Shown here: positions 1 through 64,000 of the stretch, one piece after another | How positions within the stretch are numbered: the stretch's first letter is position 1 | How the letters are laid out: each line of letters begins with the position of its first letter | Assembly: GCA_020697715.1 (NCBI GenBank) | Contig: JAEHCO010000002.1 | Coordinates: forward strand, 128,001 to 192,000 | Source of the DNA: Methanobacteriota archaeon | GTDB lineage: Archaea > Thermoplasmatota > Thermoplasmata > SG8-5 > JAGLSY01 | Length of the DNA stretch: 64,000 nt | Reading direction: 5' to 3' | Translations under genes and position numbers: made by a program | Notes under the pieces: model-generated | What the model was told of the DNA's origin: nothing | Databases searched by the model: none | Seen by the model: the letters and a program-made list of their open reading frames with translations, nothing else

Positions 1-271
1 GATGTTCATAATTATTTTGATTAACATATATTTATATTATTGGCTTTATTTAAATGTGCTTGTGATCTAGATGATGGGACGACATCATGCACAATAGACG
101 ATAGGCCGATACTGTGTGGTGAATAAGGTAATTATTGGAAGATGTATCGCACATCTCTCTATAATACGCTATAAATCCATGATAAATACGTTTAAACGTA
201 TTTTTAACGGATTGCACAGGTAAATATGTATTGGCGAACTATTTAAATCATGCCTGCGCATATAGGCAAGC

Positions 272-826
272 ATGGAGGGAAACTGCAAGGGCGCGATCTA
301 TCGTGGAAATATAGATTACGTCACCCGGAAGTTCGGCAAACTGGGTATTCAGCAATTGATGGATGACATGAAGAAGCATGGCCATAAGCTGGACCTTGAC
401 AATCTGAAGGATGGTCTGTGGTACCCATTGGATGCCAGAATGCAATTCCTCCGTTCCTCGGTTGAATTGTTCGAGATCGATGACGAACAATTGATCGAAC
501 TGGGTAAATCGGGCTTCAAAACATCCACTATCGCGCAATTTTACCTGAAACTGGCCGGCACACCCAAGAAGATATTCGAGATGGGACCCAATATCTGGAA
601 GCACAATTACGATGTTGGAGTTCTGGAGTCGGAATATGGAGGAAGCAAAGGCTCGTATTTCAGAGTGTTGGATTTCGATGCGGCACCTATATTTTTCCAG
701 TACCTTATCGGGTATTATACCGCGGCCTTTGAGCAAGTGGGTGTGAAAGATATTATTGTCACACATGAGGCCATTGAAAAAGATGGGAAGCCGTGCCAAG
801 AGTACCTTATCAAGTGGAGTGATTGA
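272..826 (+). CDS. DUF2378/TIGR02265-like (HNOB/V4R-like small-ligand-binding) protein
   Basis: KGAIYRG...WYPL...LG...GPNIWKHNYDVG...GYYTAAF pattern typical of this family. Confidence 0.55.
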   Translation: MEGNCKGAIYRGNIDYVTRKFGKLGIQQLMDDMKKHGHKLDLDNLKDGLWYPLDARMQFLRSSVELFEIDDEQLIELGKSGFKTSTIAQFYLKLAGTPKKIFEMGPNIWKHNYDVGVLESEYGGSKGSYFRVLDFDAAPIFFQYLIGYYTAAFEQVGVKDIIVTHEAIEKDGKPCQEYLIKWSD

Positions 827-853
827 TCTCTTATTCTTTATCCGATCGAATGA

Positions 854-1867
854 CTAATCTTCAAACACTGGCTTGCGATATGTATAATGCTTTTTAGAGA
901 CCTTGAAGCCCATGCCCTCGTACAATTTCAGAGCGCCTGTTGGGTTCTCGGCATCCACTCCCAGGGATGCTTCCTCCATGCCTTTTTCCTTGAGTGACCT
1001 GAAGCTTCTGGCTATCAATGCCTTTGCCACACCCTGGCCTCTCCATTCGCGGCCAACGTGGATGTTCTCGGTGTATCCACGCTTGATGCCCAGCTCTTCA
1101 TTGGACGCATGGTGGATGAAGTTCTGGACCGCGCCAGCAACACGATCTCCATCCCAGGCAACCTCGAAGATATCTGGCTGGAAGCAATCCGAGGCAAGCC
1201 ACATCTTGTAGAATTCCTCGGTGATCTCTATTGGTTCCCATCCATCCTTCGAGGCCTCGATATCCGCTTCCCAGACCTTTCGATATTCTTCTGGCATGGG
1301 CGGCCTTGCCTCTATTCCTGGAGGCAAGGGAAGCTCTGGTATTGACTCGCTCAGGTCGCGAACCATCTCGAAGCCGTATCTGGCAACCTTGTAATCCGAA
1401 TCATTGAGTGTTGATATCAGATCGGTATTCTCTTCATATGTCCATACCTGGAATTCTCTGGTCTCGCTATCTGGATGCGTGGCCGCGATCTCTCTAAGAA
1501 TGCCCTCGTTCCACAAGAGCATGGCCTTCCTGAGGCCAGTGCCGTGATGATCAGGATCGAGTATGGTGAAATGATTGTAATTGTATCCACCCATCTGCTT
1601 CCGGGTCCACCAACCACGGGAATAGCCGATCATCTTCCCGTCCAGCTCCGCCATAAGGACATGCTTGAAGGGGTCGCAGTTCACAAGATTGTCATAGTAA
1701 GCCTTGAAATCCTCAAAGCTTTCCGGAAAATCATCTTGTGTCGCCTTCTTCTCCTTCTCGGAGACCTCGAACATCAGTGGAAGATCATCCTTGCCAGCAT
1801 AATTGCGGAACTTCAGCCCCGGAATGTCTGGCTGTTCATCTATCTTGAAATACTCGTTATTTGTCAT
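854..1867 (-). CDS. Tandem-GNAT acetyltransferase (MshD-like architecture)
   Basis: Two GNAT domains; motif A REWRGQGVAKAL; C-terminal VDAENPTGALKLYEGMGF. Confidence 0.85.
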   Translation of the reverse strand: MTNNEYFKIDEQPDIPGLKFRNYAGKDDLPLMFEVSEKEKKATQDDFPESFEDFKAYYDNLVNCDPFKHVLMAELDGKMIGYSRGWWTRKQMGGYNYNHFTILDPDHHGTGLRKAMLLWNEGILREIAATHPDSETREFQVWTYEENTDLISTLNDSDYKVARYGFEMVRDLSESIPELPLPPGIEARPPMPEEYRKVWEADIEASKDGWEPIEITEEFYKMWLASDCFQPDIFEVAWDGDRVAGAVQNFIHHASNEELGIKRGYTENIHVGREWRGQGVAKALIARSFRSLKEKGMEEASLGVDAENPTGALKLYEGMGFKVSKKHYTYRKPVFED

Positions 1868-2874
1868 TATTCCTCCATTATCAGAGGCTTACGGAGTGTG
1901 ACCCATTTCTGATATTCCTCATAGCCCATGCTCTTGTAAAGATGTAGCGCGCCACTTGGATTTTCCGCATCCACGCCAAGTGCGGCCTGCTCCATCCCCG
2001 CATCCTTCACAACCTGCAAACTGCGAGCGATAAGTGCCTTGGCCAGTCCTTTTCCTCTGTGGGTTTTCCTAACACCGATATTCTCTGTATAACCCCATTT
2101 TCTATCGAATTCCTTATTCTCAGTCTCGCTGATATAGTTCTGAACCATGCCAGCAACTTCATCCCCACACCACGCGATCTGCCAAAGGTGAGGCTGGATA
2201 TGAGGCTCACCGAGCCATCTTTCATACCACTCTTCCAGCCATTCGGGCTCGCCCCATTCGTCACTGAATATCTCGCGGGAAGCTTCCCAGATCGTCCTGT
2301 ACTGATCTGGCTTTGCGGGTCTGACCTCGATACCTTCGGGCAATGGTAACTCAGGGATATTTTCCAGGTCTGGCCTGACCATTAGAAAAGCATATCTTAT
2401 GGGTTCATATCCATCATTTTTCAGAATCGCTTCCCATTCGAAAGATCCGGGTGCGATCCAGGATACATAGTACTTTGGAATGTCCGGGTCGTGGGTGCCA
2501 GCCACTTCTTTAAGTCGGGCTTGGCACCAATCGAACATCACCTCGCGAATGCCTTTCTCGCGCCATTCGGGAACAACTGATGCGAAATGCCCGTAATTGA
2601 TCCAACCATCTTGGATCTGATCCCACCAGACCCTGGAATAACCGATAAGCTGGCCATCGACCTCGACCAGCAGAAAATCCTTGTCCAGATCGCAATTGGT
2701 CAGATGATCATAAAAATGGATGAACTCCTCAAGGGACATGACCTCCTCATCCTTGTCGAACTTATCACTGGCCACCTTCACCCTGAGCATGGCGGGATAG
2801 TCAACGCTTCCGCTAAATCTACGGAAGCGCAGCCCTGGAATATCGGGCATGTTCTCTACCACTATCTCGGTCAT
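1867..2874 (-). CDS. Tandem-GNAT acetyltransferase, paralog of the adjacent gene
   Basis: HRGKGLAKALIARS and VDAENPSGALHLYKSMGY; colinear with 854..1867; stop overlaps the next start. Confidence 0.85.
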   Translation of the reverse strand: MTEIVVENMPDIPGLRFRRFSGSVDYPAMLRVKVASDKFDKDEEVMSLEEFIHFYDHLTNCDLDKDFLLVEVDGQLIGYSRVWWDQIQDGWINYGHFASVVPEWREKGIREVMFDWCQARLKEVAGTHDPDIPKYYVSWIAPGSFEWEAILKNDGYEPIRYAFLMVRPDLENIPELPLPEGIEVRPAKPDQYRTIWEASREIFSDEWGEPEWLEEWYERWLGEPHIQPHLWQIAWCGDEVAGMVQNYISETENKEFDRKWGYTENIGVRKTHRGKGLAKALIARSLQVVKDAGMEQAALGVDAENPSGALHLYKSMGYEEYQKWVTLRKPLIMEE

Positions 2875-2962
2875 GTATTGGGAGTGAATGAGGGACCACT
2901 AATAAATTTTGGCTAATCCTCAGGCCAAAATTTTATTAGTCTATCTCTATTGGCGATACCTA

Positions 2963-3706
2963 ATGGAACCCGTTACTATACTGCTAATAGCCATGATCAT
3001 CATGTTCTTCGCAGGCATGATGCAAGGCCTGGCTGGCTTTGGCTTTTCTCTGGTATCAGTTCCTATATTGATCATGCTCATCGAGCCAACATTGATGGCC
3101 CCCATGATCATCATCCATTCTATCGTGATAAATTTCGCATTGTTCCTCAAGATCAGGCAGGATGCGGAGCTGAAGCGCATATGGCCCCTCATAGTTGCGG
3201 GAATCGCGGGACTGCCTTTTGGTGTCTTGCTATTGCTGGCCATCGACCCCCAGAGCTTTAAATTGATAATCGGGATCTTCATCGTTCTCTTCGGGATCGC
3301 CTACTTGATGGATTTCAGAAAAGAACTGAAAAATGAGAAATTGACATTCATGCCAGTGGGTTTCATAAGCGGTGTTCTCAATAGTTCGATAACACTTTCC
3401 GGCCCCCCTGTGATATTCTGCCTGACCAATCAGGGCGTGGAGAAGAAGATATTCCGCGCCAATATGATCTCTTATTTTCTATTTCTGAACCTGGCAACAA
3501 TTCCTTTCTTTATTTGGAAAGGAATTTTCACTGGAGAAGTTGTGAACTTCTCCCTGATCCTTCTGCCTGGCATGATACTCGGAGCTGGTATTGGATCGAT
3601 ACTCGTGACAAAGGTGTGTGAAAGAACATTCAGGAATATCGCGCTTATCGTGACCATAGGCTCTGGTCTTCTGTCAATAATAACTGGATTGGGCATATTT
3701 GGATGA
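2963..3706 (+). CDS. TSUP (TauE/SafE) family membrane transporter
   Basis: AGMMQGLAGFGFSLVSVP and GFISGVLNSSITLSGPP repeats; ~8 TM; start placed at ATG 2963. Confidence 0.85.
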   Translation: MEPVTILLIAMIIMFFAGMMQGLAGFGFSLVSVPILIMLIEPTLMAPMIIIHSIVINFALFLKIRQDAELKRIWPLIVAGIAGLPFGVLLLLAIDPQSFKLIIGIFIVLFGIAYLMDFRKELKNEKLTFMPVGFISGVLNSSITLSGPPVIFCLTNQGVEKKIFRANMISYFLFLNLATIPFFIWKGIFTGEVVNFSLILLPGMILGAGIGSILVTKVCERTFRNIALIVTIGSGLLSIITGLGIFG

Positions 3707-3859
3707 TAATGGTCTTTTATTAGGATCAATATTTGGCTTATTTACAATCAGATAATTTATTTTAGCCTGGCTTTAAATTTCAATTATTGAAATATCAACT
3801 ATCGATGCCCTTCTTGTGTAGGCAAAATGTTTATATTATAGAGTACATTGAATCTTAAC

Positions 3860-3898
3860 AATGGTTACTAACAATAGTTACTAACTATAGTTAATACC
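3860..3898. promoter_or_regulatory. Three 13-bp direct repeats upstream of the giant surface-protein gene
   Basis: aatggttactaac / aatagttactaac / tatagttaatacc, just after an AT-rich TATA-like tract. Confidence 0.4.
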
Positions 3899-3996
3899 AA
3901 TCAATACTAGATAAATCGTGAGGTAAAGAGATGATTTTTATCTTATGGTATATGAAAATCAAAAATTAAGAACAATAAAATCTGGAGGAGAAAAGC

Positions 3997-6900
3997 ATGA
4001 AAAGATCGATTGCAATAATTTTAGCAATAATAATGACAGCTACTAGTATGATCGCGGCTACGAACGTAGTCTCTGCGAATACTGGCGATCCTGTTGAACT
4101 ACCACCTGGCAGTGGATATTGGGAAACTGCCGGAGATTGGTTAGTGGATTCGTCAACTTCGTTCAGCAATGTGGAAATATGGGTTCAGGGAGACCTGACT
4201 GTAAATGGGGCGTCAGCCTTATTGACCCTAACCAATTGTCTTATCACCATAGAGGGTGACCTGATAGTTGAGAATGCAGGAACCCTGACACTCAGGGGCA
4301 CAGAGGCTCGAATATTTCAGCCTGGTATTGTTGATGGTGTGTACAATATCTATGTCAGGACCGGTGGGGTCTTCACCGCGACAGACATTGATGGAATACC
4401 ATCCACAGATGATGGCTCATTCATCACTGCCGTAGGCACCACTTATGAATACGATTTCACTGTGGAATCCAATGCAGGTGCTTTCATCCTTGTGAACTCC
4501 GAGATATCAGAATGTGGATACAATGATGCGAACCCAGGTCTCACTATCGAGACCAATAATGTTCAGATGATGGATTCACGAATATTCGATTCATACAATG
4601 GTACGACCTTTGATGGTGCAGCACTCACATCGATATATCTCAAGAACATGAGGTTTGAGAATAATTACAATGGAGTGGCGGTGCATCACGGAGCAGTCGT
4701 CACATTTGATGATTGCTGGTTCTATGATTCAACACTTTATGAGGTATCTGCGATAGCTTCTGATGTCTATCTCTATGACACCACTATCGATTGTGATCAT
4801 GACTCCGAGAGAGGGATTTGGTTATACAACAATGGAACCGCAAATGTCTTCAATACAAGGATCATGGATGCCAATGATTACAATATATATGTGCAATATT
4901 ACTCATATCTGAACATCCAGGACTCGAACATATTCTCTGCAAGTGATGATGGTATATACATAGATGATTGGTCAGACGCAGATATATCCAATAATGAGAT
5001 ATTCAGCAATACTGATGCGAACATCTATCTGGATGATTTCTCAACTGCTGAGATCTTCAATAATGATCTGTTCGCAAATGGCAATAGTGACGAAGGTGTT
5101 TGGGTAAATGATGGTTCCTATGCCAACATATATAATAATAAGATATGGGACAATGGTGAAGAAGGTATTCAGGTAGAGGATGCAAATGCATCTATAACGA
5201 ATAACTGGATATATTCCAATAATTGGGATGGAATTTATCTCAATGATGCTGATGAATGTTATATTGCAGATAATGAGATAATTGAAAATGCCGGAGGCAC
5301 AGGCTATGCAGGTATTCAGGTCGATGGTGGTTCCATGTGGAATGATATTGAGAACAATCTCATCCAGGATTCCAGCTACTACAATATACGCCTTGAGGGA
5401 AATTCTCATAACAACACTTTCTCTGATAACACGATCTATGACATCACAAGTAGTGGAAGCACATACGCTGGTGTGTACATCAATGGAGCTGGAACAAGGG
5501 ACAATACCTTTGATTCCAATACCATCAAGAAGAATTATTATGGGATCTATATGGTCAATTCTCCATACAACTACTTTGTAGACAATAACATAGACCTCAA
5601 TGATTACAGAGGTGTGTATCTGAACAATGCGGATTTCAACCTATTTGAGTACAATACGATCACAAGGAGCGGAAATGGTGGAGCCAACCATGGTCTTTAC
5701 ATTGAGCAGACCTCTGGAGACAATGAGTTCTATAACAATTCATTATCCAACATGGTGAATGTTCTGTGTAACAATGGAACTGTTGTGGACAATACCATAT
5801 TCGACTACAACTACTATTCAGATTACACCGGATTCGACACTACAGCTGACTGGATAGGCGACACAGGAGACTATACAATTCCTGGAACTACACTGCATTA
5901 CGACACTCACCCACAGACAAAGATCAGTCCAGCTGGTGGAAATGCAACCACATACGCAAGTATCGGAACCACATTGAATATCGATACTTCAAGGGACATA
6001 CACCTGCCTGCTCAAACACCAAATGCAGGAAGCAGGACAATACCACAGATCGGTATATGGTATGAAAATGGTCTTTACATGAATGATGATGACAATCCGA
6101 ATAATGACAATGTCTACTTCCACGGCGATGGTCCAGATAGATCCTTCGTTGATGGATATAACTCTGACAATGTCTTCGAGTTCGAGGATTGTGACTATAT
6201 CAGATTCGAAAGCCTGAGCATTGACAATGGTAGTGGAGACGGTATCTACTGGGAATTCTACGAGGGCGAAGATGTTCAGATCTGGGATACAGATTACAAC
6301 CTGAACCCACAGATCGACATCACCAACTGTGAGTTCGAGAGCAGTGGAAGCGACGGTATCGAGATAGGAGAGTTCGATAATTATGGATTCCAATACCTGT
6401 CAGATACAGGAGACGCTTTCCAGCCAGTTAATGTCTTTGATCTATTGGGCAACCAGCATATATTCTGGGCAGACCCATGGGATGAAGATGGCAGTCAGAT
6501 CTGGTACATGATGACAGACCTGAATGGTAATGTCCTCATCAATGGAACCGCCATAACACCATACAATGATGATTATGACACAAAGAGACCGATCCCACTT
6601 GTGGATTCCCAGAACCAGATAAATCTAGTATGGAAGGATGACAGGTTCACACATGAATCTATCGACACAGCACATGATCTGTTCTTCATGAGATTGAACC
6701 CGTACCTGGATGACCGCGATGGCAGTCCGGCAAACCCGGATGTGATCAAGGTCGTTGATGACACACAGATAATCACCTTCCCATTGGATGATGACGGATA
6801 TGTCAGCTACGAGAATGAGTTGCAGATGGCCGGAGCGGACATTGACAGCGAAGACAATATCCATTTGTTCTGGTGCGAAGAGGACATTGAGGATTGGTTA

Positions 6901-9900
6901 TACTACAATAAAATAGACCGCAATGGAAACACCCTCATTGGTCCAAATGAGCTCATATTCTATGACGGCAACACTGCAAACTCCAATGCACGTCCAGACC
7001 TGACAGTTGACAATAATGACAACCTGCATTTGGTATGGACTGATGAATACATGACCGGCGGAGATGACAATGACGGAGATGATGAATTATTCTACGCCAT
7101 GCTGGACAAGTTCGGTAACAAGCTCATCGACAGGACCATGATCTCCAATGATGATGATTATGTATCTCAGAGAGGTCAGGTAATGGTAGACTCACAGAAC
7201 ATCGTGCATGTTGTATGGAATGACAATGGAAATGACAATGATGGCCCGGAGGTCATGTACACCAAATTCAACCCATACGCGGATGACATGGACGGCGACA
7301 GGGCGATGATGGCAAACATGAGGTTAGTCCCGAACAAGTACATATCTGGATATGGTGTCAACACAGACGATGAGAAATCCCGACATCCATATACAGCAAT
7401 GGACTCCAATGACGAGATCCATGTAGTATGGCATGAGAAAGATCGGGATTATGAAGTGACATATGTCAAACTGGACAATGATGGAAACATTCTGGATAGA
7501 TTTGACATAACACCGTATGATATAATCGATGACCCCACATACGGTGATGAGCACAAGATAGCCGTGGATGCGAACAATATGCCACATATCGTCTGGGGAG
7601 ATGACTCCAATTATGATGTCGCGTACTACAACCCATACAATACCATGTACGGTTCCCTTACCATGAACATCAATGACAGTAATTTCATTGACCAAACTAC
7701 AGATGGTATCTACATAGATGAAACATACTTCATTGATCTGAACTTGAACATCAACAATTGCCTTTTCGAGGACAATGATGATGATGGAATTGAATTGGAT
7801 TGGATCGTTCAGAGAGAACATGAGACATCTACCATAAACATCCTGAACAGTGTATTCATCGATGACGATGTATCAACAGACACTGGTATCTACATCAACA
7901 ATATCGAAGGTGGAGACACTGTAGTGAACATAAGGAACAATGAATTCTACGGTGATGATCAGATGGATGCCATATACTGGGATTATACTAATGATGAGGC
8001 AGAAGATGATTCAGCAGATATACCCATTGGCTTTGTGTGGTTGAATGTAGAGGACAATTACTTCTACGAGTGTGATTACGGTCTGTACATATACGAGTTC
8101 TATTTCACAGACTACCTCATCAACTTCAACTACAATACCATGGAGCTGATCGATGATGAGGCCATCTACTTGGATACCATGGAGTCAAGCGCAGGAACCT
8201 TCAATGTCATAGGAAATGATCTGAACCAGGTGGATGACGGATTTTACTTGGACTACCCAGCATACTTCGATGACGCGCATGATATGGGCTATACCGAGGC
8301 CATGATGAGGCCGACATATCTGAACTTCATTGACAATACCATGTTGGGCGTGGAATACTACGGAATATATGTCTATGAGAATTACTACGCACCATTGTAT
8401 GTGAACATCGACAACTGCCATATCGAAGGAACTGGAGATGATTTCAGTAGTTTCTATGGTGTGTACATCTACTATGCATACTATGCCCCTATCCACGTGG
8501 ATATAAGGAATTCGTACATCGCGCACGGATACTATGGTTACTACATGTATGAAGAGGACTACACCTATATGACGACAAACATTGAGAACACTGTTTTTGA
8601 CGATGTCTATTACGGTCTATACATGGACTATCCAGCATACTATGAGTATCACAAGCTCACTATGACGGATGTGGATATAAATGTCTGTTATGGTGGAACT
8701 GGTATTGAGGTATACTATGCCTGCGATGATGATGGTGCTGTATTCGATATGATACTGGACAATGTGAACATCCACGCCTACGAAGGATATTCCTGGTACG
8801 GCGATGAGTATGATTACTACGACTACGGTATCTACTTCGATGAGTTCGATAATGGAAGGACCTATCTGACAATGACGGACTGTGACATCACTGGCTATGA
8901 TTCTGGTGGTGTTTATGCTGAGAATTACTACAGCGCGGGAACCCTATCTGCCTGGATATACGATTGTAACTTCGAGGATTTCCCAGGAGAAGCCGCACCT
9001 TCGGTCTACATAGATGCAGATGGTGATGAAGGTGGTGCAGTGGTCTATATAATCAGTTGTGACGGCGATCAGACCTACTACGTCTATGACGACGATGCCT
9101 ACTACACAAACTATGGACAGTACTGGGACTCGTATATCTACGAAGGATGGTGGCTGGACGTGGAAGTTCTAACCGGACAATACTTGAACATGGCTGCTGA
9201 GAATGTTGACATCAGTGTCTATGACACAGATGGCAGCTACATAACAGGTGGCTTGACGGATGGAACTGGCTGGGTCACAGACATGATCGCATACGAGATG
9301 GTCCTCTGGTCCAATGGTATCGAACAGAACAATCCATTCACCATTGTCGCAGATAATGGTGCAGTAACCGCATCTGCTATTGTTGACATATACGCCGATA
9401 CACAGATCACATTGACATTGACCGGAGACTGGGACGCGGATGGTCAGAACGACCAGATCGACCCGGACGACGACAATGACGGTGTCACGGATGTGAATGA
9501 CGCATTCCCTCAGGACCCGGCTGAATCTGCGGATTCCGATGGTGATGGCATTGGAGACAATGCTGATCTGGACGATGACATGGATGGCGACGGCATACCA
9601 GATGCCTCCGATTGGGACATAGATGGTGATCAAGTTGGAAACGACAATGATGCCTTCCCGTACGATGGATCTGAATGGAATGACATGGACGGAGACGGCA
9701 TTGGAGACAATACCGATGCAGACATCGATGGCGATGGCTTCAACAACACAGCACCAGTCAATGAGACAATTCCCGATGCCTTCCCGTACGACGGAAGCGA
9801 GTGGAGTGACATGGATGGAGACGGAGTTGGAGACAATTCTGACTGGGACATGGATGGAGACTTGATCGGAAACGATCAGGACGAATTCCCCGCAGACCCG

Positions 9901-10692
9901 ACCGAATCATCTGATATGGACGGCGATGGTATTGGAGACAATGCTGACACCGATGTAGATGGTGATGGTATTTCTGACGCAGTGGATGACTTCCCGACCA
10001 ATCCAAATGAATGGATGGACACCGATGGTGACGGAGTCGGAGATAACTCTGACTGGGACATTGATGGTGACGGCGTGGCCAATACCAACGATGACTTCCC
10101 ATACGGTGATGCCGACTGGAGAGATCTTGACGGCGATGGATTGGGAGACGGTGTTGACTCGGATATCGACGGTGACGGAATTGCCAATGTGGATGACGCA
10201 TTCTCATTCAATGCCGAGGAATGGACTGACACAGACGGTGATGGCATTGGAGACAATAAGGACTGGGATGTTGACGGCGATGGTGTGTCAAATGCCATGG
10301 ATGCCTTCCCATTCGACGAGGATGAATGGCTAGACTCCGATGGTGATCTAATAGGCAATAATGCGGACACCGACGATGACGGCGACGGAATATTGGATGC
10401 AGATGATGAAGCACCACTGTACTTCAATGTACCAGCAACTGTGATACCAGAATACCCAGAATCCCCGGAATACCCCGAATTCCCGGAGGACGAGCCAGAC
10501 ATGCCATTGTACTTGCTGTTGCTCATTCTGATTGTCACAATGGTACTTGTTCTTCTGGCCACCAATAAGGTCAAGGACAATACAGAGCCACCTCAGTCAG
10601 CCAAGCCAGAGACTCCAAAACCAGAAACACCAGAACCTGAGGCAGAAGAGCCAAAGGTCGAGGAGCCAAAAGCAGACCTCCCCGAGGAATAG
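3997..10692 (+). CDS. Giant secreted, membrane-anchored surface protein: beta-helix (PbH1/NosD-like) regions, beta-propeller-like insert, TSP3 Ca-binding repeats, C-terminal TM
   Basis: Signal peptide; many GIYL/N-x-I-x-x-N repeats; 'IHVVW' blades; DxDGDGxGDNxD repeats; TM followed by a P/E-rich tail. Confidence 0.85.
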   Translation: MKRSIAIILAIIMTATSMIAATNVVSANTGDPVELPPGSGYWETAGDWLVDSSTSFSNVEIWVQGDLTVNGASALLTLTNCLITIEGDLIVENAGTLTLRGTEARIFQPGIVDGVYNIYVRTGGVFTATDIDGIPSTDDGSFITAVGTTYEYDFTVESNAGAFILVNSEISECGYNDANPGLTIETNNVQMMDSRIFDSYNGTTFDGAALTSIYLKNMRFENNYNGVAVHHGAVVTFDDCWFYDSTLYEVSAIASDVYLYDTTIDCDHDSERGIWLYNNGTANVFNTRIMDANDYNIYVQYYSYLNIQDSNIFSASDDGIYIDDWSDADISNNEIFSNTDANIYLDDFSTAEIFNNDLFANGNSDEGVWVNDGSYANIYNNKIWDNGEEGIQVEDANASITNNWIYSNNWDGIYLNDADECYIADNEIIENAGGTGYAGIQVDGGSMWNDIENNLIQDSSYYNIRLEGNSHNNTFSDNTIYDITSSGSTYAGVYINGAGTRDNTFDSNTIKKNYYGIYMVNSPYNYFVDNNIDLNDYRGVYLNNADFNLFEYNTITRSGNGGANHGLYIEQTSGDNEFYNNSLSNMVNVLCNNGTVVDNTIFDYNYYSDYTGFDTTADWIGDTGDYTIPGTTLHYDTHPQTKISPAGGNATTYASIGTTLNIDTSRDIHLPAQTPNAGSRTIPQIGIWYENGLYMNDDDNPNNDNVYFHGDGPDRSFVDGYNSDNVFEFEDCDYIRFESLSIDNGSGDGIYWEFYEGEDVQIWDTDYNLNPQIDITNCEFESSGSDGIEIGEFDNYGFQYLSDTGDAFQPVNVFDLLGNQHIFWADPWDEDGSQIWYMMTDLNGNVLINGTAITPYNDDYDTKRPIPLVDSQNQINLVWKDDRFTHESIDTAHDLFFMRLNPYLDDRDGSPANPDVIKVVDDTQIITFPLDDDGYVSYENELQMAGADIDSEDNIHLFWCEEDIEDWLYYNKIDRNGNTLIGPNELIFYDGNTANSNARPDLTVDNNDNLHLVWTDEYMTGGDDNDGDDELFYAMLDKFGNKLIDRTMISNDDDYVSQRGQVMVDSQNIVHVVWNDNGNDNDGPEVMYTKFNPYADDMDGDRAMMANMRLVPNKYISGYGVNTDDEKSRHPYTAMDSNDEIHVVWHEKDRDYEVTYVKLDNDGNILDRFDITPYDIIDDPTYGDEHKIAVDANNMPHIVWGDDSNYDVAYYNPYNTMYGSLTMNINDSNFIDQTTDGIYIDETYFIDLNLNINNCLFEDNDDDGIELDWIVQREHETSTINILNSVFIDDDVSTDTGIYINNIEGGDTVVNIRNNEFYGDDQMDAIYWDYTNDEAEDDSADIPIGFVWLNVEDNYFYECDYGLYIYEFYFTDYLINFNYNTMELIDDEAIYLDTMESSAGTFNVIGNDLNQVDDGFYLDYPAYFDDAHDMGYTEAMMRPTYLNFIDNTMLGVEYYGIYVYENYYAPLYVNIDNCHIEGTGDDFSSFYGVYIYYAYYAPIHVDIRNSYIAHGYYGYYMYEEDYTYMTTNIENTVFDDVYYGLYMDYPAYYEYHKLTMTDVDINVCYGGTGIEVYYACDDDGAVFDMILDNVNIHAYEGYSWYGDEYDYYDYGIYFDEFDNGRTYLTMTDCDITGYDSGGVYAENYYSAGTLSAWIYDCNFEDFPGEAAPSVYIDADGDEGGAVVYIISCDGDQTYYVYDDDAYYTNYGQYWDSYIYEGWWLDVEVLTGQYLNMAAENVDISVYDTDGSYITGGLTDGTGWVTDMIAYEMVLWSNGIEQNNPFTIVADNGAVTASAIVDIYADTQITLTLTGDWDADGQNDQIDPDDDNDGVTDVNDAFPQDPAESADSDGDGIGDNADLDDDMDGDGIPDASDWDIDGDQVGNDNDAFPYDGSEWNDMDGDGIGDNTDADIDGDGFNNTAPVNETIPDAFPYDGSEWSDMDGDGVGDNSDWDMDGDLIGNDQDEFPADPTESSDMDGDGIGDNADTDVDGDGISDAVDDFPTNPNEWMDTDGDGVGDNSDWDIDGDGVANTNDDFPYGDADWRDLDGDGLGDGVDSDIDGDGIANVDDAFSFNAEEWTDTDGDGIGDNKDWDVDGDGVSNAMDAFPFDEDEWLDSDGDLIGNNADTDDDGDGILDADDEAPLYFNVPATVIPEYPESPEYPEFPEDEPDMPLYLLLLILIVTMVLVLLATNKVKDNTEPPQSAKPETPKPETPEPEAEEPKVEEPKADLPEE
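9430..10410 (+). repeat. TSP type-3-like (DxDGDG) coding repeats
   Basis: Repeated ~32-aa unit DAFPxDxxEWxDxDGDGxGDNxDxDxDGDG. Confidence 0.85.
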
Positions 10693-10701
10693 ACGGAAAA
10701 T

Positions 10702-10740
10702 GGGGAAGGCGTCCAGCCTTCCCCCCCTTTTACTTTTTTT
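10702..10740 (+). terminator. Hairpin plus T-tract terminator
   Basis: ggggaaggc-N5-gccttcccc followed by T runs, between convergent genes. Confidence 0.65.
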
Positions 10741-10770
10741 AAAAAAATGTGACTATATCAATAATTTTGA

Positions 10771-11904
10771 CTAAGAATTGGAACTTATGAGTTCTTTGGT
10801 GGTCTCGATCAGCTTCTTTGACTTCGCATCCTCAAAGTGTTTCAAGGCCTGCTTGAGCTTCATCACGCCCTCGCCCTTCATATCATTCTTCAAGAGGCTT
10901 TTGGCAAGCTCAAGAACTATAACTCCACTATCATAAGGAATGCCAAGGCCAGTCATGATGCTTTCTGCCTTTTCCAGATGATCCAAGGCCTTGTCCCCAT
11001 TCCCATCCAGATCCTCCACCATGCCCTTTGACATATTTATATAGGCTTTTAGATATTTATCTTCCAGGTTACTGCCATTATTCTGAGCCAGATTGGCCAT
11101 TTCCCTGGCGGTCTTGGCGTTCCCTTGCCGTGCATGACACTCGGCAAGGTTGAAATATAGATATCCCAGGATGCGCTTATTGCCATCCTGGCCTATGACC
11201 TCCAGGCCCTCATTGAATTTCTCGATGGCCTTGTCATATTCCTCGATTATCTTGTAGGTCTCACCATGATTGTTGAGCACCCTGGTGAGGTCGAAGGAAT
11301 TGTCCTCTCTCTGGTATGCGTCAATGGCCTTCTGGTTGACTTCCAGGGCTTTATCATATTCACCCATGTCATTGTAAGTGCTGGATAGAAGACCCGCGGC
11401 CTTGCCTATGAGGTCGTCATTCTCTATCGTCTCACCGATCTCCAATGCCTGCTTCCCCTTGGCAATGGCCTCCATACTATTTCCCATTCTCCAGAACACG
11501 ATGCCAAGGCCAGACTCTGCCAGGCCAAGGTGATATGGATTGGAGAAGTTCCTTACTATCTTCTCCACATCTTCGTACTTGGCCTTTGCTTTGTCAAACT
11601 TCCCACTCCTGGCAAAGATGTCCCCGATCTTGATCATTGACTCTGCCTTGTAGATCAAGTCCCTCTGGCCATCTGCAAGTCTAACGATCCTCTCAAGGCT
11701 TATTATCGAGTCGAACCAGCGGCCAAGCCTGCTGTCAGAATCTGCCAGTATATCCAAAAGCTTGATAGTGGCTTTGATAGATGCGATATCTTCTGACATC
11801 TCCAATTGCTTGATCCCTTTTCTGCAGAGTTCTTTCGCTGTTTCGTAATCGGCCTCATCAAAGGATGTCTTTGCCTGGATAATGATGTCTTCTGCAGGAC
11901 TCAT
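10771..11904 (-). CDS. Tetratricopeptide repeat protein
   Basis: All-helical repeats such as LGIVFWRMGNSMEA and LNNHGETYKIIEEYDKA. Confidence 0.8.
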   Translation of the reverse strand: MSPAEDIIIQAKTSFDEADYETAKELCRKGIKQLEMSEDIASIKATIKLLDILADSDSRLGRWFDSIISLERIVRLADGQRDLIYKAESMIKIGDIFARSGKFDKAKAKYEDVEKIVRNFSNPYHLGLAESGLGIVFWRMGNSMEAIAKGKQALEIGETIENDDLIGKAAGLLSSTYNDMGEYDKALEVNQKAIDAYQREDNSFDLTRVLNNHGETYKIIEEYDKAIEKFNEGLEVIGQDGNKRILGYLYFNLAECHARQGNAKTAREMANLAQNNGSNLEDKYLKAYINMSKGMVEDLDGNGDKALDHLEKAESIMTGLGIPYDSGVIVLELAKSLLKNDMKGEGVMKLKQALKHFEDAKSKKLIETTKELISSNS

Positions 11905-12073
11905 ATAATAACTATATTGATATTCAACTATATAACGGCTTTTGAGTATGGGATATTAAAAAATGGACAAATTTACCTGATTTTATGCCATTTTGCTCAA
12001 TCCTCAGGGTTTCAATGCAATGGGATGACACCATCATATCTTTATACCCTGGCAAAGTTCATCATTCGATAAT

Positions 12074-12826
12074 ATGACAAATGAACTGAAAGGCAAAATA
12101 GCCATTGTCACCGGGGCATCCAGAGGTATTGGAAGAGGTATAGCCATCGAGCTGGCAAAAAAAGGAGCCACGATAATCGGTATCTTCACACAGAATACCG
12201 ATATGGCCGAGAAAACCAGAGCCGAAATAGAGGCTCTGGGTGCGAAAGTCAAATTCTACCAATGTGATGTTAGCAGCCAGGCTGATGTGGAGAAGACCTC
12301 GAATTTGATCTTGAACGAATTTGAGACCGTGGACATCCTGGTGAACAATGCCGGTGTTCACCAGCATCTCAGATCCTGGGAGCTTGGTATCGAGGACTGG
12401 CAGAAAGTGATTGACATCAATCTGACTGGCACCTTCATGGTGGCCAAGGCTTTTATTCCGCACATGAGGTCGAAAAAAATGGGCAAGATCATCAATATTT
12501 CATCATGTGTCGCATACACTGGCACAGACCATGAGGTTCATTATGCGGCTTCCAAGGCGGGTGTCATTGGCCTTACAAAATCTCTGGCACTGGAGCTTGC
12601 TGGCGACGGGATAAATGTCAATGCCATAGCTCCTGGGTATATCGAAACAGATATGGTTGTTTTCGATTCTGAAGAGGATAGAGGCAGAACTATCGAGACT
12701 ATTCCAAAACTTAGGCTGGGACAGCCCAGTGATATTGGAAAAGCGGTCGTGTTCCTCGCAACCAGTGATTCGGATTATATCACTGGCGAGATCCTGCATG
12801 TGAACGGCGGATTGTTGATGGCTTGA
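12074..12826 (+). CDS. fabG: SDR oxidoreductase, 3-oxoacyl-ACP reductase-like
   Basis: TGASRGIG, NNAG, YAASK, NAIAPG motifs. Confidence 0.85.
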   Translation: MTNELKGKIAIVTGASRGIGRGIAIELAKKGATIIGIFTQNTDMAEKTRAEIEALGAKVKFYQCDVSSQADVEKTSNLILNEFETVDILVNNAGVHQHLRSWELGIEDWQKVIDINLTGTFMVAKAFIPHMRSKKMGKIINISSCVAYTGTDHEVHYAASKAGVIGLTKSLALELAGDGINVNAIAPGYIETDMVVFDSEEDRGRTIETIPKLRLGQPSDIGKAVVFLATSDSDYITGEILHVNGGLLMA

Positions 12827-12901
12827 GTTAACGATTTCAGCAAAGCCCTTAAATCCATTGAATAATTTGGGTGTGCATTGAGATCATAATAGGATGATAT
12901 A

Positions 12902-14413
12902 ATGGATGAAGATTTTAAAACACTGAACAGCAAGCTTTCCGAGATAGGCGATATTGGAGCAGCCATTGCTCTGATGTACTGGGATCAATCAACTTACATG
13001 CCAGAGGGCAGCGCGATGGCTCGTGGCAAACAACTGGGCACATTGAGCAAGATGTCCCACGAGATGTTCGTAGATCCTTCCATCGGCCAGTTGCTGAAAA
13101 AACTGGCCGACATGGAGAGTTCCAATCCTTATGATTCCTTCGCAGCGAGTATTATCAGGGTGACAAAACGCGAATATGACAAGGCCACGAAAGTTCCTTC
13201 GGAGCTTGTTTCCCGAATATCCAAGCACAATGCGGAGAAGGGCCAGGCATGGACAAAAGCCCGCCCCGCCAATGATTTCACTATGGTCCAACCATACTTG
13301 GCGAAGACAGTTGACTATGGTCGGGAGCTGGCAGATTGCTTCCCAGGATACGAGCACATTGCCGATCCTCTGATAGACTCCGCGGATTATGGCATGAAGG
13401 CATCCAGTATCCGAAAACTCTTCTCCGAACTAAGAGAAGAATTAGTACCGATGGTCAGGAAGATAACGGAATGCGAGCCTATTGATGATTCTTTCTTCAA
13501 ACAGGCCTATGACAAGGATATGCAATTCGAATTCGGCAAGATGCTGGCCAAGGATATCGGCTACAGTTTTGATACTGGCAGGGAGGACATGGCTCCTCAT
13601 CCTTTCACTATCTCATTCTCCATACACGATGTGCGAATAACAACGAGGATCGATCCGAATGATCCTCGGGACGCGCTTTTCAGCACAGTTCACGAAGCTG
13701 GGCATGGGATGTACGAACAGGGTGTGGATCCAGCCTTCGAAGGCACGGCTCTGGCAGGAGGAACTTCATCCGGAGTACATGAGTCTCAATCCCGCCTTTG
13801 GGAGAACATCGTGGGCAGGAGCAAGGGCTTCTGGAAATTCTATTATCCAAAGCTCCAGAAGCAGTTCTCGGTACAGCTCAGCAATGTCACGCTGGATCAG
13901 TTCTACAAGGGCGTGAACAAAGTGGATCGCTCACTCATCAGGACAGATGCTGATGAGGTCACGTACAATCTTCATGTGATGTTGAGGTTCGACTTGGAGC
14001 TAGACATGCTGGAAGGAAAGCTGGACACGGCCGACCTTGCAGATGAATGGAAAAAGAGATTCAAGGCCGACATGGGCATTGAAGTTCCGAATGACACGGA
14101 CGGAGTTCTCCAGGATATTCATTGGTACCACAGCATGATCGGCGGCCAGTTCCAGGGTTACACACTGGGAAATGTCATGGCTTCCCAGTTCTACGAAGCG
14201 GCTTTGAAAGCGCATCCTGAAATTCCAAGGCAGATAGAGAATGGCAAGTTCGATACGCTACACACATGGCTTAAGAACATGATATACCAGCATGGAAGCA
14301 AGTTCACTGCAAATGAACTTGTTGAGCAGGTCACTGGAAAGCCTTTGACCATCGAGCCTTACATGAAGTATCTTAAGGAAAAATACAGTGAGATATACGG
14401 GATCCAGCTATAG
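12902..14413 (+). CDS. Carboxypeptidase Taq family (M32)
   Basis: HPF, DVRITTR, HEAGH, HESQ, IRTDADE, QDIHW motifs. Confidence 0.95.
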   Translation: MDEDFKTLNSKLSEIGDIGAAIALMYWDQSTYMPEGSAMARGKQLGTLSKMSHEMFVDPSIGQLLKKLADMESSNPYDSFAASIIRVTKREYDKATKVPSELVSRISKHNAEKGQAWTKARPANDFTMVQPYLAKTVDYGRELADCFPGYEHIADPLIDSADYGMKASSIRKLFSELREELVPMVRKITECEPIDDSFFKQAYDKDMQFEFGKMLAKDIGYSFDTGREDMAPHPFTISFSIHDVRITTRIDPNDPRDALFSTVHEAGHGMYEQGVDPAFEGTALAGGTSSGVHESQSRLWENIVGRSKGFWKFYYPKLQKQFSVQLSNVTLDQFYKGVNKVDRSLIRTDADEVTYNLHVMLRFDLELDMLEGKLDTADLADEWKKRFKADMGIEVPNDTDGVLQDIHWYHSMIGGQFQGYTLGNVMASQFYEAALKAHPEIPRQIENGKFDTLHTWLKNMIYQHGSKFTANELVEQVTGKPLTIEPYMKYLKEKYSEIYGIQL

Positions 14414-14758
14414 GTCCTTTCTTATCGCTTCAAGGTTCTCTTTCGCCTCAGGAACCATATCCAGCAATCCACTGACAAGGTCGCATGCGAAATCATCACA
14501 ATGCGCGCAGTTCTCCACATCTTTTGTCTTACAGCATGACCTTATCTTACATTCGAAGCAATGCCGGAACTTCGCACCGTCATCATTAAGACAGCCAGAG
14601 CAATTTATGTCCTCTGGCTTGATATCCGCTTTGTATATCTCGGACCATTCCTTCGCGGCCTCTATTCGGAGACTTTCATCATCATTCGCAAAGGCTTTGA
14701 AGGCGGGGCATTCATGGCATGCCAGACCACAATGAGCGATTAATTTTTCTTCAGACAT
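14408..14758 (-). CDS. DUF3795 Cys-rich protein
   Basis: CGLACHECP...CSGC...CKIRSCC...CAHCDDFAC. Confidence 0.8.
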   Translation of the reverse strand: MSEEKLIAHCGLACHECPAFKAFANDDESLRIEAAKEWSEIYKADIKPEDINCSGCLNDDGAKFRHCFECKIRSCCKTKDVENCAHCDDFACDLVSGLLDMVPEAKENLEAIRKDL

Positions 14759-14813
14759 GGTATCTATTTGATATTGGCTGGGTGGTATAAGTCATTTCCG
14801 CAAAGGCCGAGTT

Positions 14814-15440
14814 CTATTCATCAATCGACCCTATAATCATATTGAAATTATTATATTTATTATAATATTTATGCGCAAGGATAAATAGCCAAATTGCTGC
14901 TGGAAATACCGTGATGGCCTCTGGAATGGCCCATGCCTCATTTCCACCCATGAGTGCCCAACCAGCTATTCCCATCAGCCCAAATATTATGCCGAGAATA
15001 CCGAGCATCCGTAGCTCAGTGTCTTTCATCATCGACAGGCCCAGGATGATGTAAGCCAGCAATACCAGGACAAAGAAGGACATCGCGAAGATGAAATGGA
15101 TAGTATATGTGGCGTCGGCCATTGTGAAAGCACCGATCCCAACAAGGGCGATGGAAGCCAGTATCATGAAAAGACTACCAATCCTCATGCCCATTTTCTC
15201 CTTGCCAGTGTTCAGAAGTAGCCCAATGGAAAAGAGGAGATAAAATACACCGCATATTATCAGGCTAGCATTGAAAAAAATCCCATATTCCATGATCCCC
15301 AGATCGCTGAGTGCGTGCTCGCTCCAGCTAAAACTTGGTGACAGGGCCATGGATATGAAGATACCAATGATCGCGACAGCTGGGCCGGCCATTCCTAGCT
15401 GGGCTGTCTTTTTAGTTCCGAGAACAGTCTTTAGATACAC
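14814..15440 (-). CDS. DUF998 family membrane protein
   Basis: SPSFSWSEHALSDLG, FNASLIICG, HFIFAMSFF; ~6 TM. Confidence 0.75.
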   Translation of the reverse strand: MYLKTVLGTKKTAQLGMAGPAVAIIGIFISMALSPSFSWSEHALSDLGIMEYGIFFNASLIICGVFYLLFSIGLLLNTGKEKMGMRIGSLFMILASIALVGIGAFTMADATYTIHFIFAMSFFVLVLLAYIILGLSMMKDTELRMLGILGIIFGLMGIAGWALMGGNEAWAIPEAITVFPAAIWLFILAHKYYNKYNNFNMIIGSIDE

Positions 15441-15520
15441 ATGTTGGGAATGATCACACTCTCTAATAAGCTTATGTGGAATTGGTTTGCAGCTTGACCA
15501 GAGAGCGGTTCATCCAGATC

Positions 15521-15772
15521 TCATTGATCTATCATGGCTTTTGCAATGAGTGCGTCAGTCAGCCTCTTCAGGCATTCTTTTTGGTAGGCCTCATTGTATA
15601 TCGCGCCTTCTATTATATTCGTTATCAAAGATCTGATCTCAGCTTCGGTCAGTCGGTCAATGGTATTGTGAAGATCTTTCACTTGCTTCCTAACCACGAA
15701 CTTGCCCATTGGTCCGGAGTATTCCATCACGATGTTTTCGATATCTTCCAGATTGATTTTTTCCATGGGCAT
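15521..15772 (-). CDS. Small helical protein co-oriented with the HAMP sensor
   Basis: 83-aa ORF starting 5 bp after the HAMP gene stop; GPMGKFVVRKQVKDL. Confidence 0.6.
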   Translation of the reverse strand: MPMEKINLEDIENIVMEYSGPMGKFVVRKQVKDLHNTIDRLTEAEIRSLITNIIEGAIYNEAYQKECLKRLTDALIAKAMIDQ

Positions 15773-15777
15773 CCCAC

Positions 15778-16554
15778 CTATTCCTTTCCTTCCATTGCTT
15801 CGATCGCCAATTTCACGCTATTGATCATCCTATTGAAGGACTTGGCAAGAGTTCCGATCTCATCATCTCCTTCTATATCCAGGAACTCCACATCCTTCTT
15901 GCCAGAGCTTACATCATCCGCGGCTTTTGTCATCAACACTATCGGATCAGATATGCTCTTTGATACCGAGAATGTGAATATCAGGCCAAAAACAAGGACC
16001 AATATCATCATGATAATAATGAGTTGATTTGCAAAAGCCAGAGAATCTTGCAATTCGACAATCTGGGTGTCCATATCTTCCTTTGCTTCATCCTCTATTC
16101 CACTTAGATATTCCTTGAATTCCTCGGTCTGCTCATCCATCTCTTCAACAGATTCATCGACCGCGGCATCATTGCCAGTATCAACAACCATGCATACTTC
16201 TGATATTGTTTCGTAAAATTCATCCATAGAGGAATCTACCTCATCAAGGATAGCCTGTTCGAATAGTCCCGAGTTCTCCATCCCCAAAGTATTTGATTCA
16301 ATCTCTTCTTTGAATTCCTCGATCTCTTCAATGGCCTCAGGCTCCTCGTTCACATAGCACATTGTAGCACCCTGTATTGCATAGATATTTGTTCTCAGGT
16401 CCATGATGGACTTCGAGCCTTCCCAGTATTTGTGATCTATTTCCTCTAATTGGTTTGCAGTATCATTGTTCATGTAAAGGGCTACGCCCCCGATCATGGC
16501 GACCAGCATGATTATTGTGAGATATCCTGCTAATAATTTCGTTCTTATCTTCAA
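15778..16554 (-). CDS. Membrane sensor with four-helix-bundle ectodomain and HAMP, no output domain
   Basis: MKIRTKLL-TM...TM-ISDPIVLMTKAADDVSSG...DDEIGTLAKSFNRM, then ends; ggagg RBS before the TTG start. Confidence 0.8.
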   Translation of the reverse strand: MKIRTKLLAGYLTIIMLVAMIGGVALYMNNDTANQLEEIDHKYWEGSKSIMDLRTNIYAIQGATMCYVNEEPEAIEEIEEFKEEIESNTLGMENSGLFEQAILDEVDSSMDEFYETISEVCMVVDTGNDAAVDESVEEMDEQTEEFKEYLSGIEDEAKEDMDTQIVELQDSLAFANQLIIIMMILVLVFGLIFTFSVSKSISDPIVLMTKAADDVSSGKKDVEFLDIEGDDEIGTLAKSFNRMINSVKLAIEAMEGKE

Positions 16555-16809
16555 GTTAAAACCCTCCTAAGGTTAACTATCGTCAACGTTAACTATCATT
16601 AAATAATTTTCGCTGAAATGTTAGATGTTGCGATAAGAACATAACAAAAAGACAATGTAAGGCTATAAACGAAAATGTAATATTAACTGTGGTTAATGGT
16701 GACATTATAACAATAATATGCCTATTTTTCAAGATAGCTAAAGCTCGTCTGGTAGCCCAGTAAAAACAATAAAAAAACAGCTAAATGATTTAACAACAAC
16801 GATGAGTGA

Positions 16810-16918
16810 ATTCAGGGAAGAAAGGGGCCGGAGCAAAAGGTAATGTAGGAACATCGGTCCTTTAGCTCTAGCCCCTCCCTTTCAGCTCTGCTGGTATATG
16901 CTGAAGGTCGCTGAAAAA
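16810..16918 (-). ncRNA. Putative structured intergenic RNA 1
   Basis: Long imperfect hairpin 16823-16876, extra ttcagc/gctgaa helices, TATA-like element near 16942-16948 on the minus strand. Confidence 0.3.
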
Positions 16919-16972
16919 CAAAGTGATCAAACATGAATGTAGTATAAACAATTTCGAATACTCTTTATAATA

Positions 16973-17043
16973 ATAGGGAAGGGAGGGGCTAGCCTTGTCA
17001 GAAGGGATGGGATGCACTCTAACAACTAGCCCAAAATCCCTAT
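16973..17043 (-). ncRNA. Putative structured intergenic RNA 2, related to RNA 1
   Basis: Nested stems ataggga/tccctat, gggctag/ctagccc, ttgtcaga/tctaacaa; minus-strand TATA near 17061-17070. Confidence 0.3.
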
Positions 17044-17317
17044 GACTTGAATGTTCGTAGTTATATATAATACTTTTGAATTATGTTTATATATACAAAT
17101 GTTAAAATTTAATAGATTTTATGTTAATATTGGCTCTATTTTTCTTTAAGTATAGTAAATTCTCATTATTTATAAAATGACCTATTGAAATCCACCCTGA
17201 AATTCTATCATTATTTTTGAGAATCTGTTATTTTTTATTCTTAATATTATAACATTATATGTAAATTTAATATCGATCCTAAGTCCGCAATTATAAATAT
17301 CCCCATACCTTTATTAC

Positions 17318-18559
17318 ATGATGATGTCAAATACACCAGCTGATAGAAGGCCTCATGCATTCTGTGACTCATGCGGATCGCAGGCCGCGTTCATTGTTGA
17401 ACATCAGCGTTGGTATTGTTCAAAATGCAGGAAATATCTGAACATTGGCATTGAGCAACCAGTACCTACTGTTGAACACCAGCAAGCCAACACGCACCCG
17501 CAGGTTGCAGTTGGACATCAATATACAAATGCCTCTCCTCCACCACCACCTGTTGTTCAGCATCAATACACCAATGCTTCACCTCCGCCAGCATATCATG
17601 CAGGAGCGCCCCCTCACCAATATCCATCTCAGGCGAATTACCAACAGCCCCAGCCTGTTTATCAGCAAGCTGGACCGTATAACAATTATCCGCTGCAGCC
17701 ACAGCCCGTGCAACAATATGGTTACGCGCAGCAGAACATGTATCATCCCAATATGCCGAATGAGAATATGGCGAAGGCCAAGGTACACAATAGTGTTTCT
17801 CTGAGGAACAGATCGGACAATGTGATATCCACTGCTTGGCCAGCGATATTGATAATCATTCAATTGGCATTGATCGGCACCACGATACTTGGTTTCTTCT
17901 TCATTTTCAGTGATCTCTCTTTCATCGACCCATACACCAGCGGTATACCATCGGAATTCATATTGCTATTTGGTCTGGCATTCATCATGCAGTTATTATT
18001 CACAATAGTCCAATCATACCTTGTCTACATACTGGTTCTCAGAATGGACGATCATTTTGAAAGGGACAGCCTCTTAAGAATGGGTCTTCTGGAATATCTT
18101 GATTCCAGGTCCATGGTCACTGGAACCGATATAAATGTCGAGCGCTGGACTATCAATACCATAAATATGAGTGCGTACATGAAAGAGAGAAAGAAGGGCG
18201 CTATAACATGGGCCATTATGGTCGGGTTATTTTCCTTCATACCTGTTGTCGGCACTTTGTTCCTGCTGTATATTCTACATTCTCTCACTGACAATCTGAT
18301 AGACCATGATTTCAATCAATTGAACTTCAATCGCCAGCTCAATTGGTCACTGGCCAAATTGAATCGGCCACTGGTCGGATCCGGGGGCTGGATGAATGTC
18401 CCACGTAGAAGCACAGGGATGTACATCATCCTCACATTGATCACCCTTGGTTTCTTCTTACCCTACTGGTGGTATGTGGTCATCACAGATTGGAATGAGC
18501 ATTTCCAGAACCAGTGGAAGTTCGAGGATGAATTATTATATAAATTAAGTCAGGAATGA
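17318..18559 (+). CDS. Zn-ribbon plus Q/P-rich linker plus DUF4234-like membrane protein
   Basis: CDSC...WYCSKC; low-complexity QPY region; TM helices; LTLITLGFFLPYWWY...WNEHFQNQ. Confidence 0.65.
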   Translation: MMMSNTPADRRPHAFCDSCGSQAAFIVEHQRWYCSKCRKYLNIGIEQPVPTVEHQQANTHPQVAVGHQYTNASPPPPPVVQHQYTNASPPPAYHAGAPPHQYPSQANYQQPQPVYQQAGPYNNYPLQPQPVQQYGYAQQNMYHPNMPNENMAKAKVHNSVSLRNRSDNVISTAWPAILIIIQLALIGTTILGFFFIFSDLSFIDPYTSGIPSEFILLFGLAFIMQLLFTIVQSYLVYILVLRMDDHFERDSLLRMGLLEYLDSRSMVTGTDINVERWTINTINMSAYMKERKKGAITWAIMVGLFSFIPVVGTLFLLYILHSLTDNLIDHDFNQLNFNRQLNWSLAKLNRPLVGSGGWMNVPRRSTGMYIILTLITLGFFLPYWWYVVITDWNEHFQNQWKFEDELLYKLSQE

Positions 18560-18563
18560 TCGC

Positions 18564-19088
18564 GTGAGCAAGACCAATAAACTCCCCTCAAAATATATCT
18601 TCATCTCCTTCGGCCTGGGCATGGTATCTGCCTTTATCGCCATATGGGGAGAATTTGGATTGATGTTCAATAATGATGGTTATGGGGTCATTGGTCCCAC
18701 GGCCCTGGGAGTTTTTTCCGCGGTCGTCATCGCGCCCCTAGTGGAGGAGCTGGCCAAACCATTGGGTCTTTATATCATCCAGGGCGAGGAAGAACCTGAT
18801 ATCAGCCTTCAGAGTTGGGTATTGCTTGGTGCGATATCCGGTCTTGGTTTTGCCGTACTGGAGAATTTACTGTATGCCTCCGGTCTCATGGGATATGGCA
18901 CTGATGTTGCTTTTACCCTTCTTCTGCTTCGATCCCTTCTGCCTCTTCACATGATCGCGTCCGCGATAACTGGATTGGGATTCGGTCTCTGGATAAAGAC
19001 CAGAAATGGTTTCTATTTCGTAATATGTATATTCATAGCGATGTTGATACACGCTCTCTTCAATTTCTCCGCTGTATTTGTTGGTTGA
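18564..19088 (+). CDS. prsW: PrsW-family intramembrane metalloprotease
   Basis: APLVEELAK, GLGFAVLEN, H, HALFN motifs. Confidence 0.85.
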   Translation: MSKTNKLPSKYIFISFGLGMVSAFIAIWGEFGLMFNNDGYGVIGPTALGVFSAVVIAPLVEELAKPLGLYIIQGEEEPDISLQSWVLLGAISGLGFAVLENLLYASGLMGYGTDVAFTLLLLRSLLPLHMIASAITGLGFGLWIKTRNGFYFVICIFIAMLIHALFNFSAVFVG

Positions 19089-19089
19089 C

Positions 19090-19437
19090 ATGAAACTCCC
19101 CAAAGGAACTCTGACCGGATCGATGAAGATCCTTGCCCCGCTTCTAATCTGGATGAGTGCTGGCTGGTTCTCCTACCCTTACCTGATAGGGTATATCTAT
19201 GATGCTGTTGGCGAGTCCATAGATATCGAAGAATTGAGAACCTTTTCATTGATCATGACCGTGGTATGCTTGGGTCTTGGAATATTATTCCTGATACTTG
19301 GTGTCAAAGGCCCGAAATTAGATGAGGATGATTTCAAAAGGATGACCGGGCAGTTGGTCATGTGCGAGCATTGCAGGCTGGAAATGAAGAAAGAGGTTTC
19401 CACGATCACATGTGAGCATTGCGGGAAGTTCATTTAA
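19090..19437 (+). CDS. Small membrane protein with C-terminal Zn ribbon
   Basis: Two TM segments; CEHC...CEHCG; starts 1 bp after the prsW stop. Confidence 0.65.
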   Translation: MKLPKGTLTGSMKILAPLLIWMSAGWFSYPYLIGYIYDAVGESIDIEELRTFSLIMTVVCLGLGILFLILGVKGPKLDEDDFKRMTGQLVMCEHCRLEMKKEVSTITCEHCGKFI

Positions 19438-19510
19438 TTTATATGCGCATATATAAATATTTACTTTTCTATTTAAATACAAATATATTTATTAGTCAAA
19501 TATAAAAGGA

Positions 19511-19541
19511 ACCGCCAGCCGACTAAAGCTGGCGGTATTTT
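19511..19541. terminator. Hairpin between convergent genes
   Basis: accgccagc-N8-gctggcggt followed by a T run. Confidence 0.55.
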
Positions 19542-19556
19542 ATTGTGTTTGTGGTA

Positions 19557-20552
19557 TCAGATCTTCCTTATCTTTCCGAGTATGGGCTCGTATACAAGTC
19601 CCTTGTCAAGCAATCCCATTATCGCCTCTTCGAAATCCGACTTGCTGATCTTCTTCTTCTTTGCCCCGGCCTCGATATCCGACCATTCCACACCACTGCC
19701 GGAATCATCCATCTTCTCGACAATATCCAGTATCTTTGTTTCATGGTCCGTGAGCTCGTCATCACCGTCGCCATCGCCTTCTTCACCCTTCTCATCAGGT
19801 CCTTCTGGCGGGACGTCCTTTGATTCCACATCTCCGGACATGACCTCGATGGCCTCTTCTTCCATATCGTCGTAATCCGGGTACTCCAGATCTTCATCAG
19901 GAATATCCGGCATCAGCTCGTCCTTGTCGCCTTTGTTCTCTGGCAGAAGATAATTCAGGGATTCGCGAAGTAGATTGTAATATCGGTCTGTTGGCACATC
20001 TGGATATTCCTCCAGGGCGATCATCATACCTTTGCTGAGTGACTCGCTGTAGCCCAGCTCCATCAGCTCCTCCACAGAAGGCGAGGACATGTTCTTTGCC
20101 TCATTGTAAGCCTCCAGTCTTTCTTTCAGAGCCTTGCAGGATTCCAGCACCCAGTAGTCTCGAACATCCTCGGTCACTGTGCGCACGACCTCCGGGCTGA
20201 TGGAAACGTACATCACGCCTTCCTCCGGGGAATATGTCCTGGCCTTTCCGATAATGGCCACGAAGGCTGGTGGGTGAACCTTTGAAAGTGCGAGAGCAGC
20301 TTCTGGCTGATACTGGCCAGCTGATATGTAATAGGTTCCTGTTGGGTCGTTCATCCTCGCCCGCCACAGGGGTTCGGCCGGCGAACCCAGATTCTCGATG
20401 TCGGTGATCACTCCGACAGCGAATATGCGATTCATCCTCGCACCCAGTGGGGATATCAGGAAACTCGGGCTCATCTCTTCCTGGCCTTCGATCTTGATCC
20501 TGGAATCATTGAACTCTGCGGCGAAGACACGCCATGCGACCTGTCGCTTCAT
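19557..20552 (-). CDS. RPA-associated OB-fold protein (Rpa2/RPAP-like) with C-terminal winged helix
   Basis: MKRQVAWRVFAAEF...SPLGARMNRIFAVG...DPTG...AGQYQPEA; ggaggtga RBS before ATG 20552; downstream of rpa. Confidence 0.85.
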   Translation of the reverse strand: MKRQVAWRVFAAEFNDSRIKIEGQEEMSPSFLISPLGARMNRIFAVGVITDIENLGSPAEPLWRARMNDPTGTYYISAGQYQPEAALALSKVHPPAFVAIIGKARTYSPEEGVMYVSISPEVVRTVTEDVRDYWVLESCKALKERLEAYNEAKNMSSPSVEELMELGYSESLSKGMMIALEEYPDVPTDRYYNLLRESLNYLLPENKGDKDELMPDIPDEDLEYPDYDDMEEEAIEVMSGDVESKDVPPEGPDEKGEEGDGDGDDELTDHETKILDIVEKMDDSGSGVEWSDIEAGAKKKKISKSDFEEAIMGLLDKGLVYEPILGKIRKI

Positions 20553-20619
20553 TACTTCACCTCCTGTTTCACAGCAGGCATGTATTGAACTATCACTGTC
20601 ATATGCTGAATTACGTTCA

Positions 20620-22275
20620 CTATATCGCCTCCAGTAAGGTTCTGGCCTCGTTCTCAACATCGAGCTTTAGGAACTCGATGTCATTCACTATCATGATCAA
20701 TCCGAAATCATCGAAGGAAACACTGCCAATCGCGCGGACTGGCCTGGCGACCATCAGCTCGGAGAATTGATCCTGGATGACACTGTAATCCATGGCGTCC
20801 TTTGCCTCGGATAGACAGTCATCTATGGACTTTTTGATAAGTTTCTCGGAAAGATCGCGGCCTATCACCGCGGTCATCGCTCCTGTGCCATCATCCACTA
20901 CGGCCTTCACGCGCATGTCCGGTATTCCTTCCACTTTCTCGTGGATCTTGCAAATGTTCTTCTTTATGGCGCGGTTACATTCGGGACATCGGAATATCAG
21001 GCCGCTTCCTTCTCGCACATCCAGTACCATACCGTCTACTGAAGCGTCCAGCATGCCACCGCTCTTGACCAGGCCTTTGATATCCATGCTCACTGGCTTG
21101 GACAGTTTTTCAGCGCTTGGCAATTTATCCTTGGACTTCTCGATATTGCCCATGTCGAAATTAAGCTGGGGCATACCTCTCCAGGCGCGGATATAGGCAT
21201 TGTTTATCTGCATCACATCGCCAATTTTGAACTTCGCCTCGCCCCAGCAAGTGTATGATATCTTGCCAGTCTCGTCAGCCAAAGTTCCTGAAAGGAGGGT
21301 CTTTTCCTCGTCCTTCACGGTCACCATTCTCTGATCTCTTGTGATTATCCTGGCGACCACGTTCAAACCACGGTCGCCATCCTTGATCTCACCTATTTTC
21401 ACATCTCGGCCAGGACCGGCATTTCCACCAGATACGGGCGGTAATGCGTCTTTATCCTCTATATCGACAGTCGCTCGCTCTCCGAGATTGATCTGGGGCT
21501 CGCCATTCCATTCGGTGATATAAGCAGAGCCGATGCGAATGACATCGCCTTTTTCCAGCTTGAGGTCGCCCTTCTCCCAGATGGTGAATGGGCAGGTTCC
21601 GGTCTCATCGCCTATGATACCCGAGAATATTTCCTTCTTTTCTCCTCTGGCTGTGATCTCTTTCTCGGCTACGAAAACCACGCGGACAAGCATATTGGCA
21701 TCGAAATCGCCGAGTTCCTTTAGCTCGGCGACCTTCACATCCTTTGCTTCCTTGGGCTGGCCTCCGCCACCGCCACCGCCGCCTTTGCTTGGAGGGAGCG
21801 CGTCCTTCGATTCCATATTGATCACACCACGGTTGCCGACATTGATCTGCACCTCATCACGGTACTCGGTGGTGTAAGCGGCTTCTATACTGATCACATC
21901 GCCTTTTTCCAGCTTGAGGTCGCCCTTCTCCCAGACAGTGAAGGAGCATGAGCCAGTATTATCCGCTATAAAACCAGACAATATCTGTTTCTGCTCGCCC
22001 TTGGCGGTGATCTCCTTCTCTACCACGAAAGTTATTCTTCCTAGTATATTGACGGAATTATCACCCGGCTCGAGCTCGGCGATCGTTCTGACAACATCAT
22101 CCAGATCTGCCAGGGAAATATCGAATTTCTTCGCAATGCTTCGCATCGCCTCTCTGGCCGGGATCTTGAAATCAACTACGAACTTCAAAAATTCTTCTTC
22201 TATCTCTTCTCTTTCTGCCTTATCGCCAATGGCTTCCATAAGGTCATCTATGTTCTTTGCGTATTTCTTATCCAT
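20620..22275 (-). CDS. rpa: Replication protein A (multi-OB-fold, Zn finger)
   Basis: Repeated DxTGxxxFTxW OB folds; CPECNR...CKIH Zn finger; VDDGTG. Confidence 0.9.
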   Translation of the reverse strand: MDKKYAKNIDDLMEAIGDKAEREEIEEEFLKFVVDFKIPAREAMRSIAKKFDISLADLDDVVRTIAELEPGDNSVNILGRITFVVEKEITAKGEQKQILSGFIADNTGSCSFTVWEKGDLKLEKGDVISIEAAYTTEYRDEVQINVGNRGVINMESKDALPPSKGGGGGGGGQPKEAKDVKVAELKELGDFDANMLVRVVFVAEKEITARGEKKEIFSGIIGDETGTCPFTIWEKGDLKLEKGDVIRIGSAYITEWNGEPQINLGERATVDIEDKDALPPVSGGNAGPGRDVKIGEIKDGDRGLNVVARIITRDQRMVTVKDEEKTLLSGTLADETGKISYTCWGEAKFKIGDVMQINNAYIRAWRGMPQLNFDMGNIEKSKDKLPSAEKLSKPVSMDIKGLVKSGGMLDASVDGMVLDVREGSGLIFRCPECNRAIKKNICKIHEKVEGIPDMRVKAVVDDGTGAMTAVIGRDLSEKLIKKSIDDCLSEAKDAMDYSVIQDQFSELMVARPVRAIGSVSFDDFGLIMIVNDIEFLKLDVENEARTLLEAI

Positions 22276-22457
22276 TATTTCACTCCATGGTTCACGTTTT
22301 TTTGTTTATGGTGAACGGTAGGACTCCTATATTGAGAAATGATATATAAGGGTAGAGGAAGGGTGAGCGAAAGTATTCAAATCTCCAATATGTAAGACAA
22401 ACAAAGCAAGTAATTAATATATCGAAATTTAATACGGGGGCGGTTGGAGTAGTCCCT

Positions 22458-23345
22458 ATGAAACTCGAAGAACATCTGGCAGGCCATGATCAGGATCTCA
22501 GAGAATTGGTATTGAAGATAGGCGAGATAGGCAAAGTCATTCACAAAGGGTTTGCATCCCGCCAGTCCGTATCCGATACTCAAAATGTGTATGGGGAGAC
22601 GCAGATGGCCTTGGACAAATGGGCGGATCAAGTTCTCATTGATGGATTGAGGGAATCCGGCCTTGTGAAATATCTGGCTTCTGAAGAACAGCCAGATGTG
22701 CTGGAGTTTGAAGGTTCCAAGTCGGATATCGGGATCACTCAGGACCCTCTAGATGGGTCGAGTTTAATTGGAGTTAATTTGGCTGTCGGGACCATCATCG
22801 GGATATTCCGTGGAAGTGTCCTTGTACCGGGCCAGGAGATGATCGGGGCCATGTACGTTCTTTACGGACCGCTTACCACTCTCACTTATTGCCTCAAAAA
22901 AGGCGTGCATGAATTCGTGCTGGACCCCAATGGGGAATTCGTTCTGCAATCCGAGGATATTCGAATTCCAGATGGTAAGATATTCGCACCAGGAGCTATT
23001 CGAAAGAAGTATCTGGATGGCCACCTGAAGTGGATCGAGGCACTGGAAGCCGATGGCTACAAGATAAGGTTCAGTGGTTCTTTTGTTGCTGATGTTCATC
23101 AGATCCTGCATAAGGGTGGTGTGTTCACATACCCTGGCATCGTGGGTAGCGAGCAAGGTAAATTGCGATTATTATTCGAGGGAAACCCAATGGGCTTCAT
23201 CGTGGAGCAAGCTGGTGGCGCGACCAGTGACGGTTACCGCAGTTTGCTTTCGATCCAGCCAGATGGTGTGGCACATCGTGTGCCGATATACGTGGGTGGG
23301 AAGAAGGAAATTAATTTAATTAATAATATAAATGGAGGCATATAA
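22458..23345 (+). CDS. fbp: Fructose-1,6-bisphosphatase class 1
   Basis: SEE, DPLDGSS, VGTIIGI, GKLRLLFEGNPM. Confidence 0.95.
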   Translation: MKLEEHLAGHDQDLRELVLKIGEIGKVIHKGFASRQSVSDTQNVYGETQMALDKWADQVLIDGLRESGLVKYLASEEQPDVLEFEGSKSDIGITQDPLDGSSLIGVNLAVGTIIGIFRGSVLVPGQEMIGAMYVLYGPLTTLTYCLKKGVHEFVLDPNGEFVLQSEDIRIPDGKIFAPGAIRKKYLDGHLKWIEALEADGYKIRFSGSFVADVHQILHKGGVFTYPGIVGSEQGKLRLLFEGNPMGFIVEQAGGATSDGYRSLLSIQPDGVAHRVPIYVGGKKEINLINNINGGI

Positions 23346-23347
23346 TT

Positions 23348-24481
23348 ATGTACGAGCCAATACCCGGAGATGTCATGTTCCGCGCTCTCAAGGATAAGAG
23401 CGCGATAGTCATGGCTGTCAATGCCAGAACAACTGTAGGTGTAGCTGAAGGAATATTCCGAGCCGCGAAGGACTTGGATTCCGCAGTGATATTCGAGATA
23501 GCCAGGACCGAGTGCAATCAAGATGTGGGGTACACTGGCATGACCCCTGGTGATTATGCCGAGAGGATAATGGCCGCGGCTAAAAAAGTGGGCTTCGACA
23601 TGTGGTCCCTGCATGCGGATCACATCACGGTGAAGAAAGGTGATGCTGCTGACATTGCCAAAACAAAAGAATTGATAGATGCACAAGTGGATGCGGGCTA
23701 CACCTCTTTCGCTATCGACGCTTCACATTTATTCGATTTCCAGGGAGGCAATCTGAGAGAGGAACTGGCTCTGAACATCGATGTCACCACGGAACTGGCC
23801 AAGTACATTGAGGAACGAATGGGCGGTAAGCCATTTGGTCTGGAAGTGGAAGTTGGCGAGATAGGAAAAGAGGACTCGCAGGGCAAGGTCGTGACCAATC
23901 CCGACGAGGCCGTTACTTTCATAAAAGCACTCAATGAGAATGGTGTGTTCCCGCAAGTACTGGCCATTGCCAATGGCACGTCCCATGGCAATGTGTACGA
24001 CGCTCAGGGAAATATCATGGAGCAGGTGAGTATCGACATAGATCAGACCAAAGCGGTTGCCCAGGCCCTTCGAGATGCCGGGTCAGATGTGCGGATCGCC
24101 CAACATGGGATTACTGGCACACCTCGCGAGCTCATTAACACACTATTCCCAAAAGGCGACATAATCAAGGGAAATGTCGCGACTTTCTGGCAGAACCTGA
24201 TGTTCGATGTTCTTCAAGTTTACGATCCAGATCTGTACAAGGAAATATATGACTGGACGATGGACAATTATAGAGCTAAAAATCCTGGAAAGAAGGACAA
24301 TGAGATATGGGGCAAGAACGTGAAGCAGGCGATCAAGCCCTTCCACGATCGCCTTTACGCACTTGATCAGGACGCGCTGGACACTATCGAAGCACTTTCA
24401 TATGCCGAAGCCCGTATTTTCTTCAGATCATTCGGTTCCGCTGGTACTGCCAGTATAGTCAGAAAAGCAATGGAGGGATAA
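23348..24481 (+). CDS. fba: Class II fructose-bisphosphate aldolase
   Basis: HADH, IDAS, EVEVGEIG, ANGTSHG, AQHGITG, KGNVAT. Confidence 0.9.
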   Translation: MYEPIPGDVMFRALKDKSAIVMAVNARTTVGVAEGIFRAAKDLDSAVIFEIARTECNQDVGYTGMTPGDYAERIMAAAKKVGFDMWSLHADHITVKKGDAADIAKTKELIDAQVDAGYTSFAIDASHLFDFQGGNLREELALNIDVTTELAKYIEERMGGKPFGLEVEVGEIGKEDSQGKVVTNPDEAVTFIKALNENGVFPQVLAIANGTSHGNVYDAQGNIMEQVSIDIDQTKAVAQALRDAGSDVRIAQHGITGTPRELINTLFPKGDIIKGNVATFWQNLMFDVLQVYDPDLYKEIYDWTMDNYRAKNPGKKDNEIWGKNVKQAIKPFHDRLYALDQDALDTIEALSYAEARIFFRSFGSAGTASIVRKAMEG

Positions 24482-24482
24482 G

Positions 24483-25151
24483 ATGAAAACACCTATCATC
24501 GCGATAAATATGAAGACCTATGAGCAATCATGCGGAGAGGCTGGTATCAATCTGGCCAGCCTTTGCCAGGAGATAGCGGAGGAAACAGGCGCGAACATAG
24601 CAATTGCTCCCCAGCAGACAGATCTCGCTCTATTCTCTATTGATCTCGACATTCCTATTTTCGCACAACATATTGACAATGCCAAGCAGGGCAGTTCGAC
24701 TGGCCGTATCACACCCGAGAACATATGGACCATCGGTTGCGCCGGTTCTCTTATCAACCATTCGGAGTATCGAATAGAGGCTGAAGATGTGCGTGTGCTT
24801 GTTCAAAAATGCCGCAATCTGGCATTGACCAGCATCGTCTGCACAAAGGATGCTGTGGAATCCCGAGCATACGCGGAATTTAAACCGGATTTCATCGCGG
24901 TCGAGCCGCCAGAACTAATTGGTGGGGACATTTCAGTGACTTCCGCGAAGCCTGAGGTCGTTTCCGATTCTGTCAAGGAAGTGAAAGAGGTCGCGCCAGA
25001 CGTTAAAGTTCTATGCGGAGCAGGAGTGAAGAATGGCCAGGATGTTAAAATGGCCATCGAGCTTGGCGCTGAAGGAGTTCTGCTGGCATCTGGTGTTGTT
25101 AAAGCTGATGACCAGCGCGCGGTGTTATTGGATCTGGTTAGTGAATTGTAA
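24483..25151 (+). CDS. tpiA: Triosephosphate isomerase, archaeal type
   Basis: NMKTY, NHSE, AVEPPELIG, GVLLASG; short 222-aa form. Confidence 0.95.
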   Translation: MKTPIIAINMKTYEQSCGEAGINLASLCQEIAEETGANIAIAPQQTDLALFSIDLDIPIFAQHIDNAKQGSSTGRITPENIWTIGCAGSLINHSEYRIEAEDVRVLVQKCRNLALTSIVCTKDAVESRAYAEFKPDFIAVEPPELIGGDISVTSAKPEVVSDSVKEVKEVAPDVKVLCGAGVKNGQDVKMAIELGAEGVLLASGVVKADDQRAVLLDLVSEL

Positions 25152-25205
25152 ATTCAATCGCATCATCTGACCAAAAAGCCTTTATCTCCCTAATGCCAAT
25201 CAGCC

Positions 25206-26150
25206 TTGATGTCAAAGGTCAATGGGGCGAAGGTAGCTATCGAGACTTGCCTGAATGTCAAAAAGGGTGAGCGAGTTCTAATTTTAACAGACACTTCTAA
25301 GGAAGCCATAGCTGAAACTATCTATCAGGCCGCGGTGGAAGCTGGGGCAATGGCCGTTCTCACAAAGATACCGGAGATCACCCAAGATGGACAGGAGCCT
25401 CCAATGCCAGTGGCCAAGATGATGAGGGACATGGACGTGATCGTGATAACCACGGAAATGAGCATGTCACACACGGCCGCCCGCAGGCGAGCATCCAAGG
25501 CAGGAGCGAGAATTGCCACAATGCCAGGTATCACCGAACACATGCTGAATGAAGGCGGGATGACCGCGGATTTCAAAGAGATACTGAAGGTCACACGCAG
25601 GGTGGCGAGGAAACTGAGAAAGGGCAACAAACTCGTTATCAAGACCGAGCTAGGAACGGACATCACTATGGATATCAAAGGACGATCCTGGGTGACTGAG
25701 GACACTGGTATCTGCAATAAGAAAGGTGATTTCACCAATCTGCCTGCTGGAGAGATGTTCATTTCCCCTCTTGAGGGCAGTGCGAAGGGCGTGATCATGG
25801 TCGATGGTAGCTTCAATGATCCACTTCTCAATCCGGTCAAGGTCAATGTCAAAGACGGTTATGCAACCCGGATAGTGGGCGCGCATGACGTTGTTAAAGA
25901 ATTGAACAAGGGAGGGAAGACTGGCCGCAATATCGCGAAGGTCGGTATCGGCCTCAATCCGGAAGCGAAGATAATCGGCAAGATCCTGGAAGATACGAAG
26001 GTTTTGGGAACTGTGAATATCGGCTTCGGGGACAATTCCATGTTCGGCGGCAGGGTGAAGTCCAAAGTCCACATGGCGGGCATAATCAAGAACCCTACCT
26101 TGGTCATAGACAATGTCATTGTGATCAAGGACGGCGAGCTGAAAGTTTAG
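25206..26150 (+). CDS. M29 (AmpS/AmpT-like) aminopeptidase homologue, probably inactive
   Basis: NLPAGE...GIGLNP...GDNSMFGG fold, but most metal ligands are substituted. Confidence 0.8.
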   Translation: MMSKVNGAKVAIETCLNVKKGERVLILTDTSKEAIAETIYQAAVEAGAMAVLTKIPEITQDGQEPPMPVAKMMRDMDVIVITTEMSMSHTAARRRASKAGARIATMPGITEHMLNEGGMTADFKEILKVTRRVARKLRKGNKLVIKTELGTDITMDIKGRSWVTEDTGICNKKGDFTNLPAGEMFISPLEGSAKGVIMVDGSFNDPLLNPVKVNVKDGYATRIVGAHDVVKELNKGGKTGRNIAKVGIGLNPEAKIIGKILEDTKVLGTVNIGFGDNSMFGGRVKSKVHMAGIIKNPTLVIDNVIVIKDGELKV

Positions 26151-26229
26151 GGTCTTCATCTCACTACTAACTATATCATCAAAGCTTGAATTAAACAGTT
26201 ATTAATAATCGAACTTTATTCAAGTACGT

Positions 26230-26778
26230 ATGGGGCAAGGTGGACATCATATGAATCAACCAATAAGCCAAATACCTCCTGCTGTAGCAAATACGATATT
26301 ATTGGATCAAGGAGAACATATATTGATAACATGGGATTTCTCTCAATCTAAATATATTGGCTCAAATTTTAACTCCGGACGGGGATATTTGGTATTGACC
26401 AATAAAAGAGTATTATCAATTCATTCCCAGGGATTATTGTCCTCAGGTTACAAAGTGATATCGAATATAGAGCTGCCCAAGATAAATGACCTAAGAGTTT
26501 CAAGCGGCTTCATGAGCAATGGACTTATTGTGATGGGAACTCTTTATACAATTCAGAATCCAGATATGGCTAGGAATTATATCGATAATGCGAGGGTGGA
26601 CTTTATGAAGAACGCTCCGCCCCCAAAGGCACCCGAAATGCCCACACCTCCTGCAACAACACACTATGTTAGAGAGAAGGAAGTGACAACAAGAGAGGTC
26701 GTGAAGATCCGATGCCAGTTCTGTGGATGCTTATTTGACGAGGTGGTTGATAAGTGTCCAAGCTGTGGAGGTCGCTGA
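26230..26778 (+). CDS. Bacterial PH-like domain plus Zn-ribbon protein
   Basis: GYLVLTNKRVL; C-terminal EVVKIRCQFCG...CPSCG. Confidence 0.65.
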   Translation: MGQGGHHMNQPISQIPPAVANTILLDQGEHILITWDFSQSKYIGSNFNSGRGYLVLTNKRVLSIHSQGLLSSGYKVISNIELPKINDLRVSSGFMSNGLIVMGTLYTIQNPDMARNYIDNARVDFMKNAPPPKAPEMPTPPATTHYVREKEVTTREVVKIRCQFCGCLFDEVVDKCPSCGGR

Positions 26779-26805
26779 TTTTTTAGCAGTGGGGATCTCA
26801 ATTGT

Positions 26806-26885
26806 TTAGAATCCTTTTAGGCTTTCTTTCAATCTGGATAGCTCGTCCTGTCGCTTTCTCCAGGCATCTTCCTTGTCAGTGAGGG
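26806..26885 (-). repeat. Displaced copy of the 3' end of gene 33841..36270 (left boundary repeat)
   Basis: 26819-26871 is identical (53 bp) to 33854-33906; the copy encodes LTDKEDAWRKRQDELSRLKESLKGF*. Confidence 0.9.
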
Positions 26886-26924
26886 AGCTATGCACATGGA
26901 GCTGGTAAGCTCAGTCAAGGCGGA

Positions 26925-27908
26925 TCACTGGTCTATGACGAAGAAGGGTATCAGGTATCTACACCCGATCACTGGCCGGTCAATATTGCAGTCAAGTGTC
27001 CCTTTTTTATACTTCACTATGACATCGCCTTCCAATTCATCTTTTCTTAAGCCAGTATCTATCTCCTGAACGAATATCCCTCTCTTGAACAGCTTGCCCT
27101 CATAGCTCTTCACACTCTTTATCTGGCATCCTTGGGGGGCCACGATCTTGATCGAGGCTTTCAGTGTTATCTCTCTTATAGTGATGCCTGTATATTCGTA
27201 TTTGAAAAGATTTGAGTAACTGCCAGGTATCTTAGTTACTAGCTTTAGATCCACGACATTGCCGGGCTTAAGGGTTTCTTCCAATGGTATAAGATATGAA
27301 ACAGAGGAATGGAACTTGGATCTGGTGAAGGATATTGAAGGGTTCACTTTTCCTGGCTGTGATTCTTTATGATACCTCAAAGCCTCCAATGGATAAGATA
27401 CTGGCTCATTGTTCACTTCTACCGATTGAAGCTCATCGAACTTGTTGCTAAGATCGGCGGTCGAATACTTGAAACCAGGTATATGGATCTCTGAGATCTC
27501 ATTGGTAGATATGTTCTTGACAGAATATGCGAATGTCAGTAATGCATCCCCATTCTCTTGGAGATGGACGATCCTTTCCATGTTCTCATACATCATCTCT
27601 CTGTATCCGAAATAGGGAATGCTGTCTCTCCTTGCTTGGTCAAGGTTTCCTATGGACTCGGTAAGGTCCTCCTTTAGAAAGTACACCATACGCTTGCTTG
27701 GCTTCCCCTTTACATATGCCCTTTTTGATATTATCACCCCATCCTTCTCCATTTGGGAAAGCTTTCTCTGGATCGTGACCTTGTGGACCCCGAATTCCTC
27801 TGCCATGTATTCTGAGGTTATATTCTCTGGAAATATGTAATCGTCATAATTCTTCATCCCTTTTTTTCTCAGATGATCCATCAGTCCTTCGGGCGTGATC
27901 TTGGTCAT
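26925..27908 (-). CDS. Winged-HTH transcriptional regulator with beta-rich C-terminal domain
   Basis: ITSEYMAEEFGVHKVTIQRKLSQMEKDG HTH; start placed at ATG 27908. Confidence 0.7.
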   Translation of the reverse strand: MTKITPEGLMDHLRKKGMKNYDDYIFPENITSEYMAEEFGVHKVTIQRKLSQMEKDGVIISKRAYVKGKPSKRMVYFLKEDLTESIGNLDQARRDSIPYFGYREMMYENMERIVHLQENGDALLTFAYSVKNISTNEISEIHIPGFKYSTADLSNKFDELQSVEVNNEPVSYPLEALRYHKESQPGKVNPSISFTRSKFHSSVSYLIPLEETLKPGNVVDLKLVTKIPGSYSNLFKYEYTGITIREITLKASIKIVAPQGCQIKSVKSYEGKLFKRGIFVQEIDTGLRKDELEGDVIVKYKKGTLDCNIDRPVIGCRYLIPFFVIDQ

Positions 27909-27941
27909 GAATTGGTCAGGGTATGTGATGTATATAAATAT

Positions 27942-27978
27942 TTGCATTTTTTATGTATTTTAATTGCATTTTTTATGC
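27942..27978. promoter_or_regulatory. Tandem operator-like sites TGCAT-N5-ATG(C/T)A in a divergent promoter
   Basis: ttgcattttttatg at 27942 and 27964 (22-bp spacing), next to TATA-like tracts. Confidence 0.55.
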
Positions 27979-28029
27979 ATTAATCCGACAGACATATATA
28001 TCATAGTTATAACATAGCTTCATGACAGT

Positions 28030-29013
28030 ATGAGAATTGTAAAAGCCTTGGTGCCTGCAATTATGGTATTTGCATTCATATTCACGTGTTGCTGGGCAGC
28101 TTCAGGAGCTCCGGCTGCCGGTAGTACGGATAATGATCTGCTTCCAGAGTACATGCAGGACTGGGAATTGATGGAACCTGTCTTTGATCCCTTGAGCGAG
28201 GAGCTGGGCAATTATGTGATCCATTGGGATTGGAAGCAGGATGAGGCAGAGGGTGTCGTATATTACCTTGAAGAGGCCAGTACTTCGGATTTCCTGAATG
28301 CCAATGTGACCACCCACTTAGAGACCAAGGTACTGATGACCGGGAAGCCCAATGGCACCTATTGGTATCGAGTAAGGGCAGTGAAAGGAAACCTGACATC
28401 GGTCTGGAGCACACCCGACATGGTGAAGATATCCATCGAGCCCATTAACCCTCCAGACTCGGGAATAATAATACATGATTATCATAAGGATACCTATGAA
28501 CGACTTTTTGAATGGGACAGTTATTATCAAAAAGAGAAGTTGGAATTCTTCCTCAATGTCCCGATGCTTGTCCAGGTGGGGGATGCAGATGATGCACCAA
28601 GATACTGGATGACATTAAGGGAATGTCATACATCTGCATTTTACAATGTCTCAGTTATCGAGATACAAGACCCACACCAGTTCATTACCATCACCAGCGA
28701 CATAAGCACTATCGACATAGATCAGGACGGGGTGGACGACCTTGAGGTCCAGTTCAATAAGCAGCATGCCAATGGGCAGGTTTACATCAAATTCCTGATC
28801 ATCGACCACTCTGGCCCAGTCATCCCATACCATTATCTGGGAGTGGTGCTGGCTGGCTTATTGATCGTCGTATATTATGTTTACAGAAGAAAGAGATCAT
28901 CAAGACCCCCAGGAGACTCGACCGAGGCTGATATTGTTGAAGCTGAGCCACCTGAAGGGGAAACTGAAATTCAAGATATTAAAGAAGAAGGAGTTGAAGA
29001 AAATGAGAGATAA
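28030..29013 (+). CDS. Secreted, membrane-anchored FN3-like protein
   Basis: Signal peptide; YYLEEA...GTYWYRVRAV...SVWS FN3 pattern; C-terminal TM followed by RRKR. Confidence 0.7.
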   Translation: MRIVKALVPAIMVFAFIFTCCWAASGAPAAGSTDNDLLPEYMQDWELMEPVFDPLSEELGNYVIHWDWKQDEAEGVVYYLEEASTSDFLNANVTTHLETKVLMTGKPNGTYWYRVRAVKGNLTSVWSTPDMVKISIEPINPPDSGIIIHDYHKDTYERLFEWDSYYQKEKLEFFLNVPMLVQVGDADDAPRYWMTLRECHTSAFYNVSVIEIQDPHQFITITSDISTIDIDQDGVDDLEVQFNKQHANGQVYIKFLIIDHSGPVIPYHYLGVVLAGLLIVVYYVYRRKRSSRPPGDSTEADIVEAEPPEGETEIQDIKEEGVEENER

Positions 29014-32000
29014 GCAAGCAAATGGACTTAAATCTAAGAATAATACAGCAGACATGCTGGTTTTGATCATAGTATTAGCCTTGATCCTGCCCACTGTGGC
29101 ATCGATGATACAGCTGCCTGAGGCCACTGCCTCCGCACCTGCTAGGATAAGGCTGTCCTTCACCAATGCTGACACCCAGACAAGGATGACCGTGACTTGG
29201 GAGACTGATTCAACAGGCAATCCCGCAACTGTCGAGTACGGAACGACAGTTGCGCTTGGCAGTTCGGTCTCTGGTGCCAGCAGAACCCTATGGAGGGGCG
29301 ATGCAGCCCACACAACGGAGATCACTGGCCTTAACCCTGGAACAGAATACTTCTATAGAGTGAGTGGTGATTCTGGAGAATGGTCGTCCATTTATTCCTT
29401 CAACACCGCGCCATCAGGTCCGGCTGACACTTCCTTCTTTGCTGGTGGGGACAGCAGGGACAATGCGGCCGGATGGGCCACCTGCGCCAATAGCATGGCC
29501 AGTCAACCGGAGGTTGACCTGACATTATTCAATGGTGATTATGAGTATGAGTACAGTGACCCAGCGACCATGAGGACCTGGTTCACGAATGCTGAGGCCA
29601 CAACCAGGATCCAGCCTTTCCTCACGCAGATGGGCAATCATGAGGAAGATTATGCGGCTGGAGATTATCTTAACTATCTGGATGACTTCGATCTCATTGG
29701 GGTGAACGGTGATGAGACGGATGAGCACTTCTACTCATTTGATTGGGGCCTGGTCCATTTCATCAGTCTTAATACTGAAGCTGACGAGAGGAACTACATA
29801 CCAGCGACCGTTCAGGCAGCCCAAAACGCATGGCTGGCGGCCGATCTAGCGGCAGCCGATGCCAACAGGGACAATGTACCTTGGATAGTTGTGCAGGCGC
29901 ACCAGCCAATGTACGCGGCAGGCGGCAGTCACGGCCCACCGAGCGGTGGAAATTGTGTAGCGACCTGGCTTCCGCTCTTTGATACTTATAATGTGAATGT
30001 GTACATCAATGGCCACAACCACATGTACCAGAGGAGCTATCCCATCGAGGCAGGTGCAGCGACAACGACTGCTGTCAATTATTATCCGCCATCGACAACT
30101 GGGACGATCTACGCAACAATTGGTAAGATGGGTACCAGCTCAACATACACGCCCAGTGGCAGTGCGCTCTTCGCACCCACGGAGAATAACCAGATAAGCT
30201 ATGGGAGATTCGATGTGCTGGTCTCCAATGGGAGCATGCACTACACATTACTGGACCCATACGCTGGTGAGGCCATACTGGATGAGTTCTGGTGGGAGAT
30301 CGATTATATAAATTCTGCTGGAACGATCGACATCGAGAAGGACCTTTACGCTGGCGAAGATACTGTCCAGATAACCGTAAAGGATTCGGACCTGAATACT
30401 AATTCAGGGGTTGCAGAGACAGTTGATGTGACCCTTTCAAGTACAACTGAACCAGGTGGCGAGACCGTGACCTTGACCGAGCAAGGGCTCGATATCGGCA
30501 TATTCATGGGCACTGGAACGATCTCATTGACCGACGGTGCTGGTATTGTGCATGTGTCGGACGGTGATACGATAACCGCGACCTACAATGATGCGGATGA
30601 TGGAAGCGGCAGCCCAGCGGTGGTCGATGACACTGCTTTGGTGGATGGGGCTTCCCCAGCTCCTCCAACCACATTATCTGTTGAATGGTATGGCCAGAAC
30701 AGCGGGGCCAGCATATACAATTATCAGGGTGTGACAGCTGCTGCGGGCCCACATGATATTTATGAATGCAGCGCGACTTCTATTTCAAGCCCGGCTGGTC
30801 CAGTTATAAATATACAAACAGAAGCTAGTGATGCTGAATATGTGTTAGTGGATACAAGTGATGACAATCGCTGGGCCTCACCAGATTATGGGGGATCGGA
30901 GCATGTCTTCATGTTGTGCGATATGCAGATCACTGAAGCAGCATCTACTGTTGACCAGCTTGAATTCTCTTATGAAGTATTTGCAACCCGGGCATCAGAT
31001 TTCTATATCTGGGCCCAGGACAATTCTGCTAACTGGTATCAGGTCGGAGGCCCCATATCATTAGGTAACAATGGAGAGGCTACAATAACCAGAACTATTG
31101 GTTTATCGGGAGATGACCTGTTGATGGATCCATCTGGCTTTGTCAATGCAGGTATTGTCAGCTGGGGATTATGGCAGACCGATGTGTCTGATGATCTTGC
31201 GACAGATTATGCTGAACTTACTGTTGCTTATTCATACACATCGACTGATGATAATACACTCAACTGGACGCGCTCTGCTGATGATGGTGCAGGAGCTGAT
31301 GATGTCCTGCGATACAATATTTACAGGGCGGATAATGCAGGAGGGCCCTGGGACACTATCTTGGACTCCGTACCTGCTGGCACCGAGACATATTGTGATG
31401 TAGGAATGGGAGAGTTCGATGGTACGAACTGGTGGTATGTTGTGCGAGCCGAGGACATTGCTGGGAATGAAGATACGAACAGCAATGCTGTCCCCGAGCA
31501 GTTCTTAGGAAATGTAGCGCCCTTTGCACCCCTGACCCCTACACCTTCGGACGGGGCTACGATAAATGATCCAGATCCTGCTTTGTCAGTGAGCGTGACA
31601 GACCCCAATGGCGACCCTATGGATGTTCATTTCTATGATGCATCTGGGCCTACACTTATTGGCACAGACCCTGGTGTGATCAGTGGAGGTATAGCCACAA
31701 TTAGCTGGCTGGGCCTTTCAGATGGCACATACACATGGTACGCGGTGGCTGATGATGGAGAGTTCACCACTCAATCAGCAACTTGGACATTCACGGTCGA
31801 TACCTCGGTCGAGCCTCCCACTGGCTTAACAGTTGAATGGTCCATTCCATTTGCGAGCACGATCTTCAGTGATGATGTGGAAGGCGGAGACCTTGGCTAC
31901 CTGACATCAGGCGGCGGCGCTCCTATTACTGTGACATATCGTGTTACGGATGATGCCGAGGAATGTATAGACCCAGCTCCAACCGCACAGTATACTGGCT

Positions 32001-33766
32001 TTGTGACCACCACAAGCACGGACCTTGAATTCGATTGGGATGACTGGATGGGCGGGGCGCAGCAGATAGGCATGCGCTTCACAGGCGTCGATGTACCTCA
32101 GGGAGCTACAATAACCAGCGCTGACCTGACCTTCACATGTGACGAGGCGGACAAAGGTGTCAGCCCAGTTGACCTGACATTCTTTGCAGAGGCGTCTGAT
32201 AACCCAGTTGCATTTGCAGCTGGTGATTTCGATCTCACGAACAGGGCCGACGGGGCACAGACCGCTGCTTGGACAAATGTGCCTTCGTGGACACTTGCAA
32301 ATACATACACGACACCAGATCTCTCGAATGTGATCCAGGAGGTCGTGGACAGACCTGGCTGGAACCCGCTGAACGCCATGGCGATATTCGCCACTGGAAA
32401 TGGACAGGGAGGAAGGGTCGCAGAGCCTGCAGAGTCGGGTGCTGCTGTCTCACCACTGCTATCTATCACGTACATAACCTCATCTTTCAATATCAAAGCG
32501 AATGGTGCCAATTCACCCACACAGTCATGGGATTTAGGGAATGGGGATTATCCAGACCCTGGAGCCGGTGGTGCTCTGCATTACCTGACCTCGCCAGATA
32601 TTGACTTGACAGGTGAATCAAATGCCGAATTGAGCTTCTGGCATTGGAGGGATTTCGAACCTGGGTTAGTGGATGGTGGCAATGTGAAGATATCAACCAC
32701 TGGAACCGGAGGGCCTTGGATATCACTGGACAGCCCAACACCAGCCTATGATGGGGCTTGTGTCGGAACCGACAACCCGCTCAATGGCGAGCAAATATGG
32801 GGTAATAATGACGTCTGGGAGCAGGTGACGATAGATATATCGGCCTATGCTGGTAACGTGGTCAATGTCAGATGGGAGGCAGGTGTTGACAATTCAGGGA
32901 CCACAGCGGATGCTGGTTGGAGAATTGACGATATTCAGGTCACTTCCTTGTCCGGGAACCACGAGCACAATGTGCTGAACTGGACCCTCTCCGCGGATGA
33001 CGGTGCAGGGGCTGATGATGTAGCATCCTACAATATCTACAGAGCTGATAATCCAGGAGGACCGTGGGATGCGGCCGCTCTATGGGACACAGTAACGGCG
33101 GGCACCGACACCTACACAGACCCAGGAGCGGGTGAGTTCGACGGGACGACCTGGTGGTATGTTGTGAGAGCGAAGGATTCGCTTGGCAATGAGGACACTA
33201 ACACAATTGCAGTTCCAGAGCCCGGTGCTGTGCCTCCTTCAAACTTTATGATACCCGTGATCGCTGGCTGGAACTTCATATCCACGCCACTGATACCCTC
33301 TGATACATCGATCTTGACCATCATGACCGATATTGATGGGGACACCACATGGAGCACCATATTCTACTATGATGGTTCTGATGTAGCAGATCACTGGAAG
33401 TGTTATGATAAGGCACAGTTCGCGGCTGGATTATCTCAGGACCTAAGTAATATCGATGTAAAGATGGGTGTCTGGGTATTCGTGGATGTCGTGGGTGATG
33501 GCTTCATCAAGGTGGAAGGCACAGACCCGGTTGGCACGACCATCAACCTGGTCGCTGGCTGGAACATGGTGGGCTTCCCATCACAGGTTGAAGGTTATAC
33601 TGCCCTTGACCTCAAGACAGATTCTGGTGGTTTAGTTACCATCATTGAAAGATTCAATGATGCGTCGGCCTATAATATGGAACTCATGCCAGATGGTGAG
33701 ATGTTCATCAGAGGGCAGGCATATTGGGTCTACTGCACCGCGGCATATTCGTGGGTAATACCATAG
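29003..33766 (+). CDS. Large secreted purple-acid-phosphatase-family metallophosphoesterase with FN3 and accessory domains
   Basis: GDSR, GDYEY, GNHE, QAHQPMY, GHNHMYQR; PAP N-terminal FN3; start placed at ATG 29003. Confidence 0.85.
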   Translation: MRDKQANGLKSKNNTADMLVLIIVLALILPTVASMIQLPEATASAPARIRLSFTNADTQTRMTVTWETDSTGNPATVEYGTTVALGSSVSGASRTLWRGDAAHTTEITGLNPGTEYFYRVSGDSGEWSSIYSFNTAPSGPADTSFFAGGDSRDNAAGWATCANSMASQPEVDLTLFNGDYEYEYSDPATMRTWFTNAEATTRIQPFLTQMGNHEEDYAAGDYLNYLDDFDLIGVNGDETDEHFYSFDWGLVHFISLNTEADERNYIPATVQAAQNAWLAADLAAADANRDNVPWIVVQAHQPMYAAGGSHGPPSGGNCVATWLPLFDTYNVNVYINGHNHMYQRSYPIEAGAATTTAVNYYPPSTTGTIYATIGKMGTSSTYTPSGSALFAPTENNQISYGRFDVLVSNGSMHYTLLDPYAGEAILDEFWWEIDYINSAGTIDIEKDLYAGEDTVQITVKDSDLNTNSGVAETVDVTLSSTTEPGGETVTLTEQGLDIGIFMGTGTISLTDGAGIVHVSDGDTITATYNDADDGSGSPAVVDDTALVDGASPAPPTTLSVEWYGQNSGASIYNYQGVTAAAGPHDIYECSATSISSPAGPVINIQTEASDAEYVLVDTSDDNRWASPDYGGSEHVFMLCDMQITEAASTVDQLEFSYEVFATRASDFYIWAQDNSANWYQVGGPISLGNNGEATITRTIGLSGDDLLMDPSGFVNAGIVSWGLWQTDVSDDLATDYAELTVAYSYTSTDDNTLNWTRSADDGAGADDVLRYNIYRADNAGGPWDTILDSVPAGTETYCDVGMGEFDGTNWWYVVRAEDIAGNEDTNSNAVPEQFLGNVAPFAPLTPTPSDGATINDPDPALSVSVTDPNGDPMDVHFYDASGPTLIGTDPGVISGGIATISWLGLSDGTYTWYAVADDGEFTTQSATWTFTVDTSVEPPTGLTVEWSIPFASTIFSDDVEGGDLGYLTSGGGAPITVTYRVTDDAEECIDPAPTAQYTGFVTTTSTDLEFDWDDWMGGAQQIGMRFTGVDVPQGATITSADLTFTCDEADKGVSPVDLTFFAEASDNPVAFAAGDFDLTNRADGAQTAAWTNVPSWTLANTYTTPDLSNVIQEVVDRPGWNPLNAMAIFATGNGQGGRVAEPAESGAAVSPLLSITYITSSFNIKANGANSPTQSWDLGNGDYPDPGAGGALHYLTSPDIDLTGESNAELSFWHWRDFEPGLVDGGNVKISTTGTGGPWISLDSPTPAYDGACVGTDNPLNGEQIWGNNDVWEQVTIDISAYAGNVVNVRWEAGVDNSGTTADAGWRIDDIQVTSLSGNHEHNVLNWTLSADDGAGADDVASYNIYRADNPGGPWDAAALWDTVTAGTDTYTDPGAGEFDGTTWWYVVRAKDSLGNEDTNTIAVPEPGAVPPSNFMIPVIAGWNFISTPLIPSDTSILTIMTDIDGDTTWSTIFYYDGSDVADHWKCYDKAQFAAGLSQDLSNIDVKMGVWVFVDVVGDGFIKVEGTDPVGTTINLVAGWNMVGFPSQVEGYTALDLKTDSGGLVTIIERFNDASAYNMELMPDGEMFIRGQAYWVYCTAAYSWVIP

Positions 33767-33840
33767 AACATACCGGTGATCGACCTGGATAGCTATGGTC
33801 AAAATAATGGCTGACAGCCCTAATTAGACTATCCTATATC

Positions 33841-33920
33841 TCAGATGCCTCTCAGGCTTTCTTTCAATCTGGATAGCTCGTCCTGTCGCTTTCTCCAGGC
33901 ATCTTCTTTATCAGTTAAGG
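33841..33920 (-). repeat. Right boundary repeat (current 3' end of the coiled-coil gene)
   Basis: Matches 26806-26885; mismatches fall mostly at synonymous positions. Confidence 0.9.
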
Positions 33921-36270
33921 CTTGTTCTCTATCATCCAGTTCCTTGAGGCGATCCTTCATCTCCACTTCCACTTTCTCGCGGAGCTCGTCCTCTTTCTTT
34001 TCCAGAGTCCATTCTCTCTGTGTGAGCTTGTCCTCTTTTGCTTTGGCGGCTTCCTCACGGTCCTTGAGCTCATTGGAATAATGCTCCAGCTCATCACGTT
34101 CTTCCATGACCTTGGCCAGCTCGGTCCTTATCGAAGCAAGTTTCGTGTCAGCTTCAGCTTCCTTCTTGGCCAGTTCTTTCTCTTTCGCTTTTATTTCGGT
34201 ATTGGAGAGCTTGATATCCTCGGTCTTCTTGGAATGTAGTTTTTCTTTCTTCGCTTCCTCGCGCTCCAGCTTCTTTCTCTCTGTTTCTAATGCTTTTTCC
34301 GCTGCTGCCAAGGTGGAATCCTTGTCATCCAGATCCTGCTCTCTTTCGTCGAGCAGGGAGGATGTCTTTCCCAATTCCTGGAAACGATTGTCCAACTCGG
34401 CTTTTATTCCTTGAAGCCGAGATTCTTCCCCGTCCAGCTCTTCCGCTCTCTGATTTAAATTCGCTTCTATATCTGATAGTGATGTTTCTTGCTCGTCCAG
34501 CTTCTTCGACCTGCGATCGAGCTTTCTCAGCTCGTCTCTCGCGATCTTTTTCTGTTCCTTCTCCAGGGCCGCGAGCTCGACTTCTTTATCTTCCAGCTTG
34601 TCCTCGTGCAGGGTGGCCTTCTCCTCTCTCTTTTTTATTTCCGCGGCCTTCATTTCCAGCTCTGTTCCGAGATCGACCAATTCGCCCAGTCTCTTATCCA
34701 GCTTCTGGAATTCTCTTTTGGCCTGCCGATCTTTCTTTCTTAGATCGGCTTCGAGGTCTTTCACACTGGCTTCTAATTTTTCCAGGGCGGCCATCTCGGC
34801 TTTCAGCCTCTCGTCATCCAGAGTTATCGCCTTCTCCCTCTTGGTGAGCTCCCTCTGGATATTTCTTAAGGATTTCTTCTCATCCTTCAGGGCTTCGGAC
34901 ATATCCGTAGTACGTTTCTCAAGTCCCCCCAGCTTTCTCAGCTCCTTGTCGAGCTTCACCCGGTCCGCGTCAAAGGTCTTGCGCGCGTCCACGAACAATT
35001 TCATGTCCCGCTCGAGGGAGATCCTCTCAGCTTCCATCTCCTCTTTTTCCTTGGTAATTGATTCTGATTCTGATTCCAGTGAACTTAGATCCGCCTCGAT
35101 GGCCTTCTTCTCCTTCGCCAGCTTCCGTAGCTCAAGGTCGGTCTGTTTCTTTTTCGCGGCCAGGTCCTTCTCCATATCTTTCAATTTTGCCTCTAATTTC
35201 TTGACCTGGTCAGACTTCTTGTTTACTTCGCCGGCCTCTGTCTGAACTGACTTCGCCCTCTCCAAAAGATCCTTCTCGATCCTCTGGAGATTATCTTCGG
35301 TCTTCAGAAGGTCAGCCTCTTTTTTCACATATTCCGTTATCTTGGCTTCGAGCTGGGCCTGGGCTTCTCTTTGTCTATTGGTCTCTTCTGATATATCTCG
35401 CCAGATGGATTCCAATTCCGCTCTTTCATTGGCCAGAACATCCTGTGATCGTCCAATATCCGCATTTCTTGCTTCCATGTCGGATTCCTTCACAGACAGC
35501 AATTTTTCTTTGTCTTCCAAAGAACTTTCTTTTTCTGCCAGGAGCTTCTCCATCTTCAGGAGGTCTTCCTCCTTGGCCTCAAGCTTCATCGCCTCGACCT
35601 TTTTCTCGGCCAGCACCATGACATCTTCCTCTGTCAGCTCTTTTTTATTGGCAGTGGTGTAGTGCTTCAGAAGTGCGACAGAACCCATCTTCACGGATTC
35701 CAATTCACCTTTTAATTTATCGATGGTCATCTGCCTGGCAAGAGCATCTTCTCTTTCCAGGGCCAGCTCTCTGGACCTGTCGCCGAGCGCTGCCTCCGTG
35801 TTCTTGAGGTCGTGCTCCCTCCGGGCCTGGGCCTCCAGGGCCTTCCTCTCCTGGGCAATGCGATCTTTCTCCTCGCTTCCAACCTGCCCCATGATGATAT
35901 CCAGATCAATACTGCCTCCAATGACAGTGTCCGGATACTGGTCCTTGATATGCGCCAAGCTCACGCTGGATGATTTGTAAGAGTATGAATGAATTTCCAG
36001 GATGCAATCTTCTTTTATGGAATCCCTGGCTATTTCCAATATTGCTTCCTCGCCGATGGAATCTTCCACCGAGGAATGGGATGCCAGCATCGCCTTCCCC
36101 TTCTTTATCACGATATGCCCTATCGATATACTGCCGTCCCTCACATAGCTTGTCTTGATGAAGCCGTCGATACCTTGGCTATCGAATTCATTCAATAGGT
36201 CTTCCAATGCTGTTTTGCTTCCAAAGGCCGTCTTCAATATCCTTCCGCTGGGCAGTCTCATAAATATCAT
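33841..36270 (-). CDS. Long coiled-coil protein with N-terminal DUF2226-like domain
   Basis: MRLPSG...DGFIK N-terminal alpha/beta domain followed by ~650 aa of E/K/L heptads; no Walker A. Confidence 0.75.
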   Translation of the reverse strand: MIFMRLPSGRILKTAFGSKTALEDLLNEFDSQGIDGFIKTSYVRDGSISIGHIVIKKGKAMLASHSSVEDSIGEEAILEIARDSIKEDCILEIHSYSYKSSSVSLAHIKDQYPDTVIGGSIDLDIIMGQVGSEEKDRIAQERKALEAQARREHDLKNTEAALGDRSRELALEREDALARQMTIDKLKGELESVKMGSVALLKHYTTANKKELTEEDVMVLAEKKVEAMKLEAKEEDLLKMEKLLAEKESSLEDKEKLLSVKESDMEARNADIGRSQDVLANERAELESIWRDISEETNRQREAQAQLEAKITEYVKKEADLLKTEDNLQRIEKDLLERAKSVQTEAGEVNKKSDQVKKLEAKLKDMEKDLAAKKKQTDLELRKLAKEKKAIEADLSSLESESESITKEKEEMEAERISLERDMKLFVDARKTFDADRVKLDKELRKLGGLEKRTTDMSEALKDEKKSLRNIQRELTKREKAITLDDERLKAEMAALEKLEASVKDLEADLRKKDRQAKREFQKLDKRLGELVDLGTELEMKAAEIKKREEKATLHEDKLEDKEVELAALEKEQKKIARDELRKLDRRSKKLDEQETSLSDIEANLNQRAEELDGEESRLQGIKAELDNRFQELGKTSSLLDEREQDLDDKDSTLAAAEKALETERKKLEREEAKKEKLHSKKTEDIKLSNTEIKAKEKELAKKEAEADTKLASIRTELAKVMEERDELEHYSNELKDREEAAKAKEDKLTQREWTLEKKEDELREKVEVEMKDRLKELDDREQALTDKEDAWRKRQDELSRLKESLRGI

Positions 36271-36389
36271 TGTCCATACTTATATGTCAGAACAGATGAT
36301 AGTTCTCCTTAAATATATTTCTTATTGAATTCTTAGTTTTAACATAACTTTTAACATAACATATTTGTGTAAGTTTGCTATGAGGGAAC

Positions 36390-36464
36390 TGTCCCATGAT
36401 GAGAAGAGGGTCAACTGAGTGACTGTAATGGAAGCCGTGATGAACCCTATGAGTGCTGAGGACA
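36390..36464 (+). ncRNA. Box C/D guide sRNA (sR-tMet-like)
   Basis: C box ATGATGA 36396, D' CTGA 36415, C' GTGATGA 36437, D CTGA 36456; two 12-nt guides; terminal stem tgtcc/ggaca. Confidence 0.9.
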
Positions 36465-36619
36465 TCAATTATATTAGTCCATTAATCCCATGTGCAATCC
36501 CCATACCCAAACTCCTTCAAAATCCCGACACATTTGGGCAAATATCTGCCGCTTTTTCCCTCGGGCCATAAACAGATGTTTATAAACTCAAAAACAAATA
36601 TCTTCAAACTGGAGAGAAT

Positions 36620-36892
36620 ATGGAATATATTGACATCACGATCTTTATCGGAATCATCCTCGGGCTACTGGCCCTCACAATATTGGTAAATAAAAAGATG
36701 AGAGAGCCCCAGCTGGAGAAGGAAATTGACTACAAAGCATTCTACGTCATGGGGATCTCCTTGATCCCAATAGGAATTATTTTAACAACAGTCATCAGCC
36801 CGGCTTTCATCTGCATAGCAGGAGCGGGAGCGAGCTTTGTTTTCTTCGGCCTGAGGAATAAGGACAAATGGCAGACTGATCAAGAGATATAA
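36620..36892 (+). CDS. Small 3-TM membrane protein
   Basis: Hydrophobic ORF with ggag RBS; DYKAFYVMGI...GLRNKDKW. Confidence 0.65.
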   Translation: MEYIDITIFIGIILGLLALTILVNKKMREPQLEKEIDYKAFYVMGISLIPIGIILTTVISPAFICIAGAGASFVFFGLRNKDKWQTDQEI

Positions 36893-36948
36893 GAAAACGA
36901 TATTAAAGGCGTTCTCAATTCTGCTTCATAATAGAGGAAGGTAATTCG

Positions 36949-37437
36949 ATGAAAAAATATTTGATTGCATATTTTTCTTACAAGGGGCATACGGAAACCA
37001 TAGCCAGAATGATTGAGGAGATGGCTGGTGGAGATTTGTTTCAAATCGAGACCGCCAAGCCTTATCCTGAAGATTATCAAGAAACCGTGGATTTGGCAAA
37101 ATCTGAGCAGAAGAACGAGGCCAGGCCTGAACTCAAAGGCCAGGTATCTGATCCTGATTCATATGATGTGATTTTCCTGGGTTTCCCCCTATGGTGGTAC
37201 ACTTTCCCAATGGCTGTGAGCACTTTCCTCGAAGCCTATGAATTTTCTGGAAAAACCATAATCCCCTTCTGTACACATGGAGGTAGCGGGATTAGCAACA
37301 GTGTCAATGATATCAGGAAGCTTTGTCCAAATGCGGAGGTCGAGAATGCGATCTCCATCTATGGCAGCAATGCGAAGGATGCAAAGAGTGATATTGAAAA
37401 ATGGATTGCAGATCTGAGTATATTACTGCATTCATGA
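36949..37437 (+). CDS. Flavodoxin (Flavodoxin_4 type)
   Basis: YFSYKGHTETIA, GFPLWW, PFCTHGGSG. Confidence 0.9.
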   Translation: MKKYLIAYFSYKGHTETIARMIEEMAGGDLFQIETAKPYPEDYQETVDLAKSEQKNEARPELKGQVSDPDSYDVIFLGFPLWWYTFPMAVSTFLEAYEFSGKTIIPFCTHGGSGISNSVNDIRKLCPNAEVENAISIYGSNAKDAKSDIEKWIADLSILLHS

Positions 37438-37910
37438 ATTACTAACCCTTCGGGTTCAAAGCAAATTCATCAAACCTTCAAAGTATCCACTAACTATTGA
37501 CATTGATTTGTCCCAGTTCGCCATAATACTGTTTCAAGGTGTTGGCATAGGACGGGGTGTTTTTGCGTAGTTCTTACCCCGGCTCGAATTTACTGGCTGG
37601 CTTAGAAAGGTTCTCTGAGTGACTGAGGATACCTAAATTACTGGCTCGCTTTTTTGGGGGTTGGCCATTGCCCTGGTAGTGGTGGCATTTGTTTTGTTGG
37701 GGAGAAAGAAGGGGAAGAAGAGGGGTGAGAGTTCGTGGGTCTTGGGACTGGTTGGGATGGCTGGGGTGGGTGAGAGCGATTTGAACAACATTTGCCTAAC
37801 CATAGTGAAATCATAATCCTCTCCAACAACACACTTGTTAGGTCATTATTTCCATCAACTATTCTCAGAACATCTTAATCTACTCTTTATTTATAATACT
37901 ATGAAGTATT

Positions 37911-38381
37911 TTGCAACCGATGATTGATAATCCAATATTGAAATGGCGGATATACCCCATCAAATCAAAAAATATGCACTCACTACTGAAACAAGATAAT
38001 CCAATATATATTAAGTATCCTGTTCGCACCCCATCAAAAAAATACAAGCCAGAAATGAGCGAAAATGATCTTGTCTTTTTTTATATTGCCAAGAAAAAAA
38101 TAATAACACATTATGCTAAAATTCAATCTGTTTCAATTTATTATCCTGAGCAGATTTTAAAAGATGTAATAAATAATACTCAGATGACTATTGATGAGTT
38201 TCAAAATTACTCTAAAAATAGACGGGATTGCCCATTAATTGCATTTAAACTTGATAAAATATCTAATATGAATAAGGTTTTCTACCCCATGTACCATGTT
38301 TCAATGACTGGTAGATTTTTTAAACACGATGAGATTTATGTAATCGAATCTTTAATTAATCAAGATGTTTATGGCGATTAA
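37911..38381 (+). CDS. DUF365-like PUA/ASCH-fold protein
   Basis: IYPI...IKY...DLVFFY...AKI...EFQNY...VSMTGRF pattern; true start may be ATG 37920. Confidence 0.6.
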   Translation: MQPMIDNPILKWRIYPIKSKNMHSLLKQDNPIYIKYPVRTPSKKYKPEMSENDLVFFYIAKKKIITHYAKIQSVSIYYPEQILKDVINNTQMTIDEFQNYSKNRRDCPLIAFKLDKISNMNKVFYPMYHVSMTGRFFKHDEIYVIESLINQDVYGD

Positions 38382-38680
38382 CTTCTTAATATTTCATTGA
38401 TTAATGCTTGAAACTCTTGTACACACGGTTATGTAGCTTGAATTTCAATATAAATTTCTCTATTTCCTCTAATTGTTGGATTAACTGGATTAACTATTGG
38501 AAAAGCGCCCTATCCAATCCCTTGAAAATTTCTTTATTCAAAGTATTGCTTCTTTGTTGAATCAGCCAAATATTCAGTGCTACTAGAACCTACCCCTATC
38601 AATTCAATTTTTTTTCAGTTTCCTTTATTTTAATATATATGTAATTCAAATAAAGGAAACCAAAACGACTGCTTCTTTAC

Positions 38681-39277
38681 TTATATTCCAATTTTTTCCC
38701 GGCTTTCGCAAGCATAGCATTTTCCACATGGTTTATCTCCGAAATTCCTGCCATCTTTCCAACAAGACCAAGTTAATTCAAAATAGTCATTAAATCCTTT
38801 ACTAATGCCATAATCTAGTAAATTCATTTTAGTTAGGTCAATATAAGGCGCTTCAAATCTTATTCTAGCATCCTCTTTATTATTTCGAACCCCCTCACTT
38901 ATACCTTTATTCAAAATATCTATAATCTCTTTTGAAGTATCTTCAGTATCGTCTGAATTGAATCCAAGCAAAACAGTAGAATAATTATCATAATTTGATT
39001 CTATATATGAGGCGGCAATTAGCATCAGGATCATATTTCGACAAGGAAATCCATCTGGCCTATTCCAAGTAAGTCCAACATTTAAATTAATTATTTTATC
39101 ATTAAATGATCCCTTTTCTGATATGTTCTTAACAGCTTTTCTTTCATTATAAAGGGCTGTTTGGCCCCGATTAAAAAATATGGGCTTTACTTCTTCATAT
39201 TGGTTAATTGCATCCAGGGTTAAAATTGTCGAATCAAGTCCACCAGAGAATAATGGATATGCAATCCCTCTTTTCAT
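38681..39277 (-). CDS. queC: QueC-like 7-cyano-7-deazaguanine synthase (PP-loop ATPase)
   Basis: SGGLDST, PCRN, TWSC...PCGKCYAC Zn site. Confidence 0.85.
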   Translation of the reverse strand: MKRGIAYPLFSGGLDSTILTLDAINQYEEVKPIFFNRGQTALYNERKAVKNISEKGSFNDKIINLNVGLTWNRPDGFPCRNMILMLIAASYIESNYDNYSTVLLGFNSDDTEDTSKEIIDILNKGISEGVRNNKEDARIRFEAPYIDLTKMNLLDYGISKGFNDYFELTWSCWKDGRNFGDKPCGKCYACESREKIGI

Positions 39278-39328
39278 AATGCCATTAATATCTTTATATT
39301 ATTTAGTCATATGCTGAAAATTAGGTCA

Positions 39329-40231
39329 TTAATTTAAATTATTAATTGTAAAAACCAATTCATCTAAAGAATATTTGGTTTTCATGCCTTGAAAATCCCA
39401 CAATAGTTTCTTTGTTGATTTTATTTTTTTTATTGTGGCTTGGGTGGGCAATACGATATAACTAATGTCTAACTCATCCATTACTGTTTTCATTATTACT
39501 GCTTGAATACTATTGGGTCTCATATAAGCAATATGGAAATCGTATTCTGTTTTGTTTAGATATTTATGAAGTCTTTCAATTGTTGTAGTCTTGTATATTT
39601 CTATTTCTTTTTTATTTAGTGACCTAAGATCACACTCATATGCATAAAAGGGAAAGGTTCTGTGGTATTCTTCAGGTATTGGTGCTGATGCATTTGATAC
39701 AACAAGCCAATGAATATTATCTAGATTGTTATCTACTTTATCCTTTAGATGAGCAAATATTTTATTAAAAGTATCTGAAATGAGATATGGCTTAGTACTT
39801 GAACAAGTGGTCCAAAAAGCAATGTTTTTATGTTTTGGTTTTGAGTAGTTATTAACAATATCAAAATGAGCCTTTTCAAAATGTTCATGTAAAAAACATG
39901 TTCCTAATATTCCATTATAATCTCGTTTATTATAATCAATTATCATTCTATCATATTTCCCAATAAGCTCATTGTGGTAATCATTTATATCGCTTATATC
40001 TATGGAGTTTAACAATGAAAACACAACAGTCTCCATCAATTTTTCTTTTTTTCGGGATTCAATATTGATTTGATTATTTTTCAAGAAATTGGTGACAACC
40101 CATATAGGAGCACTATCTAATATTCTTACCAAATCAATGACTAGATATCTATTTGTTTTGTCTGGAATATCAAGTGTTTCTATGTCTATATACTTGTGAC
40201 TCATAGCACGACGATTAATTTTTGATACCAT
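39329..40231 (-). CDS. ArcS-like (DUF5591) domain protein
   Basis: CSSTKPYLISDTF...HWLVVS...PIPEEY...FPFYAYE resembles ArcS PCSxxKPYSxSxSH...VPRELE..YP..HYD. Confidence 0.7.
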   Translation of the reverse strand: MVSKINRRAMSHKYIDIETLDIPDKTNRYLVIDLVRILDSAPIWVVTNFLKNNQINIESRKKEKLMETVVFSLLNSIDISDINDYHNELIGKYDRMIIDYNKRDYNGILGTCFLHEHFEKAHFDIVNNYSKPKHKNIAFWTTCSSTKPYLISDTFNKIFAHLKDKVDNNLDNIHWLVVSNASAPIPEEYHRTFPFYAYECDLRSLNKKEIEIYKTTTIERLHKYLNKTEYDFHIAYMRPNSIQAVIMKTVMDELDISYIVLPTQATIKKIKSTKKLLWDFQGMKTKYSLDELVFTINNLN

Positions 40232-40268
40232 CTAAGCCATATACGAGATTTAAGAATATAAAGGTTTA

Positions 40269-42590
40269 TTATACAAAGAATTTAGAAAAGGCATCTTCAC
40301 AATCAACAGGACGATTATCTGTTTGATATCTTGACATATCATTCATAAGGGATTTATATTCATCTTCATCTTCAACATAAAGTGCTTCTAATGAACATAG
40401 CCATTCAACAAATTCTGGCATCTGCTTTCCAGAGTATACTTTTTCAAATACAGACCCTCTTAAAACTCCTATCCATTCGCCCTTCCACCGACCATCAACA
40501 ATAGCACAGTGAACATAATTATCGTCCAATTCAAAATCACAACCATTCCAATGTACAATAAATTGTAAAGAATGGCCACCCATTCTTTGTGCCTCGTATG
40601 ATTGAGGGGAGGCTCGGCAAGCTATAAGAATCCACTTACCATTTGATAATGGAATAATGAAGTCTTCTCCTCTAAGAGAGGATCTCCCAACAGGCATGTG
40701 TAAATCTAATGATCCATACAAACCTGCAAGGGGTGCATCAGAACATCTGGATGGTCCCCCAAAGAAGGGTATGTGCTCATCTTCTAAATGGAGTCTTACT
40801 TGTTCTTCAAGTATGTTTAACTTAATATTACGTTTAATTTGTTGAACTCTTTTATCGATAATTGCCTCGTGCAAATTTTCATTAGTTGGATGAGTCATAT
40901 TCTTTTTTTTCTCAATCATTTTGGCTAAGCCATTTGATATGTATTCTTCAGATTCTGCACTTGCTGGAGCGCCCCTCATGAATGCATGAATTCCAGTTGC
41001 TGCTCTTCCAGTATCAATCTCATTTTCAATTTCTTTTGCTGTCAGTTCACACCAGTAACTAGCTATAATTGCATTTGTCCTAAGTGAGTATGAATTACGT
41101 TCTAAAATAAATGTTTTTAATGCATTTAATCGTTCATCTATATTGGTAATTGTCATTATAGTATTCAAACCACTCACAATTTCTTCTATGTCAATTCCTA
41201 TAAGATCTTGTATATTTGATTCTGATTGATAAGTCCGCTTTAGTAAATCAAAAGGAAGAATTGCCACATCTATATCAACCTCATCAAAATTATAAGTTTT
41301 TCCAAATTTGAATGTATTTTGTTCGATAATAATAATTCCCTCCCTCTCAAGCTGGTCTAACTGATTTTTCAATGAATGATATCTGAATTTGAAAGCAGGC
41401 ATATAATACTCTATCTTAGAAATTAGTGAATTTCGAGTTCTTGATTCTTTGATATCTTCCTTAATTTTATCCAATAGTTCTTCAGGTTCCAGAATGAATG
41501 AATCTTCAAAACTTATAAAAATCGTCTCTTGCTGTGGACTCTTAATTGTTCTTTCATAGAATAATTCATATATGAATTCTTTGTAAATATTAATAACCAG
41601 TCTGTTCCCATTAGAGTCTGGAGGGCAGGTTCTATCTAATACTGGCAATAGCATTTCAGAATGGTTGATCAAGTTGTCATCCTCTATAACTAAAATTTTT
41701 GATGATTCTAATCGTTCTATTATTTCATCCGCTAAGGTTTCTGTATAAAAATGCCTCTCATTTTGGTAAAAATCAGAGCAAAGTTCCCTAAATTTTATAC
41801 CTGTAACTTCGTTATTAAAAAGAAGTAGTGTATATAGTAAGAAAATAAGTATACCTTCTTTGTGATTATGTTCATTAATATCATCAATACTTCCATTAAT
41901 CGGACTCACAGGATAATTTAAAATTTCTTCTTTAAGTTTTAGAACATAAGGGTTGTTTGTTAGATTCTCTACCTTCAATACGGATTTTATTATCTCAATT
42001 ATGGCTTCTTCTCGAGTTTTTGCATCTGCAATGTTCTTTTTAATATCTCTAAATATATGCTCTACATCTTCTGCAGTATGGGCAGTTAGACGATTATTAG
42101 TTTTGATCTCATTTTCAATATCTGCTGCATTCTTCATCTCGAATTCTGTAATCATAGAATGATTTGAGCCGATAAAATAAACATAATCAAAAATTAGGGT
42201 TGCTGAGGAATATATCCATCCTTTCCAGGTTCTTGCGTCACCCATGATTGCCAATATCGATATTACATCACCATGTGATTTCCATACCTGTGTTACTTGA
42301 TTAACGAGTCCCCAAAAATAAGTGTCTGAATTCTCAGCGGATTTTCTATGGGTTGCCCAAATCACTACTTTTTTATCATCAATTTCTCTTGTGAATTCAA
42401 TATCTGTAATAAAATGAAGAGCAGAATCATCTTCACCCTCTGTCGATAAATCCTGCTGTGACGTCAAATCCTTAATGATTCCTTTTTCTTCAAGAGGCTT
42501 CAGGGCTTCCTCAATGAGATCCTCTATATATCTCCCAACTTTTCCTTGTAAGGCTTGTTGTTGTCTATGTATTCTAACCACACTTCCCAA
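40269..42590 (-). CDS. 773-aa protein with N- and C-terminal restriction-endonuclease-like folds
   Basis: GRYIEDLIEEAL...TDIEF...VIWAT and LEEQVRLHL...EDFII...LIACR...AIVDG; start codon uncertain. Confidence 0.5.
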   Translation of the reverse strand: MGSVVRIHRQQQALQGKVGRYIEDLIEEALKPLEEKGIIKDLTSQQDLSTEGEDDSALHFITDIEFTREIDDKKVVIWATHRKSAENSDTYFWGLVNQVTQVWKSHGDVISILAIMGDARTWKGWIYSSATLIFDYVYFIGSNHSMITEFEMKNAADIENEIKTNNRLTAHTAEDVEHIFRDIKKNIADAKTREEAIIEIIKSVLKVENLTNNPYVLKLKEEILNYPVSPINGSIDDINEHNHKEGILIFLLYTLLLFNNEVTGIKFRELCSDFYQNERHFYTETLADEIIERLESSKILVIEDDNLINHSEMLLPVLDRTCPPDSNGNRLVINIYKEFIYELFYERTIKSPQQETIFISFEDSFILEPEELLDKIKEDIKESRTRNSLISKIEYYMPAFKFRYHSLKNQLDQLEREGIIIIEQNTFKFGKTYNFDEVDIDVAILPFDLLKRTYQSESNIQDLIGIDIEEIVSGLNTIMTITNIDERLNALKTFILERNSYSLRTNAIIASYWCELTAKEIENEIDTGRAATGIHAFMRGAPASAESEEYISNGLAKMIEKKKNMTHPTNENLHEAIIDKRVQQIKRNIKLNILEEQVRLHLEDEHIPFFGGPSRCSDAPLAGLYGSLDLHMPVGRSSLRGEDFIIPLSNGKWILIACRASPQSYEAQRMGGHSLQFIVHWNGCDFELDDNYVHCAIVDGRWKGEWIGVLRGSVFEKVYSGKQMPEFVEWLCSLEALYVEDEDEYKSLMNDMSRYQTDNRPVDCEDAFSKFFV

Positions 42591-42679
42591 AGGTGAAATT
42601 TATTTATAAAAAGTCGTTAAATATAAATTCAATTTGTTAAAATATTTCTTAACAAAGGTAAAAATATTTTATATCTATA

Positions 42680-42961
42680 TTGGGCTTTGTGAAAAGCATA
42701 CTAGAGAAAATAAAAGCATTAGGGTCAGAAACTTCTTTTAACATTATTAAAATACTTGATGAGAATGAAATGACTGCAAAGGAAGTTTTCGACATATATA
42801 ATTCAAAATTCCAGCCTACTAAGCGAAGAGAAACCATTTATATAGCTCTAGAAAAACTTGTTGATGCAGAAATTCTTAAAAAAACATATAATAATAAAGA
42901 TAAACGAGTTAAGTATTCACTAAATAATGATGATCTTAATATTAATTTCAAGGATCTGTAG
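42680..42961 (+). CDS. Winged-HTH (ArsR-like) regulator heading the tgt-MTase operon
   Basis: KALGSETSFNIIKIL...MTAKEV...RETIYIALEKLVDAEIL...VKYSL. Confidence 0.75.
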   Translation: MGFVKSILEKIKALGSETSFNIIKILDENEMTAKEVFDIYNSKFQPTKRRETIYIALEKLVDAEILKKTYNNKDKRVKYSLNNDDLNINFKDL

Positions 42962-42963
42962 GA

Positions 42964-44094
42964 GTGTTGAATAGATTGGATTTTGTGCCTGCGTATGGTG
43001 GACGATTTAAAAAAGAGAAACATTGGTATAATCAAAGGTATTGGTTAGAGGATATATGCAATGATGTTCTTGTAAGTGCGTATTACACTATGCAAGTTCC
43101 AGAGATGAAACTTGTATCCTATCTTGAATTAAAAAAGGAGAATAGATTGTTTGTAGATAGTGGTGGATTTACTGAGCTTACTAAGGGGATGGGGAATTAT
43201 TTTGATCAGCCAGATACGGTTATGAAGAACCTCGATAAAATAAAGAAAGAATATGAAAAGAAACAAATATCAATATTGAAATATCAAGAACAACAGAATG
43301 CAGATGTAGCATTTACACTAGACATTCCTCTACTTCCAAAACTGGATATTAAATTGAAGAAAAAATTGATTGAAATCACAAAAAACAATGCAAAAATTGC
43401 CTTTGATAATAGAAAAAATAAAAATGTTAAGCTATATCCAGTTGTTCAAAGCTGGTCATTTGAAACCGCAAAAGATCTTGCATCATATTATCAGAATCTT
43501 GAGATTGATGGGATGGGAGTTGGAGGTTTAGTGCCTTATTCTTCTAATTTAAAAAAAAGATTAGAAATCTTAATTGGAGTTAGATCAGAAACAACGTTGC
43601 CAATACATGCATTAGGAACTACTGGCATTCCTCATTTATACGCTTTAGCAGCCATTAATATTAATAGTGTTGATAGTAAAACATACGCAGATTATAGCCG
43701 ATTTCGTCATTTTATAAACCCACAAACCAATAAGCGATGCTGTGTTGGATTAAATGTAAAAACTGAGAAAAAATATAGATTCGAGAAATTGCCATGCAAT
43801 TGTCAAATATGCCAATGGATTAAAGATAATAAAAAAGAATTAGGTATTAAGTTTGAAAGTGATTATTATGCAAAATCAGATAGTGCTGCTTCTTCTAAAT
43901 TGGCGTTGCACAATCTAATGGTGATTATAGATGAAGTGAATGAAATTAATGAAGCTATTAAGATTAATAATTTTGACCAATTAGTTGAAAGAAAGCGTAG
44001 TGTGAATAGAAGTATAGACCGAGCCATAAGAACATTAGAAAAGCTATTGATTGAAAAGCCAAAATTCAAGAAAATAATTGATATAAATCTTTGA
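42964..44094 (+). CDS. tRNA-guanine transglycosylase-fold enzyme (TGT/DpdA-like)
   Basis: DSGGF, TLDIP, PVVQ, GGLVP, HALG, SVDS, CNCQIC...HN Zn site; no C-terminal PUA. Confidence 0.88.
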   Translation: MLNRLDFVPAYGGRFKKEKHWYNQRYWLEDICNDVLVSAYYTMQVPEMKLVSYLELKKENRLFVDSGGFTELTKGMGNYFDQPDTVMKNLDKIKKEYEKKQISILKYQEQQNADVAFTLDIPLLPKLDIKLKKKLIEITKNNAKIAFDNRKNKNVKLYPVVQSWSFETAKDLASYYQNLEIDGMGVGGLVPYSSNLKKRLEILIGVRSETTLPIHALGTTGIPHLYALAAININSVDSKTYADYSRFRHFINPQTNKRCCVGLNVKTEKKYRFEKLPCNCQICQWIKDNKKELGIKFESDYYAKSDSAASSKLALHNLMVIIDEVNEINEAIKINNFDQLVERKRSVNRSIDRAIRTLEKLLIEKPKFKKIIDINL

Positions 44095-44164
44095 GCAAAT
44101 AGTTTCACTTACCCCCTATCAAGTTTTAAATATATATATACTAATAGAGCTATTGGGTTGAACA

Positions 44165-45028
44165 ATGCCAGATAATACAAATAATACTAAAGAAGCATCA
44201 AAGCTAACAAAGGAAGAATGGCGTGAGTACACACAAAATGTTTGGTCCATTATGAATATAAGCCACGAGAACCACCCTGCTGTATTTAACCCCGAAATAC
44301 CACATAGATTAATAAAAATGTTTTCATTTGTTGGAGAAACTGTTTTGGATCCATTTGCGGGCACAGGCACAACAATGATTGTTTCCAGAAAATTGAACAG
44401 AAATTCAATTGGAATAGAATTAAACAAAGAATATTGTAAAATGATTGAAGAAGAACTGCAACAAAAATCTCTATCTGCTTTTGAATCAAATAATATAACT
44501 TCGCATGATATTATTAATGCTGACAGTCTAGAATATTTAAAGCAAATTGAAGAAAAATCAATTGACTTAATTACCACAAGCCCTCCCTACTGGAATAAAG
44601 CCCAATACAGTGAGAACAGCAATGACCTAGGCAACATTGATGAATATGAACAATTTATAGATTCAATGCATGTTTTTTTTGAAGAATGTCTCAGGATTTT
44701 AAAACCAGGGCGACGACTATGCATAGTAACTGCAAATGTTCATCAAGATACAGAATATGGCCTCCAGCGATTTCCTCTAGCAAGTGATTATAATGTTCTT
44801 GCTCGCAAAATTGGATTTTTATTAGTTGGCGAGGTAATATGGTCAAAAGCAAATACTGGCGGAAAATGGGGTTCTTATGGTGCCCAACGACCTATTTTTG
44901 GTAGCTACCCTTATCCACCTAATTTCTGCTTCAAAGACTTACATGAATACATTCTAATATATAGAAAAAAACCAAATACAAAAAAAAGGATGAAAAAACC
45001 AAATACAAAAAAAGAAAAAAAGGGATGA
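44165..45028 (+). CDS. Site-specific amino-DNA methyltransferase (SPPY, likely N4-cytosine), circularly permuted
   Basis: HPAVF, DPFAGTGTT (motif I) precedes TSPPY (motif IV); RILKPG; HEYILIYRK. Confidence 0.9.
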   Translation: MPDNTNNTKEASKLTKEEWREYTQNVWSIMNISHENHPAVFNPEIPHRLIKMFSFVGETVLDPFAGTGTTMIVSRKLNRNSIGIELNKEYCKMIEEELQQKSLSAFESNNITSHDIINADSLEYLKQIEEKSIDLITTSPPYWNKAQYSENSNDLGNIDEYEQFIDSMHVFFEECLRILKPGRRLCIVTANVHQDTEYGLQRFPLASDYNVLARKIGFLLVGEVIWSKANTGGKWGSYGAQRPIFGSYPYPPNFCFKDLHEYILIYRKKPNTKKRMKKPNTKKEKKG

Positions 45029-45130
45029 ATTCGCAATAAGATTATCCAATTATCATCCTACTAGGAATTAGCCAGTCAATTTTCTGGTAAAGTTGGGCGA
45101 GCCCCTATTCCCAACAGCCTCTAAACTGTT

Positions 45131-46231
45131 TCAAAGCATCAGCTCCAAATCATCCCTTGGATCACTAATCATCTTTTGATGATACTTAACCAAATTATCC
45201 TTCACGGCTACATTTTTAGTCTTATGTACCTGGTTAGAGACCTTGATTCGGTGGTTTTTGTCAATATGGAGTAAATTTTGGTCAACCGCTCCGTGGTGAA
45301 TCTTACATAGGGAAAGTCCGTTTGCTGGGTTAAGTCTGTTGTCCAGGTCCTTATTCCAAGGGTGAATATGGTGAGCATCTAGTAAGCTTTCCAAATTGAA
45401 TTGGCAAACACAACATTGGTATTCAAAAAACCAAAGTACTCGTTTTCTGAATTGATTTTGGCCTACACGTACCTTTTGTGGGGACCATGTGTTTTCGACT
45501 CGATAGTTTCTTTGAACATCTACCTGTTCGATTACCTCTTCTAAGTATGAGTAATCTTCTGGATTATCGAATAGCTTCCTGTAGGTTCCTTGATTGTCTA
45601 CGAATTCAATATATCCATCATCTCGAAGGAACTGTAGCTGCTGACGGATCTTTGGTTTGATGTTACTGTTATTTGGAAATTTCTTTTCCAGAACTGGTTG
45701 AAAAATGTTAATATCATTTAGGGAGAATTGGGATGAAGGAATCTCTCGGACTAACTTTAAAACTTCTTCTTTCCAGGAATATTTGATCTCCTCAAAGGGA
45801 TTTTCCGGTTCGACAAATGAGATATAATAGGTGTCCGGTTTACCTGACAATTTCTCAAATCTGAGTTGTGGGCGCATTGTATCTTGGAGTTTCACACTAT
45901 CAGAAAAAAGGTCGAAATGGATTGGAAACAATTTTGTCAGTATTCTTTCAAGATCAGTGTACCAGAAAAGGCGTGATTCTTCAGAAACTGGCTTCCCTTG
46001 ATAACTACGAGGATTTCCAAGTTCTAATCGAGCTTTGAATTGTGATTGATTATAGACAAGTGTAACTTCTTTTTTGGTACCAAGGTTCATTGAGTCAATA
46101 CCGAAATAGTTACGAACCTCTTTTGGAATACCAGTACCTCTATGAGTGAATGCAGATTTATCTAGGGTTTTTATCGCAACCTCTTTTGAGGGTAAGTTCC
46201 ATGAATAATATGAGGGCATGTTAATACTCAT
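45131..46231 (-). CDS. Modification-dependent HNH endonuclease with DpnI-type winged-helix domain
   Basis: FSLNDI...FPNNSNIKPKIRQQLQFLRDDGYIEF (DpnI C-terminal wH) plus CCVC...LDAHHIHPW...NGLSLCKIHH. Confidence 0.85.
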   Translation of the reverse strand: MSINMPSYYSWNLPSKEVAIKTLDKSAFTHRGTGIPKEVRNYFGIDSMNLGTKKEVTLVYNQSQFKARLELGNPRSYQGKPVSEESRLFWYTDLERILTKLFPIHFDLFSDSVKLQDTMRPQLRFEKLSGKPDTYYISFVEPENPFEEIKYSWKEEVLKLVREIPSSQFSLNDINIFQPVLEKKFPNNSNIKPKIRQQLQFLRDDGYIEFVDNQGTYRKLFDNPEDYSYLEEVIEQVDVQRNYRVENTWSPQKVRVGQNQFRKRVLWFFEYQCCVCQFNLESLLDAHHIHPWNKDLDNRLNPANGLSLCKIHHGAVDQNLLHIDKNHRIKVSNQVHKTKNVAVKDNLVKYHQKMISDPRDDLELML

Positions 46232-46364
46232 GTGTCATATTATCCGTTAATATATGAACCTTTTGAAAAAAAGGAAAAGTGAGGGTGAGCTCCATATCCA
46301 ACTCTCTATCCCTCGCAGATCACAACCTTTAAGATCCCTCGCCCTTTTTTGATCTCCCGTAACC

Positions 46365-46838
46365 ATGGCTTCCAAAGATTCCTACACAATAACATTGAAG
46401 AACAATACCACTGAAAAAGAGGGTATCCAGTACCTGAGAGATCAGAACAAGAGATTTGTTCTTCCAGACCTTGAAAAGCGCAAGGAAATTCTCAAAGCCT
46501 TTGATCTTCCCAACAGGTATTCCAGAACCTTCGACATGGTTTATATCGAGCATCCGGTTGAGGATGATACTGACTTCGATGTGGACATTAAAAATATTGT
46601 TTTGGTCGAACTAAAAACTACTAAAGCCAGGCTGGAAAACAATCCATATGGCTTCTTTTTTGGAGCAACGGAGAATGAGTTTCAATTAGCAAGGAGGCTT
46701 GGAGATCAATATAAGTTTTGTTTTGTATGTTTGCATCCTGAAACCGAATCATATAAGTTGCTGACTCTAGAGGAATTGGAAGATTTGATTAAAAATAAGC
46801 GAACCCAGTATCAGATTAATTTGAAAAATTTGGAATGA
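46365..46838 (+). CDS. PD-(D/E)XK nuclease-like protein (DUF3883/NOV-like)
   Basis: FDMV...VELKTT...TENE motif. Confidence 0.6.
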   Translation: MASKDSYTITLKNNTTEKEGIQYLRDQNKRFVLPDLEKRKEILKAFDLPNRYSRTFDMVYIEHPVEDDTDFDVDIKNIVLVELKTTKARLENNPYGFFFGATENEFQLARRLGDQYKFCFVCLHPETESYKLLTLEELEDLIKNKRTQYQINLKNLE

Positions 46839-47463
46839 TTTTACCTTCCACCCTCATCTTCTTCTCCCCATCATCATCCCACACCGTCACATACTGGACC
46901 ACGATGCCCTTTGGTATCTCGAGCCCTTTGAAATAATCCATTTCCCTCTCCCTTGTATTGCTGAACAATAGGAAATACTTCAACGGGGCTTCCGAGGCCT
47001 GACTCAGCTTGAACAGATCATATTTCACCTCATGGTGGAAAGCCTTGCTGTGAGTGGTGATGTACTTGAACTCCATTGCCGCGATAAGATTGTTTGTGTC
47101 TGTATCTGTATCCGACTTCTTTATCGAATATCTAATGTTTTTGTTGGTCACGGATATGTATTTATTGGCCTTTATGAACTCGGGATCTAAGATCGCCATG
47201 TCGTACTTTGATCGACTGCCCTTTGGATTGAGCTTGATTTGTTTTCGATTGAATCGGGCAATCGTGGGATATTCGGGCTTCAGGATATTGGTCTTCTTGC
47301 CGTCCAGGGTTGTGAACTGCTCTGTGAATTCCTTCTGTTTGTAAAATCTGTGATAACAATATTGATGAAATTCGTGTTCATTGAAGAAATTCTGGGGCTT
47401 GCGATGGAACTGGTTGGTTATTGATTTGATGGTTTCTTCTATTAGTTTTTGGTAGTTTGGCAT
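46816..47463 (-). CDS. PD-(D/E)XK nuclease-like protein
   Basis: FFNEHEF...PEYPT...YDMAIL...AMEFKY...DLFKL. Confidence 0.6.
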   Translation of the reverse strand: MPNYQKLIEETIKSITNQFHRKPQNFFNEHEFHQYCYHRFYKQKEFTEQFTTLDGKKTNILKPEYPTIARFNRKQIKLNPKGSRSKYDMAILDPEFIKANKYISVTNKNIRYSIKKSDTDTDTNNLIAAMEFKYITTHSKAFHHEVKYDLFKLSQASEAPLKYFLLFSNTREREMDYFKGLEIPKGIVVQYVTVWDDDGEKKMRVEGKIIPNFSN

Positions 47464-47483
47464 GAATATTTCCTCAGTATATT

Positions 47484-47957
47484 TCAGTCCTCATTCACCT
47501 CTATTCTGCCTTCCTTTATCAATCGATTTAACAGTCTTTCATCAATGATATGTGTTTTAACAAGAGCCATGGCCTTCTCAAAACCTTGAATAAGATAAAT
47601 AACTCCGATAATTGCTTCAAATGCTTCCGTGATGGTTTTGTCTTCACCTTCATCTCTAGGAATATTTGGGCCAATCAGCATCTTATCCAGTTCAAATTTC
47701 CTGGCTTTCTCAGCTAAATATGCCTTTGATTCCATACCACTACATATCTTAGTTAATTTTCCAGTTTCATCAGTAGGGTTATTATGATAATAATACTCCC
47801 TGATTGCCAGACTAATTACTCTGTCTCCAAGGAATGCCAGACGCTTATTATTGCTGTCCGTATCATTGTATTTGTGCTTTAAAGCTTCAGCGAATCGTGG
47901 ATCATAATATGATATATCGAATTTCTCATCAAGAAACGTTTTAATTTTATCTTCCAT
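47484..47957 (-). CDS. Stand-alone ribonuclease III domain (no dsRBD)
   Basis: EALKH...NKRLAFLGDRVI...EAFEAIIGVIYL. Confidence 0.8.
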   Translation of the reverse strand: MEDKIKTFLDEKFDISYYDPRFAEALKHKYNDTDSNNKRLAFLGDRVISLAIREYYYHNNPTDETGKLTKICSGMESKAYLAEKARKFELDKMLIGPNIPRDEGEDKTITEAFEAIIGVIYLIQGFEKAMALVKTHIIDERLLNRLIKEGRIEVNED

Positions 47958-48025
47958 CTTCTCTCTCCTCTGCCCAAATCAATATTGGGCTATTTGATTG
48001 TTTGCGAACATCTCGATAAACATGA

Positions 48026-50590
48026 TTATCCCGATGGCGGTGGTGGATAGCTTGGAGGTTGATTCAATGGCTGTTGATACTGTTGCTGTTGTTGTTGCTG
48101 AGGCGGCTTCTTACGTGCGAAGGCAATACCTACAACTACCACTACAACTATTATTACCAGTAATATGATCCAGAGAAAGCTTGACGACTCATCATTGCTT
48201 ATGGCGGAGTCTTTTGGAGCTATGTCTTCAGTATCTGATACACCATCACCATCGTCATCCTCATCCTCATTGTCCCCTATACCATCACTATCTGTGTCAG
48301 TATCTTCATCAGGATCTAATGGGAAGTCATCTTTAGAATCTGGTGTTCCATCGTCATCGTCGTCATTATCTGCATTGTCTCCAATACCATCACTATCACT
48401 GTCTATAGTTTCATTTGAATCTAATGGGAAATCATCTTTAGAATCTAGAACCCCATCATCATCATCATCAGTATCTGCATTGTCACCAATGCCATCTTTA
48501 TCAGTATCAGTATCTTCATCAGGATCTAATGGGAACGCATCATTAGAATCAAATATTCCATCGTCATCGTCGTCATTATCCGCATTATTTCCTATACCAT
48601 CTAAATCCGAATCTAAAGATTCTAGTGGATCAAATGGAAATGCGTCAGTTAAATCAGGAACTCCATCATTGTCATCATCAGTATCCCTTTCATCCGGTAT
48701 TCCATCATTATCAAAATCAGGAGGTGGTGTAACATAGAAATATCCTGTAAAGAAACTTGTTGTGAATTTCCGATCTGTAATTGAGACACCATATGCAGAG
48801 AGATCAAGAAGATTAACTGTGTTGTTATAATGGCTCCATATGCTTGTATAACCATATTTTAAATCAAGACTTCCTGAAACCTCAACCATCGCTAAATGAA
48901 CCAGATATGGATACATGTCTGTAAGATGTCCAGAGTCTGTATAATTGACTGAAACTTCAATAGGACCTGTAAAGGACAGTGGACCGGTGGTGGTTGTATC
49001 ATCCCAGGTGCCATCGATTGGTGTATTTGAATCGTCCCAAATATAAGATGAAGTTGTTTTTTGATGAAGCCAGATCTCATCCATTATTAGCGTAGTCAAA
49101 TCAATATTGAACATCAGATCCATAGTTCTATCGAACTCCAGTCCCATCCAATCAGAAAACTGTTGACCTATTGACATTAAAGAAGACCATCCTGGCAATC
49201 CCGAATTGATTAAGGCATCGATATATGGTATTAAATCAATAGTGGCAACATTGAAACTAGTATCAATTTGGTGGACATCACCCAATGAGTCTGATGCAAT
49301 CAAATCATCAACTTCAACCATCACATTCCAAAAGTAAAATGTCGTTCCTTTGATTTCTATTGATGATTGATCCGGGTATTGCGGGTTTGTTGTTGGTATC
49401 GGTAAATCGAATGTCTTTACATTATCAAACGAATCTCCATAACCTAGAAAATTAATTTCAAAATGTGGCAATATTGAAATTATGTATTCATCATTTGAGG
49501 AATATAGACTATTTTCAATATCATAATAGTCATCCTTAAAATCTGTGACATCAACAATAAGGTCACCAACATGAGAAATTTCTACATCCACAACAAGAGA
49601 AATCCAAAACATAATTTCAAAAGGCCATGGTATATTTACATATTCTGTTGATATTTCAGGATATAATATTTTCGTGTAATCTGTAATTAATCCATAGGAA
49701 TCATATTCTGAATCAATTTCATTTGAGTTAATGTATTGGCTGTAAGCGAATTCAACAACATGAACTGTGGCTGAAACTGTTGATGAAGTAACTGTATCAT
49801 AAACTGTGAGTGATACTGAAAAGCTGCCTGTTTCTGTGTATATATTGTATCCAACATCATTTGAATCTCCATGACCATCTCCAAAATCCCATTCAAATGT
49901 TAAAGTATCTGCATTTGGATCAAAACATGATGCTGAAAGATATACTGGCTCATACTGTGAAACATATAAGTCTGATTTCCCAATTACTTCAATATCTCCC
50001 AATATAGGAGCAACATTCCAATTGAACAATTCTGCTTTGTAGATTATATAACAATCTTTTTCTGCTGATTGATTGTCATTTTCTCCATCATATGGGCCAA
50101 ATGTTATAGGCCCTGTTTTTAAAGATTGATAATCCAAGGTGTGACTGTATGAATAGCTACTAGCACTAGGTACATAATCAAGTTGATCATCATCCAAAAT
50201 GTCTTCATCCCAGACTGTGATTGAAAATTTAATGGATGAATAATTTCCTAAGAGAACGAAATCATAATAAAATGGATTTATCAGATCTGGACTGTCCTCA
50301 AATGTTTCACTGCGTATATCATTATCATAAGTTCCATCTGCGTCTTCATCAAGCTCAATACGGAAGTACGGGTCACCATAGAATAGAGGATCTCCAAGCC
50401 AAGAATCATCTAAATAATCATATAAATCTTCGGAATATTCAAGTATTGATATCCTCAGGTATGGAGACCAGTCATTCGATGCTTGAACATTATTTTCTAT
50501 AGGTATTGTTATTAAATTTAATAATAGAATTATTACACAAATGTAGGATATTTGTTTTGACTTCATCTCTTCCACCTCAAATATGTGCAA
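48026..50590 (-). CDS. Secreted membrane-anchored protein with C2-like, PKD and TSP3 repeats
   Basis: Signal peptide; GDPYF...VWDED; WDFGDG PKD; DxDxDGIGDNAD repeats; TM plus Q/P tail. Confidence 0.75.
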   Translation of the reverse strand: MHIFEVEEMKSKQISYICVIILLLNLITIPIENNVQASNDWSPYLRISILEYSEDLYDYLDDSWLGDPLFYGDPYFRIELDEDADGTYDNDIRSETFEDSPDLINPFYYDFVLLGNYSSIKFSITVWDEDILDDDQLDYVPSASSYSYSHTLDYQSLKTGPITFGPYDGENDNQSAEKDCYIIYKAELFNWNVAPILGDIEVIGKSDLYVSQYEPVYLSASCFDPNADTLTFEWDFGDGHGDSNDVGYNIYTETGSFSVSLTVYDTVTSSTVSATVHVVEFAYSQYINSNEIDSEYDSYGLITDYTKILYPEISTEYVNIPWPFEIMFWISLVVDVEISHVGDLIVDVTDFKDDYYDIENSLYSSNDEYIISILPHFEINFLGYGDSFDNVKTFDLPIPTTNPQYPDQSSIEIKGTTFYFWNVMVEVDDLIASDSLGDVHQIDTSFNVATIDLIPYIDALINSGLPGWSSLMSIGQQFSDWMGLEFDRTMDLMFNIDLTTLIMDEIWLHQKTTSSYIWDDSNTPIDGTWDDTTTTGPLSFTGPIEVSVNYTDSGHLTDMYPYLVHLAMVEVSGSLDLKYGYTSIWSHYNNTVNLLDLSAYGVSITDRKFTTSFFTGYFYVTPPPDFDNDGIPDERDTDDDNDGVPDLTDAFPFDPLESLDSDLDGIGNNADNDDDDDGIFDSNDAFPLDPDEDTDTDKDGIGDNADTDDDDDGVLDSKDDFPLDSNETIDSDSDGIGDNADNDDDDDGTPDSKDDFPLDPDEDTDTDSDGIGDNEDEDDDGDGVSDTEDIAPKDSAISNDESSSFLWIILLVIIVVVVVVGIAFARKKPPQQQQQQQYQQPLNQPPSYPPPPSG

Positions 50591-50630
50591 TGCGATCCCC
50601 TTATTTTAGGGTTTGGAATGAATCCCCGCC

Positions 50631-52262
50631 CTAAACAACCCCAATCCAGTTAAGCGCCAGCACGACAAAAGTGCAAACAAACACAGCCGGCACCGTGACA
50701 ATTATACCGATCTTCGCCAGCTGTTTCGCTGTTATATGTCCCGACGAATAGATCAGAGTGATCGGCGGAGTTCCTATCGGCGTTATGAAAGATAATGAAA
50801 GAACTAGAGCGACTGGCAGAACCATGATCCTCATGTCCTCGCCCATGGCATTCGCAAATGCCATCAATATCGGGATGAATATCGCCGCACTGGCCGTGTT
50901 ACTCAGGAAATTGGATATCCCGACCACGACAAAAGCTATCAGCAGTATGATGACCAGGACCGGCATGCCGAAGAACACGTCGAATAGGCCGGATGTGATC
51001 CACTCTGCGGCCCCTGTCTTGACAATGGCGTCTCCAAGTGCCAGGCCGGCTCCGATTATCAAGAACACTCCCCAGGGCACGATCCTCGCATCCTCCCATT
51101 TCATTGTTCCCGTGACAAACAATGCGACAGTCGCGAGAAGACTGACTATCGCGGAGCTCATGAAGCTGGATGGGAAGCCGAACAATTCGCCAATACTGGC
51201 CCCGGAAACCCAGAAGACGATGGTGAAAGCGAAGACAGTGAGTGTCTTTTTCTCGCCACCGGACATCGGACCCAGTGAATGATATCCTTCTTTCAATGAA
51301 TCGATGTTCACTGTAACTTCTGGAATTGGAATCACTTTGAGAATTATCTTCCAGGTCATGAAGAGTAATATGAAAGAAGTTGGAATTCCGATCATCATCC
51401 AGTCGATGAAGGTCCAGGAACCCTGCTCGGCGAAGATCGCGGAAGCCACAGCATTTGGAGCGGAGCCAATGACCGTGCCCAGGCCGCCGATGACAGCTGC
51501 GAAACCAATTCCCAGGAGCAGGATCGTGGTCAGGCGCTTGGAACTCTCTTTATCATCCACAGTGGCGGAAAGGCTTATGGCGAAGGGAGCCAGCAAAGCC
51601 ACGGTCGCGGTATTGGATATCCACATCGACAGGATGGCGGACACCAGCATCATGGATAGTAATAATTTATCGATCTTGCCCTCGGACTTGATCAGGAAGG
51701 GATATAACATCCTCTTGTCGAAGCCCGTCTTGTGAACAGCTCCTGCGAGCATCACGCCCCCCAGCAATAGATAGACAACTGGATTGGCAAATGGTAAAAG
51801 AGCCTCACTGGTCTCGAAGATCCCGAAAGCCGTTAGAAGAACTGGCACCAATAAAGCGGTGACGGGTAGAGGTATGGCTTCCGTGGTCCAGAGCAGGGCG
51901 ACCCCGACGAATATCGCGAGGGACATGTGGGCTTTGTAACTGATACCCAGAGGAAGTAATGCGAATATGGTGAATCCGGCCAGTGCCAGCAACAACTTCC
52001 AGGAATTCCTGGCAGGCGCGGACATCTTGTTCAGGAACTTGAATACTGAAAAGGGCTTGACACTGTAGATCAGATGAAAATGATGGCCGCCTTTGGACCT
52101 ATTCAATAAATGAAAATGTCCATCCTTTTCCCGATGTGGTATATGGGGCAAATGGAGATGATGCTCCTTGGGCTTGTCCCCATCAGGTATGGAAGATCGA
52201 TCGGTCTGAGACTCTTTGTCCATCTCCTCATCTATCCCATCCATGCGTACCTGTATTGTCAA
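50631..52262 (-). CDS. DASS/SLC13 anion:sodium symporter
   Basis: LWTTEAIPLPVTALL, ISNTAT, GSAPNA, SNTASAA, GTPP; start may lie further downstream. Confidence 0.9.
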   Translation of the reverse strand: MTIQVRMDGIDEEMDKESQTDRSSIPDGDKPKEHHLHLPHIPHREKDGHFHLLNRSKGGHHFHLIYSVKPFSVFKFLNKMSAPARNSWKLLLALAGFTIFALLPLGISYKAHMSLAIFVGVALLWTTEAIPLPVTALLVPVLLTAFGIFETSEALLPFANPVVYLLLGGVMLAGAVHKTGFDKRMLYPFLIKSEGKIDKLLLSMMLVSAILSMWISNTATVALLAPFAISLSATVDDKESSKRLTTILLLGIGFAAVIGGLGTVIGSAPNAVASAIFAEQGSWTFIDWMMIGIPTSFILLFMTWKIILKVIPIPEVTVNIDSLKEGYHSLGPMSGGEKKTLTVFAFTIVFWVSGASIGELFGFPSSFMSSAIVSLLATVALFVTGTMKWEDARIVPWGVFLIIGAGLALGDAIVKTGAAEWITSGLFDVFFGMPVLVIILLIAFVVVGISNFLSNTASAAIFIPILMAFANAMGEDMRIMVLPVALVLSLSFITPIGTPPITLIYSSGHITAKQLAKIGIIVTVPAVFVCTFVVLALNWIGVV

Positions 52263-52282
52263 GCAACTAAATAAAATATGAC

Positions 52283-52298
52283 TTCAATAATTATTGAA
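52283..52298. promoter_or_regulatory. Palindromic operator TTCAA-N6-TTGAA
   Basis: Perfect palindrome ttcaataattattgaa beside a TATA-like tract upstream of the MFS gene. Confidence 0.7.
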
Positions 52299-52371
52299 CT
52301 ATTGATACAATATATAAGTCAATTAGTTATTACCCATGTATACGATATAATAAAAAGGAAGGATAAGCGAC

Positions 52372-53751
52372 GTGACAGAGAAAGAGGATACTGGCAATAA
52401 GAAGGGCATGAGGACCTTCACCATGGTGTGGTTTGGGCAGATGGCCTCCATGCTGGGTTCGTCAATGACCATGTTCGGTCTTATGATCTGGGCATGGGAG
52501 AAGACAGGGGTGGCGACAGCCCTGGCTCTTATCGGTTTCTTTGGGTTCGCACCAGCTATTCTGATGACTCCGATAGCAGGTCATTTCGTAGATCGCTGGA
52601 ATAGGAAATTGACAATGATCTTCAGTGACCTGGCTGGTGGCTTGGGCACGGTCATGATATTCATCCTCTACAATGCGGATGTTCTGGAGATCTGGCACCT
52701 TTATGTGATCGCGGCCTTCATAGGTGTATTCACTTCCTTCCAGTTCCCGGCCTATTCAGCAGCAGTGACCATGATGATAAACAAGGAAAATTATGGACGA
52801 GCAACGGCGATGCTGGGCATCGCCCGTTCTGTAGCCAGTATATTCGGACCCATATCCGCTGCTTTCTTCATCGTGTTCATCGGGATAAAAGGCATAATGA
52901 TGATAGACATTGTAACTTTCTGCCTGGCCATCAGCATATTGATATTCGTCAAGATACCACAGCCGGAGATGGCGAAGGACATAGGCACTGGGGTAAAAGG
53001 GGTCTTCAAGGACGCGTTTTATGGTTTCAAGTACATCTTCAAAAGAAAGCCCTTGTTCGGACTCCAGATGACGTATTTCACGACCAATTTCTTCAGCAAT
53101 ATGAGCATGATCCTTCTGGCTCCCATGATACTCGCGGTAACAGCCAGCAATGAGATCTCACTTGCCTCGGTCATGGCGAGTGCGGGTATAGGAGGCTTGG
53201 CTGGTGGGATAACCATGACGGTCTGGGGTGGTTCTAAAGAAAGGAAGATACTCGTGATCATGAGCGTGATCGCCATCGAGGGCACGTGCCAGATGTTCTT
53301 CGGCTTGGGATCCGAGGTCATCGTGTGGTCGATCGTGGGATTCATTCTTGGCTTTTCAGGGCCCTTCGTGATGGGGTCGAGCCAGGCCATCTGGCAATCC
53401 AAGGTCGAGCCCAATAAACAAGGTCGGGTCTTCGCCGCGAGGGGCTTCATCGCCATGGGTGCGGGAGCTGTTAGCATGGCGATCGCGGGACCACTGGCAG
53501 ATCATGTGTTCGAGCCTTCAATGACAGGCGGTGGATTCCTTGGAGAGACATTCGGCTGGCTGCTGGGTATTGATCCAGGATCCGGAATGCGGCTCATGTT
53601 CCTACTTTGCGGTATGGGATCCTTCCTCACGGCCATCACCGCTTACAGCATAAAGAGGGTGAGGAATTTGGAGACGCTTGTTCCGGATTTTGATGAATTG
53701 GAAAAAGACTCAGATATTGACATAAAAGATGATGAGCCAGCTCCTGTTTAA
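52372..53751 (+). CDS. MFS transporter (MefA/DHA3-like)
   Basis: WFGQMASMLGS, GHFVDRWNRK, QGRVFAAR; ~12 TM. Confidence 0.9.
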   Translation: MTEKEDTGNKKGMRTFTMVWFGQMASMLGSSMTMFGLMIWAWEKTGVATALALIGFFGFAPAILMTPIAGHFVDRWNRKLTMIFSDLAGGLGTVMIFILYNADVLEIWHLYVIAAFIGVFTSFQFPAYSAAVTMMINKENYGRATAMLGIARSVASIFGPISAAFFIVFIGIKGIMMIDIVTFCLAISILIFVKIPQPEMAKDIGTGVKGVFKDAFYGFKYIFKRKPLFGLQMTYFTTNFFSNMSMILLAPMILAVTASNEISLASVMASAGIGGLAGGITMTVWGGSKERKILVIMSVIAIEGTCQMFFGLGSEVIVWSIVGFILGFSGPFVMGSSQAIWQSKVEPNKQGRVFAARGFIAMGAGAVSMAIAGPLADHVFEPSMTGGGFLGETFGWLLGIDPGSGMRLMFLLCGMGSFLTAITAYSIKRVRNLETLVPDFDELEKDSDIDIKDDEPAPV

Positions 53752-53757
53752 GATAAC

Positions 53758-53790
53758 TTCAAGTATTATTGAACTTCAAGGATATTTGAA
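53758..53790. promoter_or_regulatory. Two tandem TTCAA-N6-TTGAA operators upstream of the ArsR gene
   Basis: ttcaagtattattgaa (53758) and ttcaaggatatttgaa (53775). Confidence 0.7.
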
Positions 53791-53850
53791 CAAGTCCAGG
53801 CTGTTAAATACACTTAAATCCATATACAACATTGTCGAGGAACGATAAAG

Positions 53851-54147
53851 ATGAGCAAGGAATTTGACTATGACTCCTGGCAGGCGAAAATGATCGCCCT
53901 TGAGCTGGCCAACGAGGTTGGCAGAGCCATTCTTAAAAGCCTTGCTGAAGATCCGAAGACCGCGAGCCAGTTATCCAAAGCATTGGAGATCCCATTGCCA
54001 ACGATACTGTTCCACATATCCCGGCTGGAAGAAGCCGGGGTCGTGATATCCAAAAAAGCACTTGGTAAGCGCTTGCGGGAAGTAAAGGTGTATAGCGTAC
54101 CCTCGACCCAGATAGTATTCAATATAGGGAGTGATGAAAATGGATAA
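53851..54147 (+). CDS. ArsR-family winged-HTH regulator
   Basis: LANEVGRAILKSL...TASQLSKALEIPLPTILFHISRLEEAGVV. Confidence 0.85.
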   Translation: MSKEFDYDSWQAKMIALELANEVGRAILKSLAEDPKTASQLSKALEIPLPTILFHISRLEEAGVVISKKALGKRLREVKVYSVPSTQIVFNIGSDENG

Positions 54148-55075
54148 AAAGGAGATTAAAAAACTGGAAAAGGAGCGCGAGAAGCTCGAGGAAGCAAGAG
54201 AAAAGCTCGAGGAAGAAAGGGCAAGACTTGAGGAAGAACATGAGCGCATGGAAGCAGAGCATGAAAGAATGGAAGCAGAGCATGAAAGAATGGAAGCAGA
54301 ACGACAGCGCATGCATGATCATGAAGAGCACGAAGGCCATGATGAAAAAGGACACCGCCAAAAGAGAGTGGTGACTAATAGGAAAGACCTCACTCCAGAA
54401 GAGCAAAAGAAACTGGATGAAGGCCTGAAGAAGATGGATGAAGGCCTGAAGAGGATGAACGAAGAGCTGAAGAAAATAGATTTCGGCTCGCTCAATATGG
54501 ACAAGTTCCATGAACAGATGGACAAGGCTCAGATCAAGATAGATCTGGCAATGGACGGTATCGATGAAAAGATAGAGAACTCGATATCTGGCATTGATCC
54601 CGATCTCAATAACATTGACATTCGAATTGAAAAGGTGACGAAGAACGTCGGTATCCTGAACCTTCAAAACATAACCCTGGAAGAACTGGAACAGATGGGT
54701 GAGATCAGGAACACTGGTGTCATAATCGCACCCGAGGAACTGATTGGCAAGATCTCGGCCAAGATAACCAAGAATGTTGGGACCATCGTTCCCTACAGGA
54801 AGGGATGGAGATTGTACTCGGGATGCACAGAGATAGACAATTCAATGTTGGAAGCACTGGATGAGCCAATAGAGTTCATACAGACTGGACATCTGGAATT
54901 CAATGACGATGTCAAAGCCAAGGTATTGAAGGAGAAGATAAAGGCCTTCAATAACTATGGGGCCATTATAGCTCCAGATGATGTCTACGGAACCCTGATG
55001 GCCAAGTGCCTGGAGAACAGTGGGCACATCGGCAAGAAGAGCGATGAAGAAGACGACGATGATGACGAAGATTGA
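54131..55075 (+). CDS. Coiled-coil/His-rich hypothetical protein with NxGxI repeat C-terminal domain
   Basis: EHERMEA repeats (21-bp tandem at 54248-54300); overlaps the ArsR gene end. Confidence 0.65.
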   Translation: MMKMDKKEIKKLEKEREKLEEAREKLEEERARLEEEHERMEAEHERMEAEHERMEAERQRMHDHEEHEGHDEKGHRQKRVVTNRKDLTPEEQKKLDEGLKKMDEGLKRMNEELKKIDFGSLNMDKFHEQMDKAQIKIDLAMDGIDEKIENSISGIDPDLNNIDIRIEKVTKNVGILNLQNITLEELEQMGEIRNTGVIIAPEELIGKISAKITKNVGTIVPYRKGWRLYSGCTEIDNSMLEALDEPIEFIQTGHLEFNDDVKAKVLKEKIKAFNNYGAIIAPDDVYGTLMAKCLENSGHIGKKSDEEDDDDDED

Positions 55076-55090
55076 TCGTCGAAAAGAAAG

Positions 55091-55168
55091 ACAGAGGCCT
55101 TGTGCGTGGCCTCTGTTCCTGTAATAGGCAGGGAGCCCTACCTCCGGCTCCCTTGTCTCCTATTTTTT
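55091..55168 (+). terminator. Double hairpin plus T-tract
   Basis: acagaggcc/ggcctctgt and agggagcc/ggctccct stems followed by a T run. Confidence 0.55.
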
Positions 55169-55239
55169 AAACAAGAACTGAAAATATGCAAAAAACCTTA
55201 TACCGCGGTTTACCATGACCAGGACTTAGGGGCGAAAAA

Positions 55240-56523
55240 TTGAATTGGCTCGGCATATTACTGATATTCTGCTCATTCATAGCACTGGCCCATTTTATTT
55301 TCATAATGAAGTATGCGGTCAAGACAGAGCTGGTGGCCACGACCGCTTTTTTCATCCTGCTGATGTCAATAGGCCTCTTCTCGTGGGCCATGATGACCAC
55401 ATTGCAAGGCACGCAGGGCTATGACCCCTGGCTTAACATATCATACCTTTGCTCCCTCATCGCTTTTCCACTTTTGATCTACATATTCATCCAAAGGGCG
55501 GATAGCCAGTCCTTCGTCGTGACAGAGGTCAAGGGCAGGGTCCTGCTATTCTTTCCAGTGATGGTTCAGCTTTTCACGCATTACCTTCTTCCAGATGGGC
55601 CATCCAGGTTCTTCGACACTGCATTTCTCATGATCTGGCTGGGCCTGACCCTGATGATCTGGCAAAGATTATACAAAAAGACCATCAATCATTCATCCGA
55701 CATAATGAGGAATCAGATGGAGTTCATGCTCTCCACCTTCTTCGTGGTCCTGATATACGATCTGGTCATCATCTTCCTGATACTTTCGCCGGACGGCATT
55801 GTGGAGTTCGGTTTCTTCTACGCTGTCGGCCTCACAGCAGCCCTTCTGAACACCGCCAGGGGCATTATAAAATACCAGCTGGTCTCCGGCATCGAGGTCT
55901 TTTTCAGGCGCGGGCTCATACTTATGGCCCGGGCGATCATGACCGTGACCATCTTCATCATCTCCGAGGTCGCAATCCTGTCCTTCATTCCGGAGGTGAC
56001 AGAGAACATCCATATCATGGTCAGTGCCATCATACTGGTGGTGATAGTATTGTCCATCAACACGATCAATAATTTCTGCACGGACATTGTGGAATGGATG
56101 TCTCCGGAGCTCAAGTGGAGGGAATCACAGATAAAGGAGATCTTCGTCATACTGGACAATGGATTGGTAGTTGCCCATTCCAGCCATTATTCCGCCGAGG
56201 AGAACATTGACAAGGATCTTGTCGGGGGTATGCTGGCAGCCATCCAGAACTTCCTGACGGAGGCTTTTGACGCCTCCGAGAAAGAGACATTGAAATCTCT
56301 AAGGATGGGAGATCTGAGCATGCTGCTGGAACATCACGAGGATATTTCCATCGTGATATTGTTCACAGGCTTCGAGGCCAGGGAGCTGAGGTCCGATATC
56401 AAGGACCTGTCCAGAAGGATACATGATGGATATGATGACATAATCAAGATATGGGACGGCACCATGTCAAAGATGTCAGGTGTCCAGTCCATCATTGATG
56501 AATTCATGGGCAGTAGCGAGTGA
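55240..56523 (+). CDS. Multi-TM membrane protein with C-terminal roadblock/longin-like domain
   Basis: ~9 TM then IKEIFVILDNGLVVAH...DKDLVGGMLAAIQNFLTEAF...LKSLRMG. Confidence 0.7.
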   Translation: MNWLGILLIFCSFIALAHFIFIMKYAVKTELVATTAFFILLMSIGLFSWAMMTTLQGTQGYDPWLNISYLCSLIAFPLLIYIFIQRADSQSFVVTEVKGRVLLFFPVMVQLFTHYLLPDGPSRFFDTAFLMIWLGLTLMIWQRLYKKTINHSSDIMRNQMEFMLSTFFVVLIYDLVIIFLILSPDGIVEFGFFYAVGLTAALLNTARGIIKYQLVSGIEVFFRRGLILMARAIMTVTIFIISEVAILSFIPEVTENIHIMVSAIILVVIVLSINTINNFCTDIVEWMSPELKWRESQIKEIFVILDNGLVVAHSSHYSAEENIDKDLVGGMLAAIQNFLTEAFDASEKETLKSLRMGDLSMLLEHHEDISIVILFTGFEARELRSDIKDLSRRIHDGYDDIIKIWDGTMSKMSGVQSIIDEFMGSSE

Positions 56524-56661
56524 TCCATTATCATTCATAGAAAAGACCAGCCAAATATCAATTGTATTTCTTCGACCCGCGACCTTAACATCATTAATCA
56601 TATACCATTCAATAGCATATAATTTTTATATCAATAATCTGATGGGGGTCATGGGAGATCA

Positions 56662-57567
56662 ATGGGCAATAGGGAAATAATAATCAAGAAGATAGTTTTG
56701 CTTGGAGACTCGTCAGTTGGTAAGACCAGTCTTATCAGACGTTTTGTTCAAGACCAGTTCGATGATGATTATATCAGTACCATCGGAGCCAAGGTATCCA
56801 AGAAGGTCGTGCCCGTTGATTTCGAAGGTGGGGAATACGATGTCAAAATAATGGTCTGGGATATAATTGGCAGTAAGGGATACCTATCCACCCAATCCAA
56901 GCATATCGCGGGGGCTGATGGTGCCATCCTCGTGGTGGACCTGACCAAGCCCGAGTCCCTGGACAGTATTGAAAAATACTGGATACCCCTTCTAAGGGAT
57001 GTTACAGGCGGTATCTTGCCGTCCATTCTTTTTGCAGGTAATAAGAAAGATCTTATTACAAATCAGGAAGAGATCGATACGATGACACAGCTCTTCAAGG
57101 GATTGGAAACAAAATACTGTGATGATATTGAGAATCGGGCAGATGTGGGGTATACCAGCTCATTATTGACAAGTGCCAAGACCGGGGAGAATGTGGGCGA
57201 TGGTTTCCATAACCTGGTCGTCAGCATGTTGGCCGTGAATCCCGAGCTCGACCCAATGCACAGGCAGATCGGGGTTGCCAAGGCAAAGAGCATATACGAG
57301 ACCGATGAGAGGAAGACCACTAAATCCGTAATGGATCTCATCGTTGTCGATCTGCCACACCTTGTCAAGGCCACCAGTAAGTCCACGGTGATCCTGGAAG
57401 ATTGCATCGCCAAGCTGGGCTTTTCAAAGGACCTGCCCAAACCAAAAGAAGTGCGTAATTTCATTGATTGTGTATTATTCTCGGCTTCCAAGGCGGGAGC
57501 CAGTAAGGAAGAGATCGAGGAATATAGGAAAAAGTGGATGAAGCCCCTGTCTAAAATGGGATTATAA
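56662..57567 (+). CDS. Ras-superfamily (Rab/Roc-like) small GTPase with C-terminal helical domain
   Basis: G1 GDSSVGKTS, G2 YISTIG, G3 WDIIG, G4 NKKD, G5 TSAKTG. Confidence 0.88.
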   Translation: MGNREIIIKKIVLLGDSSVGKTSLIRRFVQDQFDDDYISTIGAKVSKKVVPVDFEGGEYDVKIMVWDIIGSKGYLSTQSKHIAGADGAILVVDLTKPESLDSIEKYWIPLLRDVTGGILPSILFAGNKKDLITNQEEIDTMTQLFKGLETKYCDDIENRADVGYTSSLLTSAKTGENVGDGFHNLVVSMLAVNPELDPMHRQIGVAKAKSIYETDERKTTKSVMDLIVVDLPHLVKATSKSTVILEDCIAKLGFSKDLPKPKEVRNFIDCVLFSASKAGASKEEIEEYRKKWMKPLSKMGL

Positions 57568-57580
57568 TGGAGATTAAATT

Positions 57581-58483
57581 ATGCCAGTTGATGAAACTAT
57601 TCTAAAGAAAGTGGTATTGCTCGGCGAGTCCGCCGTGGGCAAGACCAGTTTGATAAGAAGATTCGTGCATGACCAGTTCGATGATGATTATATCAGCACT
57701 ATCGGGGCCAAGGTCTCCAAGAAGGTGGTGCCAGTTGATATACTGGATCAAAATATAGATGTTAAGCTGATGGTTTGGGATATCATCGGTAGCCAGGGAT
57801 ACGAATCCACTCAATCCCGGCATATAGCGGGGCTCAATGGCGCGATACTTGTCGTGGACCTTACAAGACCCGAGACCGTGAAGATCATGGAAGAATATTG
57901 GTTGCCATTGCTTTCCGAAGTGTCTGGCGGAGTTCTTCCCACCGTGCTATTCGTTGGCAATAAGATGGATCTGGTATCCGACAAGGAAGATATCAAGGAC
58001 ATGGTCCAGAACCTGAAAGACCTGGAATCCAAATACTGCAAGAACCTCGACCTGAGAGCTAAGAGCGGGTGTGGAGGCTGGCTACTCACAAGTGCCAAGA
58101 CCGGGGATAATGTCGAGAGGGGCTTTGAGAGCCTGATCCGTGGAATGGTGGCCGAGCATCCGTCATTCGATCCACTTAATAGGCAAATGGAAGAGGTCGT
58201 CGCAGAGGGAATTTACATGGTATCGGACCGCGAGACCACGCGCTCTGTTATGGATCTTATCGTGATAGACATGCCATTTATCATGATGTCCACCAGTAAG
58301 TCCACCCAGATACTGCAGGAAGCGATCGTGGAACTCGGTTTCTCCAAGGACAGACCAACTCCGCAGAATGTTCGTGATTTCATTGATCTTGTTCTGAAGA
58401 TGGCAGCCGACGCAGGAGCCAAGCCAGAAACAATAGAACAATATAGAAAAACGTGGCTGGAAGAGGTTGCGAAGTTCGGATAA
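57581..58483 (+). CDS. Second Ras-superfamily small GTPase, tandem paralog
   Basis: GESAVGKTS, YISTIG, WDIIG, NKMD, TSAKTG; colinear with the previous gene. Confidence 0.88.
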   Translation: MPVDETILKKVVLLGESAVGKTSLIRRFVHDQFDDDYISTIGAKVSKKVVPVDILDQNIDVKLMVWDIIGSQGYESTQSRHIAGLNGAILVVDLTRPETVKIMEEYWLPLLSEVSGGVLPTVLFVGNKMDLVSDKEDIKDMVQNLKDLESKYCKNLDLRAKSGCGGWLLTSAKTGDNVERGFESLIRGMVAEHPSFDPLNRQMEEVVAEGIYMVSDRETTRSVMDLIVIDMPFIMMSTSKSTQILQEAIVELGFSKDRPTPQNVRDFIDLVLKMAADAGAKPETIEQYRKTWLEEVAKFG

Positions 58484-58495
58484 TGAATTATAAAA

Positions 58496-59542
58496 CTAGC
58501 AAATTCTCGGCACAGGGTCACCTATCGGTGGTTCCACAACGCGGCGACCACCAATAATTGTAGTCATAAGAACTCCTTTTATCTCACTGCTGGCTTGCCC
58601 GATTATACTTGCATCTTTTCCCTCGGGTGTCGCCCTCAGGCATTCCAGTACCGCATCAGCTTTTTCAGGAGCAACGGCCATGACCGCTTTCCCCTCATTG
58701 CCGATCTCCAGAGGATCGATACCCAGGAGACCACAGGCGGTCTTAACGCCTGGGTTGATCGGAATAAGAGATTCATCGATCTCGATGCCAACGCCAGACT
58801 TTTCCGCGAACTCGTTCAGGGTATTGGCCAATCCGCCTCTTGTTGGGTCCTTCATTGCCACGATGCCGCCAATAGCCAGTGCCTTTTCGATCATGTGATT
58901 TAGGGAGCAAACATCGCTTACGATATCAGACTCGAAACCATAGCCATCACGGCATGAGAGAACAGCTATGCCGTGGTCGCCAACAGTGCCGGAGACAATG
59001 ATCTTATCTCCGGCCTGTACATTCGAATCCTTCAGCCAGCGGATATGCGTGTGCCTGATCTTCTTCAAAATTCTAATATTGGCATCCAGCCAGTGCGATC
59101 GAACGCCTATCCCGGAAGTCGTGACTATCAATTTATCAGCCGCGCCTCTTTCCACGACCTTGGTATCTCCGGCCATGACAGGAACGCCAGCCTTTTCACT
59201 AGCCCTGGCGATACTGTCCATCACCTTCTCAAGGACCTCGGATTCCAGGCCTTCTTCAATAACAAGACTAAGGGCCAGTGCCACGGGGCGCGCGCCCATC
59301 ACGGCGATATCATTAACGGTTCCCGCGACAGACAGGGAACCGATATCCCCGCCTGGAAAGAATAGAGGTTTGACAGTGTGGCCGTCGATGGTGAAGACAA
59401 TATCATCTATCACGCCGGAATCATCCAGTGCGGAAAGCGGAACATCCCCAACATCCCCCTTTAGTTTGGGAAGGATGAATGTCTCTAACATCTCCCGCAT
59501 CTTGTCTCCGCCAGCTCCGTGTGACATCAGTAGTTTTGACAT
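58496..59542 (-). CDS. hypE: Hydrogenase maturation protein HypE
   Basis: HGAGG, PLFFPGGDIG, GDTKVV, DPTRGG, NEG, C-terminal PRIC. Confidence 0.95.
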   Translation of the reverse strand: MSKLLMSHGAGGDKMREMLETFILPKLKGDVGDVPLSALDDSGVIDDIVFTIDGHTVKPLFFPGGDIGSLSVAGTVNDIAVMGARPVALALSLVIEEGLESEVLEKVMDSIARASEKAGVPVMAGDTKVVERGAADKLIVTTSGIGVRSHWLDANIRILKKIRHTHIRWLKDSNVQAGDKIIVSGTVGDHGIAVLSCRDGYGFESDIVSDVCSLNHMIEKALAIGGIVAMKDPTRGGLANTLNEFAEKSGVGIEIDESLIPINPGVKTACGLLGIDPLEIGNEGKAVMAVAPEKADAVLECLRATPEGKDASIIGQASSEIKGVLMTTIIGGRRVVEPPIGDPVPRIC

Positions 59543-59672
59543 ATTGAACAGTTAAGGGGATTGATATGATGGATATTAAGTTTGTGCGGGTAAAGTGGGA
59601 TTGCCACCGGAAGTCATTTAAGTGCGATTTTCGATTCACTTAGGCAAATGTAGCCCTGTCTGGCTATGAGAG

Positions 59673-60182
59673 GTGGAAGAGAAAATGAATGAAAAAAGCT
59701 CTACTTTCAAATTTAAAATTATTGAATCAGCAAGTATGCTTTATGCTAGCATAATTATCATTTTCATTAGCCTTGGTGGAATTTGTATGGCAATGATCAA
59801 TATGCTTTCGTTTATACTTGATGGAAATCAATATGTGAACCCAGGATACATTTCCTTTGCGTTTTTAATGACTATATTCGGGCTTATATTTGGATTAATG
59901 TTAGATCCTATTCAATATTATAAGTTAAAATTCGGCCACAACCATCTATATATTTTTTCAGATAATTTTTGGGGTCTTAGGAAGAAGAATAAAAAGATCA
60001 AATATTCTAATATTGATTATATCGAATATTCTCATATTCTCCAAGAATTGAATATTATCTCTATCACTGGGGATTGTATATCAAGCATTAGTTTTATTAA
60101 TTTAAAAAAGAGTTATAAGATAAAGATTATTAATAGAATTAAAAAAAGTGGGATAAAATTAAGAAAGGAAATATTTGATTAA
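59673..60182 (+). CDS. AT-rich hypothetical 2-TM protein
   Basis: Open 169-aa ORF with two TM segments and a PH-like tail; atypical composition. Confidence 0.55.
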   Translation: MEEKMNEKSSTFKFKIIESASMLYASIIIIFISLGGICMAMINMLSFILDGNQYVNPGYISFAFLMTIFGLIFGLMLDPIQYYKLKFGHNHLYIFSDNFWGLRKKNKKIKYSNIDYIEYSHILQELNIISITGDCISSISFINLKKSYKIKIINRIKKSGIKLRKEIFD

Positions 60183-60288
60183 TAATCTGTAAGTAAGATC
60201 ATAGATTGGAACAGACCCACATAATTATAGAATTTACAAAGGCAACATTTAAACCCAGTATTACGATTATGGGCAGAGTAGTGATATT

Positions 60289-61383
60289 ATGGAATCCCGA
60301 ATAAAGAGAATCTACGAGATGTGCGAACATGATAAACCAGATATAGTCGTATTGGCCAATGCCACAGACCCCATGCTGGACAAGACCTTTTTCTACGCAA
60401 CAGGCCTTGGTAATTCAGGGGTCTTCGAGGGCTCATACATCTTCTGTTTCCCGGATGGAAAGGTGGAGATGATAACTTCCATTCTCGAGGAAGAGAGTGC
60501 GAAGAAAGGCAACTTCCCGGTTCACACCTTCATGACCCAGGATGAGAGAAAGGAGAAGATCGCAGGTTATCTCAAGGGCGTGGATTCAATAGGTATCAAT
60601 GCGAAGGAGCTTGTCCATTCGCAATACATGTTATTGAAGGAACTGGCACCCCATGCGGAATTCATCGACATGTCCAAGGCAGTTAGGGATGCGAGGGTGG
60701 TCAAGGATGAGGCCGAGATCGAAACAACCCGAATCGCTTGCAGGATCGCCAGCGAGGCAGCTGAGGAGATAATCCCATTCATCAAGCCAGGTATCAAGGA
60801 GAGCGATATTGCAGCCGAGCTTGTTTACCTCATGCAGAAGAAAGGAGCCAATGGTCCTTCATTCGATAGCATCGTGGCCTTCCAGGAGAATTCCGCCGAG
60901 CCCCATTACCGAGCTGGCGACCGCGTGCTCAAGGATGGCGAGTTCGTTCTGATGGACTTCGGAGCACTTTACAATAGATATGTTTCAGATATTACAAGAA
61001 CTTATTTCATGGGCCAGCCCAATGAGAAGCAGAAGAAGATCTACAATACAGTTCTGGAGTCTCAACTGGCCTCACTGGATATGATAAAGGACGGTGTCAA
61101 GGGCGCGGATGTTCACAATACCGCGGCCGAGATAATCAATGCCACCGAGTTCAAGGGACGATTCACCCATGGATTGGGACACAGCATCGGCCTGAGCGTT
61201 CACGATGGCTCAGGACTTTCCCCGGCTGTCGATATCACATTGAAGGAAGGCATGCTCTTTACGGTGGAACCGGGCATTTACATACCAGGTTTCGGTGGTG
61301 TGAGGATCGAGGATGATGTCGTTGTAAAGAAGAACGGTGTCGAGGTCTTGACAACAGCCAGTAAGGAACTTATAACCATTTAG
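60289..61383 (+). CDS. pepQ: Xaa-Pro peptidase (M24B prolidase)
   Basis: PHY, DFG, SDITRT, HGLGHSIG, VEPGIY, GVRIEDD. Confidence 0.92.
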   Translation: MESRIKRIYEMCEHDKPDIVVLANATDPMLDKTFFYATGLGNSGVFEGSYIFCFPDGKVEMITSILEEESAKKGNFPVHTFMTQDERKEKIAGYLKGVDSIGINAKELVHSQYMLLKELAPHAEFIDMSKAVRDARVVKDEAEIETTRIACRIASEAAEEIIPFIKPGIKESDIAAELVYLMQKKGANGPSFDSIVAFQENSAEPHYRAGDRVLKDGEFVLMDFGALYNRYVSDITRTYFMGQPNEKQKKIYNTVLESQLASLDMIKDGVKGADVHNTAAEIINATEFKGRFTHGLGHSIGLSVHDGSGLSPAVDITLKEGMLFTVEPGIYIPGFGGVRIEDDVVVKKNGVEVLTTASKELITI

Positions 61384-61456
61384 GATCATTAAATCCTGCC
61401 CCGGCCAGGAGAAACTCCGACCTCCCAATGTCAGAGATTCTCCTATATGATCGGGC

Positions 61457-61909
61457 TCATTTGTGTCTTGCATTTCTTATCGCTCTTAGCTGTGCTGGCT
61501 TTGGTCTTTTTATCGGAGTGACTCTCTCAAATATCTCCAGTATGTAACTCAGCGTGCCGAATAGAGCAAGGACAAATGCCATCCCGGTCATGAGAAGCCC
61601 GGTGATCTCCAGGGGGACAAGTCCAAATGTCCCGAGGAGGGAGATGAAATATATCACCAAGGCTCCTTTAACGAATATCAATACTGTATTCGGAATGTCA
61701 CAGTTACTGCTCCTCACTGGTTTTGACATGTTTATGAGCAAGTAGCCGACCCCGAATAACATGGATATGGATACTGTGGTTATGGCGAATATGATCAGAC
61801 CAAGATTGTTCAGTAACTGGAAATGCCACAAGCAGACCAACATGATTATCACCATATAGCCGCGTACAAGCACTTTCAATACCGGGGGAAACTTGAGCTT
61901 TTTCATCAT
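61457..61909 (-). CDS. 4-TM hypothetical membrane protein
   Basis: Start reassigned to ATG 61909 (ggtga RBS); the longer ORF merely runs into the repeat array. Confidence 0.6.
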   Translation of the reverse strand: MMKKLKFPPVLKVLVRGYMVIIMLVCLWHFQLLNNLGLIIFAITTVSISMLFGVGYLLINMSKPVRSSNCDIPNTVLIFVKGALVIYFISLLGTFGLVPLEITGLLMTGMAFVLALFGTLSYILEIFERVTPIKRPKPAQLRAIRNARHK

Positions 61910-62024
61910 ATCACCATGAATAATATTGGTGTGGGCGGTATATATACGTGGTGTGGTGATGACCGGGGAATACACCATATACCCATATGGATTCAATAAC
62001 CAACAGAGGGGATGTGGTGTATTA

Positions 62025-62196
62025 ACCAATATCTCATTGATGTACATTCTGTGGTTCGTACACCATATACCCCGCTGTAGTTCGCACCAATATTTCATTG
62101 ATGTGCATTCTGTGGTTCAAACCTATATCTCATTGATGTGCATTCTGTGGTTCAAACCAATATTTCATTGATGTATATTCTGTGGTTCGCACCAAT
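62025..62196. repeat. 35-bp tandem repeat array (4 copies plus one degenerate insert)
   Basis: accaatatttcattgatgtgcattctgtggttcaa-like units at 62025, 62086, 62121, 62156. Confidence 0.85.
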
Positions 62197-62380
62197 ACAC
62201 CATCTTATTGTGCCCTATTTTGCACATCAATATTAAATATGGTTAACTTTTATTCGTCATTTTATATATTAACGCCTGTTAAATTTAAACATGCTTTTAT
62301 ATAAAAGTATCGCATACATTTATATATGCCATCAGGCAAAGCTTTAAATATAGGATTGCCGATTCATAAACGGTGTTAAC

Positions 62381-63388
62381 ATGACAGTCAAAGTTGCCAT
62401 AAATGGCTACGGAACGATTGGTAAGCGTGTGGCCGATGCGGTCACAGCTCAGGACGACATGGAAATTGTCGGTGTGGTTAAGAGGAGGCCATCTTTTGAG
62501 GCCTTCGATGCAGTGAAGAATGGATACAAGTTCTACGCAGCTGCAGAGGAATTCATTGAGGGATTCAGGCAGGAAGGTATTGAACCAGCAGGAACTCTTG
62601 ATGATCTTCTTGATATTGCAGATATAGTGGTGGACTGCACTCCCAAGAAAGCGGGATACAAAGCTCTTTATGAAAAGAAAGGAGTTAAAGCTATCTGGCA
62701 GGGCGGAGAAAAACACGACCTCACAGGCCTATCATTCAATTCATTCTCGAACTATGAAGATGCTATTGGCGCGGACTTTGCAAGAGTTGTATCCTGTAAC
62801 ACAACAGGGTTGTGTCGAACACTCTGGCCACTGGAAAATGAATGGGGAATAGAGAATGTTCTCGGTGTCATGATCAGAAGAGGCGCAGATCCCTGGGATT
62901 CGAAGAAAGGCCCAATGAATGCGATCGAGCCAGTTCTGAAAGTACCATCCCATCACGGCCCGGATGTCATCACGGTCATGGAAGGATTGGATATACAGAC
63001 CACGGCTGTCGCGGTTCCATCTACTCTGATGCATTTGCACTCTGTCGTGGTCAAGTTAAAGAAGAATGTCCCAACACAAGATGTTCTGGATCTCTGGGAG
63101 AAAACCTCCAGGGTCATGTTCGTCGAGGGTAAATATGGAGTCAAATCCACTGCCCAGATCATGGAGATCGCCAAGGATTCCGGAAGAAAGAGATCCGATC
63201 TGTTCGAAATAGCAGTTTGGAAGGATGGAGTCCATGTCGTGGGAGACACCCTGTATTATTATCAGGCCATCCACCAGGAATCGGATGTCATTCCTGAGAA
63301 TATCGACTGCATAAGGGCGATGTGCAATATAGAAACAGATAAGTGGGCCAGCGTCGAAAAGACCAATAAGGCTCTTAACTTGGAGTGA
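62381..63388 (+). CDS. gap: Glyceraldehyde-3-phosphate dehydrogenase, archaeal type II
   Basis: NGYGTIGKRVADAV, QGGEK, VVSCNTTG, HQESDVIPENID. Confidence 0.96.
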   Translation: MTVKVAINGYGTIGKRVADAVTAQDDMEIVGVVKRRPSFEAFDAVKNGYKFYAAAEEFIEGFRQEGIEPAGTLDDLLDIADIVVDCTPKKAGYKALYEKKGVKAIWQGGEKHDLTGLSFNSFSNYEDAIGADFARVVSCNTTGLCRTLWPLENEWGIENVLGVMIRRGADPWDSKKGPMNAIEPVLKVPSHHGPDVITVMEGLDIQTTAVAVPSTLMHLHSVVVKLKKNVPTQDVLDLWEKTSRVMFVEGKYGVKSTAQIMEIAKDSGRKRSDLFEIAVWKDGVHVVGDTLYYYQAIHQESDVIPENIDCIRAMCNIETDKWASVEKTNKALNLE

Positions 63389-63392
63389 TAAA

Positions 63393-63734
63393 ATGAAAAC
63401 TCCTTGCGAATTCTCAATGTGGTATGTGGTTCCTTATATCAGAAGCCGTGTGGCACAATCGATGGTAACCGATCTTGGCATGAAACAAGCTCATGCGGCC
63501 AGGAAGCTGGGCGTCACGGATGCCGCAGTCTCACAGTATCTGTCTGGAAAAAGAGCGAAGACAGAGATGGATGAACAGTGGCTTCTGGATGAGATCAAAG
63601 TAACTGCCAAGGCGATCTCCATGGCGGAGACCGAGACTGATGTCGGTAAAGAGATATGCAGGGTGTGCAAACTTGTTCAAAACTCCAATTTCATGGAAAA
63701 GTTGAACTCCGGAGCTTGCGGTCGCTGTCCTTGA
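63393..63734 (+). CDS. Archaeal HTH transcriptional regulator (COG2522-like)
   Basis: MKTPCE...AARKLGVTDAAVSQYLSGKR...CRVC. Confidence 0.8.
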   Translation: MKTPCEFSMWYVVPYIRSRVAQSMVTDLGMKQAHAARKLGVTDAAVSQYLSGKRAKTEMDEQWLLDEIKVTAKAISMAETETDVGKEICRVCKLVQNSNFMEKLNSGACGRCP

Positions 63735-63846
63735 TCTTCTACTATATTTTCTGAAAAATGATCGAGAACTTGAAGCTGGTTATGGCTTCGAGTTCTCGGT
63801 TATAGCTTTATATCAGTTATACATGGGCCGGTTTGGAGTTGCTTAG

Positions 63847-64000
63847 ATGAACAAGGCAGAGCTAGATATATCCGTGATCATCGGAGACGATAAAAGAGCC
63901 ATTAAAATTCCAACTGGCTCCCTGGTCGAGGATGTCATAAAAGTATGCGGCCTCAATGTGTCTGCTCAGATCGTTCTAAGGAATAAAATTCCAATTCCAA
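63847..64000 (+). CDS. Ubiquitin-like ThiS/MoaD (SAMP-like) protein, truncated by the window end
   Basis: Manual translation MNKAELDISVIIGDDKRAIKIPTGSLVEDVIKVCGLNVSAQIVLRNKIPIP fits a beta-grasp pattern; C-terminal GG not visible. Confidence 0.55.
   Translation, partial: MNKAELDISVIIGDDKRAIKIPTGSLVEDVIKVCGLNVSAQIVLRNKIPIP

Follow-up and report, generated by a model that had tools for sequence, protein, structure and literature searches.

Marks of the 7-deazaguanine type have been shown in the DNA of bacteria (the Dpd system), phages, and archaeal viruses. The name ArcS2 denotes a stand-alone core of ArcS that, together with the transglycosylase DpdA2, makes 2'-deoxyarchaeosine (dG+) in DNA, and the arrangement of ArcS2 with DpdA is already published for Vibrio phage nt-1 and Sulfolobus virus STSV2 (PMC10516641). 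With the nt-1 proteins in E. coli, DpdA2 alone is reported to give dPreQ0 in plasmid DNA, and the addition of ArcS to give dG+; with ArcS, dPreQ0 counts of 926 and 1607 per 10^6 nucleotides dropped to 0 and 11, and dG+ reached just 4 and 7 per 10^6 nucleotides (PMC10516641, Table 3). These values leave the bulk of the dPreQ0 unexplained; it may have gone to a product that was not monitored, an inference that is ours and not the authors'. STSV2 encodes DpdA and ArcS2, yet its DNA is reported to contain dCDG and not dG+ (PMC10516641), which makes gene content a poor predictor of the product.

The canonical ArcS of T. kodakarensis is described as a lysine transferase, with RaSEA required for the formation of G+ (PMC11298593). 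According to the same source, this enzyme does not need the shape of a tRNA, as it accepts the preQ0 nucleoside and its 5'-monophosphate while refusing the free base, and it has a very high Km (433 uM) for the free nucleotide. In vitro, glutamine, asparagine, or ammonia can reportedly serve ArcS as substrates (PMC5699537). The Dpd set of Salmonella Montevideo consists of DpdA, DpdB, and DpdC together with DpdD-K (PMC5699537, PMC10164549). In type IV CBASS, the QueC-like Cap9 and the TGT-like Cap10 are reported to form a conjugate of the base with a partner protein (bioRxiv 10.1101/2025.04.06.647259).

The window considered here, the whole 64,000-nucleotide stretch of archaeal DNA that was analysed, contains an ArcS2-like gene (39329..40231, minus strand) with an ATG start and an intact frame of 300 aa. 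By profile and model evidence, its C-terminal ~185 residues are the DUF5591/ArcS C1 domain, the catalytic core of ArcS (~residues 116-300; 39332..39886, minus strand). Pfam detects DUF5591 alone in the 300-aa protein (PF17884, residues 125-262, E 3.4e-10, 40.4 bits where the gathering cut-off is 26), with neither a PUA nor a TGT domain, as the first-pass annotation had proposed. The NCBIfam ArcS-alpha models match only this DUF5591 stretch, with 34.6 bits against 600 and 28.3 bits against 440. Without the TGT-like N domain, C2, and PUA, and with scores below the equivalog levels, the protein is not a canonical tRNA ArcS alpha. A word-indexed protein search returned the query itself and nothing else, and a PDB sequence search with the single sequence gave no match.

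An AF2 model built from an 85-sequence alignment is confident along the whole protein (pLDDT 96.4, versus only 37.7 for a single-sequence run). The model superposes on PDB 2q07 (AF0587 of Archaeoglobus fulgidus, deposited as a "protein of unknown function") with Z 14.9 and an rmsd of 2.4 A over 138 residues (model 119-300), while the runner-up in the fold search scored Z 7.4-7.6, and 2q07 was also the sole Foldseek match in the PDB with E <= 0.001 (E 3.7e-5). The ArcS fold expected by the first-pass annotation is thus borne out in the predicted structure. The 2 proteins are 17% identical; 2q07 has extra residues that are unmatched in the window protein, and the N-terminal domain of the latter has no counterpart in 2q07. 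Profile-profile comparison of the stand-alone core (residues 112-300) matched short viral and archaeal DUF5591 proteins at 99.8% (E 3.3e-30, 186 columns), including an archaeal copy (genome G072, locus L016) with a near relative on a viral contig (L032). The closest BFVD match of the model is a DUF5591 protein of Vibrio phage nt-1 (Foldseek E 6.2e-10, target TM 0.77, rmsd 2.7 A, 218 columns, 17% identity), which we infer to be the same protein as that assayed in PMC10516641.

The published ArcS motif is PC-X3-KPY-X2-S-X2-H (PMC10516641, PMC5699537), and 2q07 reads PC-TAR-KPY-LT-S-RT-H in the aligned stretch. Alignments place the signature of the window protein at C143-S-S-T-K147-P148-Y149-L-I-S152 (39776..39805, minus strand), followed by P186-E-E188, P194, and Y198, so both the CSxxKPY and the P-x-E..P..Y patterns described in the first-pass annotation were found. 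Across 85 representatives of DUF5591, C143, K147, P148, Y149, and S152 each occur in 75-84 sequences (C in 83, P148 in 84, Y149 in 82, S152 in 78), and P186 and Y198 are present in 84 each; since the named positions are near-universal, a chance match is ruled out. Nine residues (C143, K147, P148, Y149, S152, H174, P186, E188, and Y198) are invariant when the protein is aligned with the host ArcS and 11 more DUF5591 proteins.

The window protein lacks the P and the H that flank the core of the signature in the published motif and has T142 and F155 instead. This is a property of its subfamily, in which T replaces P in 9/9 sequences and F occupies the last position in 8/9, giving the variant T-C-X3-KPY-X2-S-X2-F. 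Since only 45 of the 85 representatives have the P and only 44 the H, the flanking positions are not defining for the wider DUF5591 family. The motif of the nt-1 ArcS2 is likewise called "slightly degenerated", while the STSV2 ArcS2 is reported to have the complete motif, unlike the window protein (PMC10516641). Two further positions differ from most relatives, with E190 replaced by H and D199 by E. The changes at T142, F155, H190, and E199 suggest that the chemistry or the amine donor may differ.

The remainder of the protein is a subfamily-specific helical domain (~residues 1-115; 39887..40231, minus strand), with helices at residues 28-40, 43-52, 62-75, and 79-89 in the AF2 model and with R36, D39, R103, Y105, and G110 invariant in 9 subfamily sequences. 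The first-pass annotation had called this N-terminus a short unrelated helical region; it is indeed helical, but it is neither short nor unrelated, being a domain of ~115 aa that is conserved across the subfamily. It has no Pfam match at E <= 1 and no Atlas match. Weak fold matches are to the C-terminal part of T4 endonuclease VII (Z 7.4), the p53-binding domain of PIAS1 (PDB 1v66, Z 6.6), and the SAP domain of a rice SUMO-ligase (Z 5.6). We do not claim a DNA-binding fold for this domain, as these matches are to small helical domains at just Z 5.6-7.4. The N-terminal extensions of 2 other proteins, P0008 and P0009, have no significant Pfam family.

The ArcS2-like gene is the middle member of a same-strand trio. 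It is followed after 51 bases by a gene for a QueC-like PP-loop enzyme of 198 aa (38681..39277, minus strand), which matches true QueC at 2.1e-25 (PF06508) and 2.6e-22 and the PADLOC QueC model at 1.3e-22, scores 79.4 bits with TIGR00364 (under the cut-off of 150.3), and shares the SGGxDS loop and 4 Cys with the host QueC. At the head of the trio, with a 37-base gap to the ArcS2-like gene, is a 773-aa protein of no known family (40269..42590, minus strand). It has no match in Pfam, NCBIfam, PADLOC, PHROGs, or PDB sequences, and only a self match in the word-indexed protein search; restriction-endonuclease clusters in the Atlas at 0.81-0.82 are leads only. As this operon partner has no recognisable function, a defence or restriction-modification role is only putative.

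Upstream of the trio is a divergent, AT-rich intergenic region of 89 bases (42591..42679), as read from the sequence, which holds the inverted repeat TTGTTAA-N8-TTAACAA (42634-42655) and may be an operator or promoter. On its other side is a 93-aa winged-helix regulator of the ArsR/MsvR-like type (42680..42961, plus strand), matched by the NCBIfam MsvR (2.9e-5), SdpR, and ArsR-type models, all under cut-off, and by PADLOC Csa3 (3.1e-6). It lies 2 bases upstream of a gene for a DpdA-like transglycosylase of 376 aa that consists of the TGT catalytic core only (42964..44094, plus strand). This protein passes the cut-offs for PF01702 (60.2 bits against 26.3) and tgt_general (67.7 against 47.6), and is far under the equivalog cut-offs for TgtA (77.6 against 350, E 6.4e-22) and DpdA (NF041059, 31.4 against 200, a partial match over 130-241); it also matches PADLOC DpdA at 2.2e-7 and PDB 1iq8 at 7.9e-12. 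D65, D120, D237-S238, and C278/C280/C283/H316, the Zn site included, are invariant with the host arcTGT, while the ~280 C-terminal residues of the latter, comprising all of its C-terminal domains, are missing. The TGT-like protein had no tblastn match among phages, and a DpdA-like profile scan found nothing in genome contigs or viral contigs. The first-pass annotation had described the ArcS domain as detached from its TGT, which is contradicted by this TGT core, whose gene lies at a distance of 2.7 kb in a divergently oriented operon with the HTH gene.

Further along the island are an N6/N4 DNA methyltransferase (44165..45028, plus strand; PF01555 3.7e-43, PADLOC MTase_II 2e-67), which is an island neighbour and a candidate member of the module, and a protein with a DpnI_C winged helix and an HNH nuclease (45131..46231, minus strand; PF17726 1.6e-23, PF13391 1.7e-7, PADLOC HNH 3.6e-35 and mREase_II 1.3e-15), which is likely a separate modification-dependent restriction enzyme. 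The GC content of the island is 0.29-0.39, compared with 0.39-0.52 elsewhere. As to its edges, there is no tRNA in the window, there are no flanking direct repeats, and no integrase occurs among the flanking ORFs scanned; an Rfam scan of 36-52 kb found no family. A 156-aa ORF (37911-38381) was considered as a modified-base reader and dropped, since its DUF365 match of 21.4 bits is below cut-off and its PDB search was empty.

The clade to which the window protein belongs is small and distinct, with 8 other clusters of one or two database members each, several of them from Asgard MAGs. One member is labelled a "predicted RNA-binding protein" by one source. In a FastTree phylogeny of 147 columns with 40 open forks, in which the nt-1 and STSV2 sequences were not included, the subfamily formed its own long-branch clade (support 100), apart from the stand-alone proteins of G072, viruses, and PhiF1. 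No relative of the ArcS2-like protein was found in 40 related genomes, and a scan with the subfamily profile found none in genome contigs, none in viral contigs, and a single locus in metagenome contigs. At that locus (L014) the gene trio recurs with a subfamily member 39% identical to the window protein, and its neighbours are GIY-YIG, helicase, HerA, and NurA genes. Pairing of DUF5591 with TGT occurs in 3 of the 5 other stand-alone DUF5591 loci inspected (L014, L016, and L032). In the G072 locus, where the contig of 2191 bases (G072:C9) limits the visible context, and on the viral contig, the DUF5591 gene overlaps the TGT-like gene. At L033, QueC is present with no TGT within 6 kb, and a PhiF1 stretch has neither QueC nor TGT.

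The host has its own tRNA pathway. Canonical arcTGT, a full-length ArcS (a 596-aa ORF), RaSEA, QueC, QueD, and a QueE-like gene are all encoded in the host genome on another contig than that of the island. The only RaSEA match (TIGR01210) in the 2.12-Mb assembly is among these, and neither the island nor its contig has a RaSEA gene, in agreement with the first-pass annotation, which saw no RaSEA partner nearby. In 6 database proteins, a C1-only DUF5591 is joined to a RaSEA-like radical-SAM domain (TIGR01210, 100-132 bits, under the 212-bit cut-off); the DUF5591 match is above the Pfam cut-off in 5 of the 6 and reaches 23.9 bits against 26 in P0014. Judging by these fusions, RaSEA can evidently cooperate with a bare C1 core. 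With a RaSEA elsewhere in the genome as well, the end product may be the normal dG+.

We consider it probable, at roughly 60%, that the ArcS2-like protein is an ArcS2-type enzyme that turns preQ0 carried in DNA into an amidine, which would be dG+ or a lysine adduct. In favour are the identity of the domain, the likeness to the nt-1 protein, the gene context, the tRNA pathway already present in the host, the indifference of T. kodakarensis ArcS to tRNA shape, and the RaSEA-C1 fusions; against it are the incomplete published motif, the separate long-branch clade, the 17% identity to the nt-1 protein, the low DpdA and TgtA scores of the TGT-like protein and its lack of phage matches by tblastn, the absence of DpdB and DpdC homologues among the island ORFs scanned, the stand-alone loci without TGT, the dCDG of STSV2, and the 773-aa partner of no recognisable function. 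Most likely the protein finishes a 7-deazaguanine mark on DNA, with a gene set already described in viruses. In this scheme a horizontally acquired island would write the mark: the host QueD/QueE pathway would supply 7-carboxy-7-deazaguanine, the island QueC-like enzyme and the host QueC would convert it to preQ0, and the DpdA-like TGT core would exchange guanines in DNA for preQ0. The ArcS2-like protein would then bind the DNA-borne preQ0 nucleotide and add an amine onto the nitrile at the C-X3-KPY-X2-S site to give an amidine. The product would be dG+, formed directly from an ammonia donor or via a lysine adduct that is cleaved by the host RaSEA. Conversion to the amidine may lock the base against reverse exchange, and, as part of defence, the mark may tag or shield the DNA of the cell itself.

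As with the nt-1 ArcS2 (Hutinet et al. 2019, 2023; PMC6884629, PMC10516641), a DUF5591 core without TGT-like or PUA domains comes with genes for a DNA transglycosylase and for preQ0; unlike it, the window protein resides in the island of a cellular archaeon and has the extra N-terminal helical domain. STSV2 shares the archaeal setting and the pairing of DpdA with a C1-only ArcS (PMC10516641), but its host lacks the pathway that the host of the island has. The canonical ArcS of T. kodakarensis has the catalytic domain and core residues in common with the window protein, whose gene, unlike it, is not encoded with RaSEA. As in the scheme proposed here, the Dpd system combines, within a genomic island, a TGT paralogue that acts on DNA, one more gene for preQ0 synthesis, and an enzyme that modifies the nitrile once the base is inserted, with restriction-type genes close by (PMC5699537, PMC10164549). 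However, DpdB (ParB-like) and DpdC (DUF328) are absent among the island ORFs scanned with Pfam, NCBIfam, and PADLOC, and the nitrile becomes an amide in Dpd, where ArcS chemistry predicts an amidine for the island.

A narrower version of the product, related to the unusual end product (an amidino or amino-acid adduct of preQ0) that the first-pass annotation allowed for, is that the stand-alone core does not recruit RaSEA and that a lysine-type preQ0 amidine is the final adduct in DNA. The lysine transferase activity of T. kodakarensis ArcS and its need for RaSEA (PMC11298593) point this way, as do the lack of a RaSEA gene on the island contig, the nt-1 loss of dPreQ0 that greatly exceeds the dG+ gained (PMC10516641), and the subfamily-specific changes around the site (F155, H190, and E199). 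However, the host does have RaSEA, fusions of RaSEA-like with C1-only domains occur in other organisms, and ArcS is reported to accept other nitrogen donors in vitro (PMC5699537). The nt-1 ArcS2 moreover made dG+ in E. coli (PMC10516641), a species whose control genomes gave no RaSEA match above cut-off, and the nt-1 drop in dPreQ0 could equally reflect lower DpdA2 expression or depletion of the free base. We regard a final lysine adduct as unlikely. Similarly doubtful is the fuller proposal of an archaeal chromosomal island that resembles a restriction-modification system, in which a new ArcS2 clade would write a lysine-type preQ0 adduct or dG+ with a borrowed RaSEA, the N-terminal domain would target DNA, and the 773-aa protein would be the reader or nuclease. 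If it were true, a lysine-type amidine adduct used as a self-mark would be an undescribed DNA base.

Another question is whether the module acts on DNA at all, or whether it forms a second, mobile archaeosine-type pathway directed at tRNA, viral RNA, or the nucleotide pool. At the family level, the TGT core matches archaeal tRNA enzymes best (TgtA and 1iq8), ArcS is reported to take the preQ0 nucleoside 5'-phosphate (PMC11298593), and a subfamily member bears the RNA-binding label mentioned above. Against this, a complete tRNA set is already in the genome, and both island proteins lack PUA or any other C-terminal domain of arcTGT and ArcS. The neighbourhood holds genes for a DNA methylase and a nuclease, the L014 counterpart adjoins helicase, HerA, NurA, and GIY-YIG genes, and the Km reported for the free nucleotide is very high. 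An RNA or nucleotide target seems quite improbable, and the non-tRNA substrate suggested by the first-pass annotation is the best reading of the neighbouring genes.

The pairing of QueC-like and TGT-like genes in a defence island also recalls Cap9 and Cap10 of type IV CBASS (bioRxiv 10.1101/2025.04.06.647259) and could imply a protein-directed or signalling use of the 7-deazaguanine, for which the large unexplained 773-aa protein at the head of the operon could be the partner. The QueC-like protein does resemble Cap9 weakly (PDB 9nto, E 0.003), as well as QatC (6.7e-5, in the P-loop region only), but its matches to true QueC are far stronger, and no CD-NTase, CBASS model, or Qat partner turned up among the island ORFs scanned with Pfam, NCBIfam, and PADLOC. 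The conjugation chemistry uses the carboxylate (CDG) and not the nitrile and would leave the DUF5591 domain with no role, and the DUF5591-TGT pair also occurs without such a partner on the 2.2-kb L016 contig and the viral contig L032. We consider this use very improbable. Least credible of all is the idea that a defence island carries the gene along in an inactive or decaying state: the gene's rarity and incomplete published motif would allow this, but its reading frame is unbroken, 33 columns do not vary across 9 subfamily sequences with 30-43% identity to the window protein, the AF2 model is confident over its whole length, and every near-universal core residue is retained.

Returning to the preferred reading of an ArcS2-type enzyme acting on DNA-borne preQ0, the titles and abstracts of the literature searched included no paper on 7-deazaguanine DNA marks in cellular archaea. 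Among the texts searched, "DUF5591" was mentioned in Hutinet 2023 only, and none of the matches listed for "ArcS2" was about this enzyme. If the island is active, this archaeon would mark its own chromosome with an archaeosine-type base, by means of a variant enzyme with its own extra domain. The family also poses a chemical puzzle, in that canonical ArcS is a RaSEA-dependent lysine transferase, yet stand-alone cores have been credited with making dG+ alone. An island of this kind in a RaSEA-bearing host, together with the RaSEA-C1 fusions, would offer a direct way to tell which route the stand-alone cores take, and the same island could reveal whether the lysine adduct persists in DNA.

The gene at 39329..40231 on the minus strand begins with ATG and encodes a 300-aa protein (the ArcS2-like protein) whose residues 125-262 match PF17884 (DUF5591, the C1 domain of archaeosine synthase) in Pfam, with E 3.4e-10 and a score of 40.4 bits versus a gathering score of 26. 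The two NCBIfam ArcS-alpha equivalogs have cut-offs of 600 and 440 bits; the protein reaches 34.6 and 28.3, and these matches are confined to the DUF5591 stretch. Scores above the Pfam threshold and far below the NCBIfam ones indicate that the protein carries the ArcS C1 domain and is not a canonical ArcS. In profile-profile comparison, residues 112-300 correspond to the entirety of a short stand-alone DUF5591 protein (probability 99.8%, E 3.3e-30, 186 columns). The first-pass annotation had described a detached ArcS catalytic-like domain with a Cys-containing motif and a downstream proline, glutamate and tyrosine pattern, and sequence alignments bear this out: C143-SST-K147-P-Y149-LI-S152, P186-E-E188, P194, and Y198 are all present. 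C143, K147, P148, Y149, S152, H174, P186, E188, and Y198 are invariant across the ArcS2-like protein, the full-length ArcS of the host, and 11 other DUF5591 proteins.

AlphaFold gave a pLDDT of 37.7 from the single sequence and 96.4 (pTM 0.92) with an alignment of 85 proteins found by HMMER. When this model was run in VIA-align against approximately 48,000 PDB representatives, it superposed on the ArcS domain as had been proposed, the top match being 2q07 chain A (AF0587; Z 14.9, rmsd 2.4 A, 138 residues, model 119-300), with the runner-up at Z 7.4 and the top 1000 Foldseek chains in agreement. 2q07 is described as a "protein of unknown function", and its aligned stretch reads PC-TAR-KPY-LT-S-RT-H. 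In a viral library, the best structural match was the Vibrio phage nt-1 DUF5591 protein (218 columns at rmsd 2.7 A and 17% identity; E 6.2e-10, target TM 0.77). After 2q07, the core (39332-39886, model 119-300) matches many enzymes of the uracil-DNA-glycosylase superfamily at Z 5.5-7.6, including SMUG1, UdgX, family 4 UDG, and TDG, and E. coli YaaA (DUF328, the DpdC family) at Z 5.2; these middling values may reflect just a common alpha/beta arrangement.

A word-indexed protein search with the ArcS2-like protein returned the query alone. Searching 1.84 billion representatives exhaustively yielded 85 proteins at E <= 0.001, 9 of which, query counted, reached E <= 1e-30. The eight relatives in this subfamily are 33-44% identical to the query (E 4e-36 to 6e-62), all have its N-terminal domain, and two carry additional N-terminal extensions. 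Each of their 90%-identity clusters contains no more than two sequences. The named ones belong to Asgard MAGs (Hodarchaeota, Helarchaeota, Promethearchaeota) and carry no annotation beyond "DUF5591 domain-containing protein" or "predicted RNA-binding protein". The subfamily members P0006/P0091 and P0008 have consecutive NCBI accession numbers on a single 35.9-kb Promethearchaeota MAG contig; of these tandem paralogues, one is extended by 250 aa at its N-terminus. Since 54 of the 85 DUF5591 representatives are no longer than 330 aa, stand-alone cores are common; further representatives are fusions to a TGT domain or a radical-SAM domain. In a FastTree phylogeny of the DUF5591 domain (147 columns; all 91 rows retained), the ten subfamily members, including one from a metagenome locus (L014), form a single clade with support of 100 and a stem of 0.82. 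This clade lies apart from the host-ArcS clade and from a clade of stand-alone proteins from the sampled genome G072, viral contigs, and the virus PhiF1, in a tree with 40 unresolved forks.

Residues 1 to about 115, which are modelled as helical, are kept across the subfamily, with R36, D39, R103, Y105, G110, and F118 invariant. Even with the threshold relaxed to E 1, Pfam gave no match for this N-terminal domain, and neither did an Atlas search. VIA-align placed it on the C-terminal part of T4 endonuclease VII (Z 7.4, 54 residues), the p53-binding domain of PIAS1 (PDB 1v66, Z 6.6), and the SAP domain of a rice SUMO ligase (Z 5.6), small helical domains with Z values in the range that the program terms "common". 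Our guess is that the domain binds nucleic acid in place of the absent PUA domain.

The published ArcS signature is PC-X3-KPY-X2-S-X2-H (PMC10516641; PMC5699537), from which the ArcS2-like protein departs in having T142 for the proline and F155 for the histidine. The threonine is found in 9/9 subfamily sequences and the phenylalanine in 8/9, while the signature proline occurs in 45 and the histidine in 44 of the 85 representatives. The cysteine, P148, Y149, S152, P186, and Y198 are each present in 78-84 of the 85. Position 190 is H in the subfamily and E or D in 46/85 representatives, and position 199 is E in the subfamily and D in 55/85. As judged from these alignments, the catalytic motif core is retained in the subfamily and its surroundings are altered, which could perhaps accommodate a different amine donor.

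GC content is 0.29-0.39 at approximately 38-50 kb versus 0.39-0.52 in the remainder of the window, and this low-GC island is flanked by housekeeping genes. No tRNA was found in the window, no direct repeats flank the island, and no integrase occurred among the flanking ORFs scanned. Within it, three genes share the minus strand: the ArcS2-like gene is separated by 37 bases from a 773-aa gene and by 51 bases from a 198-aa QueC-like gene. Upstream of the 773-aa gene, an AT-rich divergent spacer of 89 bases contains the inverted repeat TTGTTAA-N8-TTAACAA (42634-42655). Beyond the spacer is a gene for a 93-aa winged-helix protein, for which the repeat is a candidate operator, and 2 bases on is a TGT-like gene of 376 aa. 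The TGT-like protein clears the thresholds of Pfam TGT (60.2 bits) and of the tgt_general superfamily model (67.7, cut-off 47.6) and is well under the equivalog cut-offs for TgtA (77.6 of 350) and DpdA (31.4 of 200). It has D65, D120, D237-S238, and C278/C280/C283/H316 in common with the host arcTGT, which we take to be the catalytic aspartates and zinc site of the TGT family, and it ends where the C-terminal domains of arcTGT start. The QueC-like protein retains the SGGxDS loop and four cysteines. The 773-aa protein had no match in Pfam, NCBIfam, PADLOC, PHROGs, or PDB sequences; since this operon partner matches nothing, a defence or restriction-modification role for the island is only putative.

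Other features of the region include an N6/N4 DNA methyltransferase beside a nuclease that joins a DpnI-type methyl-DNA-binding winged helix (DpnI_C) to HNH (44165-46231), an odd pairing of a methylase with a likely methylation-dependent nuclease unless their specificities differ. An 854-aa PKD-domain surface-type protein is encoded in the island at 48026-50590 on the minus strand, with three direct repeats at 105-base spacing (48225-48644) within its gene. At 33841-36270, also on the minus strand, lies a gene for an 809-aa highly charged coiled-coil-like protein with a weak SMC match, in a stretch with an AT skew of -0.40 and a GC skew of -0.21.

Five further loci with stand-alone DUF5591 genes were compared, and a TGT-like neighbour was found at three and QueC at two. 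The metagenome locus encodes a subfamily member, 39% identical and truncated at the contig end, near a TGT-like protein, a 255-aa protein that could not be assigned, QueC, GIY-YIG, a ResIII/DEAD helicase, HerA, and NurA. On a 2.2-kb contig of G072 (L016), a 197-aa DUF5591 gene and a 347-aa TGT-like gene share a 4-base overlap, an arrangement repeated on the viral contig L032. The viral contig L033 has QueC and DUF5591, with no TGT within 6 kb, and the terminal 6.4 kb of the Methanobacterium virus PhiF1 genome has neither TGT nor QueC beside its stand-alone DUF5591. For this check, L014 and L016 supplied some of the sequences behind the TGT and QueC profiles; both loci had been identified independently through Pfam or BLAST. 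PhiF1 ORF75 is not a TGT, although it is labelled "putative archaeosine tRNA-guanine transglycosylase"; it comprises a stand-alone DUF5591 core.

Phage and virus ArcS proteins are reported to consist of the C1 core only and have been named ArcS2 (Hutinet et al. 2023, PMC10516641), which in its two versions is the one source mentioning DUF5591 in the literature that we searched; a term search of a 2026 QueC-family survey (PMC13329287) returned neither ArcS, DUF5591, nor DpdA. In that 2023 work, nt-1 DpdA2 alone produced dPreQ0 in plasmid DNA and DpdA2 with ArcS produced dG+, while STSV2, despite having DpdA and ArcS, contained dCDG instead (PMC10516641). By homology and gene context, we consider the ArcS2-like gene to encode an ArcS2-type enzyme of a DNA 7-deazaguanine island, with a probability of roughly 0.6. 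The QueC-like enzyme and the host pathway would supply preQ0, the DpdA-like core would place it in DNA, and the ArcS2-like core would convert the nitrile to an amidine.

An alternative is that the module targets RNA or nucleotides. The host assembly (2.12 Mb, 93.8% complete) encodes a complete tRNA set of these enzymes on another contig: arcTGT (a 658-aa ORF), full-length ArcS (596 aa), RaSEA (364 bits versus a cut-off of 212), and adjacent QueD, QueC, and QueE-like genes. The ArcS2-like gene is dispensable to the host for tRNA. The island proteins lack RNA-binding domains and their neighbours are DNA enzymes; together with the complete tRNA set, this argues against an RNA or nucleotide target. 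In the host arcTGT (L011:547-2523, minus strand), the C-terminal region matches DUF5591 in part, over profile positions 1-72 (E 1.8e-7), and reads P-E-S-N-KPY-S-R-T-H, the ArcS signature with E replacing Cys. By analogy with type IV CBASS, the 7-deazaguanine could instead be directed to protein, but the island has no CD-NTase, its QueC-like protein matches true QueC far more strongly, and such chemistry would leave DUF5591 without a role. That the gene is a decaying passenger is argued against by its intact frame and 33 invariant columns.

Among 401 genomes sampled from the phylum, DUF5591 was found in 392. The subfamily profile matched 32 of the 401 at E <= 1e-10, in frames of 474-688 aa except for the window gene, a 199-aa frame in G072, and a 345-aa frame on a short contig of G244 with a canonical-type DUF5591 score (178 bits). 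Among 40 closer relatives (3 of the same genus, 74-94% complete), all 12 matches at E <= 1e-5 were core-only in frames of 464-641 aa, so the ArcS2-like gene was not found in the relatives searched.

If the gene product is an ArcS2-type DNA enzyme, its end product may be dG+ or a lysine adduct. T. kodakarensis ArcS is described as transferring lysine onto preQ0, with RaSEA required for G+; it acts independently of tRNA shape on the nucleoside and 5'-phosphate and not the free base, and the lysine adduct prevents reverse exchange by arcTGT (Fujita et al. 2024, PMC11298593). According to an older review, ArcS in vitro may use glutamine, asparagine, or ammonia (PMC5699537). Adding nt-1 ArcS to DpdA2 removed 926 and 1596 dPreQ0 per 10^6 nt, with gains of just 4 and 7 dG+ (PMC10516641, Table 3). 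Nearly all dPreQ0 was gone and very little dG+ appeared, which in our view would leave room for an unmonitored product. Six database proteins (P0012, P0013, P0014, P0016, P0021, P0040) combine in one chain a RaSEA-like radical-SAM domain (scoring 100-132 bits for TIGR01210, under the cut-off of 212) and a C1-only DUF5591 domain, and lack TGT-like and PUA parts; for P0014 the DUF5591 score of 23.9 bits falls short of the Pfam cut-off of 26. From their domain make-up, these fusions, of which we found no description, look like single-chain machinery for the two finishing steps of archaeosine. Their existence indicates that a bare core is able to work with RaSEA, which the present host encodes. 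The pairing of a stand-alone ArcS core with a DNA transglycosylase is known from viruses, whereas here it occurs in a cellular archaeal island. This cellular setting is new, as are the separate clade, with its additional domain and variant motif, and the presence of an orphan 773-aa gene alongside.
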